Below, piece after piece: positions 1-64,000 of a DNA stretch of 64,000 bases. The notes below the pieces were generated by a model that saw only the letters and a list, made by a program, of their open reading frames with translations, did no database searches and was not told the DNA's origin. Each line of letters opens with the position of its first letter. The first letter of the stretch is position 1. Made by a program: the position numbers and the translations under genes. Source of the stretch: Cenarchaeum sp. (GTDB lineage Archaea; Thermoproteota; Nitrososphaeria; Nitrososphaerales; Nitrosopumilaceae); the NCBI GenBank assembly GCA_963692915.1, contig OY843584.1, forward strand, positions 256,001-320,000, read 5' to 3'.

Positions 1-60
1 GTACCCCTAAGAGACAGGGACCTAAACCCTGCGCCGTTGACCTGGCTTGGCGACTCCCGC
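1..60 (-). tRNA. tRNA-Leu(UAG), 3' end beyond window edge
   Basis: Reverse complement reads GCGGGAGTCGCCAAGCCAGGTCAACGGCGCAGGGTTTAGGTCCCTGTCTCTTAGGGGTAC: acceptor 5' strand, D-arm, CAGGG/CCCTG anticodon stem with TAG, then start of a long variable arm. Confidence 0.9.
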
Positions 61-110
61 GCCCACGCGTGCGCAAAACACAAATTTATCTATATTGGGC
101 ACGCCGCTTC

Positions 111-1448
111 ATGGGCCTCTTTGGCACCAACGGCGTGCGCGGGATTCTCGGCGAGGGCCTGACCCTGGGCGATATCCACGATATCGCCATGTCGATGGCG
201 ACCCACATCGGGCGCGGCCCTGTCCTAGTTGGCCGTGACGGGCGCGACACGAGCGGGCCCATATCCTCGATGGTCCTCTCGTCTCTTCGCTATGCGGGCA
301 TTGCGTGCGCCGATGCCGGCCTTGTCCCGACGCCATGCCTGCAGCTTGCAGTCAGGAACCTTGGATATGCCGGCGGGATCATGGCAACTGCGTCACACAA
401 CCCGCCCGAGTATGGCGGGCTAAAGCTGGTCTGGCATGACGGCATAGAGGCCTCACGCGATGACGAGGCCGCCGTTGAGCGCATCTATCGCGCGCGCTCA
501 TGGCGTGCGGCCTCGACATGGGGTGCTGCGTCTGTCGAGGGTCGCGCGCTTGAGACATACCGGCGCGGCATCGCGTCGATGGTCGACACTGCGGCGATCG
601 CGCGCTCTGGACTGCGCATTGCGCTCGACCTTGGAAACGGCGCACAGGCAGCCGCCGCCAGGGACGTGCTGTCTGGCCTGTGTGACAATGTGGCCTGCGT
701 CAATGATGAGATTGACCCAAACTTTTCTGGGCGCGGTCCGGAACCGCGACCTGACAACCTGTCGTCCCTGTCAGATGCGGTTCGCGACTCTGGTGCTGAC
801 ATTGGAGTGGCGTTTGACGGGGACGGTGACCGAAGCATGATGTGCGACGAGCGCGGCAACATTCTAAGCGGTGACACGTCGGCACTCTTTCTCGTAACTC
901 ATCTCCTGCAACGCAACGAGTCATCTGAGATTGTCACACCGATAAACTCTGGTGACGCGATAGAGGAGATTGCCAAAAATTCCCACTCGCGCGTGATCCG
1001 AACCGGTGTCGGCAGCGTGACAGTCTCGCGCGAGATGGCACGCCGCGGCGCACTCGCCGGCTTTGAGGAGAATGGCGGATTCATGTACGGTCCACACCTT
1101 CCGGTTCGCGACGGCTGCATGGCCGCAGCACTTGCGCTCGAGGCCCTCGCCGAGTCAGCACCACTCTCCTCGGCAGTCGCTGCGCTCCCAAAGTCGTTCA
1201 CCGCCAAGACGAGCGTGCGCTGTCCACCGGATCGCGCAGGGTCGGCACTTGCGGCCATCAAGGCTGCGCACCCCGATGCGGACACGCGCGACGGCGTAAA
1301 GGTTCGCCTGGGCCACCGACGCTGGGTCATGGCACGCCGCAGCGGAACCGAGCCCATCGTGCGCATATACGCCGAGTCTGACTCGTCATCTGGCCTCGAG
1401 GAGCTCCTAGCTAGGTACTCGGCAATGGTTGCTGACTCGCTCGGATAG
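111..1448 (+). CDS. glmM: phosphoglucosamine mutase / phosphohexomutase
   Basis: LFGTNGVRG N-terminus, TASHNP phosphoserine loop, FDGDGDR metal loop, GFEENGG, RRSGTEP. Confidence 0.9.
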   Translation: MGLFGTNGVRGILGEGLTLGDIHDIAMSMATHIGRGPVLVGRDGRDTSGPISSMVLSSLRYAGIACADAGLVPTPCLQLAVRNLGYAGGIMATASHNPPEYGGLKLVWHDGIEASRDDEAAVERIYRARSWRAASTWGAASVEGRALETYRRGIASMVDTAAIARSGLRIALDLGNGAQAAAARDVLSGLCDNVACVNDEIDPNFSGRGPEPRPDNLSSLSDAVRDSGADIGVAFDGDGDRSMMCDERGNILSGDTSALFLVTHLLQRNESSEIVTPINSGDAIEEIAKNSHSRVIRTGVGSVTVSREMARRGALAGFEENGGFMYGPHLPVRDGCMAAALALEALAESAPLSSAVAALPKSFTAKTSVRCPPDRAGSALAAIKAAHPDADTRDGVKVRLGHRRWVMARRSGTEPIVRIYAESDSSSGLEELLARYSAMVADSLG

Positions 1449-1587
1449 TGGCCGCCACAGTCGACGGGGTCGGCTGGTGGGGATGCGACTTTTGGGGCTC
1501 GCACGTGCCCTGTCGCATGGCGTGCTGCGCCTCCGGAATGCGCCTGAATGGGAATAAAGGGTTAAATGATCTGCTGATGCCCTCGTG

Positions 1588-1730
1588 CCTAGGCAGGACG
1601 TATACAGTTACCCCTGCTTAGGGTTCGGCAGCCCCGCGTTGGGGGGGCTGTCCTACCTGCTCATATCAGGTGGATTTGTGAGCTCCTCGGGTCTCTCCGG
1701 GGCGCATGGCCAACTATGACCCAGCCAACA
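1588..1730 (+). ncRNA. candidate structured non-coding RNA or leader upstream of rpl7ae
   Basis: No ORF. Flanked by TATA-like boxes (ggttaaat ~1560, ttttaa ~1732). Nested stems aggcaggac/gtcctacct, cagcccc/ggggctg, acctg/caggt. Family not recognised. Confidence 0.35.
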
Positions 1731-1767
1731 CTTTTAACCCCTCTAGCGCGCCCGTGCGCTCGGTAAA

Positions 1768-2154
1768 ATGGCAAAGTCATACTATGTCAAGTTCGAAACG
1801 CCCTCAAACCTCGTGAGCCCAATCCTCGAGGCCGTAAAGGCATCGGCTCAGACGGGCAAGGTCAAAAAGGGCACCAACGAGGTCACAAAGGCCATCGAGC
1901 GCGGCCAGAGCAAGCTCGTCATAGTCGCCGAGGACGTCGAGCCCCCAGAGGTCGTCGCGCACCTCCCGATACTCTGCGAGGAGCAGGGCGCGCACTATGC
2001 GTTCGTGCCCTCAAAGCAGGATCTTGGCAAGGCCCTCGGCATAGACATCATCGCAGCCGCTGCGGCAATAATCGATCCGGGCGAGTCAAAGCAGATAGTC
2101 GAGCAGGTCATAGAGTCAATCACTGGCCTAAAGGGCGGCAGTGATTCCAAATGA
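1768..2154 (+). CDS. rpl7ae: 50S ribosomal protein L7Ae
   Basis: [14 protein letters not shown]...[15 protein letters not shown]-type signature. Confidence 0.97.
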
Positions 2155-2372
2155 AGGCAGTCACCTCCACTGATGACTCGATAACTCCAGCAGAGGTGAT
2201 CCAGATCGTGGGCCGGACCGGCATCGCCGGCGAGGTCATACAGGTTCGCGTAAAGATACTTGGCGGGAACGACCAGGGTCGCATTCTCACGCGCAACATA
2301 AAGGGGTCTGTGCGCATGGGCGACACGCTCATGCTGCGCGAGACAGAGCGCGAGGCCAAGAAGATAAAGTAG
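2151..2372 (+). CDS. rps28e: 30S ribosomal protein S28e
   Basis: [17 protein letters not shown]...[11 protein letters not shown]...ETEREA; conserved operon position. Confidence 0.96.
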
Positions 2373-2376
2373 GTGA

Positions 2377-2583
2377 ATGCCGTTGAGCCTTCTAGTCAAG
2401 CCATGCAGCTTTTGCAACCGTCCGGTGGCCAAGGGGTCAGGAACGATGCTCGTAAAGAATGACGGGACTGTCCTGTGGCTCTGCTCCTCAAAATGCCGCA
2501 AGAACATGCTTGTGCTAAAGCGTGATCCTCGCAAGCTAAAGTGGACAAAAAAGTACGTAAAGGGAGGGATACGCCGTAGTTGA
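2377..2583 (+). CDS. rpl24e: 50S ribosomal protein L24e
   Basis: CSFC...GSGTMLV...CSSKC...PRKLKWT. Confidence 0.96.
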   Translation: MPLSLLVKPCSFCNRPVAKGSGTMLVKNDGTVLWLCSSKCRKNMLVLKRDPRKLKWTKKYVKGGIRRS

Positions 2584-2984
2584 GCAGCGGGCGCACGCTC
2601 ATTGTGATAAAGCCTGATGGAGTCAAGAGGGGACTAGTCGGCAGAGTGCTGGCGCGCTTTGAGCAAAAGGGCTTTGCGATTGCCGAGCTTCGCATGCTCC
2701 AGTTTTCAGAAGACCAGGCAAAAGAGTTCTATTCACCGCACAGCTCAAAGCACTTTTTTGGCGAGCTCGTGTCGTTTGTGACGTCGGGCCGCGTTGTGGC
2801 GGCAATACTCGAGGGCAACGACGCCATAGCGGCGACGCGCCTCATGATCGGCGCGACAAAGTCATCTGAGGCGGCCCCCGGCTCGGTCAGGGGCGACTTT
2901 GGCCTCGGCTTTACTGATAATATCATACACGCCTCGGATTCAGAGCCGAGCTTTGACAGAGAGTCTCGTGTGGTGTTTGGGTGA
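2580..2984 (+). CDS. ndk: nucleoside diphosphate kinase
   Basis: [23 protein letters not shown] catalytic His motif. Confidence 0.97.
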
Positions 2985-2990
2985 TCGGCC

Positions 2991-4772
2991 ATGCGCGTTC
3001 GGCAGCCAATCGTGGCCGTCCTTGGCCATGTAGACTCGGGCAAGACGTCCCTGCTTGACACGGTTCGCGGCACGGGCGTGCAGGGCCGCGAGGCCGGCGG
3101 CATCACGCAGCACATAGGCGCGAGCTTTTTGCCGGCCGAGACGCTTCGCGAGTCATGCGGCTCGCTGTATGGCCGGCTAGAGTCATCTGACTTTCAGGTG
3201 CCCGGCCTGCTCGTCATCGACACGCCGGGCCACGAGGTCTTTCGCAACCTGCGCACGCGCGGGGGCTCGGCTGCTGACATTGCGATCCTCGTAGTGGACG
3301 CCAACAAGGGCTTTCAGATGCAGACCAATGAGAGCCTCGACATACTGCGCAGGCGCGGCGTGCCCTTTGTGGTCGCGCTAAACAAGGTAGACGCGCTAGG
3401 CGGATGGCGAAACACAGAGACCGAGTCGATAACCGAGTCGCTAAAGGCACAGGGCGAGTCGATGCGCGCGACGCTTGATGAAAAGATATACGCAGTAGTC
3501 GGCTCGCTCTCGGTGCTGGGATACGAGTCAGAAGCGTTCTGGCGCGTCGGGGACTTTAAGCGGCAGGTCGCCATAGTTCCGGTCTCGGCGCGCACGCGAG
3601 TCGGCATACCGGAGCTCCTCACGGTTCTCGTGGGCCTTGCGCAACAGTACCTCCAAAAGCGCCTCGAGCAGTCATCAAAAGAGTCCCATGGGATCGTCCT
3701 TGAGGTCAATGACGAGCCCGGCCTCGGCGAGACGGCCAACGTCATGCTAATTGACGGCTCGCTTGGAATGGGCGACACGGTAATTGCCGCGACGCGCGAC
3801 TCGGCCATATCCACGCGCCCGCGCGCAATACTCCTGCCGAAACCGCTCGACGAGATGCGCGACCCGCGCGACCGCTTTCTTCCAGTCGAGCGAGTCGATG
3901 CCGCTGCCGGAGTAAAGATAGCCTCACCCGGACTTGCCGGCGTCCTGCCGGGCAGCACAATGTATGTTGCATCTGATGACGCCGCAATTGAGCGGCACAA
4001 GTCAGCCATCATCTCGGAGATAGGCTCGGTCTTTATCGACACAAAGACCACTGGCGTGATTGTAAAGTGCGACACGATAGGCTCCCTTGAGGCGCTGACT
4101 GAGATGATCTCCTCGGGCGCCACGGCAGTATCCAAGGCAGACATTGGGGCAGTCACAAAGCGCGATGTCGCCGAGGCCCGCGCGATCAAGGAGCGCGACA
4201 GGCACCTTGGCGTCATACTCGCGTTCAACGTCAAGGTTCTGCCTGATGCGCGCGAGGAGGCCGCAGTCCACCATGTGCGCATATTTGAGAACCGCGTGAT
4301 ATACGAGCTAGTCGACTCGTACACGCGGTGGGTCGGCGAGGACTCGGCCAACATTGAGGATGCGATATTCTCCGAGATCACGCCAATCTCGCGCTTTACG
4401 TTCCTTGAAGGGTGCGCGTTTCGCAACAGCGGACCGGCCGTCTTTGGTGTGCGCGTCGATGTCGGCACGCTGCGCCAAAAGGTCCAGTTTATGGATCCCA
4501 CGGGGAGGCGCGTGGGCACGATACACCAGCTCCAGCGCGACAAAAAGCCCGTGGATTCGGCGCGCGCCGGCGAGGAGCTCGCATGCTCGGTCAATGGCGT
4601 GACTATCGGGCGGCAGCTCATAGAGGGCACGACATACTATACGCTGCCGACATCCTCTGAGGCAAAAAAGCTCCTCGCTGCATTCCTGCACCGCCTGTCG
4701 AGTGACGAAAAGACCGCACTCAACGAGGTCGTCGAGGCGCAGCGCGCGCGTGATGCAGCATACGCGTACTAG
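2991..4772 (+). CDS. infB: translation initiation factor aIF5B (IF-2)
   Basis: [28 protein letters not shown] motifs. Confidence 0.97.
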
Positions 4773-5167
4773 GTGACACGCGCGGCGAGCCCACGCAAGC
4801 CGGCCGCACCGATCGCCCCGACTGCGCGCGTGACCTCGCGGCCCTTTGAGAACGCGATGAACGTGGGTATCGACTGGACGCCAAGGCGCTGCGCGACGGG
4901 CTGGCAAGAGTCGATATTGACGCGCGCGACTCGTACGCGGCCGGCGAGCTCGGAAGCAATGGCCTCCACTGTAGGATGCATTGACCTGCACGGGCCGCAC
5001 CACTCTGCCCAAAAGTCCACAATGACAGGAAGCTCGCCGTTTATTGCCGCATCAAATGAGGCTGCGTCAAGCTCGACAACACCGGCCGGCTCGGGAGGCC
5101 TGGATGCCTCCTCGACCATCCTGCGCATCTTTTGTCGCATGATCGCCTCGACCTCGGGGTCTTCCAT
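4769..5167 (-). CDS. trxA: thioredoxin
   Basis: DFWAEWCGPC active site; start taken at MEDPEV. Confidence 0.92.
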   Translation of the reverse strand: MEDPEVEAIMRQKMRRMVEEASRPPEPAGVVELDAASFDAAINGELPVIVDFWAEWCGPCRSMHPTVEAIASELAGRVRVARVNIDSCQPVAQRLGVQSIPTFIAFSKGREVTRAVGAIGAAGLRGLAARVT

Positions 5168-5266
5168 GTTGCGCACTGGATGGCGGGTCGTATTTAACGC
5201 ATGGCCGCCTGCCATGCCGTGTCGCATCAAGAAGGCTTATGACGAGTGCCGCGCCAACTGCACCCC

Positions 5267-6022
5267 ATGATCGAGGACTCGTGGCTCGTCCTGCTCGGCC
5301 TTGCAGCTGGCATGGTCGGCTCTATGGTCGGCCTTGGGGGAGGCCTCATTGTGACGCCGGTTCTAGTCTCGGCTGGATTTGCGCCGGCAGTGGCTGCGGC
5401 CAACAGCCTCTTTGTCTCGCTTGGCAACGCGGCGGCCTCGACTGTGTCGTACTGGAGGCAGGGGCGGGTTCGCACCCGTGCCCTCTTTCGCATCACCGTT
5501 GCTGCCGTGCCGGGCACGGCCGTCGGCGCACTTGCGGCTGATGCGATACTCCCGTCGGCTTTCAAGGCGCTCCTTGCGGTCCTTCTCATCGCGTGCATCG
5601 TCTACATGATGACGCGCCAGCGCGTCATGAGCTCAGATACGCCACCTGCAGCTCCATTTGCGCTACTTGGGATGTCTGCGAGCTTTTTTGCAGGCGTCAT
5701 GTCGAGCTTTTTTGGCATCGGCGGGGGCATCATATTCGTCCCACTCCTTCTGGCGATCCTTGGGCTGACGATGCGCGATGCAGTCGCGACGTCGCAGGCG
5801 ATACTGATTCCAGTCTCGTTTGCCGGCGTCATCTCGCACACGATCCTGGGCCACACGGACTATTACCAGGCAATGCTCCTGATGGCCGGCGCAATGGCTG
5901 GCGGGTACATTGGCGCGCGCATGTCAGCGCGCGCGCAGGATCGCCCGCTCCGCATACTCGCTTCTGTAATCATGGGACTCGCGGCAATAAAGCTCGCACT
6001 CGACTCGGTGAGCGAGGCCTAG
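5267..6022 (+). CDS. TauE/SafE family membrane protein (sulfite exporter-like)
   Basis: Duplicated GLGGG / GIGGG motifs and about 8 hydrophobic segments. Confidence 0.88.
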   Translation: MIEDSWLVLLGLAAGMVGSMVGLGGGLIVTPVLVSAGFAPAVAAANSLFVSLGNAAASTVSYWRQGRVRTRALFRITVAAVPGTAVGALAADAILPSAFKALLAVLLIACIVYMMTRQRVMSSDTPPAAPFALLGMSASFFAGVMSSFFGIGGGIIFVPLLLAILGLTMRDAVATSQAILIPVSFAGVISHTILGHTDYYQAMLLMAGAMAGGYIGARMSARAQDRPLRILASVIMGLAAIKLALDSVSEA

Positions 6023-7776
6023 GAGCGCGACTCGTCGGTGCAAAAGACGACCTCTGATGAGGACGCTGCACCGTCAGATAGCGCATAGTCGAGCACGTCG
6101 GCGATCCTCTCGGTGCTCGCCTCGGCCCCGCCAGCCGAGCCCGGAAGGGCCACGAACGCCCTCATCCCTGCGCCTAGCACGTCGGCGAGCTCCTGGTTTA
6201 CCGTGGCCGCAAACGGCCTCAGCGCGCCGCGAAAGACCTCGGCGCGCGCAGACTCTGCCCTGGGCGCCCTCTTGCCAGACGGCAGTGAGGGCCCGACTAG
6301 CACGAGTGCGCCGCCGGCCCCGCCATACAGGCGCGGATCCTTGCCGCCGCCGGGAACCATGGCCTCCATTCCGGCGCGCATCGTGCGGGCCGGCCCGCAC
6401 AGAAACCTCTCGACTAGCGCGTCCCAGCCGGCCCTGTCAAGGGAGCAGAGGCGCGAGCCGGCCGGAACGTTGCCCGTGACGTGGACGACTCCGGCGATGC
6501 CGCCGGTCATCGATGATGCGGCCTGGAGCCACCGCGAGACCTCCTCGGCCTTTGTGATGTCAGCCGTGTGCGAATGGAACGCCTCGAGTCCTGCGCGCAT
6601 GTCCGGCGGCACGCCGGCCCCAATTACAATGACTGCCTTGCCGCCACGCGACTCTGCCCTCTTGGCGAGCTCTACTGCAGCATCGCAGCCTGCGGCGTCT
6701 GTTGCGCCGACCACGATAACGACTGCCTTGCCGCCAAGGTCGCCGGCCTCAACTCGCGGTGCCGGCCCGCCAATGTGCGGCCTCACCGGATAGAACACCC
6801 TGTCGCCGGGGATTACCTTTCCGTTGATAGTCGCCGCAAGTCGCGGTTCGCATAGCGCAACGACTGTGAGGGCGACCTGGTCCTGTGAGAGGAACTGCCC
6901 GTCGGCTATCATGCCTGCCGTGTTCTTTTGTATCTTTTCGGCCACCTTTGAGACCTTTTCGAGCAGGGACGCCATGGTGCCGGCGTCACCTGATGGCACC
7001 TCGGATGCTGCCTGCTCGGATGCGGCCTTTACGGTCTTTTCATCCTCGCCTAGTGCGGGCAAGAGTATGGCGCACGCGCGCTCGACGTCTGCAGGAGGCA
7101 TGTCGCCAAACCCGCCAACGCGCATAAACTCTGCGGCAGCCTTTGGGTACACCGTCTTGTATATGCGATCAGAGTGGACCGGTCCGGGGTTTGTCGCAAT
7201 CGAGATGATGCCCTCTTCCACGAGCTCTACTGAGAGGGCCTCGGCCAGGCGGTTCTTTGCGCCCTGGGCCGCAGTGTATGGCGTCCTGAACCTGTATGGC
7301 CTCTGCTCGAGTGGGCGCTCTTCGGCAAAGAACGTCGTTATCGTCAGAATGATGCCGCCCTTGCCCATGACCCTCATGGCCTGCGCTGATGTCCAGAACG
7401 TGCCAGTCAGGTGTATGGCCACTGCGGACTCGAAGTCCTCCTCGGACGCGTTGGCAAAGCACGTCACAGGTCCGGAGACGCCGGCATTGTTGACCAGAAT
7501 GTCGACCCTTGCGCCGTCACGCTCCAGCTCGTCGAACATCTTTGTGACTGCGCCCGCATCTGCCACGTCAACGCCGGGGAACATCCTGACCTTGCCGCCG
7601 CGCCCCGCCTTTGCCGCAATTGCCTCCAGCTCGCGCATTGCGGCCTCGAGCGGCTCGCGACGCCTGCCGAGTATGATTATGCTGGCCCCGCGCTCGGCCA
7701 TGGCCTTTGATATTGCCAGGCCGATCCCTGTCCCGCTGCCGGTTATGAGCGCGGTTCGGCCCCCAAAGTCCTCCAT
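6019..7776 (-). CDS. two-domain SDR oxidoreductase, malonyl-CoA reductase-like
   Basis: TGSGTGIG, NNAG, YRFRTPY, PGPVHSDR, followed by a degenerate second SDR fold; 585 aa. Confidence 0.8.
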   Translation of the reverse strand: MEDFGGRTALITGSGTGIGLAISKAMAERGASIIILGRRREPLEAAMRELEAIAAKAGRGGKVRMFPGVDVADAGAVTKMFDELERDGARVDILVNNAGVSGPVTCFANASEEDFESAVAIHLTGTFWTSAQAMRVMGKGGIILTITTFFAEERPLEQRPYRFRTPYTAAQGAKNRLAEALSVELVEEGIISIATNPGPVHSDRIYKTVYPKAAAEFMRVGGFGDMPPADVERACAILLPALGEDEKTVKAASEQAASEVPSGDAGTMASLLEKVSKVAEKIQKNTAGMIADGQFLSQDQVALTVVALCEPRLAATINGKVIPGDRVFYPVRPHIGGPAPRVEAGDLGGKAVVIVVGATDAAGCDAAVELAKRAESRGGKAVIVIGAGVPPDMRAGLEAFHSHTADITKAEEVSRWLQAASSMTGGIAGVVHVTGNVPAGSRLCSLDRAGWDALVERFLCGPARTMRAGMEAMVPGGGKDPRLYGGAGGALVLVGPSLPSGKRAPRAESARAEVFRGALRPFAATVNQELADVLGAGMRAFVALPGSAGGAEASTERIADVLDYALSDGAASSSEVVFCTDESRS

Positions 7777-7930
7777 TACGGGACACGTGTCAGTCGCGCA
7801 TTATTTAATTGGATTGTCGCACATGGGGCATGGTGCCCGCATCCCTGTCCATTTGGTCAAATGGGCTCGATCCTACCACTCCATTTGCCATTACGGTGCC
7901 CGTCGAGACGTGAGTGGACACAGGGACAGC

Positions 7931-9844
7931 GTGCGAGGCCTCGCCACGATTGCCGTGGCTGCCATGGCGGCTGCAATTGCATTGGCCGCCGCGCCTGCAG
8001 CGCTAGCGCAGGCAGACGACGCGCCGGTACTCGAGGCGCTCGTCGACTGTGAGCCCAAGGACACGCTCATAGCGTTCGCCGCGTCTCCGGAGCCCTACAG
8101 GATCGCCCTGCTCGCCACTGGTGCCGGAGACGACGAGGTGTCGCTCTCACTCCAAGTTCTCCGGGTCTCGCACTGGCCAGTGCGGGACGGCGCCGGAGAC
8201 GACGCGCAGGTTGCGCTAGTCGACCACGGTGGCGGCATGGCGACAGTCACCGTGGACAGGTCTACTGCCGGCGAGCGTCTCGTGGAGGTGACTGCGTCTG
8301 ACGTGCACGGCGAGTCTAGAGCCGTGCACCTGCTGCGCATCCTGCCCGCCCCGTCGGAGCCGAGCGCCGATCGTGGCTCACAGGCCAACAAGGACGCGCA
8401 CGACTATCAACCCGAGCTCGAGGTGCTCCTCGGCGGCGTGCCGGTGCGGCGCGTGGACCTTGCCGAGTCGCCCGGAGTCGCGTGCTTGGAGCTGCGCACT
8501 CCAGGCGCAGAGGGAGACGCGGTGGACTTTACGCTCAATGTGATCGAGACTGCGCCATTGGATCCCCTGGCCGGCGCCGGAGCGCCGCCGACCCTTGTGG
8601 ATCACGGTGACGGGACGGCGATGGTCATGGTGGACAAGTCTGCTGCCGGCGAGCGCACCGTGCAGATCGGCGTCTCTGATGCGTACGGCGAGGAGCTAGA
8701 CTGGTACATTCTGCGCGTGCTGTCCGCCGATGCGGACAGTCGGCCACAGGGGCACGCAGGCGGACTCCCGTACGCCGTGGAGGGCAGGTCTGCTGCTGGT
8801 GCCCCGTTGCCACCGCGCCTTGTGACCCAGGCGCACCAGCAGATGTGCGCAGACACACCATACACCGAGGACACGTGGGGCGTGAAAAACCATGACAACG
8901 TTCACGTGCCCTTGTTTGACTGGTCCGAGCGCCCCGCCATGTCCGGCGTGCCGCCGATAGAAGGCACGTCAAAGATGGATGCTGCGATCATTTACCCTGA
9001 CGGCAGCTCTCCCTCTACAGTCGGAGAGCGATATTGGTGGGGATGCCACACGCGCGCGTCGTTTGGGACGCAGGTGCCCCAGTGGGTCATCCTGTGCGAC
9101 GTGCCGGGCGATGACAGGACACATTACTATATCAGAAATGCCGAAGCGTCGGATAATGCCAGCGCCCCGTGGCGTACAAACCCGTACACGGGAAACGTTG
9201 CAGATTATAACAGTGGTCCGGCTCACACCTATGCCGCAGCTCCGGGACCACACTGGCTCAGGGTTCATTCTGACGATCCTGCGTACACACAGTCCAAACT
9301 CTACGGACCATTTGGCCCGTACGCGTATGTTCCGTACAACGAACTGTTTGTAAAACCGGATTACTATGCCCGCTCTATCTACACCAGGGTCGACGGCACA
9401 TACTCCTCGGTGCCAGAGCTCCTCCCGTTCTCCGACAGGATGGTGATCCGGGCGACCGCATTCCATGAGGATAACGTGACGTTCCACATAAGGGCGAAAG
9501 AGGGCGTGCTCGACGTGTCAGGGCGGGAGTCACACGCGCTGGTAAACGGAACCTTGGTTCCGTTGAGTGTCGAATGGGCGGGATTGACCTCGTTCTACAC
9601 AACGATCAGCGTCAGCGTCAGGGTGTCTGACATTGCAAAAGACAACGACATCTTCATCAGGGGCATAAACGACGACGAGCGCACGAGAGACGGGGTAGTC
9701 AAGGAGCTCCACGAGGTCGCGCTCGTCGCCAGTATACCCGTCTCTGTGCCCAACAAGCACACGTATGCTCCAATAGATCCGGCCTTTGCCATAACGCCAT
9801 GGGAATGCTGGCCGTCACTCGACGGCACAGCCTGGGTTCCATAG
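7931..9844 (+). CDS. secreted/surface protein, paralog 1 (two Ig/cadherin-like repeats plus unknown C-terminal domain)
   Basis: GTG start aligned with the paralog at 10331; Ala-rich signal peptide ending ALAQ; two LVDHG(G/D)G-A-V-VD(R/K)S-AGER repeats. Confidence 0.8.
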   Translation: MRGLATIAVAAMAAAIALAAAPAALAQADDAPVLEALVDCEPKDTLIAFAASPEPYRIALLATGAGDDEVSLSLQVLRVSHWPVRDGAGDDAQVALVDHGGGMATVTVDRSTAGERLVEVTASDVHGESRAVHLLRILPAPSEPSADRGSQANKDAHDYQPELEVLLGGVPVRRVDLAESPGVACLELRTPGAEGDAVDFTLNVIETAPLDPLAGAGAPPTLVDHGDGTAMVMVDKSAAGERTVQIGVSDAYGEELDWYILRVLSADADSRPQGHAGGLPYAVEGRSAAGAPLPPRLVTQAHQQMCADTPYTEDTWGVKNHDNVHVPLFDWSERPAMSGVPPIEGTSKMDAAIIYPDGSSPSTVGERYWWGCHTRASFGTQVPQWVILCDVPGDDRTHYYIRNAEASDNASAPWRTNPYTGNVADYNSGPAHTYAAAPGPHWLRVHSDDPAYTQSKLYGPFGPYAYVPYNELFVKPDYYARSIYTRVDGTYSSVPELLPFSDRMVIRATAFHEDNVTFHIRAKEGVLDVSGRESHALVNGTLVPLSVEWAGLTSFYTTISVSVRVSDIAKDNDIFIRGINDDERTRDGVVKELHEVALVASIPVSVPNKHTYAPIDPAFAITPWECWPSLDGTAWVP

Positions 9845-9974
9845 GAGATGGCAAGTCGGCCTCGTGGGGCACAAAGGCGCGTCCTGGCCGTGTGCATTTA
9901 CGGCCAAACCCATGAAATATGCCATGCCGCAACCACAACCTCTCTTTATATAATGCCGAGTCCTCTAGTATCGC

Positions 9975-10329
9975 ATGGGGCTCGCTACCGCACTGAGGCG
10001 CATGGCCGGTCCTGCGCCTGCATTGGCAGTCACCGTGGCGCTCGCCGTGTCCAGAGCCGGTCGGCATCTCTATGCGCGCCACGGATCCCGAGGGTGATGA
10101 CGTCACGCTCTCTGCCCGCGTGGTCAAGACGGCTCAGGGGTGGCTACCAGAAGACTTCGACTCACCGCTCACGCTCGCCGACCGCGGCGACGGCACGTCC
10201 ACAGTAGGCGTGGACACGTCAGTCGTCGGCGAGTACGTCGTAGAGTTCATGGCCGCCGACGCGCACGGCGAGGAGTGGGGTCTGCACGTCATCTGCATAT
10301 CCCCGGCGAGCGCGGGGGCGTCGGGGTAG
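9975..10329 (+). pseudogene. deleted/frameshifted third family member (signal peptide plus one repeat)
   Basis: TATA-like tttatataa at ~9944. ATG 9975 gives MGLATALRRMAGPAPALAVTVALAVS, then a frame change to PEPVGISMRATDPEGDDVTLS...LADRGDGTSTVGVD, homologous to the neighbours' repeats. Confidence 0.6.
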
Positions 10330-10330
10330 C

Positions 10331-12217
10331 GTGCGAGGCCTCGCCGCGGCTGCCATTGTGGCCACAATCGCCATGGCCGCTGCGCCTGCAGCGCTGGCGC
10401 AGTCCGGCGGCGCGCCGGGACTTGAGGCACTAGTCTCCTGCGAGCCCAAGGGCACGCTCGTGGCGTTTGCCGCGTCTAGCGAGCCCTACAGGATAGCCCT
10501 TCGCTCCACTGACGCCGGGGGCGATGACGACGTGTCATTCTCGCTCCAGGTTCTCCGTGTCTCGCACTGGGCGGCGCGGGACGGTGCAGTGGGCGACGCG
10601 CAGGTTGCGCTGGTCGACCACGGCTACGGCATGGCCACAGTCACCGTGGACAGGTCTGCTGCCGGAGAGCGACTCGTGGAGGTTACTGCGTCTGGCGCGC
10701 GCGGCGAGTCGAGGGTCGTGTATCTCCTGCGCATCCTGCCCGCCGCCTCGACGGATCCTGGTGCCAACGGTGATCCGAGGGATGGCGAGGACGCGTACAA
10801 CTCCGAGCCCGAGCTAGAGGTGCTCCTCGGCGGCGTGCCGGTGCGGCATATAGACCTCGCCGAGTCGCCGGGTGTCGCGTGCCTGGAGCTGCGCTCGCCG
10901 GATGCCGAGGACGGTGCGGTGGCCTTTGCGCTCGAGACGCTCGAGACTGCGCCGCCGGATCCCATGGCGGGGGCTGGCTCGCTGCCTGTCCTAGTGAACC
11001 ACGGCGACGGGACGGCGATGATCATGGTGGACAAGTCCACCGCCGGCAAGCGCACAGTGGCGATCGCCGCTTTTGACGCGCACGGCGAGAAGTGGGACAC
11101 GTACTTGCTGCGCGTGCTCTCCGCTGATGCGGCCAGCCGACCGCAGGGCCACGCCGGCGGCCTCCCGCACGCAGTGGAGGGCAGGTCCGCCGTAGGCGCC
11201 CCGCTGCCGCCGCGCCTCGTTGCCCAGGCGCACCAGCCGATGTGTCCAGCCACGCCACACACCGAGGACACGTGGGGCGTGGACAGCCATAACTACAAGG
11301 ACGTGCGCAGGTTTGACTGGTCGGTGCGCCCCGCCATGTCAGGCGTGCCGCCGATAGAGGGCACGTCAATGATGAGTGCCGCAATCATTTACCCTGACGG
11401 CAGCCATCCCTATGAGGTCGGGGAGCGATCTTGGTGGGGATGCCACACGCGTGCGTCGTTTGGGACGGAGGTGCCACAATGGGTCATCCTGTGCGACGTG
11501 CCGGGAGACGATAGGGTGCACTACTATATGCGACACGTCACCGACTCGGACAGCTTTGAGGGGGCACGGTTGATAAACCCATACACAGGAAACAGGGCAG
11601 ACTTTGACGACAGACCTGCACGCACATATACCGCTGCTCCGGGACCACAATGGCTCAATCGTCATCATCACGCCAAGTCGACGTTTGACCCCTATGCGCC
11701 TGTTGACCCCGAAGTGTATCTTCCGGACAATGTGCTGTATATCAAGCAATATGACGAATTAGACTACATCTTCACCAAGGTTACGGGCACCTATTCGTCA
11801 GTGCCGGAGCTACTCCCGTTCTCTGGCAAGCTGGTGTTCAGGGCGACCGCATTCCACTCGGATGACGTGACGTTTCACATAGATGCGGGCAGATTCCTGG
11901 TGGCTCTGGAGGGGGAGTCACATGCGCTGGTGAACGGCACCCTGGCCCCGGTGAAAGTCCCTGAATTGGACAGAACGCAGTTCAACGTTAGTGTCAAGGT
12001 GTCTGACGTTGCGAAAGCCAACGACATCTACATCAGGGGCATCAATGATGACGAGCGCACGGCTGACGGGGTGGTCAGGGAGCTCCACGACATCATGCTT
12101 GTGGCAGAGATCCCTGTGTGGCTGTACAGCAGCAGATATGAGCCAATAGACCCAGCGTTTGCCATCGAGCCGTGGGGCTGCTGGCCGCTCCTCAACGGCA
12201 CGGCGTGGGTTCCCTAG
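10331..12217 (+). CDS. secreted/surface protein, paralog 2
   Basis: Colinear with 7931..9844; shared blocks such as WWGCHTRASFGT, GTYSSVPELLPFS, GTAWVP. Confidence 0.85.
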   Translation: MRGLAAAAIVATIAMAAAPAALAQSGGAPGLEALVSCEPKGTLVAFAASSEPYRIALRSTDAGGDDDVSFSLQVLRVSHWAARDGAVGDAQVALVDHGYGMATVTVDRSAAGERLVEVTASGARGESRVVYLLRILPAASTDPGANGDPRDGEDAYNSEPELEVLLGGVPVRHIDLAESPGVACLELRSPDAEDGAVAFALETLETAPPDPMAGAGSLPVLVNHGDGTAMIMVDKSTAGKRTVAIAAFDAHGEKWDTYLLRVLSADAASRPQGHAGGLPHAVEGRSAVGAPLPPRLVAQAHQPMCPATPHTEDTWGVDSHNYKDVRRFDWSVRPAMSGVPPIEGTSMMSAAIIYPDGSHPYEVGERSWWGCHTRASFGTEVPQWVILCDVPGDDRVHYYMRHVTDSDSFEGARLINPYTGNRADFDDRPARTYTAAPGPQWLNRHHHAKSTFDPYAPVDPEVYLPDNVLYIKQYDELDYIFTKVTGTYSSVPELLPFSGKLVFRATAFHSDDVTFHIDAGRFLVALEGESHALVNGTLAPVKVPELDRTQFNVSVKVSDVAKANDIYIRGINDDERTADGVVRELHDIMLVAEIPVWLYSSRYEPIDPAFAIEPWGCWPLLNGTAWVP

Positions 12218-12454
12218 GCGAGGGCGGCGAACATAGGGCGGCAACGGGTCTATGTGCGGCTTTCGCGCATGCCAGTCTGGCGCGCGATGCGAGATCATGC
12301 GTGCGGCCTGGGCAATGGCCCGGTGCCACACAGACTATTGCCCACGCGCAGACATGGTGCGCAGGCAAATGACTTGCCGTTGCGTGCCCGCAGGCGCATC
12401 TGCAATGGCCGAGATCAGAAACCATTTTATCACAAGCGGGACAATCTCTGCGCC

Positions 12455-13744
12455 ATGAACGCGACGGAGAGAATACTTGCGCGCGCCTCGGGAAGGGACT
12501 CGGTCTCACCTGGCGATGTCGTGTTTGCCAACGTTGATAGCGCAATGCTCCATGACGTGTCCGGCCCCGGCGTCATCAAGGTCCTCGAGCGCCTCGAAGG
12601 CGAGGGAATAGAGACGGGCAAGGTGTGGGACGCCGAGCGCATATGGGTCGCCGAGGACCACTTTGTGCCATCAGCCGAAAAGGCGTCCGCCGAGAACACC
12701 GCAAAGCTCTCGGCGTTCACCAAAAAGCACGGCATACGGCGCCACTTCAAGTACGGCCTCGGCCAGCACGGAATCTGCCACACAATATCGCACGAGGAGG
12801 CCATGGTGATGCCGGGCGACGTCTATGTCGGCGGTGACTCGCACACAAACACGACAGGCGCACTCGGCGCGTTTGCGTGCGGCCTGGGACACACGGACAT
12901 GGCATACGTCATACTCAACGGCCGGATATGGTTTCGCGTTCCCGAGACGATATACCTAAAGATCAACGGTACCCTGCCGGCCCACACCATGGCAAAGGAC
13001 GTCATACTGCGAATAATCGGCGACATTGGGACAGACGGGGCGACATACCGCACGATGCAGTTTGGCGGCACGGCAGTCGCCGCAATGTCCGTCGAGGACC
13101 GCCTCACGCTCACAAACATGACGACAGAGGCCGGCGCCAAGAACGGCATAGTCGAGGCAGACTCCAAGGTCGGCGAGTATCTCACGGCCCACGGCGCGCC
13201 GCAGGCGGCTGCGCGCTGCGGCGGCACGGAGGCGATCGAGCGGGCCGACGAGTCCTCATTCGCCGAGGTTCGCGAGTACGATGCCTCAGAGATCGAGCCG
13301 CTAGTGGCACGGCCATTCTCGCCGCAGAACGTCTCGACTGTGCGCGAGGCGCCCTCTGTCGAGCTCGACAAGGCGTATCTCGGATCATGCACGGGCGCAA
13401 AGATGGAGGATCTAGAGTCAGCGGCTCGCGTGATCAAGGGCCACACCGTGCGCATACGGACCGAGGTCGTTCCTGCTGCGATCTCGATATACAAGAGGGC
13501 ACTCGAGCGCGGGCTCATAAAGATATTCCTTGACGCCGGCGCTGTCATCGGCCCGCCGACGTGCGGCGCGTGCTGCGGCGCGCACATGGGCGTCTTGGGC
13601 AAGGGCGAGGTCTGCGTGAGCGCGACAAACCGGAACTTTCCCGGCCGCATGGGCCACGTAGAGTCGCAGACGTACCTGGCCTCCCCGATGGTGGTTGCAG
13701 CGTCTGCCGTCACGGGCCGCCTGACTGACCCGAGGGATCTATGA
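12455..13744 (+). CDS. homoaconitase / isopropylmalate isomerase family large subunit (archaeal type)
   Basis: DSHT, GSCT, CGACCG, TNRNFPGRMG, LASP. Confidence 0.9.
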   Translation: MNATERILARASGRDSVSPGDVVFANVDSAMLHDVSGPGVIKVLERLEGEGIETGKVWDAERIWVAEDHFVPSAEKASAENTAKLSAFTKKHGIRRHFKYGLGQHGICHTISHEEAMVMPGDVYVGGDSHTNTTGALGAFACGLGHTDMAYVILNGRIWFRVPETIYLKINGTLPAHTMAKDVILRIIGDIGTDGATYRTMQFGGTAVAAMSVEDRLTLTNMTTEAGAKNGIVEADSKVGEYLTAHGAPQAAARCGGTEAIERADESSFAEVREYDASEIEPLVARPFSPQNVSTVREAPSVELDKAYLGSCTGAKMEDLESAARVIKGHTVRIRTEVVPAAISIYKRALERGLIKIFLDAGAVIGPPTCGACCGAHMGVLGKGEVCVSATNRNFPGRMGHVESQTYLASPMVVAASAVTGRLTDPRDL

Positions 13745-14226
13745 TGCGGGGAATCACGACAAAGTACGAGCGCGACAATATCGACACTGATGTCATAATA
13801 CCGGGAACGTACCTAAAGGTCCACGACCACGCCGAGCTTGCCAAGCATGCCATGGAGGGACTCGATCCCGGCTTTCATGCGCGCATGGAGGGCCGCAGCC
13901 TCCTAGTTGCGGGGCGCAACTTTGGGTGCGGCTCGAGCCGTGAGCACGCGCCCATTGCGCTTGCCGGATGCGGGGTAAAGGCGATCCTCGCGCCGTCGTT
14001 TGCGAGGATATTCTACCGCAACTGCGTCGACGGCGCGTACCTCCTGCCCGTCGAGATCGGCCAGGACGCATACGAGTCGATCCTTGATGGCGACGAGCTT
14101 GACATTGACATGAAGGCGCGCCGCGTGACCAACGTGACGCGCAAGGCGGACTACGAGATGGCGCCAATCCCCGAGATCATATCCGGAATAATCGAGGCCG
14201 GTGGCCTCTTTAGGTACAAGGTGTAG
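13741..14226 (+). CDS. homoaconitase / isopropylmalate isomerase family small subunit (archaeal type)
   Basis: [29 protein letters not shown]. Confidence 0.9.
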   Translation: MMRGITTKYERDNIDTDVIIPGTYLKVHDHAELAKHAMEGLDPGFHARMEGRSLLVAGRNFGCGSSREHAPIALAGCGVKAILAPSFARIFYRNCVDGAYLLPVEIGQDAYESILDGDELDIDMKARRVTNVTRKADYEMAPIPEIISGIIEAGGLFRYKV

Positions 14227-14232
14227 CGGCGC

Positions 14233-15672
14233 ATGGCAGGCACCGGTGCGCCGAGGACGCTCTTTGGCAAGATATGGGACGCGCACACCGTGGCGCGCCG
14301 CGATGACGGCGCGGCGCTCATCTACATTGACCGGCACCTGGTTCACGAGGTGACCTCGCCGCAGGCCTTTGAGGGACTTCGCGAGTCCGCAAGGCGCGTG
14401 CGTCGGCCAGACCTGACGACTGCGACGATGGACCATATCGTCCCCACCGGTGACAGGTCGCTCCCGATGGTCGATGACACGGCAGTCGTGCAGATGCGCG
14501 CACTAGAGCGCAACTGCGCCGAGTTTGGCATCGAGCTCCATGGCATGGGCAGCGCAAGCCAGGGCATCGTCCACGTTATCGGTCCAGAGCTTGGCCTCAC
14601 GCTGCCCGGCTCTACTATTGTGTGCGGCGACAGCCACACGGCCACGCACGGCGCCTTTGGCGCACTTGCCATGGGAATCGGAACCAGCGAGGTCGAGCAC
14701 GTCCTGGCCACGCAGACGCTCTGGCTTGAGCGCCCGCGCGAGATGCTCATCGGCATGGACGGCTCGTTTGGAGACTCGCGCGCGATCACGCCAAAGGACG
14801 CGATACTCTCGCTCATACGCGAGATAGGTCCGGCCGGCGCGCGCCAGACTGCCATCGAGTACGCCGGCAGCGCGATATCCGAGATGTCAATGGAGGGACG
14901 CATGACTGTCTGCAACATGTCAATAGAGGCCGGCGCGCGGGCCGGCATGATAGCTCCGGACGAAAAGACATTTGAGCACGTGCGCGGCAGGCCGCACACT
15001 CCTGAGACGATCGAGTCACTCATAGAGTCATGGCGCGCAGAGCTGCACACGGACACTGGAGCCGAGTACGCCAGGGCACACTCGATCGACGTGTCGCGAA
15101 TCGCCCCGCAGGTCAGCTGGGGGACTGACCCCGGCATGACGTGCGACATCACCGAGCCGATCCCAACGCCTGCCGAGTTCTCGCGTGGGGATGACTCGCG
15201 TCGTGCTGCCGCCGAGCGCGCACTGGAGTATATCGGCCTGGACGCCGGCACGCCGCTTGAGGACGTGAAACCTGACAGGGTCTTTGTCGGCTCGTGCACC
15301 AATGCGCGCCTCGGCGACCTGCGGGAGGCCGCCGCCGCCGTGCGCGGCCGGCGCGTCGCTGACGGCGTTCGCGCCATGGTCGTGCCCGGCTCGCAGGAGG
15401 TAAAGAGGCGTGCAGAGGCAGAGGGCCTTGATGCGGACTTTGTGCGGGCCGGCTTTGAGTGGCGCGAGTCCGGATGCAGCATGTGCCTTGGCATGAACGA
15501 TGACATACTCGGGCCCGGCGAGCGCTGCGCGAGCACGTCAAACCGCAACTTTGAGGGCCGCCAGGGCGCGCGCGGGCGCACGCACCTGATGAGCCCCGTA
15601 ATGGCCGCCGCATCGGCCATCGCGGGGCACTTTGTCGACGTGAGGAAGTGGGAGCTCGTTGAGGCCGTTTGA
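14233..15672 (+). CDS. leuC: 3-isopropylmalate dehydratase large subunit
   Basis: [50 protein letters not shown]. Confidence 0.96.
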
Positions 15673-16249
15673 GCGCCTAGAGAGCGTCATCACGCCGCTC
15701 CCGAGAATCAACGTCGACACCGACCAGATAGTCCCAAAGCAGTTCCTGCGCCTCGTGCAGCGCTCAGGCTTTGGACAGTACCTGTTTCACGGGTGGCGCC
15801 ACGAGGGTGACGGCACGACGCCAGACGCGTCGTTTCCGCTCAACGATCCGCGCTATGCGGGCTCGCGCATACTGGTAACGGGGGAGAACTTTGGGTGCGG
15901 CTCTAGCCGCGAGCATGCCGTCTGGGCGCTACTGGACCACGGGTTTGGCGCAGTCATTGCGCCGTCGTTTGCGGACATTTTTGCGAGCAACTGCATAAAG
16001 AGCGGCCTCCTTCCAGTCACGCTTGCGCGCGACGCAGTGGATGCGCTAATGTCAACGACGGGCAGGGTTGCAGTGGATCTCGAGTCGCGCCTCGTCTCGG
16101 TTCACGAAACGGGCGAGTCGTGGACATTTGAGATCGGCGAGCACGCAAGGAGGATGCTCCTCGAGGGCCTCGACGAGATTGCAATGACGCTCATGCAGGA
16201 GGATGACATCGCCGTCTATGAGCGCGCACACGCCGTGCCGCCGACCTAG
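15659..16249 (+). CDS. leuD: 3-isopropylmalate dehydratase small subunit
   Basis: [36 protein letters not shown]. Confidence 0.96.
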
Positions 16250-16998
16250 CCGGCAGCGCGCCGTCCGGTGCGCCGGGACATTCGCGCCGCTATGCGTTTT
16301 GCAGCAGCGGCATTGCGCTCTAGAATTACGGGTGACTCGACATCAAGCCATTCGGTCTTGCCAATGTCATATGCGCTAACGCCGCCAGAGGCTGCCATCG
16401 GCTGGAGTATGTCATACGAGAGGTCTACACGGGCAGCATCGCGCGACTTGCGGCGAACATTGCGCAGGACTGCGGCATCAAGGATGTACATGCCGAGGCA
16501 CTCGGACATTGGCAGGCTGACTGTTGGCTTTTCCCTAAACTCCTCGACTAGGCCGTCGCGAACGACGGCAAAGCCCGTCTCTTCCTTGCGTGTAGAGCGA
16601 ACCGCAACACACGCGCCGCGTGCGCTAGACTCATGGTGGCGCACCATTGCCCGTATGTCAAGGGCGCACAGGTTATCCGAGAACCACAGCAAAAACGCCC
16701 CGTCACCAAGCTCGGAGGCCGCGTGGAGGAGGTCGCCGGCAGTGCCGGCTGACGTTCCCTGCACGAACGAGACGGGGCATCCGAGCCTGGCGCGCTCTAG
16801 GTGGTTTCTGACCTGTGAGCCCTGCGCCTGCAGGTCGGCTATGACCACGATGCCGTCGACTGCGCGCGAGGCGCCGATGTGGCGCGCGATGAGCTCGACT
16901 ATGGGCCGCCCGCCAAGCGGCGTCATCGCCTTTGGAAAATAGTCAGTGTATGGCCTCCCGCGCGTTCCTGACCCGCCGGCCATTATGACGGCCTTCAT
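16246..16998 (-). CDS. sugar-phosphate nucleotidyltransferase family protein
   Basis: MAGGSGTRGRPYT...PKAM, GTAG, FREKP. Confidence 0.88.
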   Translation of the reverse strand: MKAVIMAGGSGTRGRPYTDYFPKAMTPLGGRPIVELIARHIGASRAVDGIVVIADLQAQGSQVRNHLERARLGCPVSFVQGTSAGTAGDLLHAASELGDGAFLLWFSDNLCALDIRAMVRHHESSARGACVAVRSTRKEETGFAVVRDGLVEEFREKPTVSLPMSECLGMYILDAAVLRNVRRKSRDAARVDLSYDILQPMAASGGVSAYDIGKTEWLDVESPVILERNAAAAKRIAARMSRRTGRRAAG

Positions 16999-17003
16999 GG
17001 CGG

Positions 17004-17453
17004 CTATCGGTAGGACTTTTGCTTGCGGCGCCTGGCGCCCTTGCCGCCGAACTTTTTGGGCTCCTTGCGCCTGGCGTCGCCGCTTATGAGGTACTTGTCG
17101 TGCTCGAGGATGCTCTTGCGCAGCTCGGCCCTCTCGGTCTTTGTGAGCGGGTGGTCCTTTGGCTCGTTCTTTGACTTTGTCCAGCCGACTAGCGCGCGCG
17201 ATATCGCCGTCGCCGCAGCGCCGGCCTGCCCCATAAACCCGCCGCCGTTGACGCGCACCGAGACGTCGATCTTGTCGCGCTTTTTGCCCGCTAGCCTGAG
17301 CGGCAGTAGGATCGTCTCGCGGGCCATCTCGTGTCCCATGAGCTCCACTGGAACGTTGTTGATTCGCACGCGCCCCTTGCCGCCTATGATGTGGACGTGT
17401 GCGCTAGCGGCCTTGCGCGTCGCAAAGTAAATTTCGGCCTTTGGCGTCGTCAT
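17004..17453 (-). CDS. rps9: 30S ribosomal protein S9
   Basis: GGGFMGQA, DARRKEPKKFGGKGARRRKQKSYR. Confidence 0.97.
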   Translation of the reverse strand: MTTPKAEIYFATRKAASAHVHIIGGKGRVRINNVPVELMGHEMARETILLPLRLAGKKRDKIDVSVRVNGGGFMGQAGAAATAISRALVGWTKSKNEPKDHPLTKTERAELRKSILEHDKYLISGDARRKEPKKFGGKGARRRKQKSYR

Positions 17454-17950
17454 TTCGTCCAGCCCACCGTAGTGCCGAGGTCTGCCATGCTCGTGTACCT
17501 CGAGTGCGCGCCGCGCACCTTTGCCTTTTCAAACTGTATCTTTTTGTGCGACTTTAGGGGACTCGGTGTGCCAATGTATGCGCGAAGCCTCTTGTGTGCC
17601 GTTATTCCCGAGGGCTTTTTCCTCGGTAGCATGCCGCGAACCATGCGCGTCATTATCGTGTCAGGCCGACGCGGGTGGAACGGGCCATGCTTTGGGTGGA
17701 GTATGCTGGCAATCTCGAGGAACTTGCGATACTCGCCGACAATGCTTGCCCTGCTGCCGCTTATCATTATGCGCTCACAGTTCACCATCGAGACCCTGTT
17801 GCCCTGGAGGAGGAGCTTTGCGACGTTGGATGCGAGGCGGCCTGCAATGTGGTCAGTTGCGTCCACGACTATCATGCCGCCGGGCTTTGGCGCGCCCACC
17901 GTCTCCTGCTTTGCCGCAGCGACGTCTGCTGCGCCTGCGGGACTATCCAA
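17450..17950 (-). CDS. rpl13: 50S ribosomal protein L13
   Basis: DATDHIAGRLAS, GPFHPRRPD, RMVRGMLP. Confidence 0.96.
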   Translation of the reverse strand: MDSPAGAADVAAAKQETVGAPKPGGMIVVDATDHIAGRLASNVAKLLLQGNRVSMVNCERIMISGSRASIVGEYRKFLEIASILHPKHGPFHPRRPDTIMTRMVRGMLPRKKPSGITAHKRLRAYIGTPSPLKSHKKIQFEKAKVRGAHSRYTSMADLGTTVGWTK

Positions 17951-18290
17951 GGAGCTTCACCCCAGTGCCTGCCGGATGCATCTCGGCTAGGCGCTCGATC
18001 GTGACGACGTCCCCGCCGGCCTCCCTGACCTTTGCGGCCGCCGCGCGCGAGACTGCAAATGCGCCAAGCGTCACGGCATGATCAATCCCGCCGGTCCCGA
18101 GAACCTTTCCGGGCACGGCGACGACATCGCTGGCCTTTGTGAGGCTTGCGATCTTGTTGACGTTCACGGTTCGGCGCGCGACTGTCGGCTTTAGGGCCTG
18201 TTCGGCCATGCGGGCCCATATGGGCGCGTCATTGCCGGCTGCTGCCTTTTTGAGGCGGCGGGCCATGTCGACGGTGTGCTGTGCTGTCAT
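17943..18290 (-). CDS. rpl18e: 50S ribosomal protein L18e
   Basis: APIW, VNVNKI, VPGKVLGTG; operon position. Confidence 0.95.
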   Translation of the reverse strand: MTAQHTVDMARRLKKAAAGNDAPIWARMAEQALKPTVARRTVNVNKIASLTKASDVVAVPGKVLGTGGIDHAVTLGAFAVSRAAAAKVREAGGDVVTIERLAEMHPAGTGVKLLG

Positions 18291-18808
18291 CTGCGAGACC
18301 CCTCCCTGGCCCAAATGTAATATACCTTGCTAGGCGTTGGGCATATGCGATCCACGCCTATCTGCCCATTTGGTCATATGGGCGTAATCCTGCCGATCTA
18401 CTTGCCCACTGCGGCGCCTGCCTAGGCATGATTGGGCAGGACGCTGACCTCATACCGTTGGTCTCGTGTATGCCCTAGACTTGGCGCTTGACCGGCTCTA
18501 GCACATGGTAGACTAGGGCGCCTGTTTTCAGTTCCAAGATGCTACCTGGACGTATATGGGAGGCTTGCCGTCATCTATATGCGGTGTGCTTGTGGCCGGA
18601 TCGGCCTGGGGTAGGTTCTAACCATGCCCATCTTCGGAGATATGATGGCGGCTTCGGCAAAGTGTGCGTGGAACTTCACACGCCCCTGCTAGAATGCCTG
18701 TGATGTGCGCGATGCCTGCCCTGGCTCGCACAATGAATTCTCCTAGCAGCTCGTAGAGAACAAAACCGCCTTTCATGTGATTTGTTCCTGCCTTATTTGA
18801 CCATTGGC

Positions 18809-21562
18809 CTAACCATTCACAATATCATCTAAATACTCATGCAGGCTATCTCGTACCTCTCCTTCAGTTTTTTCATAAATTTCCTTCCATTCCCACCTTC
18901 CAAATCTTCCGTCCTCGCTTACAGCATCAGTCCACAGATTGGCAAATGTGGCTTTCATCTTGTTACGTTCATCTTCATACCCTTTTATTTCCAATATTAT
19001 GTGGGTTCCATTAACAAGAACTACTAGAAAGTCTGGAAAGTACTGTCTTGTTGTCCCATCTACATCTCTATAGTCAATTGTAAACCCCACAGCACTATTG
19101 TTGCGTATATATGAAACAACATTTGGATTATTGTCCATTGCTTTTGCCACACTTTTTTCCCAACTGCTATCAAAAGTTGACATAATTGTATGCGTTTTTT
19201 TGGTTTTTATTGCTTTATGTTTTGGCACGTGTCTATGACGTATATCGTGTGTGGATCTAGTCTGACAATACGGATCAAGTTCTATGTTACTTTGTTTAGA
19301 AATTCTGCTGTTGTTTACTATTATTCGCCAAATGTGACGCACTATTGAACCCATATTGCATATGAGCAGACGTTTTTCTTCACTGCTATCTTGTGGTTTT
19401 TCATACTGGATAATTTTGTTATCTAGCGCTTCTCTTACAAGCACAGTAATGTGAGGAAATAATGTATGATCTTCTCCTTCAAACAATTCACGTTCTGTCT
19501 CGTATATTCTTGCAGCGGCTTCAAATATTATTGACTGCATTCTCACATTTTCATAATTTCCCTTAAACGGTATGTCTCCCGCTTTGCCAATAACCCTTTT
19601 TTGATCAATATCGACATTAAAAATTTCTGTCGGCGCTGTATTATTTGATATTGTTATGTGTTTTTCACCATTCCAATCGATTGGTTGGATGATCTTGGTT
19701 GTCCTTTTTGTAATACTGCCGATCACATTGGGCCACTCTATGGAATATTTTTTACGAGTAGGGTCGGGCGCAATCTCTATTAATAATATGGGGTCTACTG
19801 GTTCGCCTTTACCCTCTAGCGGCATTATCTGAAATGGGACACCTATCACAGTCACACGTTCTTCTGGAAACATGCCTTCTTCGTCTATTTCATATGACAC
19901 TCTTCTAAGCCCTCGTCCAATTACCTGTTCACATAATAACTGTGAATCAAATGCACGTAACCCCAGTATGTGTTGCACGTTCTTTGCGTCCCATCCTTCT
20001 GACAACATGTTGACTGATGTGATGTTGTTGACTAGAGCACCTGCTTCACCGTGCTTTCCCACTGTATTTATTTTTTGACGTAGGATCTCTGCATATTTCT
20101 TTTTATTGATTTCCCCATTTGTATCTGTGGGGATTTCTAACTGCTCTGCTATTTTTAGTGCTTTTATTGCCTCACTATCCATATGTATGGCAGTTTTCTT
20201 ATCATATATGTCTGTTCCAAATTTACCATTTTGTAATTCCGAGAACACACGTTCAGCCGTGTGCGTGTTATTACATATCGTTATGAATACTGGGGGTGCC
20301 GACCAGCCAATTTTTGATTTAGAATGTTTTATCCAATTTGTATGCTGTTTGTGCCATTCTGCTGCTAGCCGAGCATATTCTTTTCTGACCTGATCGGGAA
20401 GTGCAGATAGTTTCCCATTTTTTGGCTTGCTTTTATTGAGATCGCGTTCACATATTCGATACACTGATTCAGTTTTTGGGTTATTGCTGAATGGAACCAT
20501 GCCTGATCCGGGTTCTATGACGCCTCCTATCACAGGAGTTTTTACCAAGCCTGATTCTATGGCATCCATGAATCCAAAATCTGAAATTATCCATCCGAAC
20601 ACTCTGAACTTTGGATTTGGCCTAAATGGTGTTGCGCTAAAGTCATGACATCGTAAAATTCCTCCCGCGTCGTGTATCTCATCAAGTCCCTGCATCCATT
20701 TTGCGTCGTCCCCACCAATGTCTCGCCATGCGTGATGCCCTTCATCATTTATGACCAGTATTTTGCCTTCATATTCAAATCCTAAAATGCGTGTCGCAAA
20801 TGCTTTTGATGTTTCACGTCCTTTTTTTGCATATACCACTTGTTTACCAGTATCGTCTTGCAGCTTAAATTTGTGCCAATTGCATATTGCAATTTTCATT
20901 TCAGATAGGGTGCCACGATATCTATTGGGAATTATGTCAAATTCTTCATATATCTCATTTCGGAGTGTTTGAAGCCGTTCATATATTGTTAAATTTGGGG
21001 CGATTACTAAAAATTTGTTTGTAAATCTTGGATCCTTTGAGTTTTGCCAATAATTTATTGTTTGCCAGGCAATTAACATTCCCATCACGACTGTTTTGCC
21101 GGTTCCTGTGGCCATCTTCGAACACCACCGTTCAAACTCACCACCATCTCCTAAACGAAGCTTTTTTCGCTCGTCATCGGTGGCAATCTCTGCGAGCCAA
21201 ATTATTGTCTCTATTGCTTCAATTTGGCACCAGAAAAACTTCATATCTCGATTTCGCTGATTTTCATTACTAGTCCAATATTCTAACAACCGTCGTGTAG
21301 CTACTGTCGTTCCGCTATATCGAAATGCTCCGTTTTTTCCATTTCTCCACGATGATACTTTTTGGCGTATGTGGTTGACTTGTTCTAATTCTACAAATGT
21401 GATCTCCTGAGAGCGTTTCTTACTGCCGGCTTTCATCCGTACATATCCTGCATTCCGTCGGATTGGTTTTTGTTCATATTGTCCATTTTTTAACATAGCC
21501 CAATGTTTATTGGGCTCAACAAATGGACTGCAGATTACCATTCTATCTATCATTATATTCAC
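18809..21562 (-). CDS. res: Type III restriction enzyme Res subunit (SF2 helicase plus PD-(D/E)xK nuclease)
   Basis: KMATGTGKT, INDEGHH, SATP, LSEGWD, QVIGRGLR, C-terminal YFPDFLV...ILEIKG; GTGA overlap with the mod stop; AT-rich. Confidence 0.92.
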   Translation of the reverse strand: MNIMIDRMVICSPFVEPNKHWAMLKNGQYEQKPIRRNAGYVRMKAGSKKRSQEITFVELEQVNHIRQKVSSWRNGKNGAFRYSGTTVATRRLLEYWTSNENQRNRDMKFFWCQIEAIETIIWLAEIATDDERKKLRLGDGGEFERWCSKMATGTGKTVVMGMLIAWQTINYWQNSKDPRFTNKFLVIAPNLTIYERLQTLRNEIYEEFDIIPNRYRGTLSEMKIAICNWHKFKLQDDTGKQVVYAKKGRETSKAFATRILGFEYEGKILVINDEGHHAWRDIGGDDAKWMQGLDEIHDAGGILRCHDFSATPFRPNPKFRVFGWIISDFGFMDAIESGLVKTPVIGGVIEPGSGMVPFSNNPKTESVYRICERDLNKSKPKNGKLSALPDQVRKEYARLAAEWHKQHTNWIKHSKSKIGWSAPPVFITICNNTHTAERVFSELQNGKFGTDIYDKKTAIHMDSEAIKALKIAEQLEIPTDTNGEINKKKYAEILRQKINTVGKHGEAGALVNNITSVNMLSEGWDAKNVQHILGLRAFDSQLLCEQVIGRGLRRVSYEIDEEGMFPEERVTVIGVPFQIMPLEGKGEPVDPILLIEIAPDPTRKKYSIEWPNVIGSITKRTTKIIQPIDWNGEKHITISNNTAPTEIFNVDIDQKRVIGKAGDIPFKGNYENVRMQSIIFEAAARIYETERELFEGEDHTLFPHITVLVREALDNKIIQYEKPQDSSEEKRLLICNMGSIVRHIWRIIVNNSRISKQSNIELDPYCQTRSTHDIRHRHVPKHKAIKTKKTHTIMSTFDSSWEKSVAKAMDNNPNVVSYIRNNSAVGFTIDYRDVDGTTRQYFPDFLVVLVNGTHIILEIKGYEDERNKMKATFANLWTDAVSEDGRFGRWEWKEIYEKTEGEVRDSLHEYLDDIVNG

Positions 21563-23970
21563 TTTATCGCTATTGCTCTTATCGTTTCTATCCCGCGATT
21601 GTCCATTATCTTTACTGCGATTTTTTGTCCACTGCCTGGTTTGAATCTTGGGGATTTTGTTGTTTGTAAAGAATTTAGTATCTCATCTGGAATTGTCACC
21701 TTCAAACTTTTTTGTATGTCTGTTAATTGCTCAATTCTGTCTTTTGATGACGTTGGATAAAATATTTGATTAGGAATAAAACTTCTCCCATCATAATCCG
21801 GATCAATGGCCCACATGATAATTTTATCTTGACCTCCGGATATCACTGACGGCCCCTCATTGGTCAAATTAAAATAATCAAAACCCATTACCTCTACGGC
21901 AATTTCTCCATTTTTATCTATTTTATCAACTTTGATATCTGGATTTCCAATGAGCCAAAATGGTTCACCGCTCGCTTTCTTACGAAGATCTAGCGTCATC
22001 AGGTCTGGATTTGTCTGAACTGTAGTTATCTTCATAGTTGTGTTCATCTTGTCAATAATCTCCTTTGCCACTGTGTCTATGTGGAACGCTGCAAATATGA
22101 GTATATCGGGTTTGGGCTGAAAATGCTCTGCTTCGTTTATGGCACGTTCAACTTGGTGCCTGTTGAGAGCAGCTGTTTCAGGCCCAAACGAAACTAACAC
22201 TCTCTTGCCGTCGTTTGTAAATGCCTCTGCGTGTATCCACCGTGTTGCCTCGTGTGGTATTACTGAACTAAATTCTAGTCGTTTGTTTTCTGGAAGCCGA
22301 ATTCCATTGTGCTCTAGCTCATCACGTAGTATCTGCTGACTTACCACCCATTCATCTTTATTGACTTTATTATCTTTATGAAGTTCATCAATTGATAGTG
22401 CTGAAAGAGCTGGTAACGCCTCTACTGTGAATGGGCCTGTTACTCGTATTTTTTTTGATTCACACACTAATCTATCGACTAATTCTATCTTTGTTGGTGA
22501 TGAGTTGTTCGCTAGCGCAGAAAGGCTTAATTTATCTGCGTATTCACATTCGATTCCATTTGAAACATGTGGACCTTTTAACTTATAGTATCTATATGTT
22601 GCGGTGATCAAACGTTTTCTAGCGATCGCAATTGCGATACGTGATGTATCGCAGGTTATCCACCTTCGTCCAATTTTTTCGGCGACTATTGCTGTGGTTC
22701 CTGAACCGCATGTTGGGTCTAATACCAAATCTCCAGGATCTGTGCTCATATCCATACATCGTCTGATTACTTGTTCTGATGTTTGTACCACATACTTCTT
22801 GCCAGATGTCACGTTGAATGTATCGTGCCACATATTTGGAATTTCTGTGTATGGAAAATCATCGTAATAGCGGATATATGCTAATGACTTGCCCGATCTT
22901 TCTACGCGGTTCTGGATTATGAGATTTTCCATTCCGGCTTGTGTTACTTTCCAACTAACTTTTGGTTCATATTTTTGTTTTTCAAACCTCACTGAAAATG
23001 TTTGCCCTTCTCTAAAACTACTGTGTTCTAATCCAAAAGAAGAAGTAATCACTTTTGCATCTTTATATTTGTGTTCATAATCGTCTTTTGTCACCCTGAC
23101 TCTCTTTATGGTCTTATCTTCATCTACTATTTCGATTCTTTCACGTGATTTGTTGCTAAATGGTTCTCTTTTCTCATATAGCTTGTGATATTTCATTTGT
23201 TGCTTACATTTCGCATACCATATTATATAATCGCTGATTATGGGCATATGTGCTGCTTGTGAATTTCCTGTAGTTCTGAACGATATTATGGAAACATAGT
23301 TCTCTCCTCCAAAAACTTCATTTAATATTGCTTGTACCCAGCCTAGGTTTGTGTCAGAAATCTGAATGAATATAGATCCGCTATCTGCTAAGAGTTCGTG
23401 TGCTATTTTTACACGATCTCTCAAATATGTTAAAAATGAATGTGTTCCAAGCTCCCATGTGTCTCTAAATGCCTTGATGGTTTCTGGTTCGTGGGACAGA
23501 TCTTTTGCTTTATCGGTTTCATTATTTGTTGTATTGTTGATCGTTGGTTGCCAATTACTTGAGTAATTTATTCCGTACGGAGGATCAAAATATATCATCT
23601 GAACTTTTTGGTACATGTGTTCTTTTTTTAACAGTGAGTTCATAACTAGGAGTGAATCTCCGGCAACGAGTCTATTTGACCAGTTTCTTTCAAATTTATA
23701 AAAATTACAAGCATCCGGCAATGTGATTTTTTTATCGTCGTCAAAAAATGGATCAAATGATGCGCAATCTGACAGCATTCGATTTATTAAAATGCTGGGC
23801 TCTATTCTTTCGTGAACATTGAGGGACTGAACCGGAATTACAAATTTGGTATTTTTGTTGGTCCATTCCAATTTTGGATCTACGTGTGGATCATACGAAT
23901 ACTCTGTGGGTTGGGTTCTAAGTTTCTTTGTTCTTTCTACATTTGCTAAACCCACATCTGGTGTGTTCAC
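21559..23970 (-). CDS. mod: Type III R-M methyltransferase Mod subunit (likely true start ATG 24119/24122 is out of frame across G26)
   Basis: GDSLLVM, YFDPPYG (motif IV), LVLDPTCGSGTT (motif I), IAVKIMDNRG C-terminus. Frame stays open upstream of GTG 23970 through the homopolymer. Confidence 0.92.
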   Translation of the reverse strand: MNTPDVGLANVERTKKLRTQPTEYSYDPHVDPKLEWTNKNTKFVIPVQSLNVHERIEPSILINRMLSDCASFDPFFDDDKKITLPDACNFYKFERNWSNRLVAGDSLLVMNSLLKKEHMYQKVQMIYFDPPYGINYSSNWQPTINNTTNNETDKAKDLSHEPETIKAFRDTWELGTHSFLTYLRDRVKIAHELLADSGSIFIQISDTNLGWVQAILNEVFGGENYVSIISFRTTGNSQAAHMPIISDYIIWYAKCKQQMKYHKLYEKREPFSNKSRERIEIVDEDKTIKRVRVTKDDYEHKYKDAKVITSSFGLEHSSFREGQTFSVRFEKQKYEPKVSWKVTQAGMENLIIQNRVERSGKSLAYIRYYDDFPYTEIPNMWHDTFNVTSGKKYVVQTSEQVIRRCMDMSTDPGDLVLDPTCGSGTTAIVAEKIGRRWITCDTSRIAIAIARKRLITATYRYYKLKGPHVSNGIECEYADKLSLSALANNSSPTKIELVDRLVCESKKIRVTGPFTVEALPALSALSIDELHKDNKVNKDEWVVSQQILRDELEHNGIRLPENKRLEFSSVIPHEATRWIHAEAFTNDGKRVLVSFGPETAALNRHQVERAINEAEHFQPKPDILIFAAFHIDTVAKEIIDKMNTTMKITTVQTNPDLMTLDLRKKASGEPFWLIGNPDIKVDKIDKNGEIAVEVMGFDYFNLTNEGPSVISGGQDKIIMWAIDPDYDGRSFIPNQIFYPTSSKDRIEQLTDIQKSLKVTIPDEILNSLQTTKSPRFKPGSGQKIAVKIMDNRGIETIRAIAIK

Positions 23971-24075
23971 ACGTTTTTTATTTTTATGGCGATATGTCTT
24001 GACGCATTTTTCTTGAGGACGTCGTGGTTTTACATTGCTCTTCTTGTTACGTCTACTTTTTGGAGGTGATGGGTT

Positions 24076-24106
<31 letters not shown>

Positions 24107-24221
24107 CGACGGTCTTCATCATTACGCGCCTCGTGTGTGCTGTGTGCCGTTTATTCCTATTTTGCGGTACGAGACTCCAAGAATGTGCGGGTGGCTAACC
24201 TCATGCATGCTGGCCACGCAA

Positions 24222-24860
24222 TCACGATGCCGCAGGCGCGGTCTTTATGCCCTCGACGACGTCACGAAAGTCCTCTAGCCTGATCTGCAGCTCGTCGATG
24301 GCCGCCGAGAGTATCTGTGAGGGCTCTAGTGCGCCAGTCGACTCTACTGTGAGAAGGTGCTCGTCATCAGAGTCGCCCTCGGTGAGGACGGCAATGTTGG
24401 CCGAGTTCCACTTTGCGTGCTCTGTGCCGCGCCCGAGGCGAGCGTACGCCTCGACCTTTACCTTTTGGCCCGGCGCGAGCTGCACTATGGGTATCTTGTC
24501 AGATGACGGCTTTACGTACGTGTCCTGTGAGGTCATGTCAGCAGAGAGTATCGTGCGCGTCTCGTCGGCGACCTCGTCGATCACGAGCATGACCCTGTTT
24601 GAGGACTCGTTGACGTCGATCTCGCGGATGTTCTTGAACTCTGTGAGGTCCGTCTTTAGCGGAATTAGGCCCAGACGGTGCGCAAGCGCCTCGTCTGGAA
24701 GTGATGACGTGTTCTCGATGACGTCGACTGTGTCCACTGCAAACACCATGATCCCGTTGAGGCATATCCGGCGCAGCGCGTTTGCGTACTGGAGGGGGAT
24801 GCCCTTGAGGCGCGCAGTTGCGCGACCGTCCTCCTCCTTTGCTATCTCTATGGATGCCAT
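24222..24860 (-). CDS. rpoD: DNA-directed RNA polymerase subunit D (Rpo3)
   Basis: YANALRR, ENTSSLPDEALAHRLGLIPL, ARLGRGTEHAKW, VESTGAL. Confidence 0.96.
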   Translation of the reverse strand: MASIEIAKEEDGRATARLKGIPLQYANALRRICLNGIMVFAVDTVDVIENTSSLPDEALAHRLGLIPLKTDLTEFKNIREIDVNESSNRVMLVIDEVADETRTILSADMTSQDTYVKPSSDKIPIVQLAPGQKVKVEAYARLGRGTEHAKWNSANIAVLTEGDSDDEHLLTVESTGALEPSQILSAAIDELQIRLEDFRDVVEGIKTAPAAS

Positions 24861-25480
24861 CTTGCAGCCCAAAATGCCCTGATCTCCCCATAAATACCTA
24901 CTAGGGGCACGCGCGCTTTTTGGCGGCCTTCTGTGGCTTTACGGCATTTCTGGCCTTGGGGATCAGGCGGCTGTTCTGTCATGTGCAGGCCCGATCCTGC
25001 AGGTCACATCGGCACCCGCGTCTCGGTTCGCGCCTATCGACCCTGACGGATATCCGCGACCCTGCCCTAGTGCAGACGCCTACCATCATGCGTGCGTGGA
25101 TGTGGAGACTTGGGTCACGGCTCGTCGGCGACGCGGACTGGCCTTGCAGTCGGCATCATGCGCGCGCGAACATTGGATCTTTTGGGTCAGCTGGCACAAC
25201 ACACTACAATGTGCACACCGACACAACCGGTGCGTGCATGTGCGTGCCTGCCCGCAGACCTAGTCGCAAACCGCCCGCCTCGCGCACGAATTCCACGTCG
25301 GTCGGATATGCCGTGCCCTGATATGTTTGGGTGATGCGCACGGCGGCATCCTGGCACGCCAGGGCGAGAAAACCTCCGCGCCGCACGGGTGACTTTGCCC
25401 AATGACTGCCGGTGACGCGCACTGGCCACGCCGCGCGCAGCGCCCACAGATAAATAGGCGTGCAGTCGGGGGGTTGCGAC

Positions 25481-26167
25481 ATGGCCGACATGAGCGTCGT
25501 AAAGTATTCGCACGATGGGGAGCGCTTTGAGATACTCGTAAAGCCAGACCCCGCACTTGACTACAAGCTCGGCAAAAAGTCAGACATCTCGCAGGTTCTC
25601 GTCTCTGATGAGATATACTCGGACTCTGGCCGTGGAACGCGCGCCTCCTCTGAAAAGCTCCTAAAGGCGTTCAAGACAGATGACGCGACTGCGATAGCCG
25701 AGCACATACTAAAGCACGGTGACCTCGGCCTGACGACTGACCAGCGCCGCAAGATGATCGAGGAGAAGCGCAAGAGAATAGTCGACGAGATAGCGCGCAC
25801 GTACGTGGATCCACGATCACACCTGCCCCATCCGCCGATGCGCGTCGAGCAGGCCATGAAGGACGCGCGGATCACGATAGACCCACAAAAGGCCATCCCC
25901 GAGCAGGTCTCGCGTATCGTCGACGAGCTGCGCAGCGTCATCCCGCTAAAGTCTGAGACGATGACCCTGGAGATCATAGTTCCGGCCCAGTATGCGGCCC
26001 AGTCGTACTCTGTCCTAAAGTCAGCCGGCTCGCTAAAGCGAGAAGAGTGGCTACAGAACGGCTCCCTAAAGGCAATACTTGAAATACCCGCCGCATCGCG
26101 GCCCGGCGTGCTAGACAGGCTAGCCTCAGTCACCAAGGGAACGGCGAGCGCCGAGATGCAGAAATGA
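25481..26167 (+). CDS. ribosome maturation factor SBDS
   Basis: GERFEILV, LTTDQRRKM, PHPPMR; heads the exosome operon. Confidence 0.95.
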   Translation: MADMSVVKYSHDGERFEILVKPDPALDYKLGKKSDISQVLVSDEIYSDSGRGTRASSEKLLKAFKTDDATAIAEHILKHGDLGLTTDQRRKMIEEKRKRIVDEIARTYVDPRSHLPHPPMRVEQAMKDARITIDPQKAIPEQVSRIVDELRSVIPLKSETMTLEIIVPAQYAAQSYSVLKSAGSLKREEWLQNGSLKAILEIPAASRPGVLDRLASVTKGTASAEMQK

Positions 26168-26847
26168 CCCCGCATGGCATGCCGCACAAAGTGGTGCCCG
26201 GAGACGTCATCACGCGCGAGGCTCGCAGGGCCGGCGACAATGTCGTCCTCGATGGTGACACGCTTGTCTCCTCGGCCGTCGGCCTCGTCAGCGTGACTGA
26301 TGACACGGTGAGCGTCATGCCCCTTGCCGGCAAGTACATCCCAAAGCCCGATGACCTCATCGTCGGCATGGTCATATCGCACACGTCACAGGCCTGGGAG
26401 CTAGACATCAACGCGCCGTATGTCGGCTTTCTCCTTGCCACTGACGTCTTTGGCCGCGACTTTGCCTCACACGCCGATGAGCTCACCTCAAAGCTCGCCC
26501 TCGGCGACCTCGTGGCAGCCCGCGTCGCCAACTTTGACCGGACGCGCGACCCGCTCATCACGATAGACGACCGTGACCTCGGCAAGATAGACTCTGGCGA
26601 GCTCGTAAAGATGTCGCCGGGCAAGGTCGCAAGCCTCATCGGCAAGCAGGGCAGCATGATCCAGGCCATAGAGACGGCGACTGACGCGGCCATCACGATA
26701 GGGCAGAACGGGTGGGTCGTGATCTCCTGCGACAACCCCGATGGCTTATTAAGGGCCAAAAGGGCAGTTGAGACGATTGAGCAAGAGGCATATTCACCAG
26801 GGCTTATGGACAGGGTCAAGTCCGTCCTTGGGTCGAGGAGCGGATAG
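26164..26847 (+). CDS. rrp4: exosome RNA-binding protein Rrp4
   Basis: VVPGD, YIPKPDDLIVG (S1), LIGKQGSMI, IGQNG (KH). Confidence 0.94.
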   Translation: MTPHGMPHKVVPGDVITREARRAGDNVVLDGDTLVSSAVGLVSVTDDTVSVMPLAGKYIPKPDDLIVGMVISHTSQAWELDINAPYVGFLLATDVFGRDFASHADELTSKLALGDLVAARVANFDRTRDPLITIDDRDLGKIDSGELVKMSPGKVASLIGKQGSMIQAIETATDAAITIGQNGWVVISCDNPDGLLRAKRAVETIEQEAYSPGLMDRVKSVLGSRSG

Positions 26848-26850
26848 GAC

Positions 26851-27585
26851 ATGGGCGGACGGGACACAGACGTCGTACTGCTAGACGCCAATGGCATTCG
26901 CTGTGACGGTCGCAAGATCGACGAGCCTCGCCGCGTAATGATAAAGGCCGGCGTCCTCCACAACGCAAACGGCTCGGCATACATTGAGTTTGGTGACAAC
27001 AAGATAATCGCCGGCGTGTTCGGCCCGCGTGACGTGCACCCAAAGCACCAGTCAAACGCCGAGACGGGGATACTGCGCGTGCGCTACCACATGCAGCCAT
27101 ACTCGGTGACCGAGCGCAAGAGGCCAGCGCCGTCGCGCCGCGAGATCGAGATATCAAAGGTGATAAAGGAGGCGCTCCTGCCGGCAGTCATGCTCGAAAA
27201 GTTTCCGCGGACCGCAGTTGACGTGTTCATTGAGATACTCCAGGCCGATGGCGGCTCGCGTTGCGCGGCCCTTGATGCCGCAGCCGTCGCGCTAGCCGAT
27301 GCGGGAATACCGATGAGGGACATGGTCTCGGCATGTGCTGCCGGCAAGGTTGCTGACACGATCGTCCTTGACGTCAACAACGAGGAGGACCAGGCCGGCC
27401 AGGCCGACATGCCCGTGGCCATAATGCCGTCATCCGGCAAGGTCACGCTCCTGCAGCTCGACGGCGTGCTCAGCGCAGACGAATACAAGCGGTGCGTGCA
27501 GACGGGCATTAACGGGTGCAGGCTAGTCTATGAGATACAGAAAAAGGCGCTAGAGGAGCGCTACTTTGCGGGGGCGAGCCAGTAA
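26851..27585 (+). CDS. rrp41: exosome exonuclease Rrp41
   Basis: RCDGR, GSAYIEFG, PSRREIEISK, LQADGGSR. Confidence 0.96.
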   Translation: MGGRDTDVVLLDANGIRCDGRKIDEPRRVMIKAGVLHNANGSAYIEFGDNKIIAGVFGPRDVHPKHQSNAETGILRVRYHMQPYSVTERKRPAPSRREIEISKVIKEALLPAVMLEKFPRTAVDVFIEILQADGGSRCAALDAAAVALADAGIPMRDMVSACAAGKVADTIVLDVNNEEDQAGQADMPVAIMPSSGKVTLLQLDGVLSADEYKRCVQTGINGCRLVYEIQKKALEERYFAGASQ

Positions 27586-28400
27586 TGGGAACAGTCTCGA
27601 TACTTGACGGCCTAAAGCGCAAGATGGTGACTGACTCGCTGGCCTCCGGGCGCCGTACTGACGGGCGCACGTCAGGCGAGATGCGCGAGCTGACAATAGA
27701 GACGGGCGTCATACCAAAGGCCGAGGGCTCGGCTCGTGTGCGCCTGGGCCGCACCGAGGTCGTCACTGGCGTAAAGGTAAACCCCGACAGGCCGTTTCCG
27801 GACACGGGCGATCGCGGCACGTTCATCTGCACTGCCGAGATTCCGCCGCTGGCACATCCGGACGCCGAGGCCGGTCCGCCAAGCGAGGCTGTCATAGAGC
27901 TCGCGCGCGTCGTCGACCGCGGCATACGCGAGAGCCACATGGTCGACATGTCGCAGCTCGTCATAAAGCGCGACGTCTCAGTCATCGGCGTGTTCACCGA
28001 CAACGCCGTGCTAGACAACGGCGGCAACCTCTTTGATGCGTGCTCGTATGCCTCGACGGCCGCAATCCTCTCGTGCAAGATGCCAGTGTGGGAGATGGTC
28101 GATGACGCGCCAAAGCGCGTCGAGGGCCAGTTGCGCGACCCGCCGATCACGACGGTTCCGGTCTCGGTGACGATGGGCCGCATAGGCGACCACATTGTCG
28201 TGGACCCAAACGCAGACGAGTGGATGTGCCTTGATGCGAGGCTGACGATAACGACAAACTCGGATGGCAACATCTGCGCGCTCCAAAAGGGCGGACGTGA
28301 CGGCTTTACGCCCGAGCAGCTCAACGAGTGCGCCGAGACGGCAATCTCGGTGGGCGCACGCGTGCGCCCAAAGCTAGAGGCGGCCCGTTCGGGTCGGTGA
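27585..28400 (+). CDS. rrp42: exosome protein Rrp42
   Basis: RTDGR, KAEGSARVRLG, ELARVVDRGIRES, GGNLFDA. Confidence 0.96.
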   Translation: MGTVSILDGLKRKMVTDSLASGRRTDGRTSGEMRELTIETGVIPKAEGSARVRLGRTEVVTGVKVNPDRPFPDTGDRGTFICTAEIPPLAHPDAEAGPPSEAVIELARVVDRGIRESHMVDMSQLVIKRDVSVIGVFTDNAVLDNGGNLFDACSYASTAAILSCKMPVWEMVDDAPKRVEGQLRDPPITTVPVSVTMGRIGDHIVVDPNADEWMCLDARLTITTNSDGNICALQKGGRDGFTPEQLNECAETAISVGARVRPKLEAARSGR

Positions 28401-28407
28401 GCGCGCC

Positions 28408-28617
28408 ATGGCCAAGAAAAAGTCACTCAAGGGTCTTGGCACGAGATACGGTATAAAGATCCGCAAACAGTACACAAAGATACACCTACAACTAAAGCAA
28501 AAGCGCGCATGTCCCGAGTGTGGCGCGATGCGCGTCACGCGTGTCGCAGTCGGGATATGGTCGTGCAAAAAGTGTGGCTATACCGTTGCCGGCACGGCTT
28601 ACAATGTCAAGCTCTAG
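28408..28617 (+). CDS. rpl37ae: 50S ribosomal protein L37Ae
   Basis: RYGIKIRK, CPEC, GIWSCKKCG. Confidence 0.94.
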   Translation: MAKKKSLKGLGTRYGIKIRKQYTKIHLQLKQKRACPECGAMRVTRVAVGIWSCKKCGYTVAGTAYNVKL

Positions 28618-28840
28618 TGCGCGCATAGAGGTTCATGCCGGCGAGCTCGCCGGCTCGATCATCGAGTCACTCTCCGGTGAGGGCGGCTATGGCATGACCA
28701 TGGCGCGAGAGGGCGACAAGGTCATCATAGACCTGGACGAGCAGGCACTTCCGCACCTGCGCGCTGCGATAAACTCTGTGCTCCGCCTGGTCCAGGCCGG
28801 CCATGGCGCACTTGACGCGTCTGGCACGCCGCGCGGGTAG
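28604..28840 (+). CDS. pcc1: KEOPS complex subunit Pcc1 (probable)
   Basis: Short protein with LRAAINSVLRLV helix, directly after rpl37ae. Confidence 0.75.
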   Translation: MSSSSARIEVHAGELAGSIIESLSGEGGYGMTMAREGDKVIIDLDEQALPHLRAAINSVLRLVQAGHGALDASGTPRG

Positions 28841-28850
28841 GTGTGCGGGC

Positions 28851-29336
28851 ATGCGCCGTGCGCGCGAGTCACCAGAGGTGCGCAGCCGCATAATGTCGGC
28901 CATACGCTCGACGAACACAAAGCCAGAGATTGCCGTGCGCCGCGCCATCTGGAGCCGCGGCCTGCGCTACCGCATACACGACAGGTCTGTTCCGGGCACG
29001 CCGGACATCTCCAACAGGTCGCGACGCGTGGCCGTGTTCATCGACGGGTGCTTTTGGCACGCGTGCCCCAAATGCTACCGCGAGCCTCGCTCCAACGTGG
29101 CGTTCTGGCGCGCCAAGATATCGCGCAACAGGGCACGGCGAGCCGAGGTCAAAAAGATGCTCAACGTCGATGGCTGGCTCGTCGTGCAGGCCTGGGAGCA
29201 TGAGATTCGGCGCAGCCCCGAGCGTGTTGCTGACCGCATCGAGAGAAAGTTCAGGATCGGCGCAGCACGGGAGCGTGCGGGCCATGGCAGGGGGGCGACA
29301 CGGCGGCGCGCCATGCCGCAACGTGGTCGGTCCTAG
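28851..29336 (+). CDS. vsr: very-short-patch repair endonuclease
   Basis: RSRIMSAIRSTNTKPE, GTPDI, FIDGCFWHAC, FWRAKI, WEHE. Confidence 0.93.
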   Translation: MRRARESPEVRSRIMSAIRSTNTKPEIAVRRAIWSRGLRYRIHDRSVPGTPDISNRSRRVAVFIDGCFWHACPKCYREPRSNVAFWRAKISRNRARRAEVKKMLNVDGWLVVQAWEHEIRRSPERVADRIERKFRIGAARERAGHGRGATRRRAMPQRGRS

Positions 29337-29413
29337 GACTGCGTTCGTGCGCGATCCTGGGATCGGCGGTATGGTTAAAATATAGACCGCCACGAGCCCG
29401 CCTCGAGATCGCC

Positions 29414-30349
29414 ATGACCTTTGCGCACATATCTGACATTCACCTGGGCCAAAAGCAGTATGGCGCCGGGGAGCGCGAGGAGGACATGTATGACGCCTTT
29501 GCCCAGGCCGTCGACATCTCGATCAGGGATCACGTCGAGTTTGTCCTGATCTCCGGCGACCTCTTTGACATGGCCGGCAAGGGCAAGAGGGCAGTCGTGG
29601 AGTTCAGCGCGGCGGCTGCCAGGCTCTCAGACGCGGGCATACGGTCATACTATGTGCTCGGCGAGCACGACACGGCGAGGATAGGCGCAACACCGCTGGA
29701 CTTTGCGCGCAACACGCTGGCTCCGGCAAGGCATGCAGGCGACGGCGAGCCGCTCGTCCACGAGGGGACCATGATCATCGGCTTTGACATGTTCGCCCCT
29801 GACGAGCTAGATCGCGCAAGGGAGGCCATTGCGGCCGCAGGGCGCCTCGCCGGCGCCCACAACGGCAAGAGCGTGCTGCTCATGCACCAGGGGATAATCG
29901 ATGCCACGGGAGTTCCCGGCGAGCTCGGCGTTGACGCGCTGCCCGCACAGTTCTCGTACTATGCGATGGGCCACCTCCATGACCGCTATGAGGCGCGGCC
30001 GGACTCACTCGGCGGCCCAATTGCGTACCCCGGCTCGACAGAGGTCGCCATACACGAGGGCATCAATGGCTCAAAAAAGGGATTCTATGAGGTCGACCTG
30101 TCCGGAGACTCCGCCTCGCTGTCGTGGATTGGCCTGGACACGCGCCCGCACATATCGTTCTCGGCCGAATATGGCGAGCTCGCCTCGCGCGCCGGTGAGA
30201 TTGCGGCAGCGGCAGCGGCGTGCGCAAAAAAGCCAGTCGTGGGCCTGAGCCTCGGGGGCACGTTTGATGCGGCCGAGGCCCGCAGGATTACGGCTCCCAT
30301 ACGCGAGGCCTCGATATGGTGCCAGATAACGTCGGCCGGAAGATCCTGA
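29414..30349 (+). CDS. Mre11/SbcD-like metallophosphoesterase (short form)
   Basis: HISDIHLG, SGDLFD, LGEHD, MHQG, MGHLH, YPGS. Confidence 0.88.
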   Translation: MTFAHISDIHLGQKQYGAGEREEDMYDAFAQAVDISIRDHVEFVLISGDLFDMAGKGKRAVVEFSAAAARLSDAGIRSYYVLGEHDTARIGATPLDFARNTLAPARHAGDGEPLVHEGTMIIGFDMFAPDELDRAREAIAAAGRLAGAHNGKSVLLMHQGIIDATGVPGELGVDALPAQFSYYAMGHLHDRYEARPDSLGGPIAYPGSTEVAIHEGINGSKKGFYEVDLSGDSASLSWIGLDTRPHISFSAEYGELASRAGEIAAAAAACAKKPVVGLSLGGTFDAAEARRITAPIREASIWCQITSAGRS

Positions 30350-30391
30350 GTCGGCATATACTCTTATTGATTGGCCCTGCGCCGCGTGCGC

Positions 30392-31042
30392 ATGGCGCTG
30401 CGCGACCTCGACCTAAAGCAAGAGTACCGCTCTGACCGCGATGACATCGTCCACGGGTTCTTTATCAGGTGCCTTGCAAACTCGGTCAGCTATGACCGCT
30501 CAATAGAGCATGTCTCAGTCAAGAGTCTCACGACGCTTGCGCTAAGCTCGACGAACACGTCTGACATGCGTCTCCGCATAGTGTCGGGAACGAGGTTTCG
30601 CGCATCAGACATTGCGACGCTGAGCAAGATGTTCTCGGATCGTGAGATCGGCCATGCAGGCGAGCGAATGCGCGAGGGCAAGCTTGCGGCTCTGCAGTCG
30701 ATGATTCGCGAGGGGCGCCTGCAGATAAAGGTCGCAATACCGAGCTCTGAGGACATCGTCGGCTCGTTCACCGAGAGGATTGGGATATTTGCCGACGAGG
30801 CCGGAGATGTCGTCGCATTCACGGGAACGTCAAACCGCACGTTTGACTCACAGAGCCTCGATTTTGAGTCCATCGATGTGTTCACGTCATGGGAGGACAC
30901 GTCGCGTGTCGAGACAAAGATACGAGACTTTGGCAAGCTCTGGGCAAACGAGACGCGCTACCTGTCAGTGTGCGATTTTGCGCGCGCCAACTCTGAGAAC
31001 CTTCTAAAGTACTCGTCATCGTGGGCAGTCTCACTTGAGTGA
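30392..31042 (+). CDS. stand-alone PLD-fold domain resembling the N-terminus of restriction/repair SF2 helicases, degenerate HxK
   Basis: LKQEYRSDRDDIV, SFTERIGIF..., VAFTGTSN, FESIDVFTSW, FGKLWAN. Confidence 0.65.
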   Translation: MALRDLDLKQEYRSDRDDIVHGFFIRCLANSVSYDRSIEHVSVKSLTTLALSSTNTSDMRLRIVSGTRFRASDIATLSKMFSDREIGHAGERMREGKLAALQSMIREGRLQIKVAIPSSEDIVGSFTERIGIFADEAGDVVAFTGTSNRTFDSQSLDFESIDVFTSWEDTSRVETKIRDFGKLWANETRYLSVCDFARANSENLLKYSSSWAVSLE

Positions 31043-31594
31043 TGTGTCCTCGCGAGCCTTGTTCTCAGGAAACGTTGATGGCGTTATCTTGTAGTATATG
31101 ACCTCGCCGCGGCCGTCAACGACGGCAACTATTGGCTCCTTTCCCATGCGAGTCATCTCGACGACCTTTTCCTGCAGTGCGCCGGCCGTCTCGCGCGTCC
31201 CGTCACTAAACCCAAAGACGAGGTACTTTGCGCCCTTTTTGCCATAGTCGCCGCGCTCGTACACGCAAAAGTCCGTCCCAAACCCAAAGCCGTCGCGCAC
31301 AGTGTACCCGCGGGCCCGCAGGTCCCTGTATATGAGAAAGCGCTCAAGGGCGCCCTCGGACTTTTTGCGCGCGGCGCGCATGAGCTCGTCAAATCCAACG
31401 GTGCGCTCCCCGCGGCGCATGACGAGTGACCCGCGGTACGCAAGGTAGAGCGCCTCGTGGGCCGCGAGAACCTGCGCCTCGCCGCTCGCCTCGCCGTACC
31501 CGTCGCCTCGCAGCTCGGCCGCGCCAGACCCGCCGGCGACGCTGACTTTGACGCCTGACACCGTGCCGGCAAACCTTGGCTTTTCTGCCTCCAT
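31031..31594 (-). CDS. endA: tRNA splicing endonuclease subunit (probably non-catalytic)
   Basis: EALYL, IYRDLRARGY, GFGFGTDFCVY, AVVDGRGEVIYY. Phe in place of the catalytic Tyr and no His where expected. Confidence 0.85.
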   Translation of the reverse strand: MEAEKPRFAGTVSGVKVSVAGGSGAAELRGDGYGEASGEAQVLAAHEALYLAYRGSLVMRRGERTVGFDELMRAARKKSEGALERFLIYRDLRARGYTVRDGFGFGTDFCVYERGDYGKKGAKYLVFGFSDGTRETAGALQEKVVEMTRMGKEPIVAVVDGRGEVIYYKITPSTFPENKAREDTSLK

Positions 31595-31735
31595 GGGACA
31601 CGCCGCATGCAATTTTTCAATATAAGGATACGCGGGGGACTGCAATGTGGCCACCGTGGGTGTCGCCTGCTAGCCACTCGTTGCCCAACCGGCCTATCAG
31701 GGTTAAATATGGGCGCCATGGCGCGTGGGGACATA

Positions 31736-32227
31736 ATGCACGGGGCAAACTATCGGCACGGCAACGGCCAGCCGTACACGCGCAAAAAGTACATCAAGGG
31801 CAAGCCGCAATCAAAGATCGCAAAGTACCATGGCGGCAAGCCCGGCGAATACGATGTCTGCGTGCAGCTCCTCATACGCGAAAAGGTTCAGATACGCCAC
31901 ATGGCCATCGAGTCTGCCAGGCTCGCGGCCAACAAGACGCTCGAAAAGACGACTGGCGAGACTGGCTACTTTTCGCGCCTTCGAATATACCCGCACGTGC
32001 TACTTCGCGAGAACAAGATGATTGCAGCCGCCGGAGCCGACAGGCTCCAGGAGGGGATGCGCCGCGCGTTTGGCAAGGCCGTCAGCCTCGCGGCTAGACT
32101 ACAGGCCGGCCAGTGCGTCATGGAGATGCACGTCAACCGCGAGCATGTCGAGGCGGCAAAAAAGGCGCTCCACATCGCGTGCATAAAGCTGCCGGGAACG
32201 CCGCTCATACGCGTTATCGAAAACTAG
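31736..32227 (+). CDS. rpl10e: 50S ribosomal protein L10e (uL16)
   Basis: YPHVLLRENKM, GADRLQEGMRRAFGK. Confidence 0.97.
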   Translation: MHGANYRHGNGQPYTRKKYIKGKPQSKIAKYHGGKPGEYDVCVQLLIREKVQIRHMAIESARLAANKTLEKTTGETGYFSRLRIYPHVLLRENKMIAAAGADRLQEGMRRAFGKAVSLAARLQAGQCVMEMHVNREHVEAAKKALHIACIKLPGTPLIRVIEN

Positions 32228-32484
32228 CGGTCCAGCGCGCGCTCGAGGTCCGGCCCCCTTGCGCCGAGCATTCTGACAAACTCGCCAGTCTCGGCCTCGG
32301 TGGGATCCCTCCCGCATATCCTCCTCGTCTGGTAATAGAACGAGTTGTAGAGCATGCCGACAAGCATTGCGTACGGCGTGACTGCGCCGCGCCCGACGGC
32401 ATCGGCAATCCCGGTTAGCTCTGCCCTGCGCTCAGTCGCCTCGGCAATCTTTGCGTCTATGCGCTCCTTGACCCTTGGATCCAT
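32224..32484 (-). CDS. small hypothetical protein
   Basis: MDPRVKERID...GMLYNSFYYQTRRICGRDPT; fills the gap between rpl10e and a divergent promoter. Confidence 0.75.
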   Translation of the reverse strand: MDPRVKERIDAKIAEATERRAELTGIADAVGRGAVTPYAMLVGMLYNSFYYQTRRICGRDPTEAETGEFVRMLGARGPDLERALDR

Positions 32485-32571
32485 GGAGTGGCGCGAGCGC
32501 ATGTGACTAAAAAGCGTGACGTGCGATCCGGCCGTCGGCGTTTTATACGGGCACGCCTGCGCCCCTTGCCG

Positions 32572-33330
32572 ATGATCAATGTGCGCGAGGGCGACGGCGG
32601 GACGACTGTCCATGCGGCAGTGACTGACTTTGTCAACGTCATGGGATACTGTGAGCACAAGCTCGCCCCTATAGTCGAGGGCGTGGAGGTTCCGACGCCG
32701 GTGGCAGTAAGGCGCGGCGGGGCAGCGCACGTTCTAGAGGAGGCCAAGGACGCCAAGGATGTCGCCGAGAGGATCGAGCGCGGCGAGCTCGTTGAGGCAA
32801 CCGAGGAGGCCATCGCCGATCCTGGCACACAGGTCGAGCTAGAGCGTGAGAGCGTCTACACGACACTAGAGATGCCCGTGTCATCTGACGGCCGCAGCGC
32901 ATCGGTCAAACTCTTTGGCAGGGCCGACAAGGTCTGCCGCGTCAACGGCGCACTGCGAGTCATAGACAACAAGTTTGCCGCAAATCCCGCACGCTATGAC
33001 TCGCGCGATGAGCCGTTCATGGACCAAAAGCTCCAGGTTCTCGCGTATCTCAACTCGTCATTCTCAACGACCAAGGCCCGCACAGATTCCCTTGACATAC
33101 CGCACGAGAGCAAGGAGTGGTCCATCCAGATACATGACGCAATCACGCGCGAGCCGGCCAAGACGTTTCTCAAGAGGCAGAGCGAGCATGACCGCAGGGT
33201 CCTGGTCCACAACGTGTCGCGCTTTGCCGGCATTGCGCTCGGATGGGAAAAGCCTGTCCACCACGACAACCCGCGCAAGTGTCGCCCGTGCCAGTACATT
33301 GGCGTGTGCAAGTTTGCGCTGCATGAATAG
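32572..33330 (+). CDS. solo Cas4-like / RecB-family Fe-S exonuclease
   Basis: YCEHK, GRAD...IDNK, QVLAY, C-terminal CRPCQYIGVC (four-Cys pattern). Confidence 0.8.
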   Translation: MINVREGDGGTTVHAAVTDFVNVMGYCEHKLAPIVEGVEVPTPVAVRRGGAAHVLEEAKDAKDVAERIERGELVEATEEAIADPGTQVELERESVYTTLEMPVSSDGRSASVKLFGRADKVCRVNGALRVIDNKFAANPARYDSRDEPFMDQKLQVLAYLNSSFSTTKARTDSLDIPHESKEWSIQIHDAITREPAKTFLKRQSEHDRRVLVHNVSRFAGIALGWEKPVHHDNPRKCRPCQYIGVCKFALHE

Positions 33331-33377
33331 CCGGCAGCCAAGGGTTAAGTAAGCGCGCCGTGATGGCCTGCGTGACG

Positions 33378-35846
33378 ATGGCGATGATAAGCTCGGCATT
33401 GCGCGCAGTGGAGCTGCGACAAGAGCCCGCACCGCTAATCATAGGGGAGCGGCTCAACGCGCAGGGCTCGCGCAGGGCAAAGCGCCTCGTCCTTGATGAT
33501 GACATTGGCGGCCTAGTTGACCTTGCGCGCGAGCAAGTCGAGGACGGCGCGCACTGCATCGACGTCTGCGTTGACACGACAGAGCGCTCTGATGAGCGGG
33601 ACATCATGCTGCGCCTCGTAAAGCGCCTCAGCCTCGAGGTCGAGGCGCCACTCGTCATAGACTCAACGAGCGCCGACGTCGTTGCCGCCGCCGTCGAGCA
33701 GATACCGGGCAAGCCGATAGTCAACTCGATCAACCTCGAGGGCGACGGGTCGCGCTTTGGGGCGATCGCGCCAGTCATGGCAAAGTATGGCGCACCGGCA
33801 GTCGCAATGTGCATCGGTCCGGGCGGCATGGCAAAGACGCCTCAAGAAAAGCTAGAGACGGCGCGCCTCCTCCTAGATCATGGCCGCGACGCCGGACTTC
33901 GCGCAGACCAGTTCATCTTTGATGTCCTGACCTTCACGCTCGGGACTGGCGAGGCCGAGTATGCCGGCGCCGGCGCTGACACCCTAGAGGGCATACGCGC
34001 AGTCCACGAGGAGATGCCTGACTCGTACACGGTTCTCGGGCTGAGCAACATCAGCTTTGGCCTCACGCCGCCGGCGCGCAGGCTCATCAACTCGGCGTTC
34101 CTCCACCATGCCGTGCGCGCCGGCCTTGATGCAGTCATCATCAACGTGCGCGACATTACGGCATACGCGCAGATACCGGCATCTGAGCGCCGTCTCGCAG
34201 ACGCCCTCATATTCAACGAGTCAGAAGGCGCGCTGCCCGAGCTCATCGCGCACTTTGAGGCCGAGGGCACAGGGGGAGGCGGTGCGGCCACGGCAAGGCA
34301 GCCAACTGTAGACCCGTCGATGAGCGCATCCAAGAGGTGCACGTTTCGCATAGTCAACCGTGTTCGCGACGGGATGGAGGGCGACGTGCTCGCCGCGATA
34401 GCCGAAAAGGTTCCCGGCGCGCCGGCGCCGGAGGGCGGCGAGCTCGTAATTCCGGCGCAGGCGGCGCACGAGGCGGCCCTGCGCACGCTCAATGACGACC
34501 TACTGCCGGCGATGAAGGAGGTCGGCGACAAGTTTGGCGCCGGTGAGATCATACTGCCGTTTGTGCTAAAGTCAGCCGAGTGCATGAAGGCAGCAGTCGT
34601 CGAGATCGAGCGCCACCTCATAAGGACAGACGAGGCCTCCAAGGGGAGCATCGTGCTCGGAACCGTATATGGCGACGTGCATGACATTGGGAAAAACCTC
34701 GTCAAGACGATACTCGAGAACAACGGGTACACTGTCCATGACCTCGGAAAGCAGGTTCCGCTCCAGAGCTTTGTGGACAAGATACGCGAGACCGGCGCTG
34801 ATGCCGTTGGCCTCTCGGCGCTCCTCGTCCACACGTCGCGCCAGATGGGAGAGTTTGTTGACTATGCGCGCAAGAACTCTATGGGCATACCGATACTCTG
34901 CGGAGGCGCGGCAATACACACAAACTTTGTCAACAAGATAGCAAGCGAGGGCGGGATATACCCGCACGGCGTGTTTTATTGCAACACAATGTTTGACGGC
35001 CTCGAGGTCATGGAGCGCATTGCCGCCGGCGAGCGCGACGAGCTCGTCGCGTCATGGCGCACGAGAATAGAGTCATGGAAGCCGCCGGCCCCGCCGCAGA
35101 GGCGCAAGGACCAGGCGACGCGCACGGTAAAGCCAGTCGAGGCGCCGCGCGCGCCGTCCCTGGGCAAGGTCATTCGCCTGGAGCCACCCGATGTCCCGCT
35201 CGGGGAGGTCTGGCCGCTACTTGACAAGCGGTCGCTCTTCAAGATGTCCTGGGGCGTTCGCGGGCGGGCCGCTGCTGCCTCTGAGGCCGAGCACGAGCGC
35301 CTGTACGACGAGTGGAGGGAGCGCGCCGTCACTGATGGCCTCCTCGAGGCGCGCGTCGCCTACGCGTACCACGAGTGCCGCAACGCCGGCGGCGGGAGCC
35401 TTGAGGTCAAGGGTGCTGCAGGCAAGGCCGTGACCTTTGAGTTTCCGCAGAGGGGCGGCGTGGGCATTGCGGACTATTTTGGCGAGCGCGATGTCGTGGC
35501 GTTTCAGGCAGTCACTGTTGGCCCGCGTGTAGCAAGCACAGTCGAGGCGTGGAACGCCGAGGGCCGCTATACTGATGCGTACTATCTGCACGGCCTGGCC
35601 GTCGAGGCCGCCGAGGCACTCGCGGCCTGGACGCATGCGCGAATCCGCTCCGAGCTCGGAATTGGCAGCCGCGGCCTGCGCTACAGCTGGGGCTATCCGA
35701 GCTGTCCGGACATATCACAGCACCAGCTTGTGTGGGATCTCATCAATCCGGCCGAGTCGGGCATGACGCTCACGTCACACCACCAGATAGTGCCCGAGCA
35801 CTCGACTGCGGCCCTCGTGGTCCACCACCCTGACGCGTCGTACTAG
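33378..35846 (+). CDS. metH: cobalamin-dependent methionine synthase (folate, B12 and activation domains; no homocysteine domain)
   Basis: IGERLN, GLSNISFG, LPFVLKSAE, GDVHDIGKNLV, RYSWGYPSCPD, PEHST. Confidence 0.93.
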   Translation: MAMISSALRAVELRQEPAPLIIGERLNAQGSRRAKRLVLDDDIGGLVDLAREQVEDGAHCIDVCVDTTERSDERDIMLRLVKRLSLEVEAPLVIDSTSADVVAAAVEQIPGKPIVNSINLEGDGSRFGAIAPVMAKYGAPAVAMCIGPGGMAKTPQEKLETARLLLDHGRDAGLRADQFIFDVLTFTLGTGEAEYAGAGADTLEGIRAVHEEMPDSYTVLGLSNISFGLTPPARRLINSAFLHHAVRAGLDAVIINVRDITAYAQIPASERRLADALIFNESEGALPELIAHFEAEGTGGGGAATARQPTVDPSMSASKRCTFRIVNRVRDGMEGDVLAAIAEKVPGAPAPEGGELVIPAQAAHEAALRTLNDDLLPAMKEVGDKFGAGEIILPFVLKSAECMKAAVVEIERHLIRTDEASKGSIVLGTVYGDVHDIGKNLVKTILENNGYTVHDLGKQVPLQSFVDKIRETGADAVGLSALLVHTSRQMGEFVDYARKNSMGIPILCGGAAIHTNFVNKIASEGGIYPHGVFYCNTMFDGLEVMERIAAGERDELVASWRTRIESWKPPAPPQRRKDQATRTVKPVEAPRAPSLGKVIRLEPPDVPLGEVWPLLDKRSLFKMSWGVRGRAAAASEAEHERLYDEWRERAVTDGLLEARVAYAYHECRNAGGGSLEVKGAAGKAVTFEFPQRGGVGIADYFGERDVVAFQAVTVGPRVASTVEAWNAEGRYTDAYYLHGLAVEAAEALAAWTHARIRSELGIGSRGLRYSWGYPSCPDISQHQLVWDLINPAESGMTLTSHHQIVPEHSTAALVVHHPDASY

Positions 35847-36586
35847 CGCGCCGCGGCAATGACGGACTCGGCCATTGCGCGGTCCCTGGGCGACGTCACA
35901 AGGACATTGCCGGCGATCTCGTGGACGTGGCGCACGAACGTGCCAGCATCGCCCTCGTAGGACGACCAGTCCAGCCCGAGCGTGCGCGCAGACGCGGCGT
36001 TTTTTGGGGACGGGATCATCACGCACGGCATCACGCCGACGTCATGCGCGCGCATCTCCGTGACGATCTTTGTGGCCTGCGCGGCCGACGAGATGACCTG
36101 CGTCACAAACCCGTCTGGCCTTGCGGCGAGCTTTTTCTGCGTCCTTGCGGCATCCGGCACTGTTGGCAGCGAGAGGAGCATCCTGAGGCCGCACGTTGAG
36201 GACTCAGCGCGCAGTCCTGCTAGCACGGCGCCGGGATAGAGTCCAGAGTCGTGCGCGCCCTCGTACTGTGGCGGGTCACCCCTGACGAGCAGGACGCCTG
36301 ACACGCCGGTGCGCGCAGCGGCGGCAATGTCATCCCTGATGCGCTCAAGGCTGCGGTCGCGCGTTCGCATGCTCATCATCACGCCGATGCGCGCCTCGCG
36401 CGCAATGATCTCGGCACACGCGTCTAGCGCGCCGATTCGCCGTGTCCCGAGGACGCCGTCAGTCACGAGAAGCCCGTCGGCGACTTTCATCACGCGCCCT
36501 AGGCGATCCGTCATGGACTCTAGCTGCGTGCGCACATCTTGGCCGTCCTCGACCCTTGGTGGATTGACCTCATACACTATGGCCAT
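35843..36586 (-). CDS. metF: methylenetetrahydrofolate reductase-like protein
   Basis: YEVNPP, VTD, RTRDR, LLVRGDPP, FVTQ; convergent with metH. Confidence 0.75.
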   Translation of the reverse strand: MAIVYEVNPPRVEDGQDVRTQLESMTDRLGRVMKVADGLLVTDGVLGTRRIGALDACAEIIAREARIGVMMSMRTRDRSLERIRDDIAAAARTGVSGVLLVRGDPPQYEGAHDSGLYPGAVLAGLRAESSTCGLRMLLSLPTVPDAARTQKKLAARPDGFVTQVISSAAQATKIVTEMRAHDVGVMPCVMIPSPKNAASARTLGLDWSSYEGDAGTFVRHVHEIAGNVLVTSPRDRAMAESVIAAAR

Positions 36587-36792
36587 TGCCGGATCGGCAG
36601 GCCCTGCGGGGCGCTATATCTAAACCGTCACGAGCTTTCACGCGTCAATGCGGCCGCGTGCCGTGGGGCTAGTCTCGTGAATGACACTGCGTGCTGTGTG
36701 GCGTATGGGGCATATATCTAATAAATGTCAATTGTTTAGGTTCGCCTGAAATGCTCATAACTTTTTTAACTTGGGACGCCCCCTAGCGTGGT

Positions 36793-37446
36793 GTGAAGTA
36801 CAAGACGTTCAAGAACTCATTTGCCCCGCTTATAGATCACGAAATCCTCGATGTTGAGCAGATCATTCTTGGGATGCGCCTTGGTATGGTGGAGCAGGAC
36901 AAGGTGCCGACTGCGGCTAGGGAGGCCATCACGGATGAGATAAACAAACGTATAAAAGCACAGGTGTCCCCCATGACGCTGCTGATATTGCTTCTTGGTT
37001 CAGTAGGAGATGTAAAATACAAGACACGCCTGCAAAGATACGTATTTCTTGCAGACAAGCAACTCTTGCAAACAAAAAAGCTCAAACCTGACCGACTGGT
37101 GTATGAATGGAAACCACACCATTATGGCCCCTTTAGCGAAGATTTGGAGCTTTGTGTGAAAGAAGCCATTGAAGAAAAACTGGTTGCTTCCTTTGAAATT
37201 CATGAGGATGGTAAAAATCCCGGTATTGGATACAAGCTTACAATTCAGGGACGTGCTGAATTTAAGCGTTTATTGTCACATTTCGACGACACATCAAACC
37301 TAATTCGTGGAATGTTGCTTAAATTTCAAAAAGACCAAACAGAACACCAGCTTTTAGATTTTGTATGCCAGATGTATCCGGAATACACCACACGTGACAT
37401 AATTCGTGATAAATTTATTGACGCGGATGATGCGCCGGTACCGTAG
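36793..37446 (+). CDS. YwgA/DUF4065 (SocA/Panacea-like) domain protein, copy 1
   Basis: KTRLQRYVFL, YEWKPHHYGPFS, YKLTIQG, YPEYT; AT-rich; last codons run into the IS remnant. Confidence 0.7.
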   Translation: MKYKTFKNSFAPLIDHEILDVEQIILGMRLGMVEQDKVPTAAREAITDEINKRIKAQVSPMTLLILLLGSVGDVKYKTRLQRYVFLADKQLLQTKKLKPDRLVYEWKPHHYGPFSEDLELCVKEAIEEKLVASFEIHEDGKNPGIGYKLTIQGRAEFKRLLSHFDDTSNLIRGMLLKFQKDQTEHQLLDFVCQMYPEYTTRDIIRDKFIDADDAPVP

Positions 37447-37776
37447 CGGCACCGAGGCGTTCATACGCACGTACGGCAAGCGCAGCGTCGTCGAATCCGC
37501 CTTCTCGATCAAGAGGAGGATCGACGGAACGCTGCGGTCGCGCACACGCCGCACGCAGCGCGTCGAGCTGTCGTGCATCGCCCTGGGGTACAACGTGCTG
37601 AGGCTGCTGGAGAGGTAGCGCCACAACGCGCCGGGCGTGGAGGGGCGCACCCGGCGTGAGCTGCGCATACCGCGGCGGTCCCGGCGCCTAACCCGGCGCC
37701 GGGGCGGGACGGGGCTGGAATTTCACGCAGTGCGGCGCCCCGGGACGGCCGCTCGTGCGTATTCGTGGACAAAGCC
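37421..37776 (+). mobile_element. IS5-like DDE transposase 3' remnant with putative right end
   Basis: YGKRSVVESAFSIKRRIDGTLRSRT...ELSCIALGYNV (Y-x2-R-x3-E-type motif), stop at 37618; abrupt GC-rich patch ending in gtggacaaagcc. Confidence 0.75.
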
Positions 37777-37822
37777 TGAAATGCTCATAGCTTTTTTAAC
37801 ATGGGACGTCCCCAAGCGCGGT

Positions 37823-38437
37823 GTGAAGTACAAGACGTTCAAGAACTCATTTGCCCCGCTTATAGACCACGAACTCCTCGATGTTGAGCAAATCATTCTT
37901 GGGATGCGCCTTGGTGTGGTGGAACAGGACAAGTTGCCTCCTGCGGCTAGGGAGGCCATCACGTATGAGATAGACAAGCGTGCAAAAGCGCAGGTGACCC
38001 CCGTGAAGCTACTGGTCCTGCTTCTTGGTTCTGTGGGCGACGTAAAACACAAGACCCGCCTGCAAAAATACCTATTTCTTGCGGATAAACAACTCTTGAA
38101 AACAAGGCAGCCCAAAACTAAACACCTGGTGTATGAGTGGAAACCACACTACTATGGACCGTTTAGCAGACATGTGGACATTTGTGTGAAAGATGCCGTT
38201 AAAGCAAAACTCGTTGAGTTATTTACAATTCACGAGACTAACAAAAATCCTGATATCGGATACAGGCTTACAATGAAGGGGCACGCCGAGTTTCGGCGTT
38301 TATTGTCAAATTTCAATGAAACGTCAAGTCTAATTCGTGGAATGTTGCTTAAATTTCAAAAAGACCCAACAGTACAACTGCTCGATTTTGTATACTGGAT
38401 GTATCCGGAATACACGAAAAAAAAGCATGATCCGTGA
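37823..38437 (+). CDS. YwgA/DUF4065-like domain protein, copy 2 (C-terminus frameshifted at A8)
   Basis: Colinear with copy 1. With one A fewer at 38417..38424 it reads TKKSMIRDKF, matching TTRDIIRDKF of copy 1. Confidence 0.7.
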   Translation: MKYKTFKNSFAPLIDHELLDVEQIILGMRLGVVEQDKLPPAAREAITYEIDKRAKAQVTPVKLLVLLLGSVGDVKHKTRLQKYLFLADKQLLKTRQPKTKHLVYEWKPHYYGPFSRHVDICVKDAVKAKLVELFTIHETNKNPDIGYRLTMKGHAEFRRLLSNFNETSSLIRGMLLKFQKDPTVQLLDFVYWMYPEYTKKKHDP

Positions 38438-38830
38438 CAAGTTTCTACAGCAGACAAGGATTGGCAAAAATTCCCTACCGTGACAAGTCTACACGGACGC
38501 CATGAAATGGACTATTCTGCCATTGTGCTAAATATGGTCAACTCCGTGGACTCATTCCAGCTAGTGCACACCAAACTGCCTGTTCGCTAAAAGTTGCAAT
38601 GTGGCAGTGTCGACCTCTGGCATTTGGCCTGCCGGGCCAATGCTGCGCAATTCTAGATCATGTCGCCCTGATGTCGGCCACACTGCCGGTCAGGCCACGT
38701 GATGCCCGCCAGAGTCCATCCGGTTGAGGCGTGACGGGGAGCCTCGAAATGGCGCATCTGGGCGTGAACCGGCGGCAATGGCGCCTATTTTTGCCTGATC
38801 ACTTTTAAAGCCACGCCTGCGCGGTGGAGC

Positions 38831-39742
38831 ATGATGGCCAGGGCAATCCCCCTAGCAGTGCTCGCGCTCGCGGCGCTCATTCCGGCTGCGGCTGCTGAGA
38901 CGATCACCGTCGATCTTGACGGGCAGGACGTTGACATCACGTATGAGGCAACTGATGCTGAGGTTCTTGACGCATACTTTAGCGGCCCATCGATCCTTTT
39001 TGTGGTCGCGCCTTCCGGCAGCCAGGGTTCCCTGGTCGTGACGCTTGAGCGCAGCGTGATCGACACGTTCAAGGTAGCCGGCGAGGACTCGCCGTACATT
39101 GTGCTCCTCGAAGCGTTCGCGATCGACACGTTTGAGGAGTCAAACACGACTCCCACGAGCCGAACGCTTCGCATACCGCTAGAGTTCGACACTGAGGAGA
39201 TCGAGATTGTCGGTGACATTGTCGGCAGATCGGCCGCGCCTGCGGTCAGCGTGACTGAAGAGCCAGTAGATGACGTCCCTGTGGACGATGCCATGATGGC
39301 CGATGTCCCCGAGGACACCACCGCAGAGCTCCCTGATGACGTGGCGCCTGCCCCGCCGGAGGACGCGACATCGGATGTTTCTGAGGAGCCTGCGATGGAG
39401 ACTGGCCAGATGGAGGATGGTGCGATGATGGAGCAGACGGAGGATGCAATGATGATGGAGGATGACGCAATGATGCAGACGGAGGACGGGATGATGGAGC
39501 AGATGGAGGGTGAGATGATGGAGCCTGACGCAATGGATGACACCATGATGCGTGACTCGTCGCCCGTGTGCGGACAGGGCACAGTTCTTGCCGCTGACGG
39601 CACTACATGTGTCCTGTCGGCCATGCCCTCCTCACAGCCAGTCTCATACAGGGATCTCGTCTTTGGCGCCGGTGCCGGATTTGTCATATCGATAATACTC
39701 GTTATCATAATGGTCGGCATTGGCCGCGCCGCAAGGCCATAG
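38831..39742 (+). CDS. membrane-anchored surface protein with Met/acidic low-complexity tract
   Basis: Signal peptide; acidic beta-rich domain ending EIEIVG; Met-rich tract; CGQGTVLAADGTTC; C-terminal TM helix. Confidence 0.85.
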   Translation: MMARAIPLAVLALAALIPAAAAETITVDLDGQDVDITYEATDAEVLDAYFSGPSILFVVAPSGSQGSLVVTLERSVIDTFKVAGEDSPYIVLLEAFAIDTFEESNTTPTSRTLRIPLEFDTEEIEIVGDIVGRSAAPAVSVTEEPVDDVPVDDAMMADVPEDTTAELPDDVAPAPPEDATSDVSEEPAMETGQMEDGAMMEQTEDAMMMEDDAMMQTEDGMMEQMEGEMMEPDAMDDTMMRDSSPVCGQGTVLAADGTTCVLSAMPSSQPVSYRDLVFGAGAGFVISIILVIIMVGIGRAARP

Positions 39743-39748
39743 CGCGGC

Positions 39749-40420
39749 TCACTCTGCGATAAGCTTCTTGATTAGCCCCTCTATGCGCCCACCAGAGGCG
39801 TCCTGGCCAAAGGCGACGTCGTGCAGCATGCCCTTTCGGTCAACGAGTATGCTCGATGGCGTCCCGCGCAGCCGGTACATCTCAAAGGTTGATGCGGTGT
39901 ACTCTTTTTTTGCCAGGTGGTCGCGAACCTGGGCGATCACCTGTTCTTGGTATGTCGCCGGCTTTGAGTCAAAGTCCGGCAACTGCGAGTGGATGAACTC
40001 CATGATCTGCGCAGTGTCTGCCCCGCCGGCCGGCGCCTTTTCGAGGAGGTCAAGGCCGACTGGAAACGGTATCTTGTAGGTCAGCTTGTTGCCGTCAAGG
40101 AGGCCGTTCTGGCCCAGCGCGCTGAGCGTGTCACCGATGACCTCGCCGGTCTCTAGGAGGAGGCGCAGGTTCTCTGGCGTGTTCTTGTCATAATCCTCAA
40201 AGGCCGTCGCGACGCCTAGAACGCGCACTCCCTCGTCGCGGTACTTTGTGTATATCGAGACGGCCTCGGGCAGCGCATAGACAAAGCAGCCTGGGCAGTT
40301 GACCTGAAAGACCTCGACGAGGACGATATGGTCATCCTCTGCATCAAGATTTGTCGGCAGGCCCTGAACCCACTCGGAGACCCCTAGGTTTGGCGCTTTT
40401 TGCCCTATCTCTACGTCCAT
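39749..40420 (-). CDS. TlpA/redoxin family thiol-disulfide oxidoreductase
   Basis: FQVNCPGC, RGTPS, ILVDRKG. Confidence 0.85.
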   Translation of the reverse strand: MDVEIGQKAPNLGVSEWVQGLPTNLDAEDDHIVLVEVFQVNCPGCFVYALPEAVSIYTKYRDEGVRVLGVATAFEDYDKNTPENLRLLLETGEVIGDTLSALGQNGLLDGNKLTYKIPFPVGLDLLEKAPAGGADTAQIMEFIHSQLPDFDSKPATYQEQVIAQVRDHLAKKEYTASTFEMYRLRGTPSSILVDRKGMLHDVAFGQDASGGRIEGLIKKLIAE

Positions 40421-40804
40421 CAGCGCACGCTGCAGGTGAGTTGCGATAAAAACATAGCTGCCCCTGCACATTCATGCGAGCCGCCCCGCCGTTCATGGGC
40501 AACGGCGCAGCACCTGCGCCGTGCTGCCCCCTGACAGCCCCGTCTCTGGTGCAACGTGGCCGCGTGCCGTCCCCGGACGCCAATGGTGGTCAGGGCACCA
40601 CAATCCCCATCACACAAAACGTGGGAGTGCGCGGGTCACGCGGCTTGCCATGCGGTGCGCAATTCGCAATGTTTGCGCGCCTGCGCAATATGAATGTGGC
40701 AGCACCTGGCATTGCCGGGGCAGACACCATGCCATCGTCAACATGACGTGTCGCCGATGCCGCACCACGCGCCACACCATCGCAGACTGTGGCGCCACCA
40801 TAAA

Positions 40805-41545
40805 CTAGAGGAGAAACTCGGCGGCATTCCTTCCCTCCTCGGTAAGGTGAACCCATCGGTTCCTGCCGACCTTTTTGACCTCGATAAAGCCCCACCTCGA
40901 CTCTAGTGGCTGTATGATGTTCTTGTCGAGGCTGGCAAAGCGCACCTGCGAATAGTTTCCCTTTGGCGAGCTTATCTTTATGATCTCCCTGTCATCGACT
41001 GCCTGCGCGAGGTTCTTCTTTGTGATCTTGCCGCCGCTCTCGCTTATTATCCCAAGTGTGCTGACTAGCCTGGACTCTGGCGTCTGGATCTCGTATGAGG
41101 GAATCCTGACTATCTCCTTTATGCCTGTCGAGATCTGCCTGCCCTCAAAGGCCGCATAGTTCTGGGCCTCCGTGTAGAACGGCGTCACGTTGTGGCCAGA
41201 GTTGAACATCATGGTGGCCATCATTCCGGCGATCGCCTGGATCTTTGAGCCTGATGCGAGGTTTACAAACACGTCATTGCCGGTCTCGCCGCCGAGTATG
41301 TGCCTTATCGCCCTGATTATCCCAAAGAGCGCGCGCCGGTCGTGGGGCTCGCGGATGACCTCGATCCCGTCGCCCTCTAGCGCGTCGGCGACCTGCTCGA
41401 TTATGCCGGTGGCCTTGTCCTCGCCGGGCTTGTCGTGAACCAGGAGCCATACGCGCTCGGCCTTTAGCTTGCTTGCGGGCATGACTATGCGGTCGACCTC
41501 GTACCCTACGGGGGCGATGTGGACGCGTGTCCTCACTATCGACAT
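40805..41545 (-). CDS. CARF-like Rossmann plus winged-helix regulator (DUF6293-like)
   Basis: RVHIAPVGYEVDR, FVNLASGSKIQAI, C-terminal wHTH ending VHLTEEG. Confidence 0.8.
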   Translation of the reverse strand: MSIVRTRVHIAPVGYEVDRIVMPASKLKAERVWLLVHDKPGEDKATGIIEQVADALEGDGIEVIREPHDRRALFGIIRAIRHILGGETGNDVFVNLASGSKIQAIAGMMATMMFNSGHNVTPFYTEAQNYAAFEGRQISTGIKEIVRIPSYEIQTPESRLVSTLGIISESGGKITKKNLAQAVDDREIIKISSPKGNYSQVRFASLDKNIIQPLESRWGFIEVKKVGRNRWVHLTEEGRNAAEFLL

Positions 41546-41608
41546 TGTATGTTCAGTATCCCTACTATGCTGATGATACATAATAAACCATACCCCGCAC
41601 CCACACGC

Positions 41609-42022
41609 ATGACACAGTCGATCGCCCTTGACACGTGCGTCGTGATAGCCCTGCTCGAACGGCCTCGCCTTGCACGGTCCATTAGGAAGGCCCTGCGCGG
41701 CAGGTGCGGCAGGGTCTTTCTGCCTGACACGGTCCTAAACGAGGTTGGGCGCGTCCGTGGCCATGGCGCACGGTCCGTGAGCGGCAAGATCGCGCGCCTT
41801 CTTGGCAGGGACATCTCTGTCGTCGTGACCACGCCGGCGCACCGTGAGCACGCGCGCGAGCTCACGTCGCGCTATGCGGTATGCCACGCCGGCGACAACC
41901 TGATCGTCGCAGTCTGCGCCGCACTTGACCTCGTCCTGCTCACCTTTGATCGCATGCTCTTGACGGCCTGCTCGTTTGTGGGCATTGCGGCGTTTCGTCC
42001 ATCCGAGATGAGGGGATTCTAG
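41609..42022 (+). CDS. PIN-domain protein
   Basis: LDTCV, VLNEV, GDNLI, LLTFD acidic tetrad. Confidence 0.85.
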   Translation: MTQSIALDTCVVIALLERPRLARSIRKALRGRCGRVFLPDTVLNEVGRVRGHGARSVSGKIARLLGRDISVVVTTPAHREHARELTSRYAVCHAGDNLIVAVCAALDLVLLTFDRMLLTACSFVGIAAFRPSEMRGF

Positions 42023-42559
42023 GTGCGCACCATAGAACGCATACTGGCAGCCGCGCGCCATGGCGGCGCAGCGTGCCGACCCCACCTGGCGCTGCGGGGT
42101 CACGGTGGACTCGTCGAGTGCGTCCACGCGCCTGCGCGCCCCGCGCAACGGACGCTTGATGATGACATGCTGCCGCTGCAGGATGCGCTCACGGAGAGTG
42201 ACGTCAAGCACCAGCATATTGTCTACCGCCTTGTCAACGGGAACCGCAGTGTCCCTGAAACGCCGATTGACTTTCTTGGAACCGTGCGCGAGATGGAGGG
42301 GCTCGTGTACGGCATGGAGAACTTTATCTGCATCACCAACAAGAATGTGGCCAGGGGCGGATTTGTCCAGTTTCTGCGCCTTGACCGTGATGAATGGTAT
42401 GTTGACATTCCCATCAACATGGGCCGGGGCTGGGATGGTTATGTGTGGGGCTGCCATGCGGACACGCGCCTGCTCTCTGACACGCTGTGCCTCTTTTTTG
42501 AGGAGGTTCCGTGGTTTGGCATGCTGCCCTGGACAATGCGCCGTGTCGCGCATTCCTGA
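42023..42559 (+). CDS. hypothetical protein
   Basis: Abuts the PIN gene; globular, aromatic-rich C-terminal two-thirds; start uncertain. Confidence 0.65.
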   Translation: MRTIERILAAARHGGAACRPHLALRGHGGLVECVHAPARPAQRTLDDDMLPLQDALTESDVKHQHIVYRLVNGNRSVPETPIDFLGTVREMEGLVYGMENFICITNKNVARGGFVQFLRLDRDEWYVDIPINMGRGWDGYVWGCHADTRLLSDTLCLFFEEVPWFGMLPWTMRRVAHS

Positions 42560-42607
42560 GCCCTGGACGGGAAAGGTATAATTGGCTCTGGCCTGCGCGC
42601 GAGGACG

Positions 42608-43051
42608 TTGAGGATCACAAGTCCGGCATTTGCCGACGGTGGGGAGATTCCGCGCCGGTGCGGGTACAAGAACGGCAACGAGCAGCCGACCCTCCTGGTT
42701 TCTGACGTGCCCGGCGGCGTTAGGTCGCTTGCAGTCATCATGGACGATCCTGACGCAGTCGCCGCAGTCGGCAAGCAGTGGGTCCACTGGACGGCATGGA
42801 ACATTGGTGCTGACACGGTCGAGCTCTCGGCGTCGCTGCCTGCAGGCGCACTGGAGGGGACGACTGACTTTGGCGAGGTCGGGTATGGTGGGCCTGCCCC
42901 GCCTGACGGCGAGCACACGTACCTGTTTGCGCTCCATGCGCTTGACACCGTGCTCGATATCGCCGGCGGCGCGACGAGGGCAGAGCTCGACTCGGCGATA
43001 CACGGGCACATTGTGGAGACTGCAATGCTCCGTGGCCGCTACGCGCCCTAG
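42608..43051 (+). CDS. YbhB/YbcL (PEBP) family protein
   Basis: ITSPAF, MDDPDA, WVHW, YGGPAPP, HTYLFALHALD. Confidence 0.93.
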   Translation: MRITSPAFADGGEIPRRCGYKNGNEQPTLLVSDVPGGVRSLAVIMDDPDAVAAVGKQWVHWTAWNIGADTVELSASLPAGALEGTTDFGEVGYGGPAPPDGEHTYLFALHALDTVLDIAGGATRAELDSAIHGHIVETAMLRGRYAP

Positions 43052-43178
43052 GCGTCTCGTGGGGCAATGTGGCCTAGTCACGCACCCGCTTTTCGGGTTG
43101 TGGCCAATCTACCTAATGCGCATATGTGGTGACAGGTGGGGGTTAAGGTTTTTAATGTGCCTGATGGACGCTGGGGCA

Positions 43179-43478
43179 ATGACGATGAGTCCACCATCAA
43201 CACACCGATACGGTGAGTGGTTGATGCTGGAAGACTGGAAGCCGGCCCGAAATAACGCCAAAATCACGTTTTCTAATGGTGACGCTACTGTCACACCCTG
43301 GCCGGGGCAAAATGATGAGCCCGTACGGATAATTTCTAGAGGGGTAGAAGAGATCATACACTATGACGCAAAACGCATGGAGCATGGAAAGCCATATCCT
43401 ATAGAATGGTATGGCAAAAAGTTCGTGCTAGTAAAGCGCGGCGACACGATCAACATGCTGACGGAAGATGAAGTTTAA
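43179..43478 (+). CDS. hypothetical protein (AT-rich islet, gene 1)
   Basis: Follows a ttttaat box at ~43150; overlaps the next gene. Confidence 0.6.
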   Translation: MTMSPPSTHRYGEWLMLEDWKPARNNAKITFSNGDATVTPWPGQNDEPVRIISRGVEEIIHYDAKRMEHGKPYPIEWYGKKFVLVKRGDTINMLTEDEV

Positions 43479-43656
43479 GATTAGTGGTGCGGTCAACGGA
43501 GCACTGGACGGACTGGTACCGGGTATCACACTCGCATTAGACTATGACAAATCGACAGATGTGCCAATTAAGTGGTGTGATGCTCATGTAAAATTCTTTA
43601 AAGATCGTCTCATTCACATACATCATCATGATGTGGAGGTTGTTCGTTATGAATAA
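43468..43656 (+). CDS. small hypothetical protein (islet gene 2)
   Basis: Overlaps both neighbours; HIHHH near the C-terminus. Confidence 0.5.
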   Translation: MKFKISGAVNGALDGLVPGITLALDYDKSTDVPIKWCDAHVKFFKDRLIHIHHHDVEVVRYE

Positions 43657-44071
43657 ATCCGAAGACATGATAAAGAGCTATGGATACATGCCCTTCAAAG
43701 TATTGAAAAATGCTCCACTTGTGTGCATTGTAAAAGATGACGGGACGATGATCACTATCGAGTCCACAATCCAAAAAATCATCAATACAAGCAAAGGGCA
43801 AGGCGACATATTCGGTAATGCCAACGTTGTCATATACACAAAGAAAGATGTTCGAGAAGGAAAGCCACTGTCACGAGCACAGGATCTTGATTATGACATA
43901 ATTTCAAAAGGCGAATTTACTTGTAAGGTCGATAATGGAATAATTATATCCATGCTGCCTGTTATAGTACAGATAAATCGTTCAGGTGTGCGTATCCAAC
44001 ATAATGAAGAACTCTACGAAGTATCGGCCAGTTTTAAAATAAAAACTTCGGGCACCTTGACCGATCCATAA
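43649..44071 (+). CDS. hypothetical protein with internal two-fold repeat (islet gene 3)
   Basis: MPFKVLK...DDGTMITI resembles LDYDIIS...DNGIIISM. Confidence 0.65.
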   Translation: MNKSEDMIKSYGYMPFKVLKNAPLVCIVKDDGTMITIESTIQKIINTSKGQGDIFGNANVVIYTKKDVREGKPLSRAQDLDYDIISKGEFTCKVDNGIIISMLPVIVQINRSGVRIQHNEELYEVSASFKIKTSGTLTDP

Positions 44072-44380
44072 TGAGTGTTCCATTCGCGTAAACGCGCACT
44101 AGAAAATGGCGTTCGGGACTGGCACGCATGACCATCTTGGGAGCGCCTATGTTGGTTCTTGCTGCGCGTGATGCGTCCAACGACAAACTGACATCAGAGG
44201 ATCCCTGAGGGCGCCATGATGGACTCCGCGCATGCCGCCTGCAGACTCTGCCTGTGAGCCAGTCTCATGTTGCCCTGCGGGAGTCACCTGCTCCCACAGA
44301 TCTCTTCAGGGCCGATCCCGCCATGGCACATCGGGAATTGTCAGCAGGCCGACAAAAGAATAATAACCAATGTTTGGGCC

Positions 44381-46699
44381 ATGCATCCTGTAGTGCTTGA
44401 AAGGAGGCTCCTCTCAGTGGGTTCGCGCGAGCTTCGAACGCGACACCTCATAGTGATCGCAGTCCTTGCCCTCTCGTTTACTGTCTCGGCGCTGATCAGG
44501 GCACAGCCTGCAGAATACGGGTTTACGCTTCACGAGTTTGACCCGTTCTTCAACTATCGCGCAACAGAGTTTCTCGTGGAGAACGGCCTTGGGGCGTACG
44601 CGGACTGGCATGATGACCTTAGCTGGTATCCTGACGGCCGCGACATATCGCGCACGTCGCAGTTCATGCAGCACGCCACGGCGGCCGCGCTCTATGGCGT
44701 CTTTGGCGGGGGCTCGGAGCTCCTCGACTTTGTCATAATCCTGCCGCTAGTCCTCGGCGCGCTGACGGGCATAGCAGTCTTTGCGCTTGTGCGCGTGATT
44801 GCCGGAACCACCGCAGGCCTCCTCGCGTCGCTCTTTTACGCCGTGTCGGTGCCCATAATCATACGCGGCCCCATAGGGTGGTTCAAGGCCGAGCCTATCG
44901 GCCTCTTTTACGGCGTCATCGGCGTGTATCTGTTCCTTAGCGGCATAACCTCGTCTAACCGGCGCGAGGCGGCAATCAGGCTAGCCGGCGCCGGAATTGT
45001 GATGTCCATGGCACTCTCTGCATGGGGCGGCACGCAGTTCTTTATCATTCCGCTAGGGCTCTTTTTCATGGCCCTTCCGTTCATCAGGCGGGATCACTCG
45101 TTTCTCCTGTGGGCTATACCGCTCTTCGTCGGCGTCCTCCTTGCCTCGTCTGCAGCATTTGAGAGGCCTGGCGCCTCCTTTGCCCTTGGCCTCGGGGGCG
45201 CAGCGCTGGCAGTTCCGGCAATAGTCATGGTCGCGTGCATATTCATACAGCGCGCAAGCCCTGCGGCCTCTGCAACGCGAAACTCGCTGGCACTCGTGCT
45301 TGGCATAGTCGTCATAACTGCTGTCATATTTGCGGTGAACAGCCAGACGGACTCCCTTGACCTGCCAAGCTTTCGCTACCTCAACGCGATAAACCCGTTT
45401 CTGACCACAGTCGACCCACTCGTCGACTCGGTCTCTGAGCACGTCTCGCTGACGCTTCGCCAGTCGTTCTTTTTCATGTCGGTTCTCATGATCTTTGCGG
45501 GCATTGGGGCATGGCTCCTCCTGTCGCGGCGCGACCGCCTTGACTCGTACGGCGTGCCGTTGCGCACGGACATGGCAGTCTATGCGATGATGATGGGGTT
45601 TGCCGGAGTCTATGTCGCCTCGGCATTCACGAGGCTTGCCGTATTCTCGTCAGTAGCAGTGGTGATCCTGGCCTCGATAGGCATCGCCATCCTCGCCGCA
45701 CTGGTGTTCTCCAACCCGCGTGCGGGGATTGGAATAAAGTCTGGATTCGTCGTGGCAGTCGTGGCCATGCTCATAGTTCCAATGACAGCCCCCGCTGAGG
45801 GAAACTGGATCACCACGGTCAACAACCCACCCCCGATACTCAACGGGGGCTCGGTCTTTGACATAGCGACGCAGGATTGGCCGCTTGCCCTTGAGTGGAT
45901 ACGCGCCGAAACGCCCGAGGACTCGATCATCATGTCGTGGTGGGACTATGGCTATTGGATTGAGACGCTCGCAAACCGCACGACGCTTGTGGACAACCTG
46001 ACCGTCTCGACTGGCAAGATACAGAACATTGCGCAGATCTTTTACAGTGAGCCGTCCGAGGCGTGGGAGCGAATGAACGACCTCGGGGTCGACTATGCGG
46101 TAATCTACATCGCCGCGCGCAACGTTGGCGTTCCCGAGAGGCCACTCTACACGCTGGCCGGAGGGGGAGACGAGACAAAGCGGGTCTGGCTCGCAAGAAT
46201 CGCCGGCGTTGATGAGGACAAGTACCTCTATGGGGACTCTGTTAGCCCCAAGGAGAGCTTTAATGACACGATCTATGGGCTGATGACGCCATTCACGCAC
46301 GCGACATACGGCAACATTGCCACGGGCCTAAAGTCCGTCAGGTGGCAGCCGGGCTTTGTCTCCATATATGAAAAGGACGTGCACTTTCCGGCCGGCGGGG
46401 ACGGCCCGTTGCGCCTCGTCTACTCGTCACCGTCCTTTGACGAGGATCACGACTCTAGGATTAACGGCGTGTTTGTGTACGAGCTCAACCGCGACTATGT
46501 CCCACCTGCACCCGAGCCTGTCATGGTCCCGATCACGACGATCCCGTTTATGGAGGGAGTGACGGGCGATGACGCCGATGCGATGGCCATGGACGAGACT
46601 GCCGACGGCGAGATGGCCATGGAAGGGGCGATGGGCGATGACGTCGATGCGATGGCCATGGACGAGACCGCCGATGGCGACGAGCCTGTCGAGCCCTAG
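44381..46699 (+). CDS. aglB: oligosaccharyltransferase AglB (STT3)
   Basis: HEFDPFFNYR, WYPDGR, SVSEH, SWWDYGYWI, many TM helices. Confidence 0.95.
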   Translation: MHPVVLERRLLSVGSRELRTRHLIVIAVLALSFTVSALIRAQPAEYGFTLHEFDPFFNYRATEFLVENGLGAYADWHDDLSWYPDGRDISRTSQFMQHATAAALYGVFGGGSELLDFVIILPLVLGALTGIAVFALVRVIAGTTAGLLASLFYAVSVPIIIRGPIGWFKAEPIGLFYGVIGVYLFLSGITSSNRREAAIRLAGAGIVMSMALSAWGGTQFFIIPLGLFFMALPFIRRDHSFLLWAIPLFVGVLLASSAAFERPGASFALGLGGAALAVPAIVMVACIFIQRASPAASATRNSLALVLGIVVITAVIFAVNSQTDSLDLPSFRYLNAINPFLTTVDPLVDSVSEHVSLTLRQSFFFMSVLMIFAGIGAWLLLSRRDRLDSYGVPLRTDMAVYAMMMGFAGVYVASAFTRLAVFSSVAVVILASIGIAILAALVFSNPRAGIGIKSGFVVAVVAMLIVPMTAPAEGNWITTVNNPPPILNGGSVFDIATQDWPLALEWIRAETPEDSIIMSWWDYGYWIETLANRTTLVDNLTVSTGKIQNIAQIFYSEPSEAWERMNDLGVDYAVIYIAARNVGVPERPLYTLAGGGDETKRVWLARIAGVDEDKYLYGDSVSPKESFNDTIYGLMTPFTHATYGNIATGLKSVRWQPGFVSIYEKDVHFPAGGDGPLRLVYSSPSFDEDHDSRINGVFVYELNRDYVPPAPEPVMVPITTIPFMEGVTGDDADAMAMDETADGEMAMEGAMGDDVDAMAMDETADGDEPVEP
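46550..46681 (+). repeat. 69-nt-period tandem duplication encoding the Met/Asp-rich AglB tail
   Basis: MEGVTGDDADAMAMDETADGE followed by MEGAMGDDVDAMAMDETADGD. Confidence 0.85.
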
Positions 46700-46858
46700 C
46701 TATTCCTCGTATCGTTCGGCGAGCCTATAGCGCATATACTTGTCATCAGGGGAGAACTTTGCCGGATGAGCCGAGCGTGTCTCGCCACTGCACTTGGGGC
46801 AGCTCTCCTTTAGCGTGTACTTGCCGCACTCGACGCACCGGCGCATCATAAACCGCAT
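46700..46858 (-). CDS. nop10: H/ACA RNP protein Nop10 (below the ORF-track cutoff)
   Basis: Manual translation MRFMMRRCVECGKYTLKESCPKCSGETRSAHPAKFSPDDKYMRYRLAERYEE; follows aIF2alpha. Confidence 0.93.
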   Translation of the reverse strand: MRFMMRRCVECGKYTLKESCPKCSGETRSAHPAKFSPDDKYMRYRLAERYEE

Positions 46859-46861
46859 GGA

Positions 46862-47656
46862 CTATTCCTCCCTTACCTTTTTTGATTCCTCGCGCGCAAA
46901 CTCGTACGTGCCCTTTTTTCCTATCTTTGCCTGTATTGTGGCAAGTATTGGCTTTAGCTCTTTTTCGGCTGACTTGAAGTCTGGCGCACTCACGGCAATC
47001 CTGTATTTTGGCGCACCAAGGTATGTGATGCTGGCCATTTTGCTCTTTTTGGTCGCGCTCTGCAGCGTGTTGATTATTGTCTCGACACCGTCTGGCGTGG
47101 GCACCTTTATTTTGAGGACACCGCGTATCTCTACTGAGGGGAGTCTTATCTTGGAGCATGCGTCTGATATTGCGTCAATGATTTTTTTGCCGAGCTTTAG
47201 CGCTGCCAGAGTCTCCGTGCCGTTCCTGGCGACTTCCATGAACACGTCATAGATCGAGTCGCCCTTTGAGTAGAGCTTGTCCTCAAGCGCACTCGTTTCT
47301 TCTTCGGAGAGTGATGCCTTTTCCTGGATGCTCTTGAGCAGCGTCATGCCCTTTTCATACCTCTTTACCTCTAGGAGCTTTTTCTTTCTCTGGTCATTGG
47401 ATACTTGCTTTAGGGACAGGTCAATGTCAGCGCGTTCCTCATTGACGCGCTTTACAAGGAGGATCTTTTTCTCGTTGACTCGGACAAACTTGGAGACCGA
47501 GCGTATCCAGCCCGGCGCAAGCTCGCTGATGTGAAGAAAGCCAGACATGTCGCCGTACTCGTCTAGCGTGACGTATGCCCCGTGATCCATCACCTTTGAG
47601 ACTGTCGCGAGAACTATCTCGCCGCGAACGGGCATCTCGCGCTCTTGTGCCATCAT
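46862..47656 (-). CDS. eif2a: translation initiation factor aIF2 alpha
   Basis: S1 domain GAYVTLDEY...GFLHISE, IDLSLK, GAPKYRI. Confidence 0.95.
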   Translation of the reverse strand: MMAQEREMPVRGEIVLATVSKVMDHGAYVTLDEYGDMSGFLHISELAPGWIRSVSKFVRVNEKKILLVKRVNEERADIDLSLKQVSNDQRKKKLLEVKRYEKGMTLLKSIQEKASLSEEETSALEDKLYSKGDSIYDVFMEVARNGTETLAALKLGKKIIDAISDACSKIRLPSVEIRGVLKIKVPTPDGVETIINTLQSATKKSKMASITYLGAPKYRIAVSAPDFKSAEKELKPILATIQAKIGKKGTYEFAREESKKVREE

Positions 47657-47841
47657 GCGGCCCCCCAAACCACTTCAAATTTAACCTTGACGTGTCTATA
47701 TGGACAAATTGCCCCATATGCGCGCATGGGTGTGCGCCTAGGGTCATGGGACAAGCTAGTGCGCCTGTCGCGCCCTGCCCGCCAGGACAGGCTATGGCCA
47801 GAGCTGCACTAGGGCGCAGACTGGTGCCGTATGCGCATACA

Positions 47842-48375
47842 TCAAAAGTCTATTCCCTTTTTTGCCCTGATTCCGCGCTTGAATGGATGCCGAACCTCCT
47901 TCATCTCGGTGATGAGGTCTGCTGCCTCGAGTATGCGCTCGTCGGCACGGTTGCCGGTCAGGACTAGGGTGAGCTCGCGGGGACGCGAGCTGATGAGGCG
48001 CAGCACGTCAGCTGCATCGACTAGTCCAAGGCTAGTCGCATAGTTGACCTCGTCGAGCATGACAATGTCATACTTGCCCGAGGATATTCTCTTGGCCGCC
48101 TCGCGCATCGACTCGGCGGCCACCTTTACGTGAACCTCCCTGTCGCTCGTGTCGTCCATTATTCCGACAAACCCGTGTCCAGATGCGACGAGCTCAAAGT
48201 TTGGTGATAGGAGCTTTGACGAGTCAAGCTCGCCATAGTGCCACGATCCCTTGATGAACTGGATCATGCACACGCGCTTGTCATGGCCGACGGCGCGCAG
48301 TGCCATGCCCAGGGCAGCAGTGGTCTTGCCTTTGCCGCCACCGGTGTACACTATGACAAGGCCGTCGTCTGCCAT
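47842..48375 (-). CDS. cobO: cob(I)yrinate adenosyltransferase
   Basis: YTGGGKGKTTAALG, QFIKG, LDEV, VLTG, HPF. Confidence 0.95.
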   Translation of the reverse strand: MADDGLVIVYTGGGKGKTTAALGMALRAVGHDKRVCMIQFIKGSWHYGELDSSKLLSPNFELVASGHGFVGIMDDTSDREVHVKVAAESMREAAKRISSGKYDIVMLDEVNYATSLGLVDAADVLRLISSRPRELTLVLTGNRADERILEAADLITEMKEVRHPFKRGIRAKKGIDF

Positions 48376-48559
48376 CTGTGCGGCATCGAGAATTGCCCCG
48401 CTAATAGCATTGTCGGCACCTGCCACGCACGCAGGTATGTGGGGTCAGCGTCCCGCCATGACACGCGTGCAGTGGTGCCATGTGGGCAGCCTGCGTGCGT
48501 ACCCTGTAGTCACATCTGCCCGTATGCACTTAAATAAAAAACACGCACGCGCCCCCGCA

Positions 48560-49933
48560 ATGAGGATACCGAGAATTGTCATCGCCGGAGTGTCCAGTGG
48601 TGTGGGCAAGACGCTCGTTGCATGTGCCGTGGCATACGGCATACGCAAGCGTGGATACACCGTGCAGCCGTTCAAGGTGGGACCGGACTATATCGACCCC
48701 GGCTACCTCTCGCTTGCGGCCGGAAGGGACGCACGAAACCTTGACACGTGGATAATGGGACGCTCGCGAATGGTCGAGAGCTTTGCGCAGTCCTCGACAT
48801 CAGACGTCTCTGTCATAGAGGGCGTCATGGGTCACTATGACGGGCTCTCGGGGCGAACCAACCGCGCGAGCACGTTCGAGGCAGCGCAGATACTCGACGC
48901 GCCAGTCATACTCGTAGTCGATGCCAGCCGCGCGGCACGATCAATCGCGGCGACTGTCAAGGGGTTTGTGACATACCAAAAACCCTCCAACATCATAGGA
49001 GTTGTGCTAAACAGGGTGGGCAGCAGGAGACACATGGACTTTTGTGCCGACTCGCTAGAGCAGGCTGGCATGCCCGTCCTGGGCTCGATACCTCGCGACG
49101 AGTCATATGTGCTAGAGTCTAGGCACCTTGGGCTAGTTCCGCCAATTGAGGGCAGCGCAAAGAGCAAAAAGGCCATCGCAGCATTCAAAGGAGTCGAGGA
49201 GTGCATTGATGTTGACACCATGATAAACACCGCTGACTCGGCACGCTCGCTAAAGCTGGCGCGCCCTAATCCAAAACCCAAAAAGCCGCGACGAGCTACG
49301 ATCGGCGTTGCGCTTGACTCGTCATTCAACTTTTACTATCGCGACAATCTCGATGCCCTCGAGCGCGAGGGCGCACGCCTAAAGTTCTTTAGCCCTGTTG
49401 CTGACAAGAACCTGCCAGAGTGCGACGGCCTCTACATCGGGGGCGGATTTCCAGAAGTTCTCGGATCGGCACTTGAGGGCAACTCGTCGATGAGGCGCGC
49501 AATACGTGCGCATGCGATCGACGAGCGCCGCGCCATATATGCTGAATGCGGTGGCCTGATGTACCTAACGCGCGGAATCACGTCAGGCAAGCGGCGTTAT
49601 GTGATGTCCGGCGTGATTGACGCGCAGACGAAAATGTCCAAAAAACCAATCCTGGGATACACGCGTGGCATGATCACGCGAAAGTGCATCATTTCGCCCC
49701 GCCCGCTGAACATGCGCGGCCACGAGTTCCACTATTCGACCATATCTGACATTCCAAATGACACGGCCTTTGCGTACTCGCTTGACGTCGGAACGGGCAT
49801 CGCCGGCGGACGTGACGGCATAATGCAGGATGCAGTTCTCGCGTCGTACGGGCACCTGTATTTTGGGGACACGCTAGCGGGCAACAGGGCAGGCAGCATC
49901 GTGGCGGCGACCCGTGTGGCAGCACGGCGCTAG
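48560..49933 (+). CDS. cbiA: cobyrinate a,c-diamide synthase
   Basis: SGVGKT, FKVGPDYIDP, IEGVMG, SRHLGL, AECGG, GHEFHYS. Confidence 0.95.
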   Translation: MRIPRIVIAGVSSGVGKTLVACAVAYGIRKRGYTVQPFKVGPDYIDPGYLSLAAGRDARNLDTWIMGRSRMVESFAQSSTSDVSVIEGVMGHYDGLSGRTNRASTFEAAQILDAPVILVVDASRAARSIAATVKGFVTYQKPSNIIGVVLNRVGSRRHMDFCADSLEQAGMPVLGSIPRDESYVLESRHLGLVPPIEGSAKSKKAIAAFKGVEECIDVDTMINTADSARSLKLARPNPKPKKPRRATIGVALDSSFNFYYRDNLDALEREGARLKFFSPVADKNLPECDGLYIGGGFPEVLGSALEGNSSMRRAIRAHAIDERRAIYAECGGLMYLTRGITSGKRRYVMSGVIDAQTKMSKKPILGYTRGMITRKCIISPRPLNMRGHEFHYSTISDIPNDTAFAYSLDVGTGIAGGRDGIMQDAVLASYGHLYFGDTLAGNRAGSIVAATRVAARR

Positions 49934-50550
49934 GCTGACTTGAAGAGCGCGTTTAGTATGGCCGCCGCAGCCGCGCTCCCGCCCTTCCTGCCCGAGTTTG
50001 TTATGCACGTGATGCCAGAGGCGGCGAGTGCCTCCTTTGACTCTACGGCAGAGACAAAGCCCACGGGAATGCCGACGGTGAGGGCCGGCCTCACAATGCC
50101 CTCGCGGACCATCTCGAGGAGCTCAAGGAGGGCCGTCGGCGCGTTGCCGACCACTACGACTCCACCATCGACCTCCTCGGCTGACTCGCGCATTGCGGCG
50201 CGCGAGCGCGTCGTGCCCTCGCGCTTTGCGCGCTCGGCGACCTGCGGGTCAGAGACGCGGCAGGACATGCCGCAGCCGCACTCGGCTACGTGACGTGCGC
50301 TTATGAGGCCGGTGACGCCGTGGACGTCGGCTACGATCGATGCGCCTGTGTGCAGCGCGCCGGCGCCGACGCGCACGGCATCTCCGACAAAAGAGATCGC
50401 GCACGAGCGCGCAAAGTCAAAGTCCGCCGTAGAGTGTATGACGCGCCTCACGACAGGCCACTCTTCATCCGAGTACGGATGATCGCCAATCTCCGAGTCG
50501 ATGATCCTCATGCTCTCATCTTCAATGTCCTGGCCTGCCCTAGTCTGCAC
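49930..50550 (-). CDS. cbiC: precorrin-8X methylmutase
   Basis: RVIHSTADF, GNAPTAL, PVGFV, GRKGGS. Confidence 0.95.
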   Translation of the reverse strand: MQTRAGQDIEDESMRIIDSEIGDHPYSDEEWPVVRRVIHSTADFDFARSCAISFVGDAVRVGAGALHTGASIVADVHGVTGLISARHVAECGCGMSCRVSDPQVAERAKREGTTRSRAAMRESAEEVDGGVVVVGNAPTALLELLEMVREGIVRPALTVGIPVGFVSAVESKEALAASGITCITNSGRKGGSAAAAAILNALFKSA

Positions 50551-51298
50551 TGCTCTCAACCTCCGATGCCCTCTCGACTATCAAGTTTATCATCGCAGGG
50601 TCTGTCCCGAGATGGCGCGTGATGTGTGCAGTCTTTATGCCATGCGTTTCGAGTGCGGGGTTGAGGTCGGCATATATGTCACGCTTTACGTGCGCACCCT
50701 CGTGCAAAAAGTAAAAGACGATCACGAGCGCCTCGGGATTGTCCTTTGCGCACTTGGCTATGCCGCTGGCAATGTCGGGCTGCTCTATCTCCAAGAGGCA
50801 GTATGACGCGCTCTTGTACGTGGGCCTTATGCGGTCAATGACGTACTCTAGTGACCTCTTTGCGTTCGGATCCAAGCTGCCATGGCCAATAACGAGCACG
50901 TCGACATTGGCGTTCTGCATGCCCGACCGTTCTGCCCTGTCAAGCGCGTCGCGTATGCGGCTGTTGACGAGCTCTACTAGAGTCTTGTGCATTCTCATGG
51001 GTCGTGTGATGAGCATCTTTGTGCGTGTCTGTGCCTGCATGCGCATAGCGTCGCGCACGGCGATCTTTAGCTTTTTGCCCGGATACAAAAAGTAGGGCAC
51101 GACTGTAAGAGTGTCGAGATTCTCACCTAGCGCACGCTCAAAGCCCTCGGGCATGAACGGCGGGACGACCTCCAAAAAGCAGTACGCCACATAGTCGTAT
51201 CCGCCCCTCTCCCTGACGCGTGCGCATATCTCGTCAAGCTCGGCCTTGACCTCGGCCTCCCTGCTTCCCCTGTCTATTATGAGCATCCCGCGCCTCAA
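50540..51298 (-). CDS. cbiX: sirohydrochlorin cobaltochelatase, two-domain CbiX
   Basis: DRGSR / GHGS repeats, FLEV / LLEI, PYFL, GAHVKRDI. Confidence 0.88.
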   Translation of the reverse strand: MRRGMLIIDRGSREAEVKAELDEICARVRERGGYDYVAYCFLEVVPPFMPEGFERALGENLDTLTVVPYFLYPGKKLKIAVRDAMRMQAQTRTKMLITRPMRMHKTLVELVNSRIRDALDRAERSGMQNANVDVLVIGHGSLDPNAKRSLEYVIDRIRPTYKSASYCLLEIEQPDIASGIAKCAKDNPEALVIVFYFLHEGAHVKRDIYADLNPALETHGIKTAHITRHLGTDPAMINLIVERASEVESSAD

Positions 51299-52356
51299 TG
51301 TTCCACCCTTGCCACGGCCAGCGTCAGGTCTGGTGGGAATTTGTGCTTTTGGACAATGAGCCTTCCCCCGCGAGAGGACACGAGCGCGGCGGCCTCGGAC
51401 ACGCTCGGCGTGCCCTCTAGGCGCTCAACGGTCTCAGACGGGTTCGGCGCCTCGATGCGCGCAAGTTCCGCCCTGTCGAGGAGCTCGAGGTCGACTTTGA
51501 GGGCGCGCGCTGCCTCCTCGAGTCCGGCCACGTCTACAGGCTTTTTGACCGAGACGAGGCGCGCAACGCACATGGGGCTCAGCGAGTTGTGCCTCAGCGT
51601 GGACTCGAGGGACTCGACGATCTTGGCGGACGGCGTGTCCCTGTGAACTCCGACGCCGACAACTAGGCTGCGCGGCCTATAGACCACTGTGGGCACCGCC
51701 ATTGCGCTGACGTCTGTGTCGGTTATGACTAGCGCACCGGCGCATCCCGCTTCAACAATCTCGTCAACACTCGAGCAGACGATGACATTTGCCGGCAGCG
51801 CCCCGCCGTCTCCCACAATGCCGCGCTCGCCGGCTTTTTGCAGCAGTCCGATTCTCTCGCCGTTGACCATCATTGCGCTCACGCGCGTGACATGCTCATC
51901 ACCGTCTATCCTCCAGCCCTCCTTGCGCCCCACAAGGTCCACGGCGATGGTCTTGTTGACGTCGGCAGCCGTAGTTATGACCGGAGTTGCGCCGATCCTC
52001 GAGCCGATGTCGCGTGCAAGCTCGTTGGCTCCACCTAGGTGCCCAGAGAGCGCGCTAATGGCAAACCTTGCCGAGTCGTCAATGACTACGATCGCGGGAT
52101 CCGTCTTTTTGCCCTTCATGTGCGGAGCCACAAGCCGGATGACTGCTCCGAGTGAAAATATGCACACGAGGCCGTCCATTGACGCAAATAGCCTTCCGAC
52201 AGTCTCGGGGGTCGGCTCGGCAAACCATGACACACCGTCCTGCCCGTCGTTGAGCTTTGAGGGCGCATGGACTGTCCAGTCTGGATAAAGCTCGCCTAGG
52301 CGCCGTCCGGTCTTCACGCCATTTTTCGTGATCGCGACTACGGCTACTCGCTCCAT
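51295..52356 (-). CDS. cbiG: cobalt-precorrin-5A hydrolase
   Basis: KKTDPAIVV, LSGHLGGAN, VITTAAD, SVSEAAAL. Confidence 0.93.
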   Translation of the reverse strand: MERVAVVAITKNGVKTGRRLGELYPDWTVHAPSKLNDGQDGVSWFAEPTPETVGRLFASMDGLVCIFSLGAVIRLVAPHMKGKKTDPAIVVIDDSARFAISALSGHLGGANELARDIGSRIGATPVITTAADVNKTIAVDLVGRKEGWRIDGDEHVTRVSAMMVNGERIGLLQKAGERGIVGDGGALPANVIVCSSVDEIVEAGCAGALVITDTDVSAMAVPTVVYRPRSLVVGVGVHRDTPSAKIVESLESTLRHNSLSPMCVARLVSVKKPVDVAGLEEAARALKVDLELLDRAELARIEAPNPSETVERLEGTPSVSEAAALVSSRGGRLIVQKHKFPPDLTLAVARVEH

Positions 52357-52387
52357 GCCACAGCACAGCATGCGTTGGTATAATATC

Positions 52388-53470
52388 CTATTCTGGTGGC
52401 CACTCGGCGAGAACCCCGCCGTCAAAACCAAAGAGCGTGACCTTCACGGCGAGCCCGCCACCACAGTGAGCCTCCATCTCGGTGTGCGCACGGTGCGCTA
52501 TCCCCTCAAAAAAGCCGACGATCTTGCGCTCTGTGACGATCTCTCCGGCATGTCGCGCAGTGTTGGCCGCGGCGATCTCATCGACGGCATCGGTCCCGGC
52601 GCCGCACTCGCGTGCTATTCCGGCGAGGAACCCCATGTCCACCTTTGAGCCCTTGACGTGCGTCTGCTTTACGCCTGCGGCAATCTTTGCGAGCTTGCCG
52701 ACAAACCCAACAACGTGCGCCTTGCGTATCCCGGACTTTGCGCACTGGCGTATGGCATACCCGCCAAAGTCGCCCATCTGCACATAACAGTGGTCATTGA
52801 GCGACACGATGCGCCGCGCATACTCCTCGCTACGCCCGCCCGTGCTAAGGACGACATCCTTCTCGCCCATTGCCACTGCCACGTCAATGTTCTGGCGTAT
52901 CGCAGCAGCAAAGGCCGCAGTAGAAAACGGGACGACAATCCCGCTAGTTCCCAGTATCGATATGCCGCCAACTATGCCGAGCCGTGGATTGTCCGTCCTT
53001 GCGCCAATCTCTGCCCCGCCTGCGACTGACACGGTAACCCTGATGCCGTGGTCGGCAAGCTGTGCTGCGCCCGCCTCTCGCACGCCTCGCTCGATCATGG
53101 TGCGTGGCACGGGATTTATGGCCGCCTTGCCGATCTCGAGGCCGAGTCCCGGCTTTGTGACGGTTCCAACGCCTTCGCCGCCTAGTATCTCGATGCTACC
53201 GGCATCTCCGACAAGCTCGCACTCTACGGCAATCTCGGCGCCATGTGTCACGTCGGGATCATCACCGCCGTCCTTTATGACCGTGCATCTTGCGCGCTCT
53301 GACGAAAACTCGCACGTCGCTATCGCTATACTGATCGAGCCGCCGCGCGGTAGCGGAACGTCGACTGTGTCGATACGCGACTGTGATGCAATGCTTGCCA
53401 TGCACGCGCGCGCCGCCGCAGCCGCCGACGTTCCGGTCGTAAACCCTGTGCGCATTCCCTTTTGGCCCAA
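52388..53470 (-). CDS. cbiD: cobalt-precorrin-5B C1-methyltransferase
   Basis: RTGFTTG, KDGGDDPDVTHG, AINPVPR, NPRLGIVGGISILGTSG. Confidence 0.95.
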   Translation of the reverse strand: MGQKGMRTGFTTGTSAAAAARACMASIASQSRIDTVDVPLPRGGSISIAIATCEFSSERARCTVIKDGGDDPDVTHGAEIAVECELVGDAGSIEILGGEGVGTVTKPGLGLEIGKAAINPVPRTMIERGVREAGAAQLADHGIRVTVSVAGGAEIGARTDNPRLGIVGGISILGTSGIVVPFSTAAFAAAIRQNIDVAVAMGEKDVVLSTGGRSEEYARRIVSLNDHCYVQMGDFGGYAIRQCAKSGIRKAHVVGFVGKLAKIAAGVKQTHVKGSKVDMGFLAGIARECGAGTDAVDEIAAANTARHAGEIVTERKIVGFFEGIAHRAHTEMEAHCGGGLAVKVTLFGFDGGVLAEWPPE

Positions 53471-53656
53471 CGTGCGCCATGGGAACCGTCTAGTGTAATA
53501 TCTCTTGGCGCGCAGTGGGTGCCCTCTGGCGTGTCTGGCACGCGATTGTGCGCTGACGGCTTGGACTGGGAATAGACGCACAGCAGAGCTGCCCTGCGTG
53601 TGTCCCATGGCGCGCATGGCAGAGCCTTTAAAATCGCCCCGCCTGAGTCTTGGCGC

Positions 53657-54487
53657 GTGCGCAGCGGCATTGCGGTGACTGGCGCGACGGGATATGTCGG
53701 GAAGAACCTGCGCCGTCTATTGGCGCGTCGAGGTGTTCCGGCAGTGTGCCTCTCTAGAAAAAAGTTTACAGCGCGCAGCACGGAGACGGTCGTGCAGTCA
53801 GATGACTGGACGTCTGCGCGCGCCACTGCTGCATTGCGCTCGTGCCGCGCAATGGTTCATCTTGCCGGAGTCGGCAGGCATTCGGATCCCGGGGGTTATG
53901 CGCAGAACGTCGCATTGGCCGAGGCGGCCGTCTTGGCTTGCCGACGGGCGCGCATCCCAAAGATCGTCTTTGTTAGCGGCCTTGGCGCCGACTCGGCAGC
54001 GACGGGATACTTTGCCTCAAAGCTTGCAGCCGAGCGGGTCGTATCGTCCTCGCGAATCGCGCATGCGATATTTCGCGCCTCGTACATTGTAGGCAGGGGA
54101 GACGCGCTGAGCTCAAAGATACGGCGCATGGCACGCTCTGGGGAAGTCGTCGTGCCGGGCAGTGGGCGCTATGAGATACAGCCGATCCACGTGGATGACG
54201 CGTGCGCCGTCCTGCTCGGCGAGGCACTTCGCGCTAGGGGCGCGCACACGCTTGACCTCGTCGGCCCGCAGCGCGTGGCGTATGGCCGCTTTGCGGCAAT
54301 GGTGGCCGGCGCGCGATCCGTGCGCATGATCACGATGGAGTCAGCCATGCGCGAGGCTGCTCGCAGCGCCGGCGCGCCGTACGACATTGACGAGCTTGCC
54401 ATACTCGCAGGCGGCTTTGTCGGCAACCACGATGCGCTCCGGCGATCCTCGAGACTAGAGTTCTGCGACCTGCACGACATGCTATAG
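53657..54487 (+). CDS. NAD(P)-dependent epimerase/dehydratase family protein
   Basis: [25 protein letters not shown]. Confidence 0.88.
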
Positions 54488-55645
54488 GCCAGCGGCGCGC
54501 CGAAGTGCGTCGACCATGTCCGTGCGCTCCCACGTAAAGCCATCACCGCTGCGCCCAAAGTGGCCATACGCCGCAGTCTGCGCGTATATTGGCCTCTTGA
54601 GGTCTAGCCTAGATATTATCGCAGACGGCCTCATGTCAAATGCGCTTCGCGCGCACTCTTCTATCCGTGTCTCGGGCAGCTTTTCGGTTCCAAACGCGTT
54701 GACCATGAGCGACACAGGCTCGGCGACTCCTATGGCATAGGCGACCTGAACCTCGCACCTTGATGCAAGGCCGGCGGCAACTATGTTCTTTGCTACATAC
54801 CTGCACATATAGCACGCCGAGCGGTCGACTTTTGAGGGATCCTTGCCCGAGAACGCGCCGCCACCGTGCCTGCCAAACCCGCCGTACGTGTCGACGATTA
54901 TCTTCCTGCCAGTCACTCCCGCGTCCCCGTGCGGCCCGCCTATCTCAAACTTGCCTGTTGGGTTGACGTGAATGTCAATCCCGTCGCGCCAGAGCTCCCC
55001 GCATGATGGCGTGATTACCTTTGAGATCACTGTGTCCCTTATATCCTCGTTTGAGACGTCTGGCGCGTGCTGCGTCGAGACCACGACTGCATCGATGCCA
55101 GTCGGCCTGTTGTCCTCGTACATTACTGACACCTGCGACTTGCCATCAGGGCGCATCCAGGGCACCTCGCCGGACTTGCGCAGCTCCGAGAGGCGGCGCG
55201 TCATTGCGTGCGCCATCATTATCGGCATTGGCATGAGCTCCGGCGTCTCGTCAGTCGCATACCCGAACATGAGTCCCTGGTCGCCGGCGCCCTGCTCGCC
55301 ATCGCCGGCAGTGACCCCGCGGCTAATGTCGGGACTTTGGGGATGGAGCCTCATGTCGACCTTGCACGAGTCGGCGTCAAACTCGAGTGCGGGATCGTTA
55401 TAGCCTATGTCGCGCACGGTCCTCCTCACGATCTCCTCCTGCTCGGCCTCGCCAATCCTTGCGCGCGTCGTGACCTCGCCGGCAACGGCGATAAACCCCG
55501 TCGTTATCAGCGTCTCGACGGCGACCCTCGAGTCGGGATCCCCGGCAATGAACGCGTCGACTAGCGCGTCTGATATCTGGTCACATATCTTGTCGGGATG
55601 GCCTTCTGTGACGGATTCGGAGCTAAACTGGGATCTGCGCGCCAT
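54482..55645 (-). CDS. metK: S-adenosylmethionine synthetase (bacterial/eukaryotic type)
   Basis: [42 protein letters not shown]. Confidence 0.97.
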
Positions 55646-55661
55646 GCGGGCTATGCACCGC

Positions 55662-55925
55662 CTAGAGGTCCTTTTCGAGCTTTATGAACAGGACATTGTT
55701 CCCGCGCAGTATTGCGCGCGCATAGTTGGCCACAGGCTTTCCCTCGCGCAGCTCCTTGGCGTCAGTCATTATGAGGTTCATGTACGTGTCAACGCTGTCC
55801 ATCCTTCCCTTGTACTCTGTCTCGTTCTTTAGCCTCACGACGACCTGCTTTTTGGTGCATTTTTGGAGCGTCGGAAGCGGCCGCTTGCCCTGTGTTGATG
55901 ACACTATGACATCACTTGCGCGCAT
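55662..55925 (-). CDS. Sm-like (Lsm) RNA-binding protein
   Basis: [14 protein letters not shown] (Sm1), LRGNNV (Sm2). Confidence 0.93.
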
Positions 55926-56006
55926 GGACCGCGCGGTAGGTTAAAAGCCTTTATGCAAATTCTGGTGCAACCGCTTTAAGAGTTGGGCACGCCGGCCCAT
56001 GATGCC

Positions 56007-56672
56007 ATGGGAGAGCCCACCGGATTCACCCGCCTCGACTCGCTGCTCGGCGGCGGCCTGGGCGCAGGGGCGATCACTGACATCTATGGCGCCGCAGGCT
56101 GCGGCAAGACGCAGCTCGTAAAGCAGGCCGCCGCCGCATGCCTCTCGCGTGGAGGAAGGGTCGCCATGGTCGACACGACAGGCAAGTTCCGCCCCGAGAG
56201 GGTTCTTGCGATGCTGCGCGCCATGGGCTGCACAGAAGGCGCGCTTGGCCGCCTCGATGTCATTCGCGCGACTGGCGCCTCTGAGCAGGTCGCCTCGACT
56301 GCAGCGCTGACATCCTCGGGCGCAAGCCTTGCCATAATAGACAGCGCATCTGACCTGTTCTCCCTAGAGTATGGCCGCGAGGCCCAAATCCCAGAAAAGA
56401 ACTCGCTGTTCATGGTGTACATGCGCGGCCTGGCCGACCTCGCGCTGCGCCTCTCGATTCCAGTTGTGATCACCAACATGATCCGCGAGTTTGACGGGGT
56501 GGAGCGCGAGAACCTCCAGGCGTCGATCAGGCAGTTTACGCACGCGAGGATTCGCCTCTCGCGCGTCGGCGAGCGCTATTCGGGAAGCGTCATGCTACCC
56601 GGCCGGACTTTTGCGTTTGGATACCGCATCGGCGAGGCCGGCCTGTGCGATGATGATGCCCAAGATATTTAA
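56007..56672 (+). CDS. RadA paralog (RadB-like, ATPase core only)
   Basis: TGFTRLDSLLGGG, YGAAGCGKTQL, DTTGKFRPER, IIDS, VVITN. Confidence 0.85.
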   Translation: MGEPTGFTRLDSLLGGGLGAGAITDIYGAAGCGKTQLVKQAAAACLSRGGRVAMVDTTGKFRPERVLAMLRAMGCTEGALGRLDVIRATGASEQVASTAALTSSGASLAIIDSASDLFSLEYGREAQIPEKNSLFMVYMRGLADLALRLSIPVVITNMIREFDGVERENLQASIRQFTHARIRLSRVGERYSGSVMLPGRTFAFGYRIGEAGLCDDDAQDI

Positions 56673-56700
56673 CTCGCCGCGCGCGCCGCACGGTGAGAGC

Positions 56701-56820
56701 TTGGCAGGAATCTTTGACGCAATACCCGCACTAGCCCTAGTCCTCTTTGTGGCAGGACTAGTGGGCGCTCTGGCTTATGAGAGGTTCAGGCCAAAGGGGA
56801 CAGGGACGGGTTCAGACTGA
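56701..56820 (+). CDS. putative 39-aa single-pass membrane peptide
   Basis: TTG start gives MAGIFDAIPALALVLFVAGLVGALAYERFRPK...; about 30 nt after a tatttaa box. Confidence 0.45.
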   Translation: MAGIFDAIPALALVLFVAGLVGALAYERFRPKGTGTGSD

Positions 56821-59530
56821 GCCGCGCTTTGCTGCGACGTTTCGCTCCCTGGGCTTTGAGCGCCTGACGTCAATCCAGGCAAAGGCGATCCCGATAATTG
56901 CACAAAAGCGCGACACGCTCGTCATTGCGCCTACAGGGTCAGGCAAGACAGAATGCTCGGTCATACCGGTGTTCGCCGGAGTGTCGCGCACGAAAAAAAG
57001 GGGCCGCACAAAGGTCCTCTATGTGACGCCGCTGCGCGCGCTAAACAAGGACGTCTTTAGGAGGATAGGGCGCTATGCCGAGGCCGCTCAACTATCGATG
57101 GCCATACGCCATGGCGACACGCCCCAGTCAGCGCGCCGCAAGATGACCGCAGACCCGCCTGACGTGCTCATAACGACGCCCGAGACGCTCGTGGTTCTCC
57201 TCTCGCAGGAGCGCATCCTCGAGGCACTCTCGGAGCTCGAGTGGATCATCATAGACGAGGTTCACGAGCTATTGCCGAGTGAGCGCGGCGCACAGCTAGC
57301 AATGAGCATGGAGCGCTTGGCTATCAACTCGTCGCGCGAGCTTACGCGCGTGGGCCTCTCGGCCACTGTCGGCAACACCGGCGAGGCCGCAAAGCTAGTC
57401 TCGGGTACGCCGCGCAGGTGCCGAATTGTGCGCGACCGCTCGATTCGCCGCTATGATGTTGACGTGAGGCTCGTCGAGGGAGGCCTCCCGAACGTCGCCG
57501 ACGAGATAGTGCGCGTTGCCGGCCCGACTGCGCGCACCTCGCCGGTTCTCCTGTTCACCAACACGCGCGGCGAGGCCGAGCTCCTCGCCGCACTACTGCG
57601 CGAGAGGGCTGCCGGAATCGCGATCGACTTGCATCACGGATCGCTCTCGCGTGCTGTACGCGAGGAGAGCGAAGATGCGCTGCGAGAGGGACGTGGGGGC
57701 ATCGTAGTCTGCACGTCATCACTCGAGCTTGGCCTTGACATCGGATCAGTCGATCTCGTCGTCCACTATGGCTCGCCGCGGCAGGTCTCGCGCCTCGTCC
57801 AGAGGATCGGGCGCAGCAGGCATGCCGGCTCGCAATCTGCCAGGGGCATAATCATCGCGCCGGGGCCAGATGACTATATGGAGGCGCGCGCCATACTCGA
57901 CAGGGCGCGCGAGGGCTCGATCGAAGACCAGTCGGTTCACCATGGCGCCCTTGACGTGCTCGCGCACCACCTCGTTGGCCTGACACTGCAGCTCGGCACG
58001 GTCAGCGTCGGCCTCGCCCTTGATATGGCCCGCCGCGCGTACCCATTTCGAAATCTCACGCACGATGACCTGCTTCGCACTCTTGGGATGCTAGAGTCGG
58101 CCTCCCTCATCTCACTTGACCGAAAGTCGATGTCGTTTAGGCGTCTCGCGCGCACCTTGCGCTATCACTATGAGAACCTCTCGACCATTCCAGACGTGCT
58201 AAAGTTTCGCGTTATTGACACGGCGACAAACTCGTTTGTCGGCACGCTTGATCAGCGGTTTGTCGGCGACCATGGAGAGCGCGGCAACATATTTGTTCTT
58301 CGGGGGCTGCACTGGAGGATACTCAACGTCGACGAAAAGGACCTGCGCGTCAACGTCGAGCCAAACCGCTCCGGCGGCATGACTGCGCCCTACTGGGAGG
58401 GTGAGAATATTCCCGTTGATTCCGAGACTGCGCGCCGAGCCGGTGCGTTTCGTGCGCACACGTCAGGGATCGAGGGCAAGGTCGCATCGCGCGCCATGGC
58501 GCGCGCGCCGCCTGGTGCGGCCTCGGCCTCGACGATCGTCGCCGAGTCGTGTCGTGCCGACGGTGTAGTCGTGGTCCACGCGTGCCTGGGCACACGAATA
58601 AACGCGACGCTCGCCACGCTCCTCTCGTCAATGCTCTCCTCAGTCATTGGCCGGACAGTCGAGTCGCGCTCTGATGCGTACAGGATTGCGCTCTCCTCGC
58701 AGTCACGCATCACCGAGGAGATGTTGCGCGATGCGCTATGTGGCGACTATGGTGACATTGGACCGCTCGTGCAGGCCTCGCTTGCCGGCACGCATAACGT
58801 CAACTGGCGCACGTGGTGCGTCGCAAAGCGGTTTGGCATAGTCGAGCGCGGTGCAGTGTATGACCGGCGCGACGCGCGGATAATATACGAGCGCAACCTC
58901 TCGACTCCGCTGGCGCGCGAGGCCGTGCGCGAGCTATACCATGACAAGTACGACCTGGCCGGCACGGCCGACGTCCTGGCCAGTGTCCGCGATGGCGCAA
59001 CGGGTCTCGTGTGGGCCGATGTGCAGGCGTTCTCGGCGCTCGCCGAGCCGATACTCGGGCGCGCCGCATACCGCGCATCGCCCTCCAGCGTGGATCGCGG
59101 CATACTAGACATGGTTCGCGACCGCCTCCTGGGCACGACCAACCGTCTCGTCTGCGCGCGCTGTGGCATGTGGGACAGGCTCGTAGTGACATCAGAGATG
59201 AAGGCCGGCGTGTCATGCCCGCTATGTCATGCGCGCCAGGTCGCCGTCGCCCACAGGGCAGACGAGGACATTGCGCGGATCATCCAGAAAAAGAGGGCGG
59301 GCCGGCCCGTCGGCGATGACGGCGAGCGCCTGTATCGCAGGGCATGGAAGACAGCCTCGCTAGTCGAGACGTTTGGGCAGGCGGCCCTCATTGCGCTCTC
59401 TGGATACGGCGTGGGGGCTGACACGGCCGCGCGCATACTTCGTGACATGGTTGGCGAGGACGGCCTCTACAGGCAGGTCTATGAGGCCGAGAGGCAGTAT
59501 GTCATGACGCGTGGGTTCTGGGACGACTAG
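56777..59530 (+). CDS. lhr: Lhr-like ATP-dependent helicase
   Basis: APTGSGKT, PLRALN, TTPE, DEVH, LSAT, HHGSLS, LELGLD, QRIGRS, C-terminal CxxC pairs; start uncertain. Confidence 0.93.
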   Translation: MRGSGQRGQGRVQTEPRFAATFRSLGFERLTSIQAKAIPIIAQKRDTLVIAPTGSGKTECSVIPVFAGVSRTKKRGRTKVLYVTPLRALNKDVFRRIGRYAEAAQLSMAIRHGDTPQSARRKMTADPPDVLITTPETLVVLLSQERILEALSELEWIIIDEVHELLPSERGAQLAMSMERLAINSSRELTRVGLSATVGNTGEAAKLVSGTPRRCRIVRDRSIRRYDVDVRLVEGGLPNVADEIVRVAGPTARTSPVLLFTNTRGEAELLAALLRERAAGIAIDLHHGSLSRAVREESEDALREGRGGIVVCTSSLELGLDIGSVDLVVHYGSPRQVSRLVQRIGRSRHAGSQSARGIIIAPGPDDYMEARAILDRAREGSIEDQSVHHGALDVLAHHLVGLTLQLGTVSVGLALDMARRAYPFRNLTHDDLLRTLGMLESASLISLDRKSMSFRRLARTLRYHYENLSTIPDVLKFRVIDTATNSFVGTLDQRFVGDHGERGNIFVLRGLHWRILNVDEKDLRVNVEPNRSGGMTAPYWEGENIPVDSETARRAGAFRAHTSGIEGKVASRAMARAPPGAASASTIVAESCRADGVVVVHACLGTRINATLATLLSSMLSSVIGRTVESRSDAYRIALSSQSRITEEMLRDALCGDYGDIGPLVQASLAGTHNVNWRTWCVAKRFGIVERGAVYDRRDARIIYERNLSTPLAREAVRELYHDKYDLAGTADVLASVRDGATGLVWADVQAFSALAEPILGRAAYRASPSSVDRGILDMVRDRLLGTTNRLVCARCGMWDRLVVTSEMKAGVSCPLCHARQVAVAHRADEDIARIIQKKRAGRPVGDDGERLYRRAWKTASLVETFGQAALIALSGYGVGADTAARILRDMVGEDGLYRQVYEAERQYVMTRGFWDD

Positions 59531-60933
59531 GGCGTCGTGAGGGACATCGACGAGTACGGCGTGAGCACGAGGTCGATCCTGCCCTCCATGCCGGCTCGCG
59601 CGTTGAGGCCGGTGATCTCGTATATCTCGCCGGGCTTGCACCTCGAGACCGCATCGGCCTGGCCACGCCACCCCTTGACCCACGCCTGGCCAGTCTTGTC
59701 CTCGACGTATATCTCGGCTAGCGCGACGGCATCGCCGCTGCGAGTCTGGATCTCGCGGCGCTCGTTGACCTTTAGGACAATGGCCTTTATGACGTATGTG
59801 CCGCCGGCCTTTGTTTCCTTTATCTCGGTTCTGAGCTCCTCAAGCGTTGGAACCTTTGTGTCCTCATCGCCCATGCGGCGAACGAACGAGCTCGAGTCGA
59901 GCGTCACCGAGCTGCCAAACGCCGTAGTCGGCATGAGCTCGACAATGTCGCCAGCCGAGAACTCGCCTGTCTTGTTTGCCGCATCTGTTATGAACACAAT
60001 GTTCTTGCCGGCGTCTGCCCCGAGAACCATCGAGCCCGCTGCGCCCTCTGACCTCGAGAGTATGCGCACAATGACGGCCTGCACGTCATCTGTCCCGTCT
60101 GCCTCCACAATCGTCGCGTCATTGCCGTGAACCTCAAGCCCCTGGTTTCCCGTCCTTGCATCAACGCCGACTAGCCTGATTTTGGCGTTGACGGGTATCG
60201 ACTTTGGCACGTCGGCCTTGCCCTTTCCCCAGAGAACCGCGCGCAGGGCGCTGCCGGACTTGCCTTTGATGTTCACCTGCATGACCTTGCCCGGCCTGCC
60301 GTCGCTCTTTCGCGTAAACTCCCTGAACCCTATCTGACCGTCTAGCGTTCCCCTGACGACCATGTTGCGACCTTCCTCGGTCACCTCGCCTGCGTCGATC
60401 TCGAGGGACTCTATGCCCCTAATGTCGCTGTCCTGGTTCTCGTCGCGCTCTAGCGTGCCGCCTGAGCCGATGTTTAGGGCCGGCGTCCCGTCGCGATCCT
60501 CCTTTACGTACGCCTTTATGATCTTGACCATGTCACCGGACTTTATCTCCTCAATGCCCGGCAGGACGGCCTTGTCGTTCCAGAGCTTTACGCTCACCCT
60601 CTCATTGCCGTCATACACAGTCATCGTGCGTATCGAGCCCTGCGAGCCGTCCTTTCCGGTGAACTGCCTGACCGGCGAGATGTTCATGACGCGCGATCTG
60701 ACTGAGAGCTCCTTTGCGCCGGCCCTGATGCCGCCGAGGTCAGCCGTCGCCTCGGTGCCGGCGGCAAACGTGACGCCGAGGTCAGATGCGACTAGGTGGA
60801 TGGCGCCCCTCTCGGTTAGGAACCCAGCGCCGACCCTCTTCATCTTTTCTGCAATCATCTCGTCTAGCGCGGCCCGCGTGATCTCGGGGCGCGAGTCTAG
60901 AACCGAATTGACTGCATCCTCGTATTCGCCCAT
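59527..60933 (-). CDS. replication protein A-like multi-OB-fold ssDNA-binding protein
   Basis: GFLTERGAIHLVASDLGV N-terminal motif; OB folds (VKLWND, AVLWGK, EDKTG...KGW). Confidence 0.88.
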   Translation of the reverse strand: MGEYEDAVNSVLDSRPEITRAALDEMIAEKMKRVGAGFLTERGAIHLVASDLGVTFAAGTEATADLGGIRAGAKELSVRSRVMNISPVRQFTGKDGSQGSIRTMTVYDGNERVSVKLWNDKAVLPGIEEIKSGDMVKIIKAYVKEDRDGTPALNIGSGGTLERDENQDSDIRGIESLEIDAGEVTEEGRNMVVRGTLDGQIGFREFTRKSDGRPGKVMQVNIKGKSGSALRAVLWGKGKADVPKSIPVNAKIRLVGVDARTGNQGLEVHGNDATIVEADGTDDVQAVIVRILSRSEGAAGSMVLGADAGKNIVFITDAANKTGEFSAGDIVELMPTTAFGSSVTLDSSSFVRRMGDEDTKVPTLEELRTEIKETKAGGTYVIKAIVLKVNERREIQTRSGDAVALAEIYVEDKTGQAWVKGWRGQADAVSRCKPGEIYEITGLNARAGMEGRIDLVLTPYSSMSLTTP

Positions 60934-61151
60934 GCAGGGGGCACTCGATCCGCCTTGCCATATTAACCGATCCCGGCGTGCGTGGGCTCATGACAGGGAC
61001 TCTTGCAGGCTTCTGCAGGGCATCACAATGCGAGCCTGTTGCCGGGATCCACGGCGGCGATCTGCACACGGCTCGCCGGGGAGCCCATGGCCGCTCAACC
61101 CACCCCTGATTATCAAATTACGGTTATATTCCATGTCGATGGCGGCTTGCC

Positions 61152-61433
61152 ATGGTTGACGAGACTGTGATCGCAGGATTGGCCACTATGGCGATCACGG
61201 TGATCGGTGTGCTTTCGTACATTGTGTTCGAGGCACGCAAGAGCTCTCGCAATGCTGAGGAGCGGCGCCGGGCCGAGCGGGAGGCAGACCGCAAGGAGAG
61301 GCGAGATAGGGATTTAATCGTGGATGCCAAGTTCGCAAATGTCTGCGATCGACTTACTAGACTTGAGACAAAGTTTGATGTTCGCTTTGGTGTGACGACT
61401 AGCACTGAGGGTCACCCTGGAGCCGGGGCATAG
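61152..61433 (+). CDS. small single-TM coiled-coil protein, copy 1
   Basis: N-terminal TM, then RRAEREADRKERRDRDLIVDAKFAN...LTRLE. Confidence 0.7.
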   Translation: MVDETVIAGLATMAITVIGVLSYIVFEARKSSRNAEERRRAEREADRKERRDRDLIVDAKFANVCDRLTRLETKFDVRFGVTTSTEGHPGAGA

Positions 61434-61814
61434 GTGCAGCCTGTCGGTATGGCGTTTCACCACCTTGGAATGCAGGTTGCGGACATATTCAGTATCGTTA
61501 GGCTGGATGCGAGCGACGCGTTTGTGATCACGGCGCTGTTCGTGATGTTATTTGCAATGCTCGGCATATTGGTGTGTCTTGCGGTCGCTACACGTCGTTT
61601 ACGCATTTCCGAGGAGCGGGATGCAAAGCGTTGGGCCGAGCGGGATGCAGACCGCAAGGAGCTCTCTCGAACATTGACGTAAGACCACCAGGACCAACGG
61701 GAGAAGGATCGGATAGTGAACGCTCGATTCGCGAACACCATTGAGATACTAGATTGCCTTGAGGGACACTTGATGCTTTTATTGAACGTGACACAGTGCA
61801 CCGGAAATCACTAG
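61434..61814 (+). pseudogene. small TM coiled-coil protein, copy 2, with in-frame TAA at 61680..61682
   Basis: RWAERDADRKE...LT*DHQDQREKDRIVNARFANTIEILDCLE; similarity to copy 1 continues past the stop. Confidence 0.65.
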
Positions 61815-61878
61815 ATACCGCGGCATAACTGTGGATTTTGGTGGAGTCAAATATACGTTTGGCAAGATTGTGATGTGT

Positions 61879-62430
61879 TTATTTTATAATTTGCTTAATG
61901 ATGTGGTGTTTTAAAGTTTCTAGCGTTTGTTTGGATTTTGCTCCAGTTATGACTATTTTTCCTGACGAAAATATTAAAAAACACGCATTTGACTCATCAA
62001 GACTAACGCGATACACTATTCCAGGGAATTTTTTAACGTCATAATTGGCACCGTCAAGGATTTTCACTGCTTGCATTTGATCAATTTTTTGCCCGAGATC
62101 TAAAACAGCTGTTGTGTTGACAATTTTTGTTGAATGAGCTTCATATTTCTTGCCCATGGCCTTGGAAATCTCATCTACAGCTGATAATATCCCACAATCG
62201 AATTTTCTGATGTCGCTAATCCCGGTACTGACAATCCTTCCGGTTTGAAAAAGAATGACAGTGCATTTGGGAACCACTGGTCTGTATATTACACCCGGAA
62301 ATAATTCTGGTTCGTATAACGTACTTGGTAAACGCATTGCGACAAGCTCTGTGTTAATTGGCCGTATATTGGCTGATGTCACTACATTCACAATTTTAAA
62401 TTGATGCTGCGATATTCCACTATTTCTCAA
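61879..62430 (-). CDS. tbp: divergent TATA-box-binding protein paralog
   Basis: Two TBP repeats: IVNVVTS..YEPELFPGVIYR..ILFQTGRIVSTG and IVNTTA..YDVKKFPGIVYR..LIFSSGKIVITGAKS. Confidence 0.9.
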   Translation of the reverse strand: MRNSGISQHQFKIVNVVTSANIRPINTELVAMRLPSTLYEPELFPGVIYRPVVPKCTVILFQTGRIVSTGISDIRKFDCGILSAVDEISKAMGKKYEAHSTKIVNTTAVLDLGQKIDQMQAVKILDGANYDVKKFPGIVYRVSLDESNACFLIFSSGKIVITGAKSKQTLETLKHHIIKQIIK

Positions 62431-63112
62431 TTTGTTCCCTGACCATTTTGCATAATTCTGGTATGTCTAAAATTCTTCGTACAAACTCTTTTTTATTATA
62501 AGTTGCATCTTTCTTAAAACGATTTAAAATCTCATCATAGTTTAATCTCAATAGTTCACAAAATTCTTGTCCAGTCATAGCTTGTTTTATGTCAATCCGG
62601 CCTTTGAATCCTGTGACAATTTCATCATGGGTCTTGGCCATGAAAGAACACACATAATCCTCAACTGTAAACGACATTCGAGTTCCCAACATATTTTTTA
62701 TTTCTGACAGGGACTCTACTTCACCCTGTGCTTTTTTTGTGTCAAAGTTCATTCCTAGTTTCAATTCGATCACTTTACACTCACGTGTTGATGTTAAAAA
62801 TACTATGAAGTCTGGTTCGGCTTTTTTGGCCCGTAATTTGCGTGATTTTTTTACAATTTTCTTTGAAAGCAGCATTACTTTGCCTTCGTATTTTTCTATT
62901 CCATTATCTGAGTTGCAGTTTTCAATGAATTCGTCAAAATCTTTTATTAATATGCCTGCCTTTTCACATTCTTCTAAAACTGTTTTTTCTAATGAGGTGC
63001 CCATCTTTATCATTGCTGAATGTGTATCTGTAATAAGTTGTCCCAGGCATCTGTTGGCAAATATGTGGATATAATTTCCGGTGCGTTTGCCAACTTCCAA
63101 TTTTACCATCAT
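62420..63112 (-). CDS. putative Type II restriction endonuclease (PD-(D/E)xK)
   Basis: EPDFIVF...VIELKLGMNFDTKK; ATGA overlap with the restored methyltransferase stop. Confidence 0.75.
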   Translation of the reverse strand: MMVKLEVGKRTGNYIHIFANRCLGQLITDTHSAMIKMGTSLEKTVLEECEKAGILIKDFDEFIENCNSDNGIEKYEGKVMLLSKKIVKKSRKLRAKKAEPDFIVFLTSTRECKVIELKLGMNFDTKKAQGEVESLSEIKNMLGTRMSFTVEDYVCSFMAKTHDEIVTGFKGRIDIKQAMTGQEFCELLRLNYDEILNRFKKDATYNKKEFVRRILDIPELCKMVREQIEK

Positions 63113-63934
63113 ATATCCTCCGTTTTAACCTTGACCACATCGCATCCCAGGAACGTGCGGTTTGTGTTAATGCAGGCACGTAAAACACTGTATCCTCCTG
63201 CAGCGGGGTCAACAATAACTCCCCCCCCCCCCTCCCGGGGTTATGGCCTCGATAAGGCGCTCTTGAAGCTTAATTGGTTTGCTGTGTGTGTGATTTTTAC
63301 TGTGGATTTTTTCTGACCAAACATCCCTTATGCCATGATCGCGCCATACGTCTTTTGCTTTCTTTGGCAGTTTTTGCAAAATAATTAGGTGCTCTGAACA
63401 CCGCCGTGTCCTATATCCCATGCCAATGCGCTGTTTGTCCCACGTTATCATGTCAACAATCTCAAATTCTAATCCCTTAATCCATGCTGATATCCCATTG
63501 CATAGGTGAAATTTATCCACCCATAAGAACAAATGGCCACTGGGAACAAGCACACGTTCAAGCTCCCACAAAAATGTCGATATGATTGACTCGTCCATCT
63601 GTGATAGTGATGCCCTTGCTCTCCCACGAGATTTTCCCTCATTCCCATACTTCATCTTGTCTAATATGCCCCTATACTGTGGATCCAAAAAAGCGGCATC
63701 AACCGTCTTGTCATCAAGCATGCGCAACATGTCCAACCCGTCCATTTTGTTTGTCTTGTTTAAGAGATGTCGAACTTTGTTCAGGCTTGTTTTATGTGGT
63801 TTTTGGCCAATCGTGCATCTAGTCCCAAATACAGTTTTTGGCGTGGGTTTTTGCATAGATTCATGCACATGTTTTGCGCGTCTTGGCCTTTTTTTTGGCT
63901 GTAGCTTTGACTTGAGTTTCATCCACCCTTTCAA
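63109..63934 (-). pseudogene. beta-class amino-DNA methyltransferase, frameshifted at G12 (phase-OFF allele or sequencing error)
   Basis: FLDPQY (motif IV), WDK, HSKP in the upstream frame. [11 protein letters not shown] (motif I)...FLGCD lies in another frame after the tract. Confidence 0.85.
63221..63232. repeat. C12 homopolymer (G12 on the methyltransferase coding strand)
   Basis: Direct count of 12 consecutive C. Confidence 0.95.
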
Positions 63935-64000
63935 CGGCCTACGCGATTCTCTGCATATTAATTCTTTCCAGCGGAATCGCCGGTATAATGGCCTGTTTTC

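Follow-up and report, generated by a model that had tools for sequence, protein, structure and literature searches.

In archaea, the polarity of the initiation complex is set mainly by TFB bound to the BRE. The controller (C) proteins of bacterial Type II restriction-modification (R-M) systems have a helix-turn-helix fold and an operator (C-box) ahead of their own gene, which in turn usually stands before that of the endonuclease. TBP, the TATA-binding protein, is described as a universal initiation factor under high constraint, with TFB/TFIIB docking on its C-terminal lobe across all archaea and eukaryotes (excerpted text of Ravarani et al., 2020, PMC7221094). According to the same excerpts, two glutamates of the C lobe contact a conserved arginine and a conserved threonine of TFB/TFIIB, in archaea as well as in eukaryotes, and the bacterial TBP-lobe proteins dealt with there are without those glutamates. 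TBP-domain proteins are also listed among the components of two bacterial conflict systems, TOTE and TALON, in the excerpts of PMC12458937, and the excerpted parts of PMC3597702, PMC3710099, and PMC7641849 treat other TBP-fold domains. A full-text literature search revealed no paper tying archaeal TBP paralogs to restriction-modification or describing a lobe-reversed TBP clade.

A restriction-modification island with a TBP gene

The window, i.e., the whole stretch of 64,000 nucleotides that was analysed, belongs to a host genome represented by a single contig (1,644,826 bp, 59.4% GC, 99.86% completeness). From about position 61830 to the end of the window, the GC content drops from approximately 0.6 to 0.36–0.44, and it returns to 0.6 just past the end. 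This island of about 2.2 kb, with 36–44% GC within a 59% GC genome, carries three genes, all on the reverse strand. Its features are as follows (positions are those of the window):

61865..61866, no strand: left edge of the island, 14 nt past the TBP stop codon, at the GC shift
61879..62430, reverse strand: TBP paralog gene (183 aa, TTG start), third and last gene of the cassette
62020..62043, reverse strand: stirrup of repeat 2 (C lobe), YDVKKFPG, residues 130–137 (Y130, F135)
62293..62316, reverse strand: stirrup of repeat 1 (N lobe), YEPELFPG, residues 39–46 (Y39, F44)
62420..63112, reverse strand: Type II restriction endonuclease gene (230 aa; PADLOC REase_II PDLC03487, E 8.4e-38)
63109..63934, reverse strand: Type II beta-class N4/N6 DNA methyltransferase gene (PADLOC MTase_II PDLC03271, E 8.8e-76; Pfam N6_N4_Mtase)
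63221..63232, no strand: C12 homopolymer (G12 on the coding strand), site of the methylase frameshift
63935..64000, reverse strand: non-coding DNA upstream of the methylase gene, with TATA-like words rich in A and T (candidate promoter)

The three genes are read as one operon because they lie on the same strand and have overlapping ends: the stop codon of the methylase and the start codon of the endonuclease overlap as ATGA, and the first 11 nt of the TBP paralog gene overlap the end of the endonuclease gene. Residues 8–225 of the endonuclease were aligned to positions 9–224 of the 227 positions of the REase_II profile, i.e., over the full length, and a PD...ExK-like motif (EPDF...IELK) could be read from its sequence; no Pfam match was obtained for this protein. 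As in other Type II systems, the methyltransferase and the endonuclease are encoded by separate genes. The methyltransferase reading frame expected to be intact in such systems is interrupted here, the N-terminal part (DPQY) and the C-terminal part (VDPAAGG...) of the protein being in different frames. In public sequencing runs, the C12 tract was two nucleotides shorter (X4), three nucleotides longer (X6), or the same as in the window (X1); all these lengths (0, −2, +3) are out of frame, and a change of −1 or +2 would be needed to restore it. With the methylase frameshifted here and no observed tract length that repairs it, the cassette is possibly switched off or decaying.

The island was present in contigs of public runs from three studies. 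One contig of run X6 corresponds to L005:1500-4404, spans the genes of TBP and endonuclease together with the greater part of the methylase gene, and differs from the window in tract length only. Contigs of runs X1 and X4 depart from the reference at L005:2865 (position 61865 of the window), which marks an alternative junction at the left edge. The summed depth of the island, which is not a copy number, was 120 vs. 190–320 for the flanks in X1 and 49 vs. roughly 100–3000 for the flanks in X4. Depth and junction together fit an insertion that is carried by some strains only. Runs X8 and X9 contained next to none of the sequence words, which is not evidence of absence. The right edge is situated just past the end of the window, at about C1:320000-320130, as judged by the GC profile, the contig ends, and a loose end near L005:5003-5131.

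No integrase or virus gene was found in the island, and neither was a TPR, OB, or effector gene; its only genes other than that of the TBP are those of the methyltransferase and the endonuclease. A search for att-like flanking repeats yielded short repeats at chance level only, and Rfam models applied to 11 kb around the island detected one distant tRNA and no RNA gene at the edges. We conclude that the TBP paralog is a member of a horizontally acquired Type II R-M cassette. A homologous pair of methylase and endonuclease, the latter 37% identical to that of the island, is located among transposase-like ORFs in the related genome G190 and is not accompanied by a TBP gene, which indicates that the TBP is dispensable for an enzyme pair of that type. 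The window also contains a second AT-rich island (18809–23970), which carries a Type III system without TBP.

Fold, stirrups and relatives of the paralog

The Pfam model of TBP (PF00352) matched both repeats of the paralog (E 1.5e-34, two stretches), which is about 180 aa long and has no extension. The AlphaFold2 model, built with 33 relatives, had a mean pLDDT of 94.1 and a pTM of 0.86. The top PDB fold matches of this model were all TBPs (2z8u, 1cdw, 1mp9, 1ais, and others), with the highest TMq, 0.89 at an rmsd of 1.5, for 1cdw_A. Pfam, the model, and the PDB matches thus agree on the saddle fold formed by two tandem TBP repeats. Among NCBIfam models, the best score was that of NF001593 (111.7 bits vs. 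a cut-off of 181), and all ten matching models remained below their cut-offs.

The initial annotation of this DNA had described a TBP paralog with reversed stirrup asymmetry. Its reading of a two-repeat TBP with the stirrups YEPELFPG and YDVKKFPG was confirmed, and so was the retention of the intercalating phenylalanine pairs (F44, F61, F135, F154) and the paired asparagines (N15, N105), all of which are invariant or at least 90% conserved among the 33 relatives. The C-terminus is basic, as had been stated (tail TLKHHIIKQIIK), whereas the canonical TBP of the host ends with an acidic tail (HALLEEKNLMIY). The reversal of stirrup acidity holds for repeat 1, where the two glutamates are those placed in the C lobe of canonical TBPs, and only in part for repeat 2. 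There, proline is replaced by V132 and the second glutamate by K133, but position L3.2 is still acidic (D131). The acidic pair (L3.2, L3.4) with proline that marks the C-lobe stirrup is therefore absent from the C lobe of the paralog and found in its N lobe. These data support the assignment of the paralog as a TBP with the predicted DNA-contact residues kept and the probable TFB-contact signature shifted to repeat 1.

A whole-repeat swap, or circular permutation, was considered because the paralog gave crossed alignments to most solved and NCBIfam TBPs, its repeat 1 being paired with their repeat 2 and vice versa. With HMMs of the N- and C-repeats, the differences were only −5.5 and +5.7 bits vs. 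about ±20 bits for canonical TBPs, and when the 8-residue stirrups were masked, both repeats became N-like by about 3.6 bits. The stirrup is thus the sole source of the crossing, the remainder of both repeats is in its normal place, and the swap was rejected.

The sole other TBP of the host (C1:729388-729903) is canonical, with the stirrups YHPDQFPG and YEPEQFPG, and shares 33% identity with the paralog. TBP genes of the host family and order were canonical in 29 cases out of 29, their repeat-1 stirrup reading Y/W-[HN]-P-x-x-F-P-G and that of repeat 2 YEPEQFPG. The paralog stands apart from these ordinary TBPs of the host and its family, and none of them shares its stirrups; the grouping that the initial annotation named as a refutation of its reading was not seen. 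No homolog of the paralog above 36% identity was found among 30 related genomes, four of them of the same genus. The host has three TFB genes, all far from the island, and no TFB gene is located inside it. Several genomes of the host family and order carry two or more TBP copies.

An exhaustive HMMER search with the paralog retrieved 2974 proteins at E ≤ 0.001, of which four were at E ≤ 1e-30. The closest one, P0001, is 93% identical over the full length; not counting the start codon, 12 residues are substituted, and no DNA-contact or stirrup glutamate position is affected. Other relatives share at most 43% identity over the full length, and P0126, a GC-rich fragment of 129 aa, is 54% identical to the paralog. 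In a FastTree reconstruction with 118 TBPs, the paralog fell within a group of 34 rows (support 100). In the IQ-TREE mixture-model tree of 87 rows, its group comprised 45 rows (SH-aLRT 100), and the TBPs of the host and its family formed a separate group (support 100). After removal of both stirrups, the same 45 rows were still split from all others by a single branch (SH-aLRT 100), which argues that the clade is not an artefact of the stirrup trait. The nearest neighbours are P0125, P0272, and P0273, the first of which is named a Nitrosopumilus sp. protein by one source.

A profile of the clade separates its members (at least 195 bits) from canonical TBPs (at most 184 bits); the paralog scored 213.7 bits, and 214.7 bits in the scan of its phylum. 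With this profile, no other clade members were detected in 400 genomes sampled from the phylum, and none in 401 sampled genomes of the phylum holding a record titled Woesearchaeota. The single match in the second phylum (L126/L127, 193 bits) proved to be a canonical TBP beside MCM. When P0125 was used as a query, no clade member was found in 400 sampled genomes of the family. A scan of genome contigs yielded six loci, namely a eukaryote-type TBP (L006), a canonical TBP (L007), a different divergent TBP (L011), and three TBPs from MAGs labelled bacterial (L008-L010), which are presumed to be of eukaryote type like L006. A metagenome scan with A2 revealed no relative, and the ESM Atlas gave generic TBP clusters only. 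According to the trees and the profile, the paralog belongs to a rare and patchily distributed TBP clade.

The stirrup of repeat 1 is the better conserved one. Conservation of Y39, E40, and P41 reaches 90% or more in the alignment of 33 rows, and the repeat-2 stirrup is variable. Counts over the clade and over canonical TBPs were as follows:

Both signature positions acidic in the N lobe: clade 30/45, canonical 38/286
Both signature positions acidic in the C lobe: clade 18/45, canonical 273/286
Glutamate at N.L3.2: clade 37/45, canonical 20/286
Mean column entropy, N lobe / C lobe: clade 1.78 / 2.26, canonical 1.95 / 1.80

The reversal thus appears as a property of the whole clade, in which the repeat-1 stirrup is kept and that of repeat 2 is drifting, the opposite of canonical TBPs. 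It is not universal, as 18 of the 45 rows keep the acidic C-lobe pair, including the restriction-linked P0395 (YETEQFPG).

Linkage to restriction genes and possible roles

The gene of the paralog overlaps that of the REase_II endonuclease, which itself overlaps the MTase_II gene, so methylase-based restriction genes directly adjoin it. A metagenome scan with another clade member, P0395, yielded 16 loci. At one of them (L110, 100% identical to P0395), the TBP gene abuts genes for a methylase of the Eco57I type that has a TaqI_C specificity domain on one side and a ResIII/DEAD helicase gene on the other. At L111 (91% identical to P0395), the TBP gene is preceded, at a distance of 4 nt, by that of a 1201-aa Eco57I/MmeI-type IIG enzyme. 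The TBP of L112 is placed in the clade by the tree, as a sister to P0136 (support 96), yet it scored 180.9 bits with the profile; its gene lies about 800 nt from that of a 1193-aa IIG enzyme, which is followed by an HKD-SNF2 helicase. All four loci with visible context, which represent three lineages including that of the window, are thus beside restriction genes; the context is known for these three lineages of the 45-row clade.

None of the 18 canonical-TBP loci used as controls (L001, L022-L030, L113-L115, L117-L120, and L127), which came from this metagenome scan and from the genomes, was beside methylase or restriction genes within the scanned neighbours, among which AMMECR1, LysRS, thermosome, H+-PPase, Trm5, ASCH, transaldolase, MCM, and tRNA endonuclease were found. 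The Fisher p-values were 1.4e-4 with four loci, 7.5e-4 with three lineages, and 4.5e-3 with nine controls, and they overstate the case, because a good number of the controls are related and share synteny, and because the flanks often extend for only about 1.5 kb on each side. We conclude that the clade recurs beside methylase-based restriction genes. Outside the clade, L123 has an EcoRV-type endonuclease and a D12 methylase with a highly divergent TBP on each side, in the company of Dam-like and EVE genes.

The explanation that we consider best, and propose tentatively, is that the paralog is a cassette-borne TATA-binding regulator which contacts TFB via its first repeat and controls the endonuclease and the methylase; DNA binding, TFB contact, and regulation are what we infer. 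The paralog would bind and bend TATA-like DNA, as proposed from the retention of all DNA-contact residues and the fold. Host TFB would be docked via the acidic stirrup of repeat 1, since the conserved Glu-Pro-Glu of this repeat suggests that a TFB-like partner docks on the other side. Relative to the order of its own sequence, the paralog would then lie on the promoter rotated by 180 degrees. Because it is mainly TFB at the BRE that sets archaeal polarity, a TBP docking through repeat 1 could simply be turned in this way. Bound so, the paralog would serve as the cassette's own promoter factor and set the timing and level at which the endonuclease and methylase are read. A regulator is favoured because the partner enzymes of the clade are of varied types and because the TBP is dispensable for the homologous enzyme pair. 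Against our explanation speak the position of the TBP gene at the end of the cassette, the location of all TFB genes outside the island, the frameshifted methylase, the acidic C-lobe pair retained by 18 of the 45 rows, and, seen in another light, the TBP-free enzyme pair of G190. Of the options raised in the initial annotation, a flipped orientation fits better than an inability to recruit TFB, since the at least 90% conservation of Y-E-P in repeat 1 across the clade argues that a partner still docks there. A complex prediction for the paralog and the host TFB core (residues 170-357 of L128:712-1866) gave a score of 0.01 and a mark of 0.32 and was counted neither way.

The main idea of the initial annotation was that of a repressor or decoy, which would occupy TATA boxes without initiation and so damp the cassette promoter or AT-rich foreign DNA. 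The lack of proline and of the second glutamate in the C-lobe stirrup agrees with it, as do the basic tail, which is acidic in the host TBP, and the AT-rich island itself. However, a pure blocker needs no conserved stirrup, whereas Y-E-P of repeat 1 is kept and the N lobe is the more constrained one. Moreover, an acidic N-lobe stirrup also occurs in canonical TBPs (the 38 of 286 listed above), and a TFB-like contact of the N lobe is probably sterically plausible by pseudo-symmetry. Silencing of foreign DNA and decoy action found no specific support, and we regard this role as unlikely. Similarly low is the probability that we give to a component of the defence itself, in which the TBP fold would act as a DNA sensor or clamp, marking or bending incoming, AT-rich, or unmodified DNA or blocking its promoters alongside the restriction enzymes, a role that has been proposed for the TBP-domain proteins of bacterial conflict systems. 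Besides the TBP-domain proteins of the bacterial conflict systems mentioned above, such a role is suggested by L110, where the TBP gene lies between IIG methylase/specificity genes and the ResIII helicase like that of a subunit, and by the two very divergent TBPs flanking the EcoRV-type pair of L123. The mechanisms of the clade's partners (plain Type II, IIG, and IIG plus SNF2-HKD) are unrelated, however, which fits a regulator better. The clade also keeps the Glu-Pro-Glu of the TFB contact, which is absent from the bacterial TBP-lobe proteins described in the excerpts of PMC7221094, and the TPR, OB, or effector partners are missing from the island.

It is quite improbable that the TBP gene is a hitch-hiking relic without a role in the host, carried by a decaying cassette. 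The frameshifted methylase with its variable homopolymer and the existence of a homologous R-M pair without TBP would be in line with this, but the TBP ORF is intact and its model is of high confidence. None of the 12 substitutions that separate the paralog from its full-length, 93%-identical homolog affects a DNA-contact or stirrup glutamate position, the island stretch of the X6 contig departs from the window in tract length only, and the pattern of purifying selection is clade-wide. An origin of the TBP from a virus or provirus, where it would serve viral gene expression, appears extremely improbable. TBP genes do occur on archaeal and giant-virus genomes. Matches were found in three haloarchaeal virus records and, with the clade alignment as a query, in 26 IMG/VR loci, and the divergent TBP of L011, from a related genome, lies among primase-like and HerA-like ORFs as judged by sequence only. 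Nevertheless, the island consists of three genes without a virus or integrase gene and without a flanking att-like repeat, and none of the 27 viral-contig loci (L012 and the 26 above) reached the clade score, the best one having 178.6 bits. Those viral-contig TBPs in which two stirrups could be recognised were all canonical in orientation. With the paralog alone as a query, a single locus with 32% identity was detected on viral contigs.

The cassette-borne regulator that we prefer could be one case of a broader rule, which we consider doubtful at present: that archaeal R-M and related defence cassettes repeatedly carry a dedicated TBP lineage with its docking surface on repeat 1, which would form a mirror-oriented initiation complex and give private, host-independent control of the toxic endonuclease, as an archaeal equivalent of the bacterial C proteins. 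If so, and together with the TBP-like genes of L123, TBP-fold proteins would make up a class of accessories common to archaeal defence systems in general. The data suggest that mobile archaeal defence cassettes can carry their own basal transcription factor, through which mobile DNA might make sure of its transcription, or of the timing of it, on entering a new archaeal host, and the linkage to R-M genes points to an unstudied layer of control in archaeal defence systems. A natural lineage with reversed asymmetry would also permit one to test directly whether TBP polarity has a bearing on how the pre-initiation complex is assembled, and the cassette would offer a compact three-gene system for study.

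Comparison with known systems

The canonical archaeal TBP (two PF00352 repeats; PDB 2z8u, 1ais) has the same two-repeat saddle, four phenylalanines, central asparagine pair, and length of about 180 aa as the paralog. In contrast to it, the paralog, which is only 33% identical to the host TBP, probably has its TFB-contact signature and the stronger constraint on repeat 1 and ends with a basic tail. Canonical TBP is universal, whereas the paralog is accessory, island-borne, and rare.

Extra TBP copies on mobile DNA are likewise known from haloarchaeal plasmids and viruses. In our searches, 80 plasmid records and three virus records matched, with 33–39% identity, and the plasmid and phage collections contained haloarchaeal TBPs only. 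The TBPs of large viruses tend to come with their own TFIIB according to the excerpts of PMC7221094, while the island is without a TFB gene.

The C proteins of bacterial Type II systems resemble the paralog by analogy of role only: they too are small DNA-binding proteins (for the paralog, this is predicted) in R-M operons of unrelated enzymes, and the enzymes themselves do not depend on them. The paralog differs from them in having the TBP fold instead of a helix-turn-helix, and its gene is the last of the operon.

A TBP-fold protein is likewise recurrent in prokaryotic defence operons of the TOTE and TALON systems (Aravind et al., 2022, as cited in the excerpts of PMC12458937). As described in those excerpts, these systems are bacterial and combine it with TPR-OB/CSD partners and effectors or a YprA helicase, none of which is present in the island. 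Unlike the TBP-fold proteins of TOTE and TALON, the paralog is an archaeal, full two-repeat TBP that appears to keep the TFB-contact signature and is encoded beside classical R-M genes.

Run-to-run sequence variation in and near the restriction cassette

Two tracts in the window, one close to the restriction-cassette TBP paralog and one within the cassette methylase gene, were compared with public sequencing runs:
61152–61682 (+), two small adjacent ORFs with a common repeated Arg/Glu-rich motif (RRAEREADRKE-like)
63221–63232, C12 homopolymer within the frameshifted Type II methylase gene

Parts of the first tract were skipped or repeated in contigs of the runs X1 and X4; this stretch therefore differs between strains. 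The length of the C12 tract varied among public runs (−2, 0, and +3), and the methylase was out of frame at every length observed. The tract may act as a switch for phase variation, or its differing lengths may be an artefact of assembly.

Restriction-modification genes without TBP

A second AT-rich island of the window (35–41% GC), which is a Type III restriction-modification system, was inserted between a ribosomal-protein gene on one side and an RNA polymerase Rpb3/RpoD-like gene on the other:
18809–23970 (−), whole island
21559–23970 (−), Mod (PADLOC MTase_III, 1e-119)
18809–21562 (−), Res (ResIII; REase_III, 4.2e-12)

No TBP gene was present in this island. A methylase-endonuclease pair homologous to that of the window was detected in the low-GC genome G190, which belongs to the same family (L136 6117–7494, corresponding to G190:C1:925116–926493). 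Its endonuclease was 37% identical to that of the window. The pair was surrounded by transposase-like ORFs and had no TBP; a TFB gene was found approximately 1.8 kb upstream.

Other TBPs

The TBP at L006 is of eukaryote type and has YEPELFPG in its C-lobe, and the MAG record holding this locus carries a bacterial label; hence, the contig is probably mis-binned eukaryotic DNA, and L008–L010 are assumed to represent the same case. Two loci carried divergent TBPs:
L011 8013–8636, third, divergent TBP in a related genome (Nitrosopumilaceae record; locus ~62% GC)
L123 476–4722, two very divergent TBPs and restriction genes on a metagenome contig

The L011 protein was acidic in both stirrups. Since ORFs resembling HerA-type ATPase and primase genes, as judged by sequence only, surround it, the locus resembles a mobile element. 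At L123, the stretch between the two TBPs encodes an EcoRV-type endonuclease together with a D12 methylase. Both TBPs fell outside the 45-row clade of stirrup-reversed TBPs that includes the window paralog; Dam-like and EVE-domain genes were also present. L123 is a further restriction-linked TBP arrangement.
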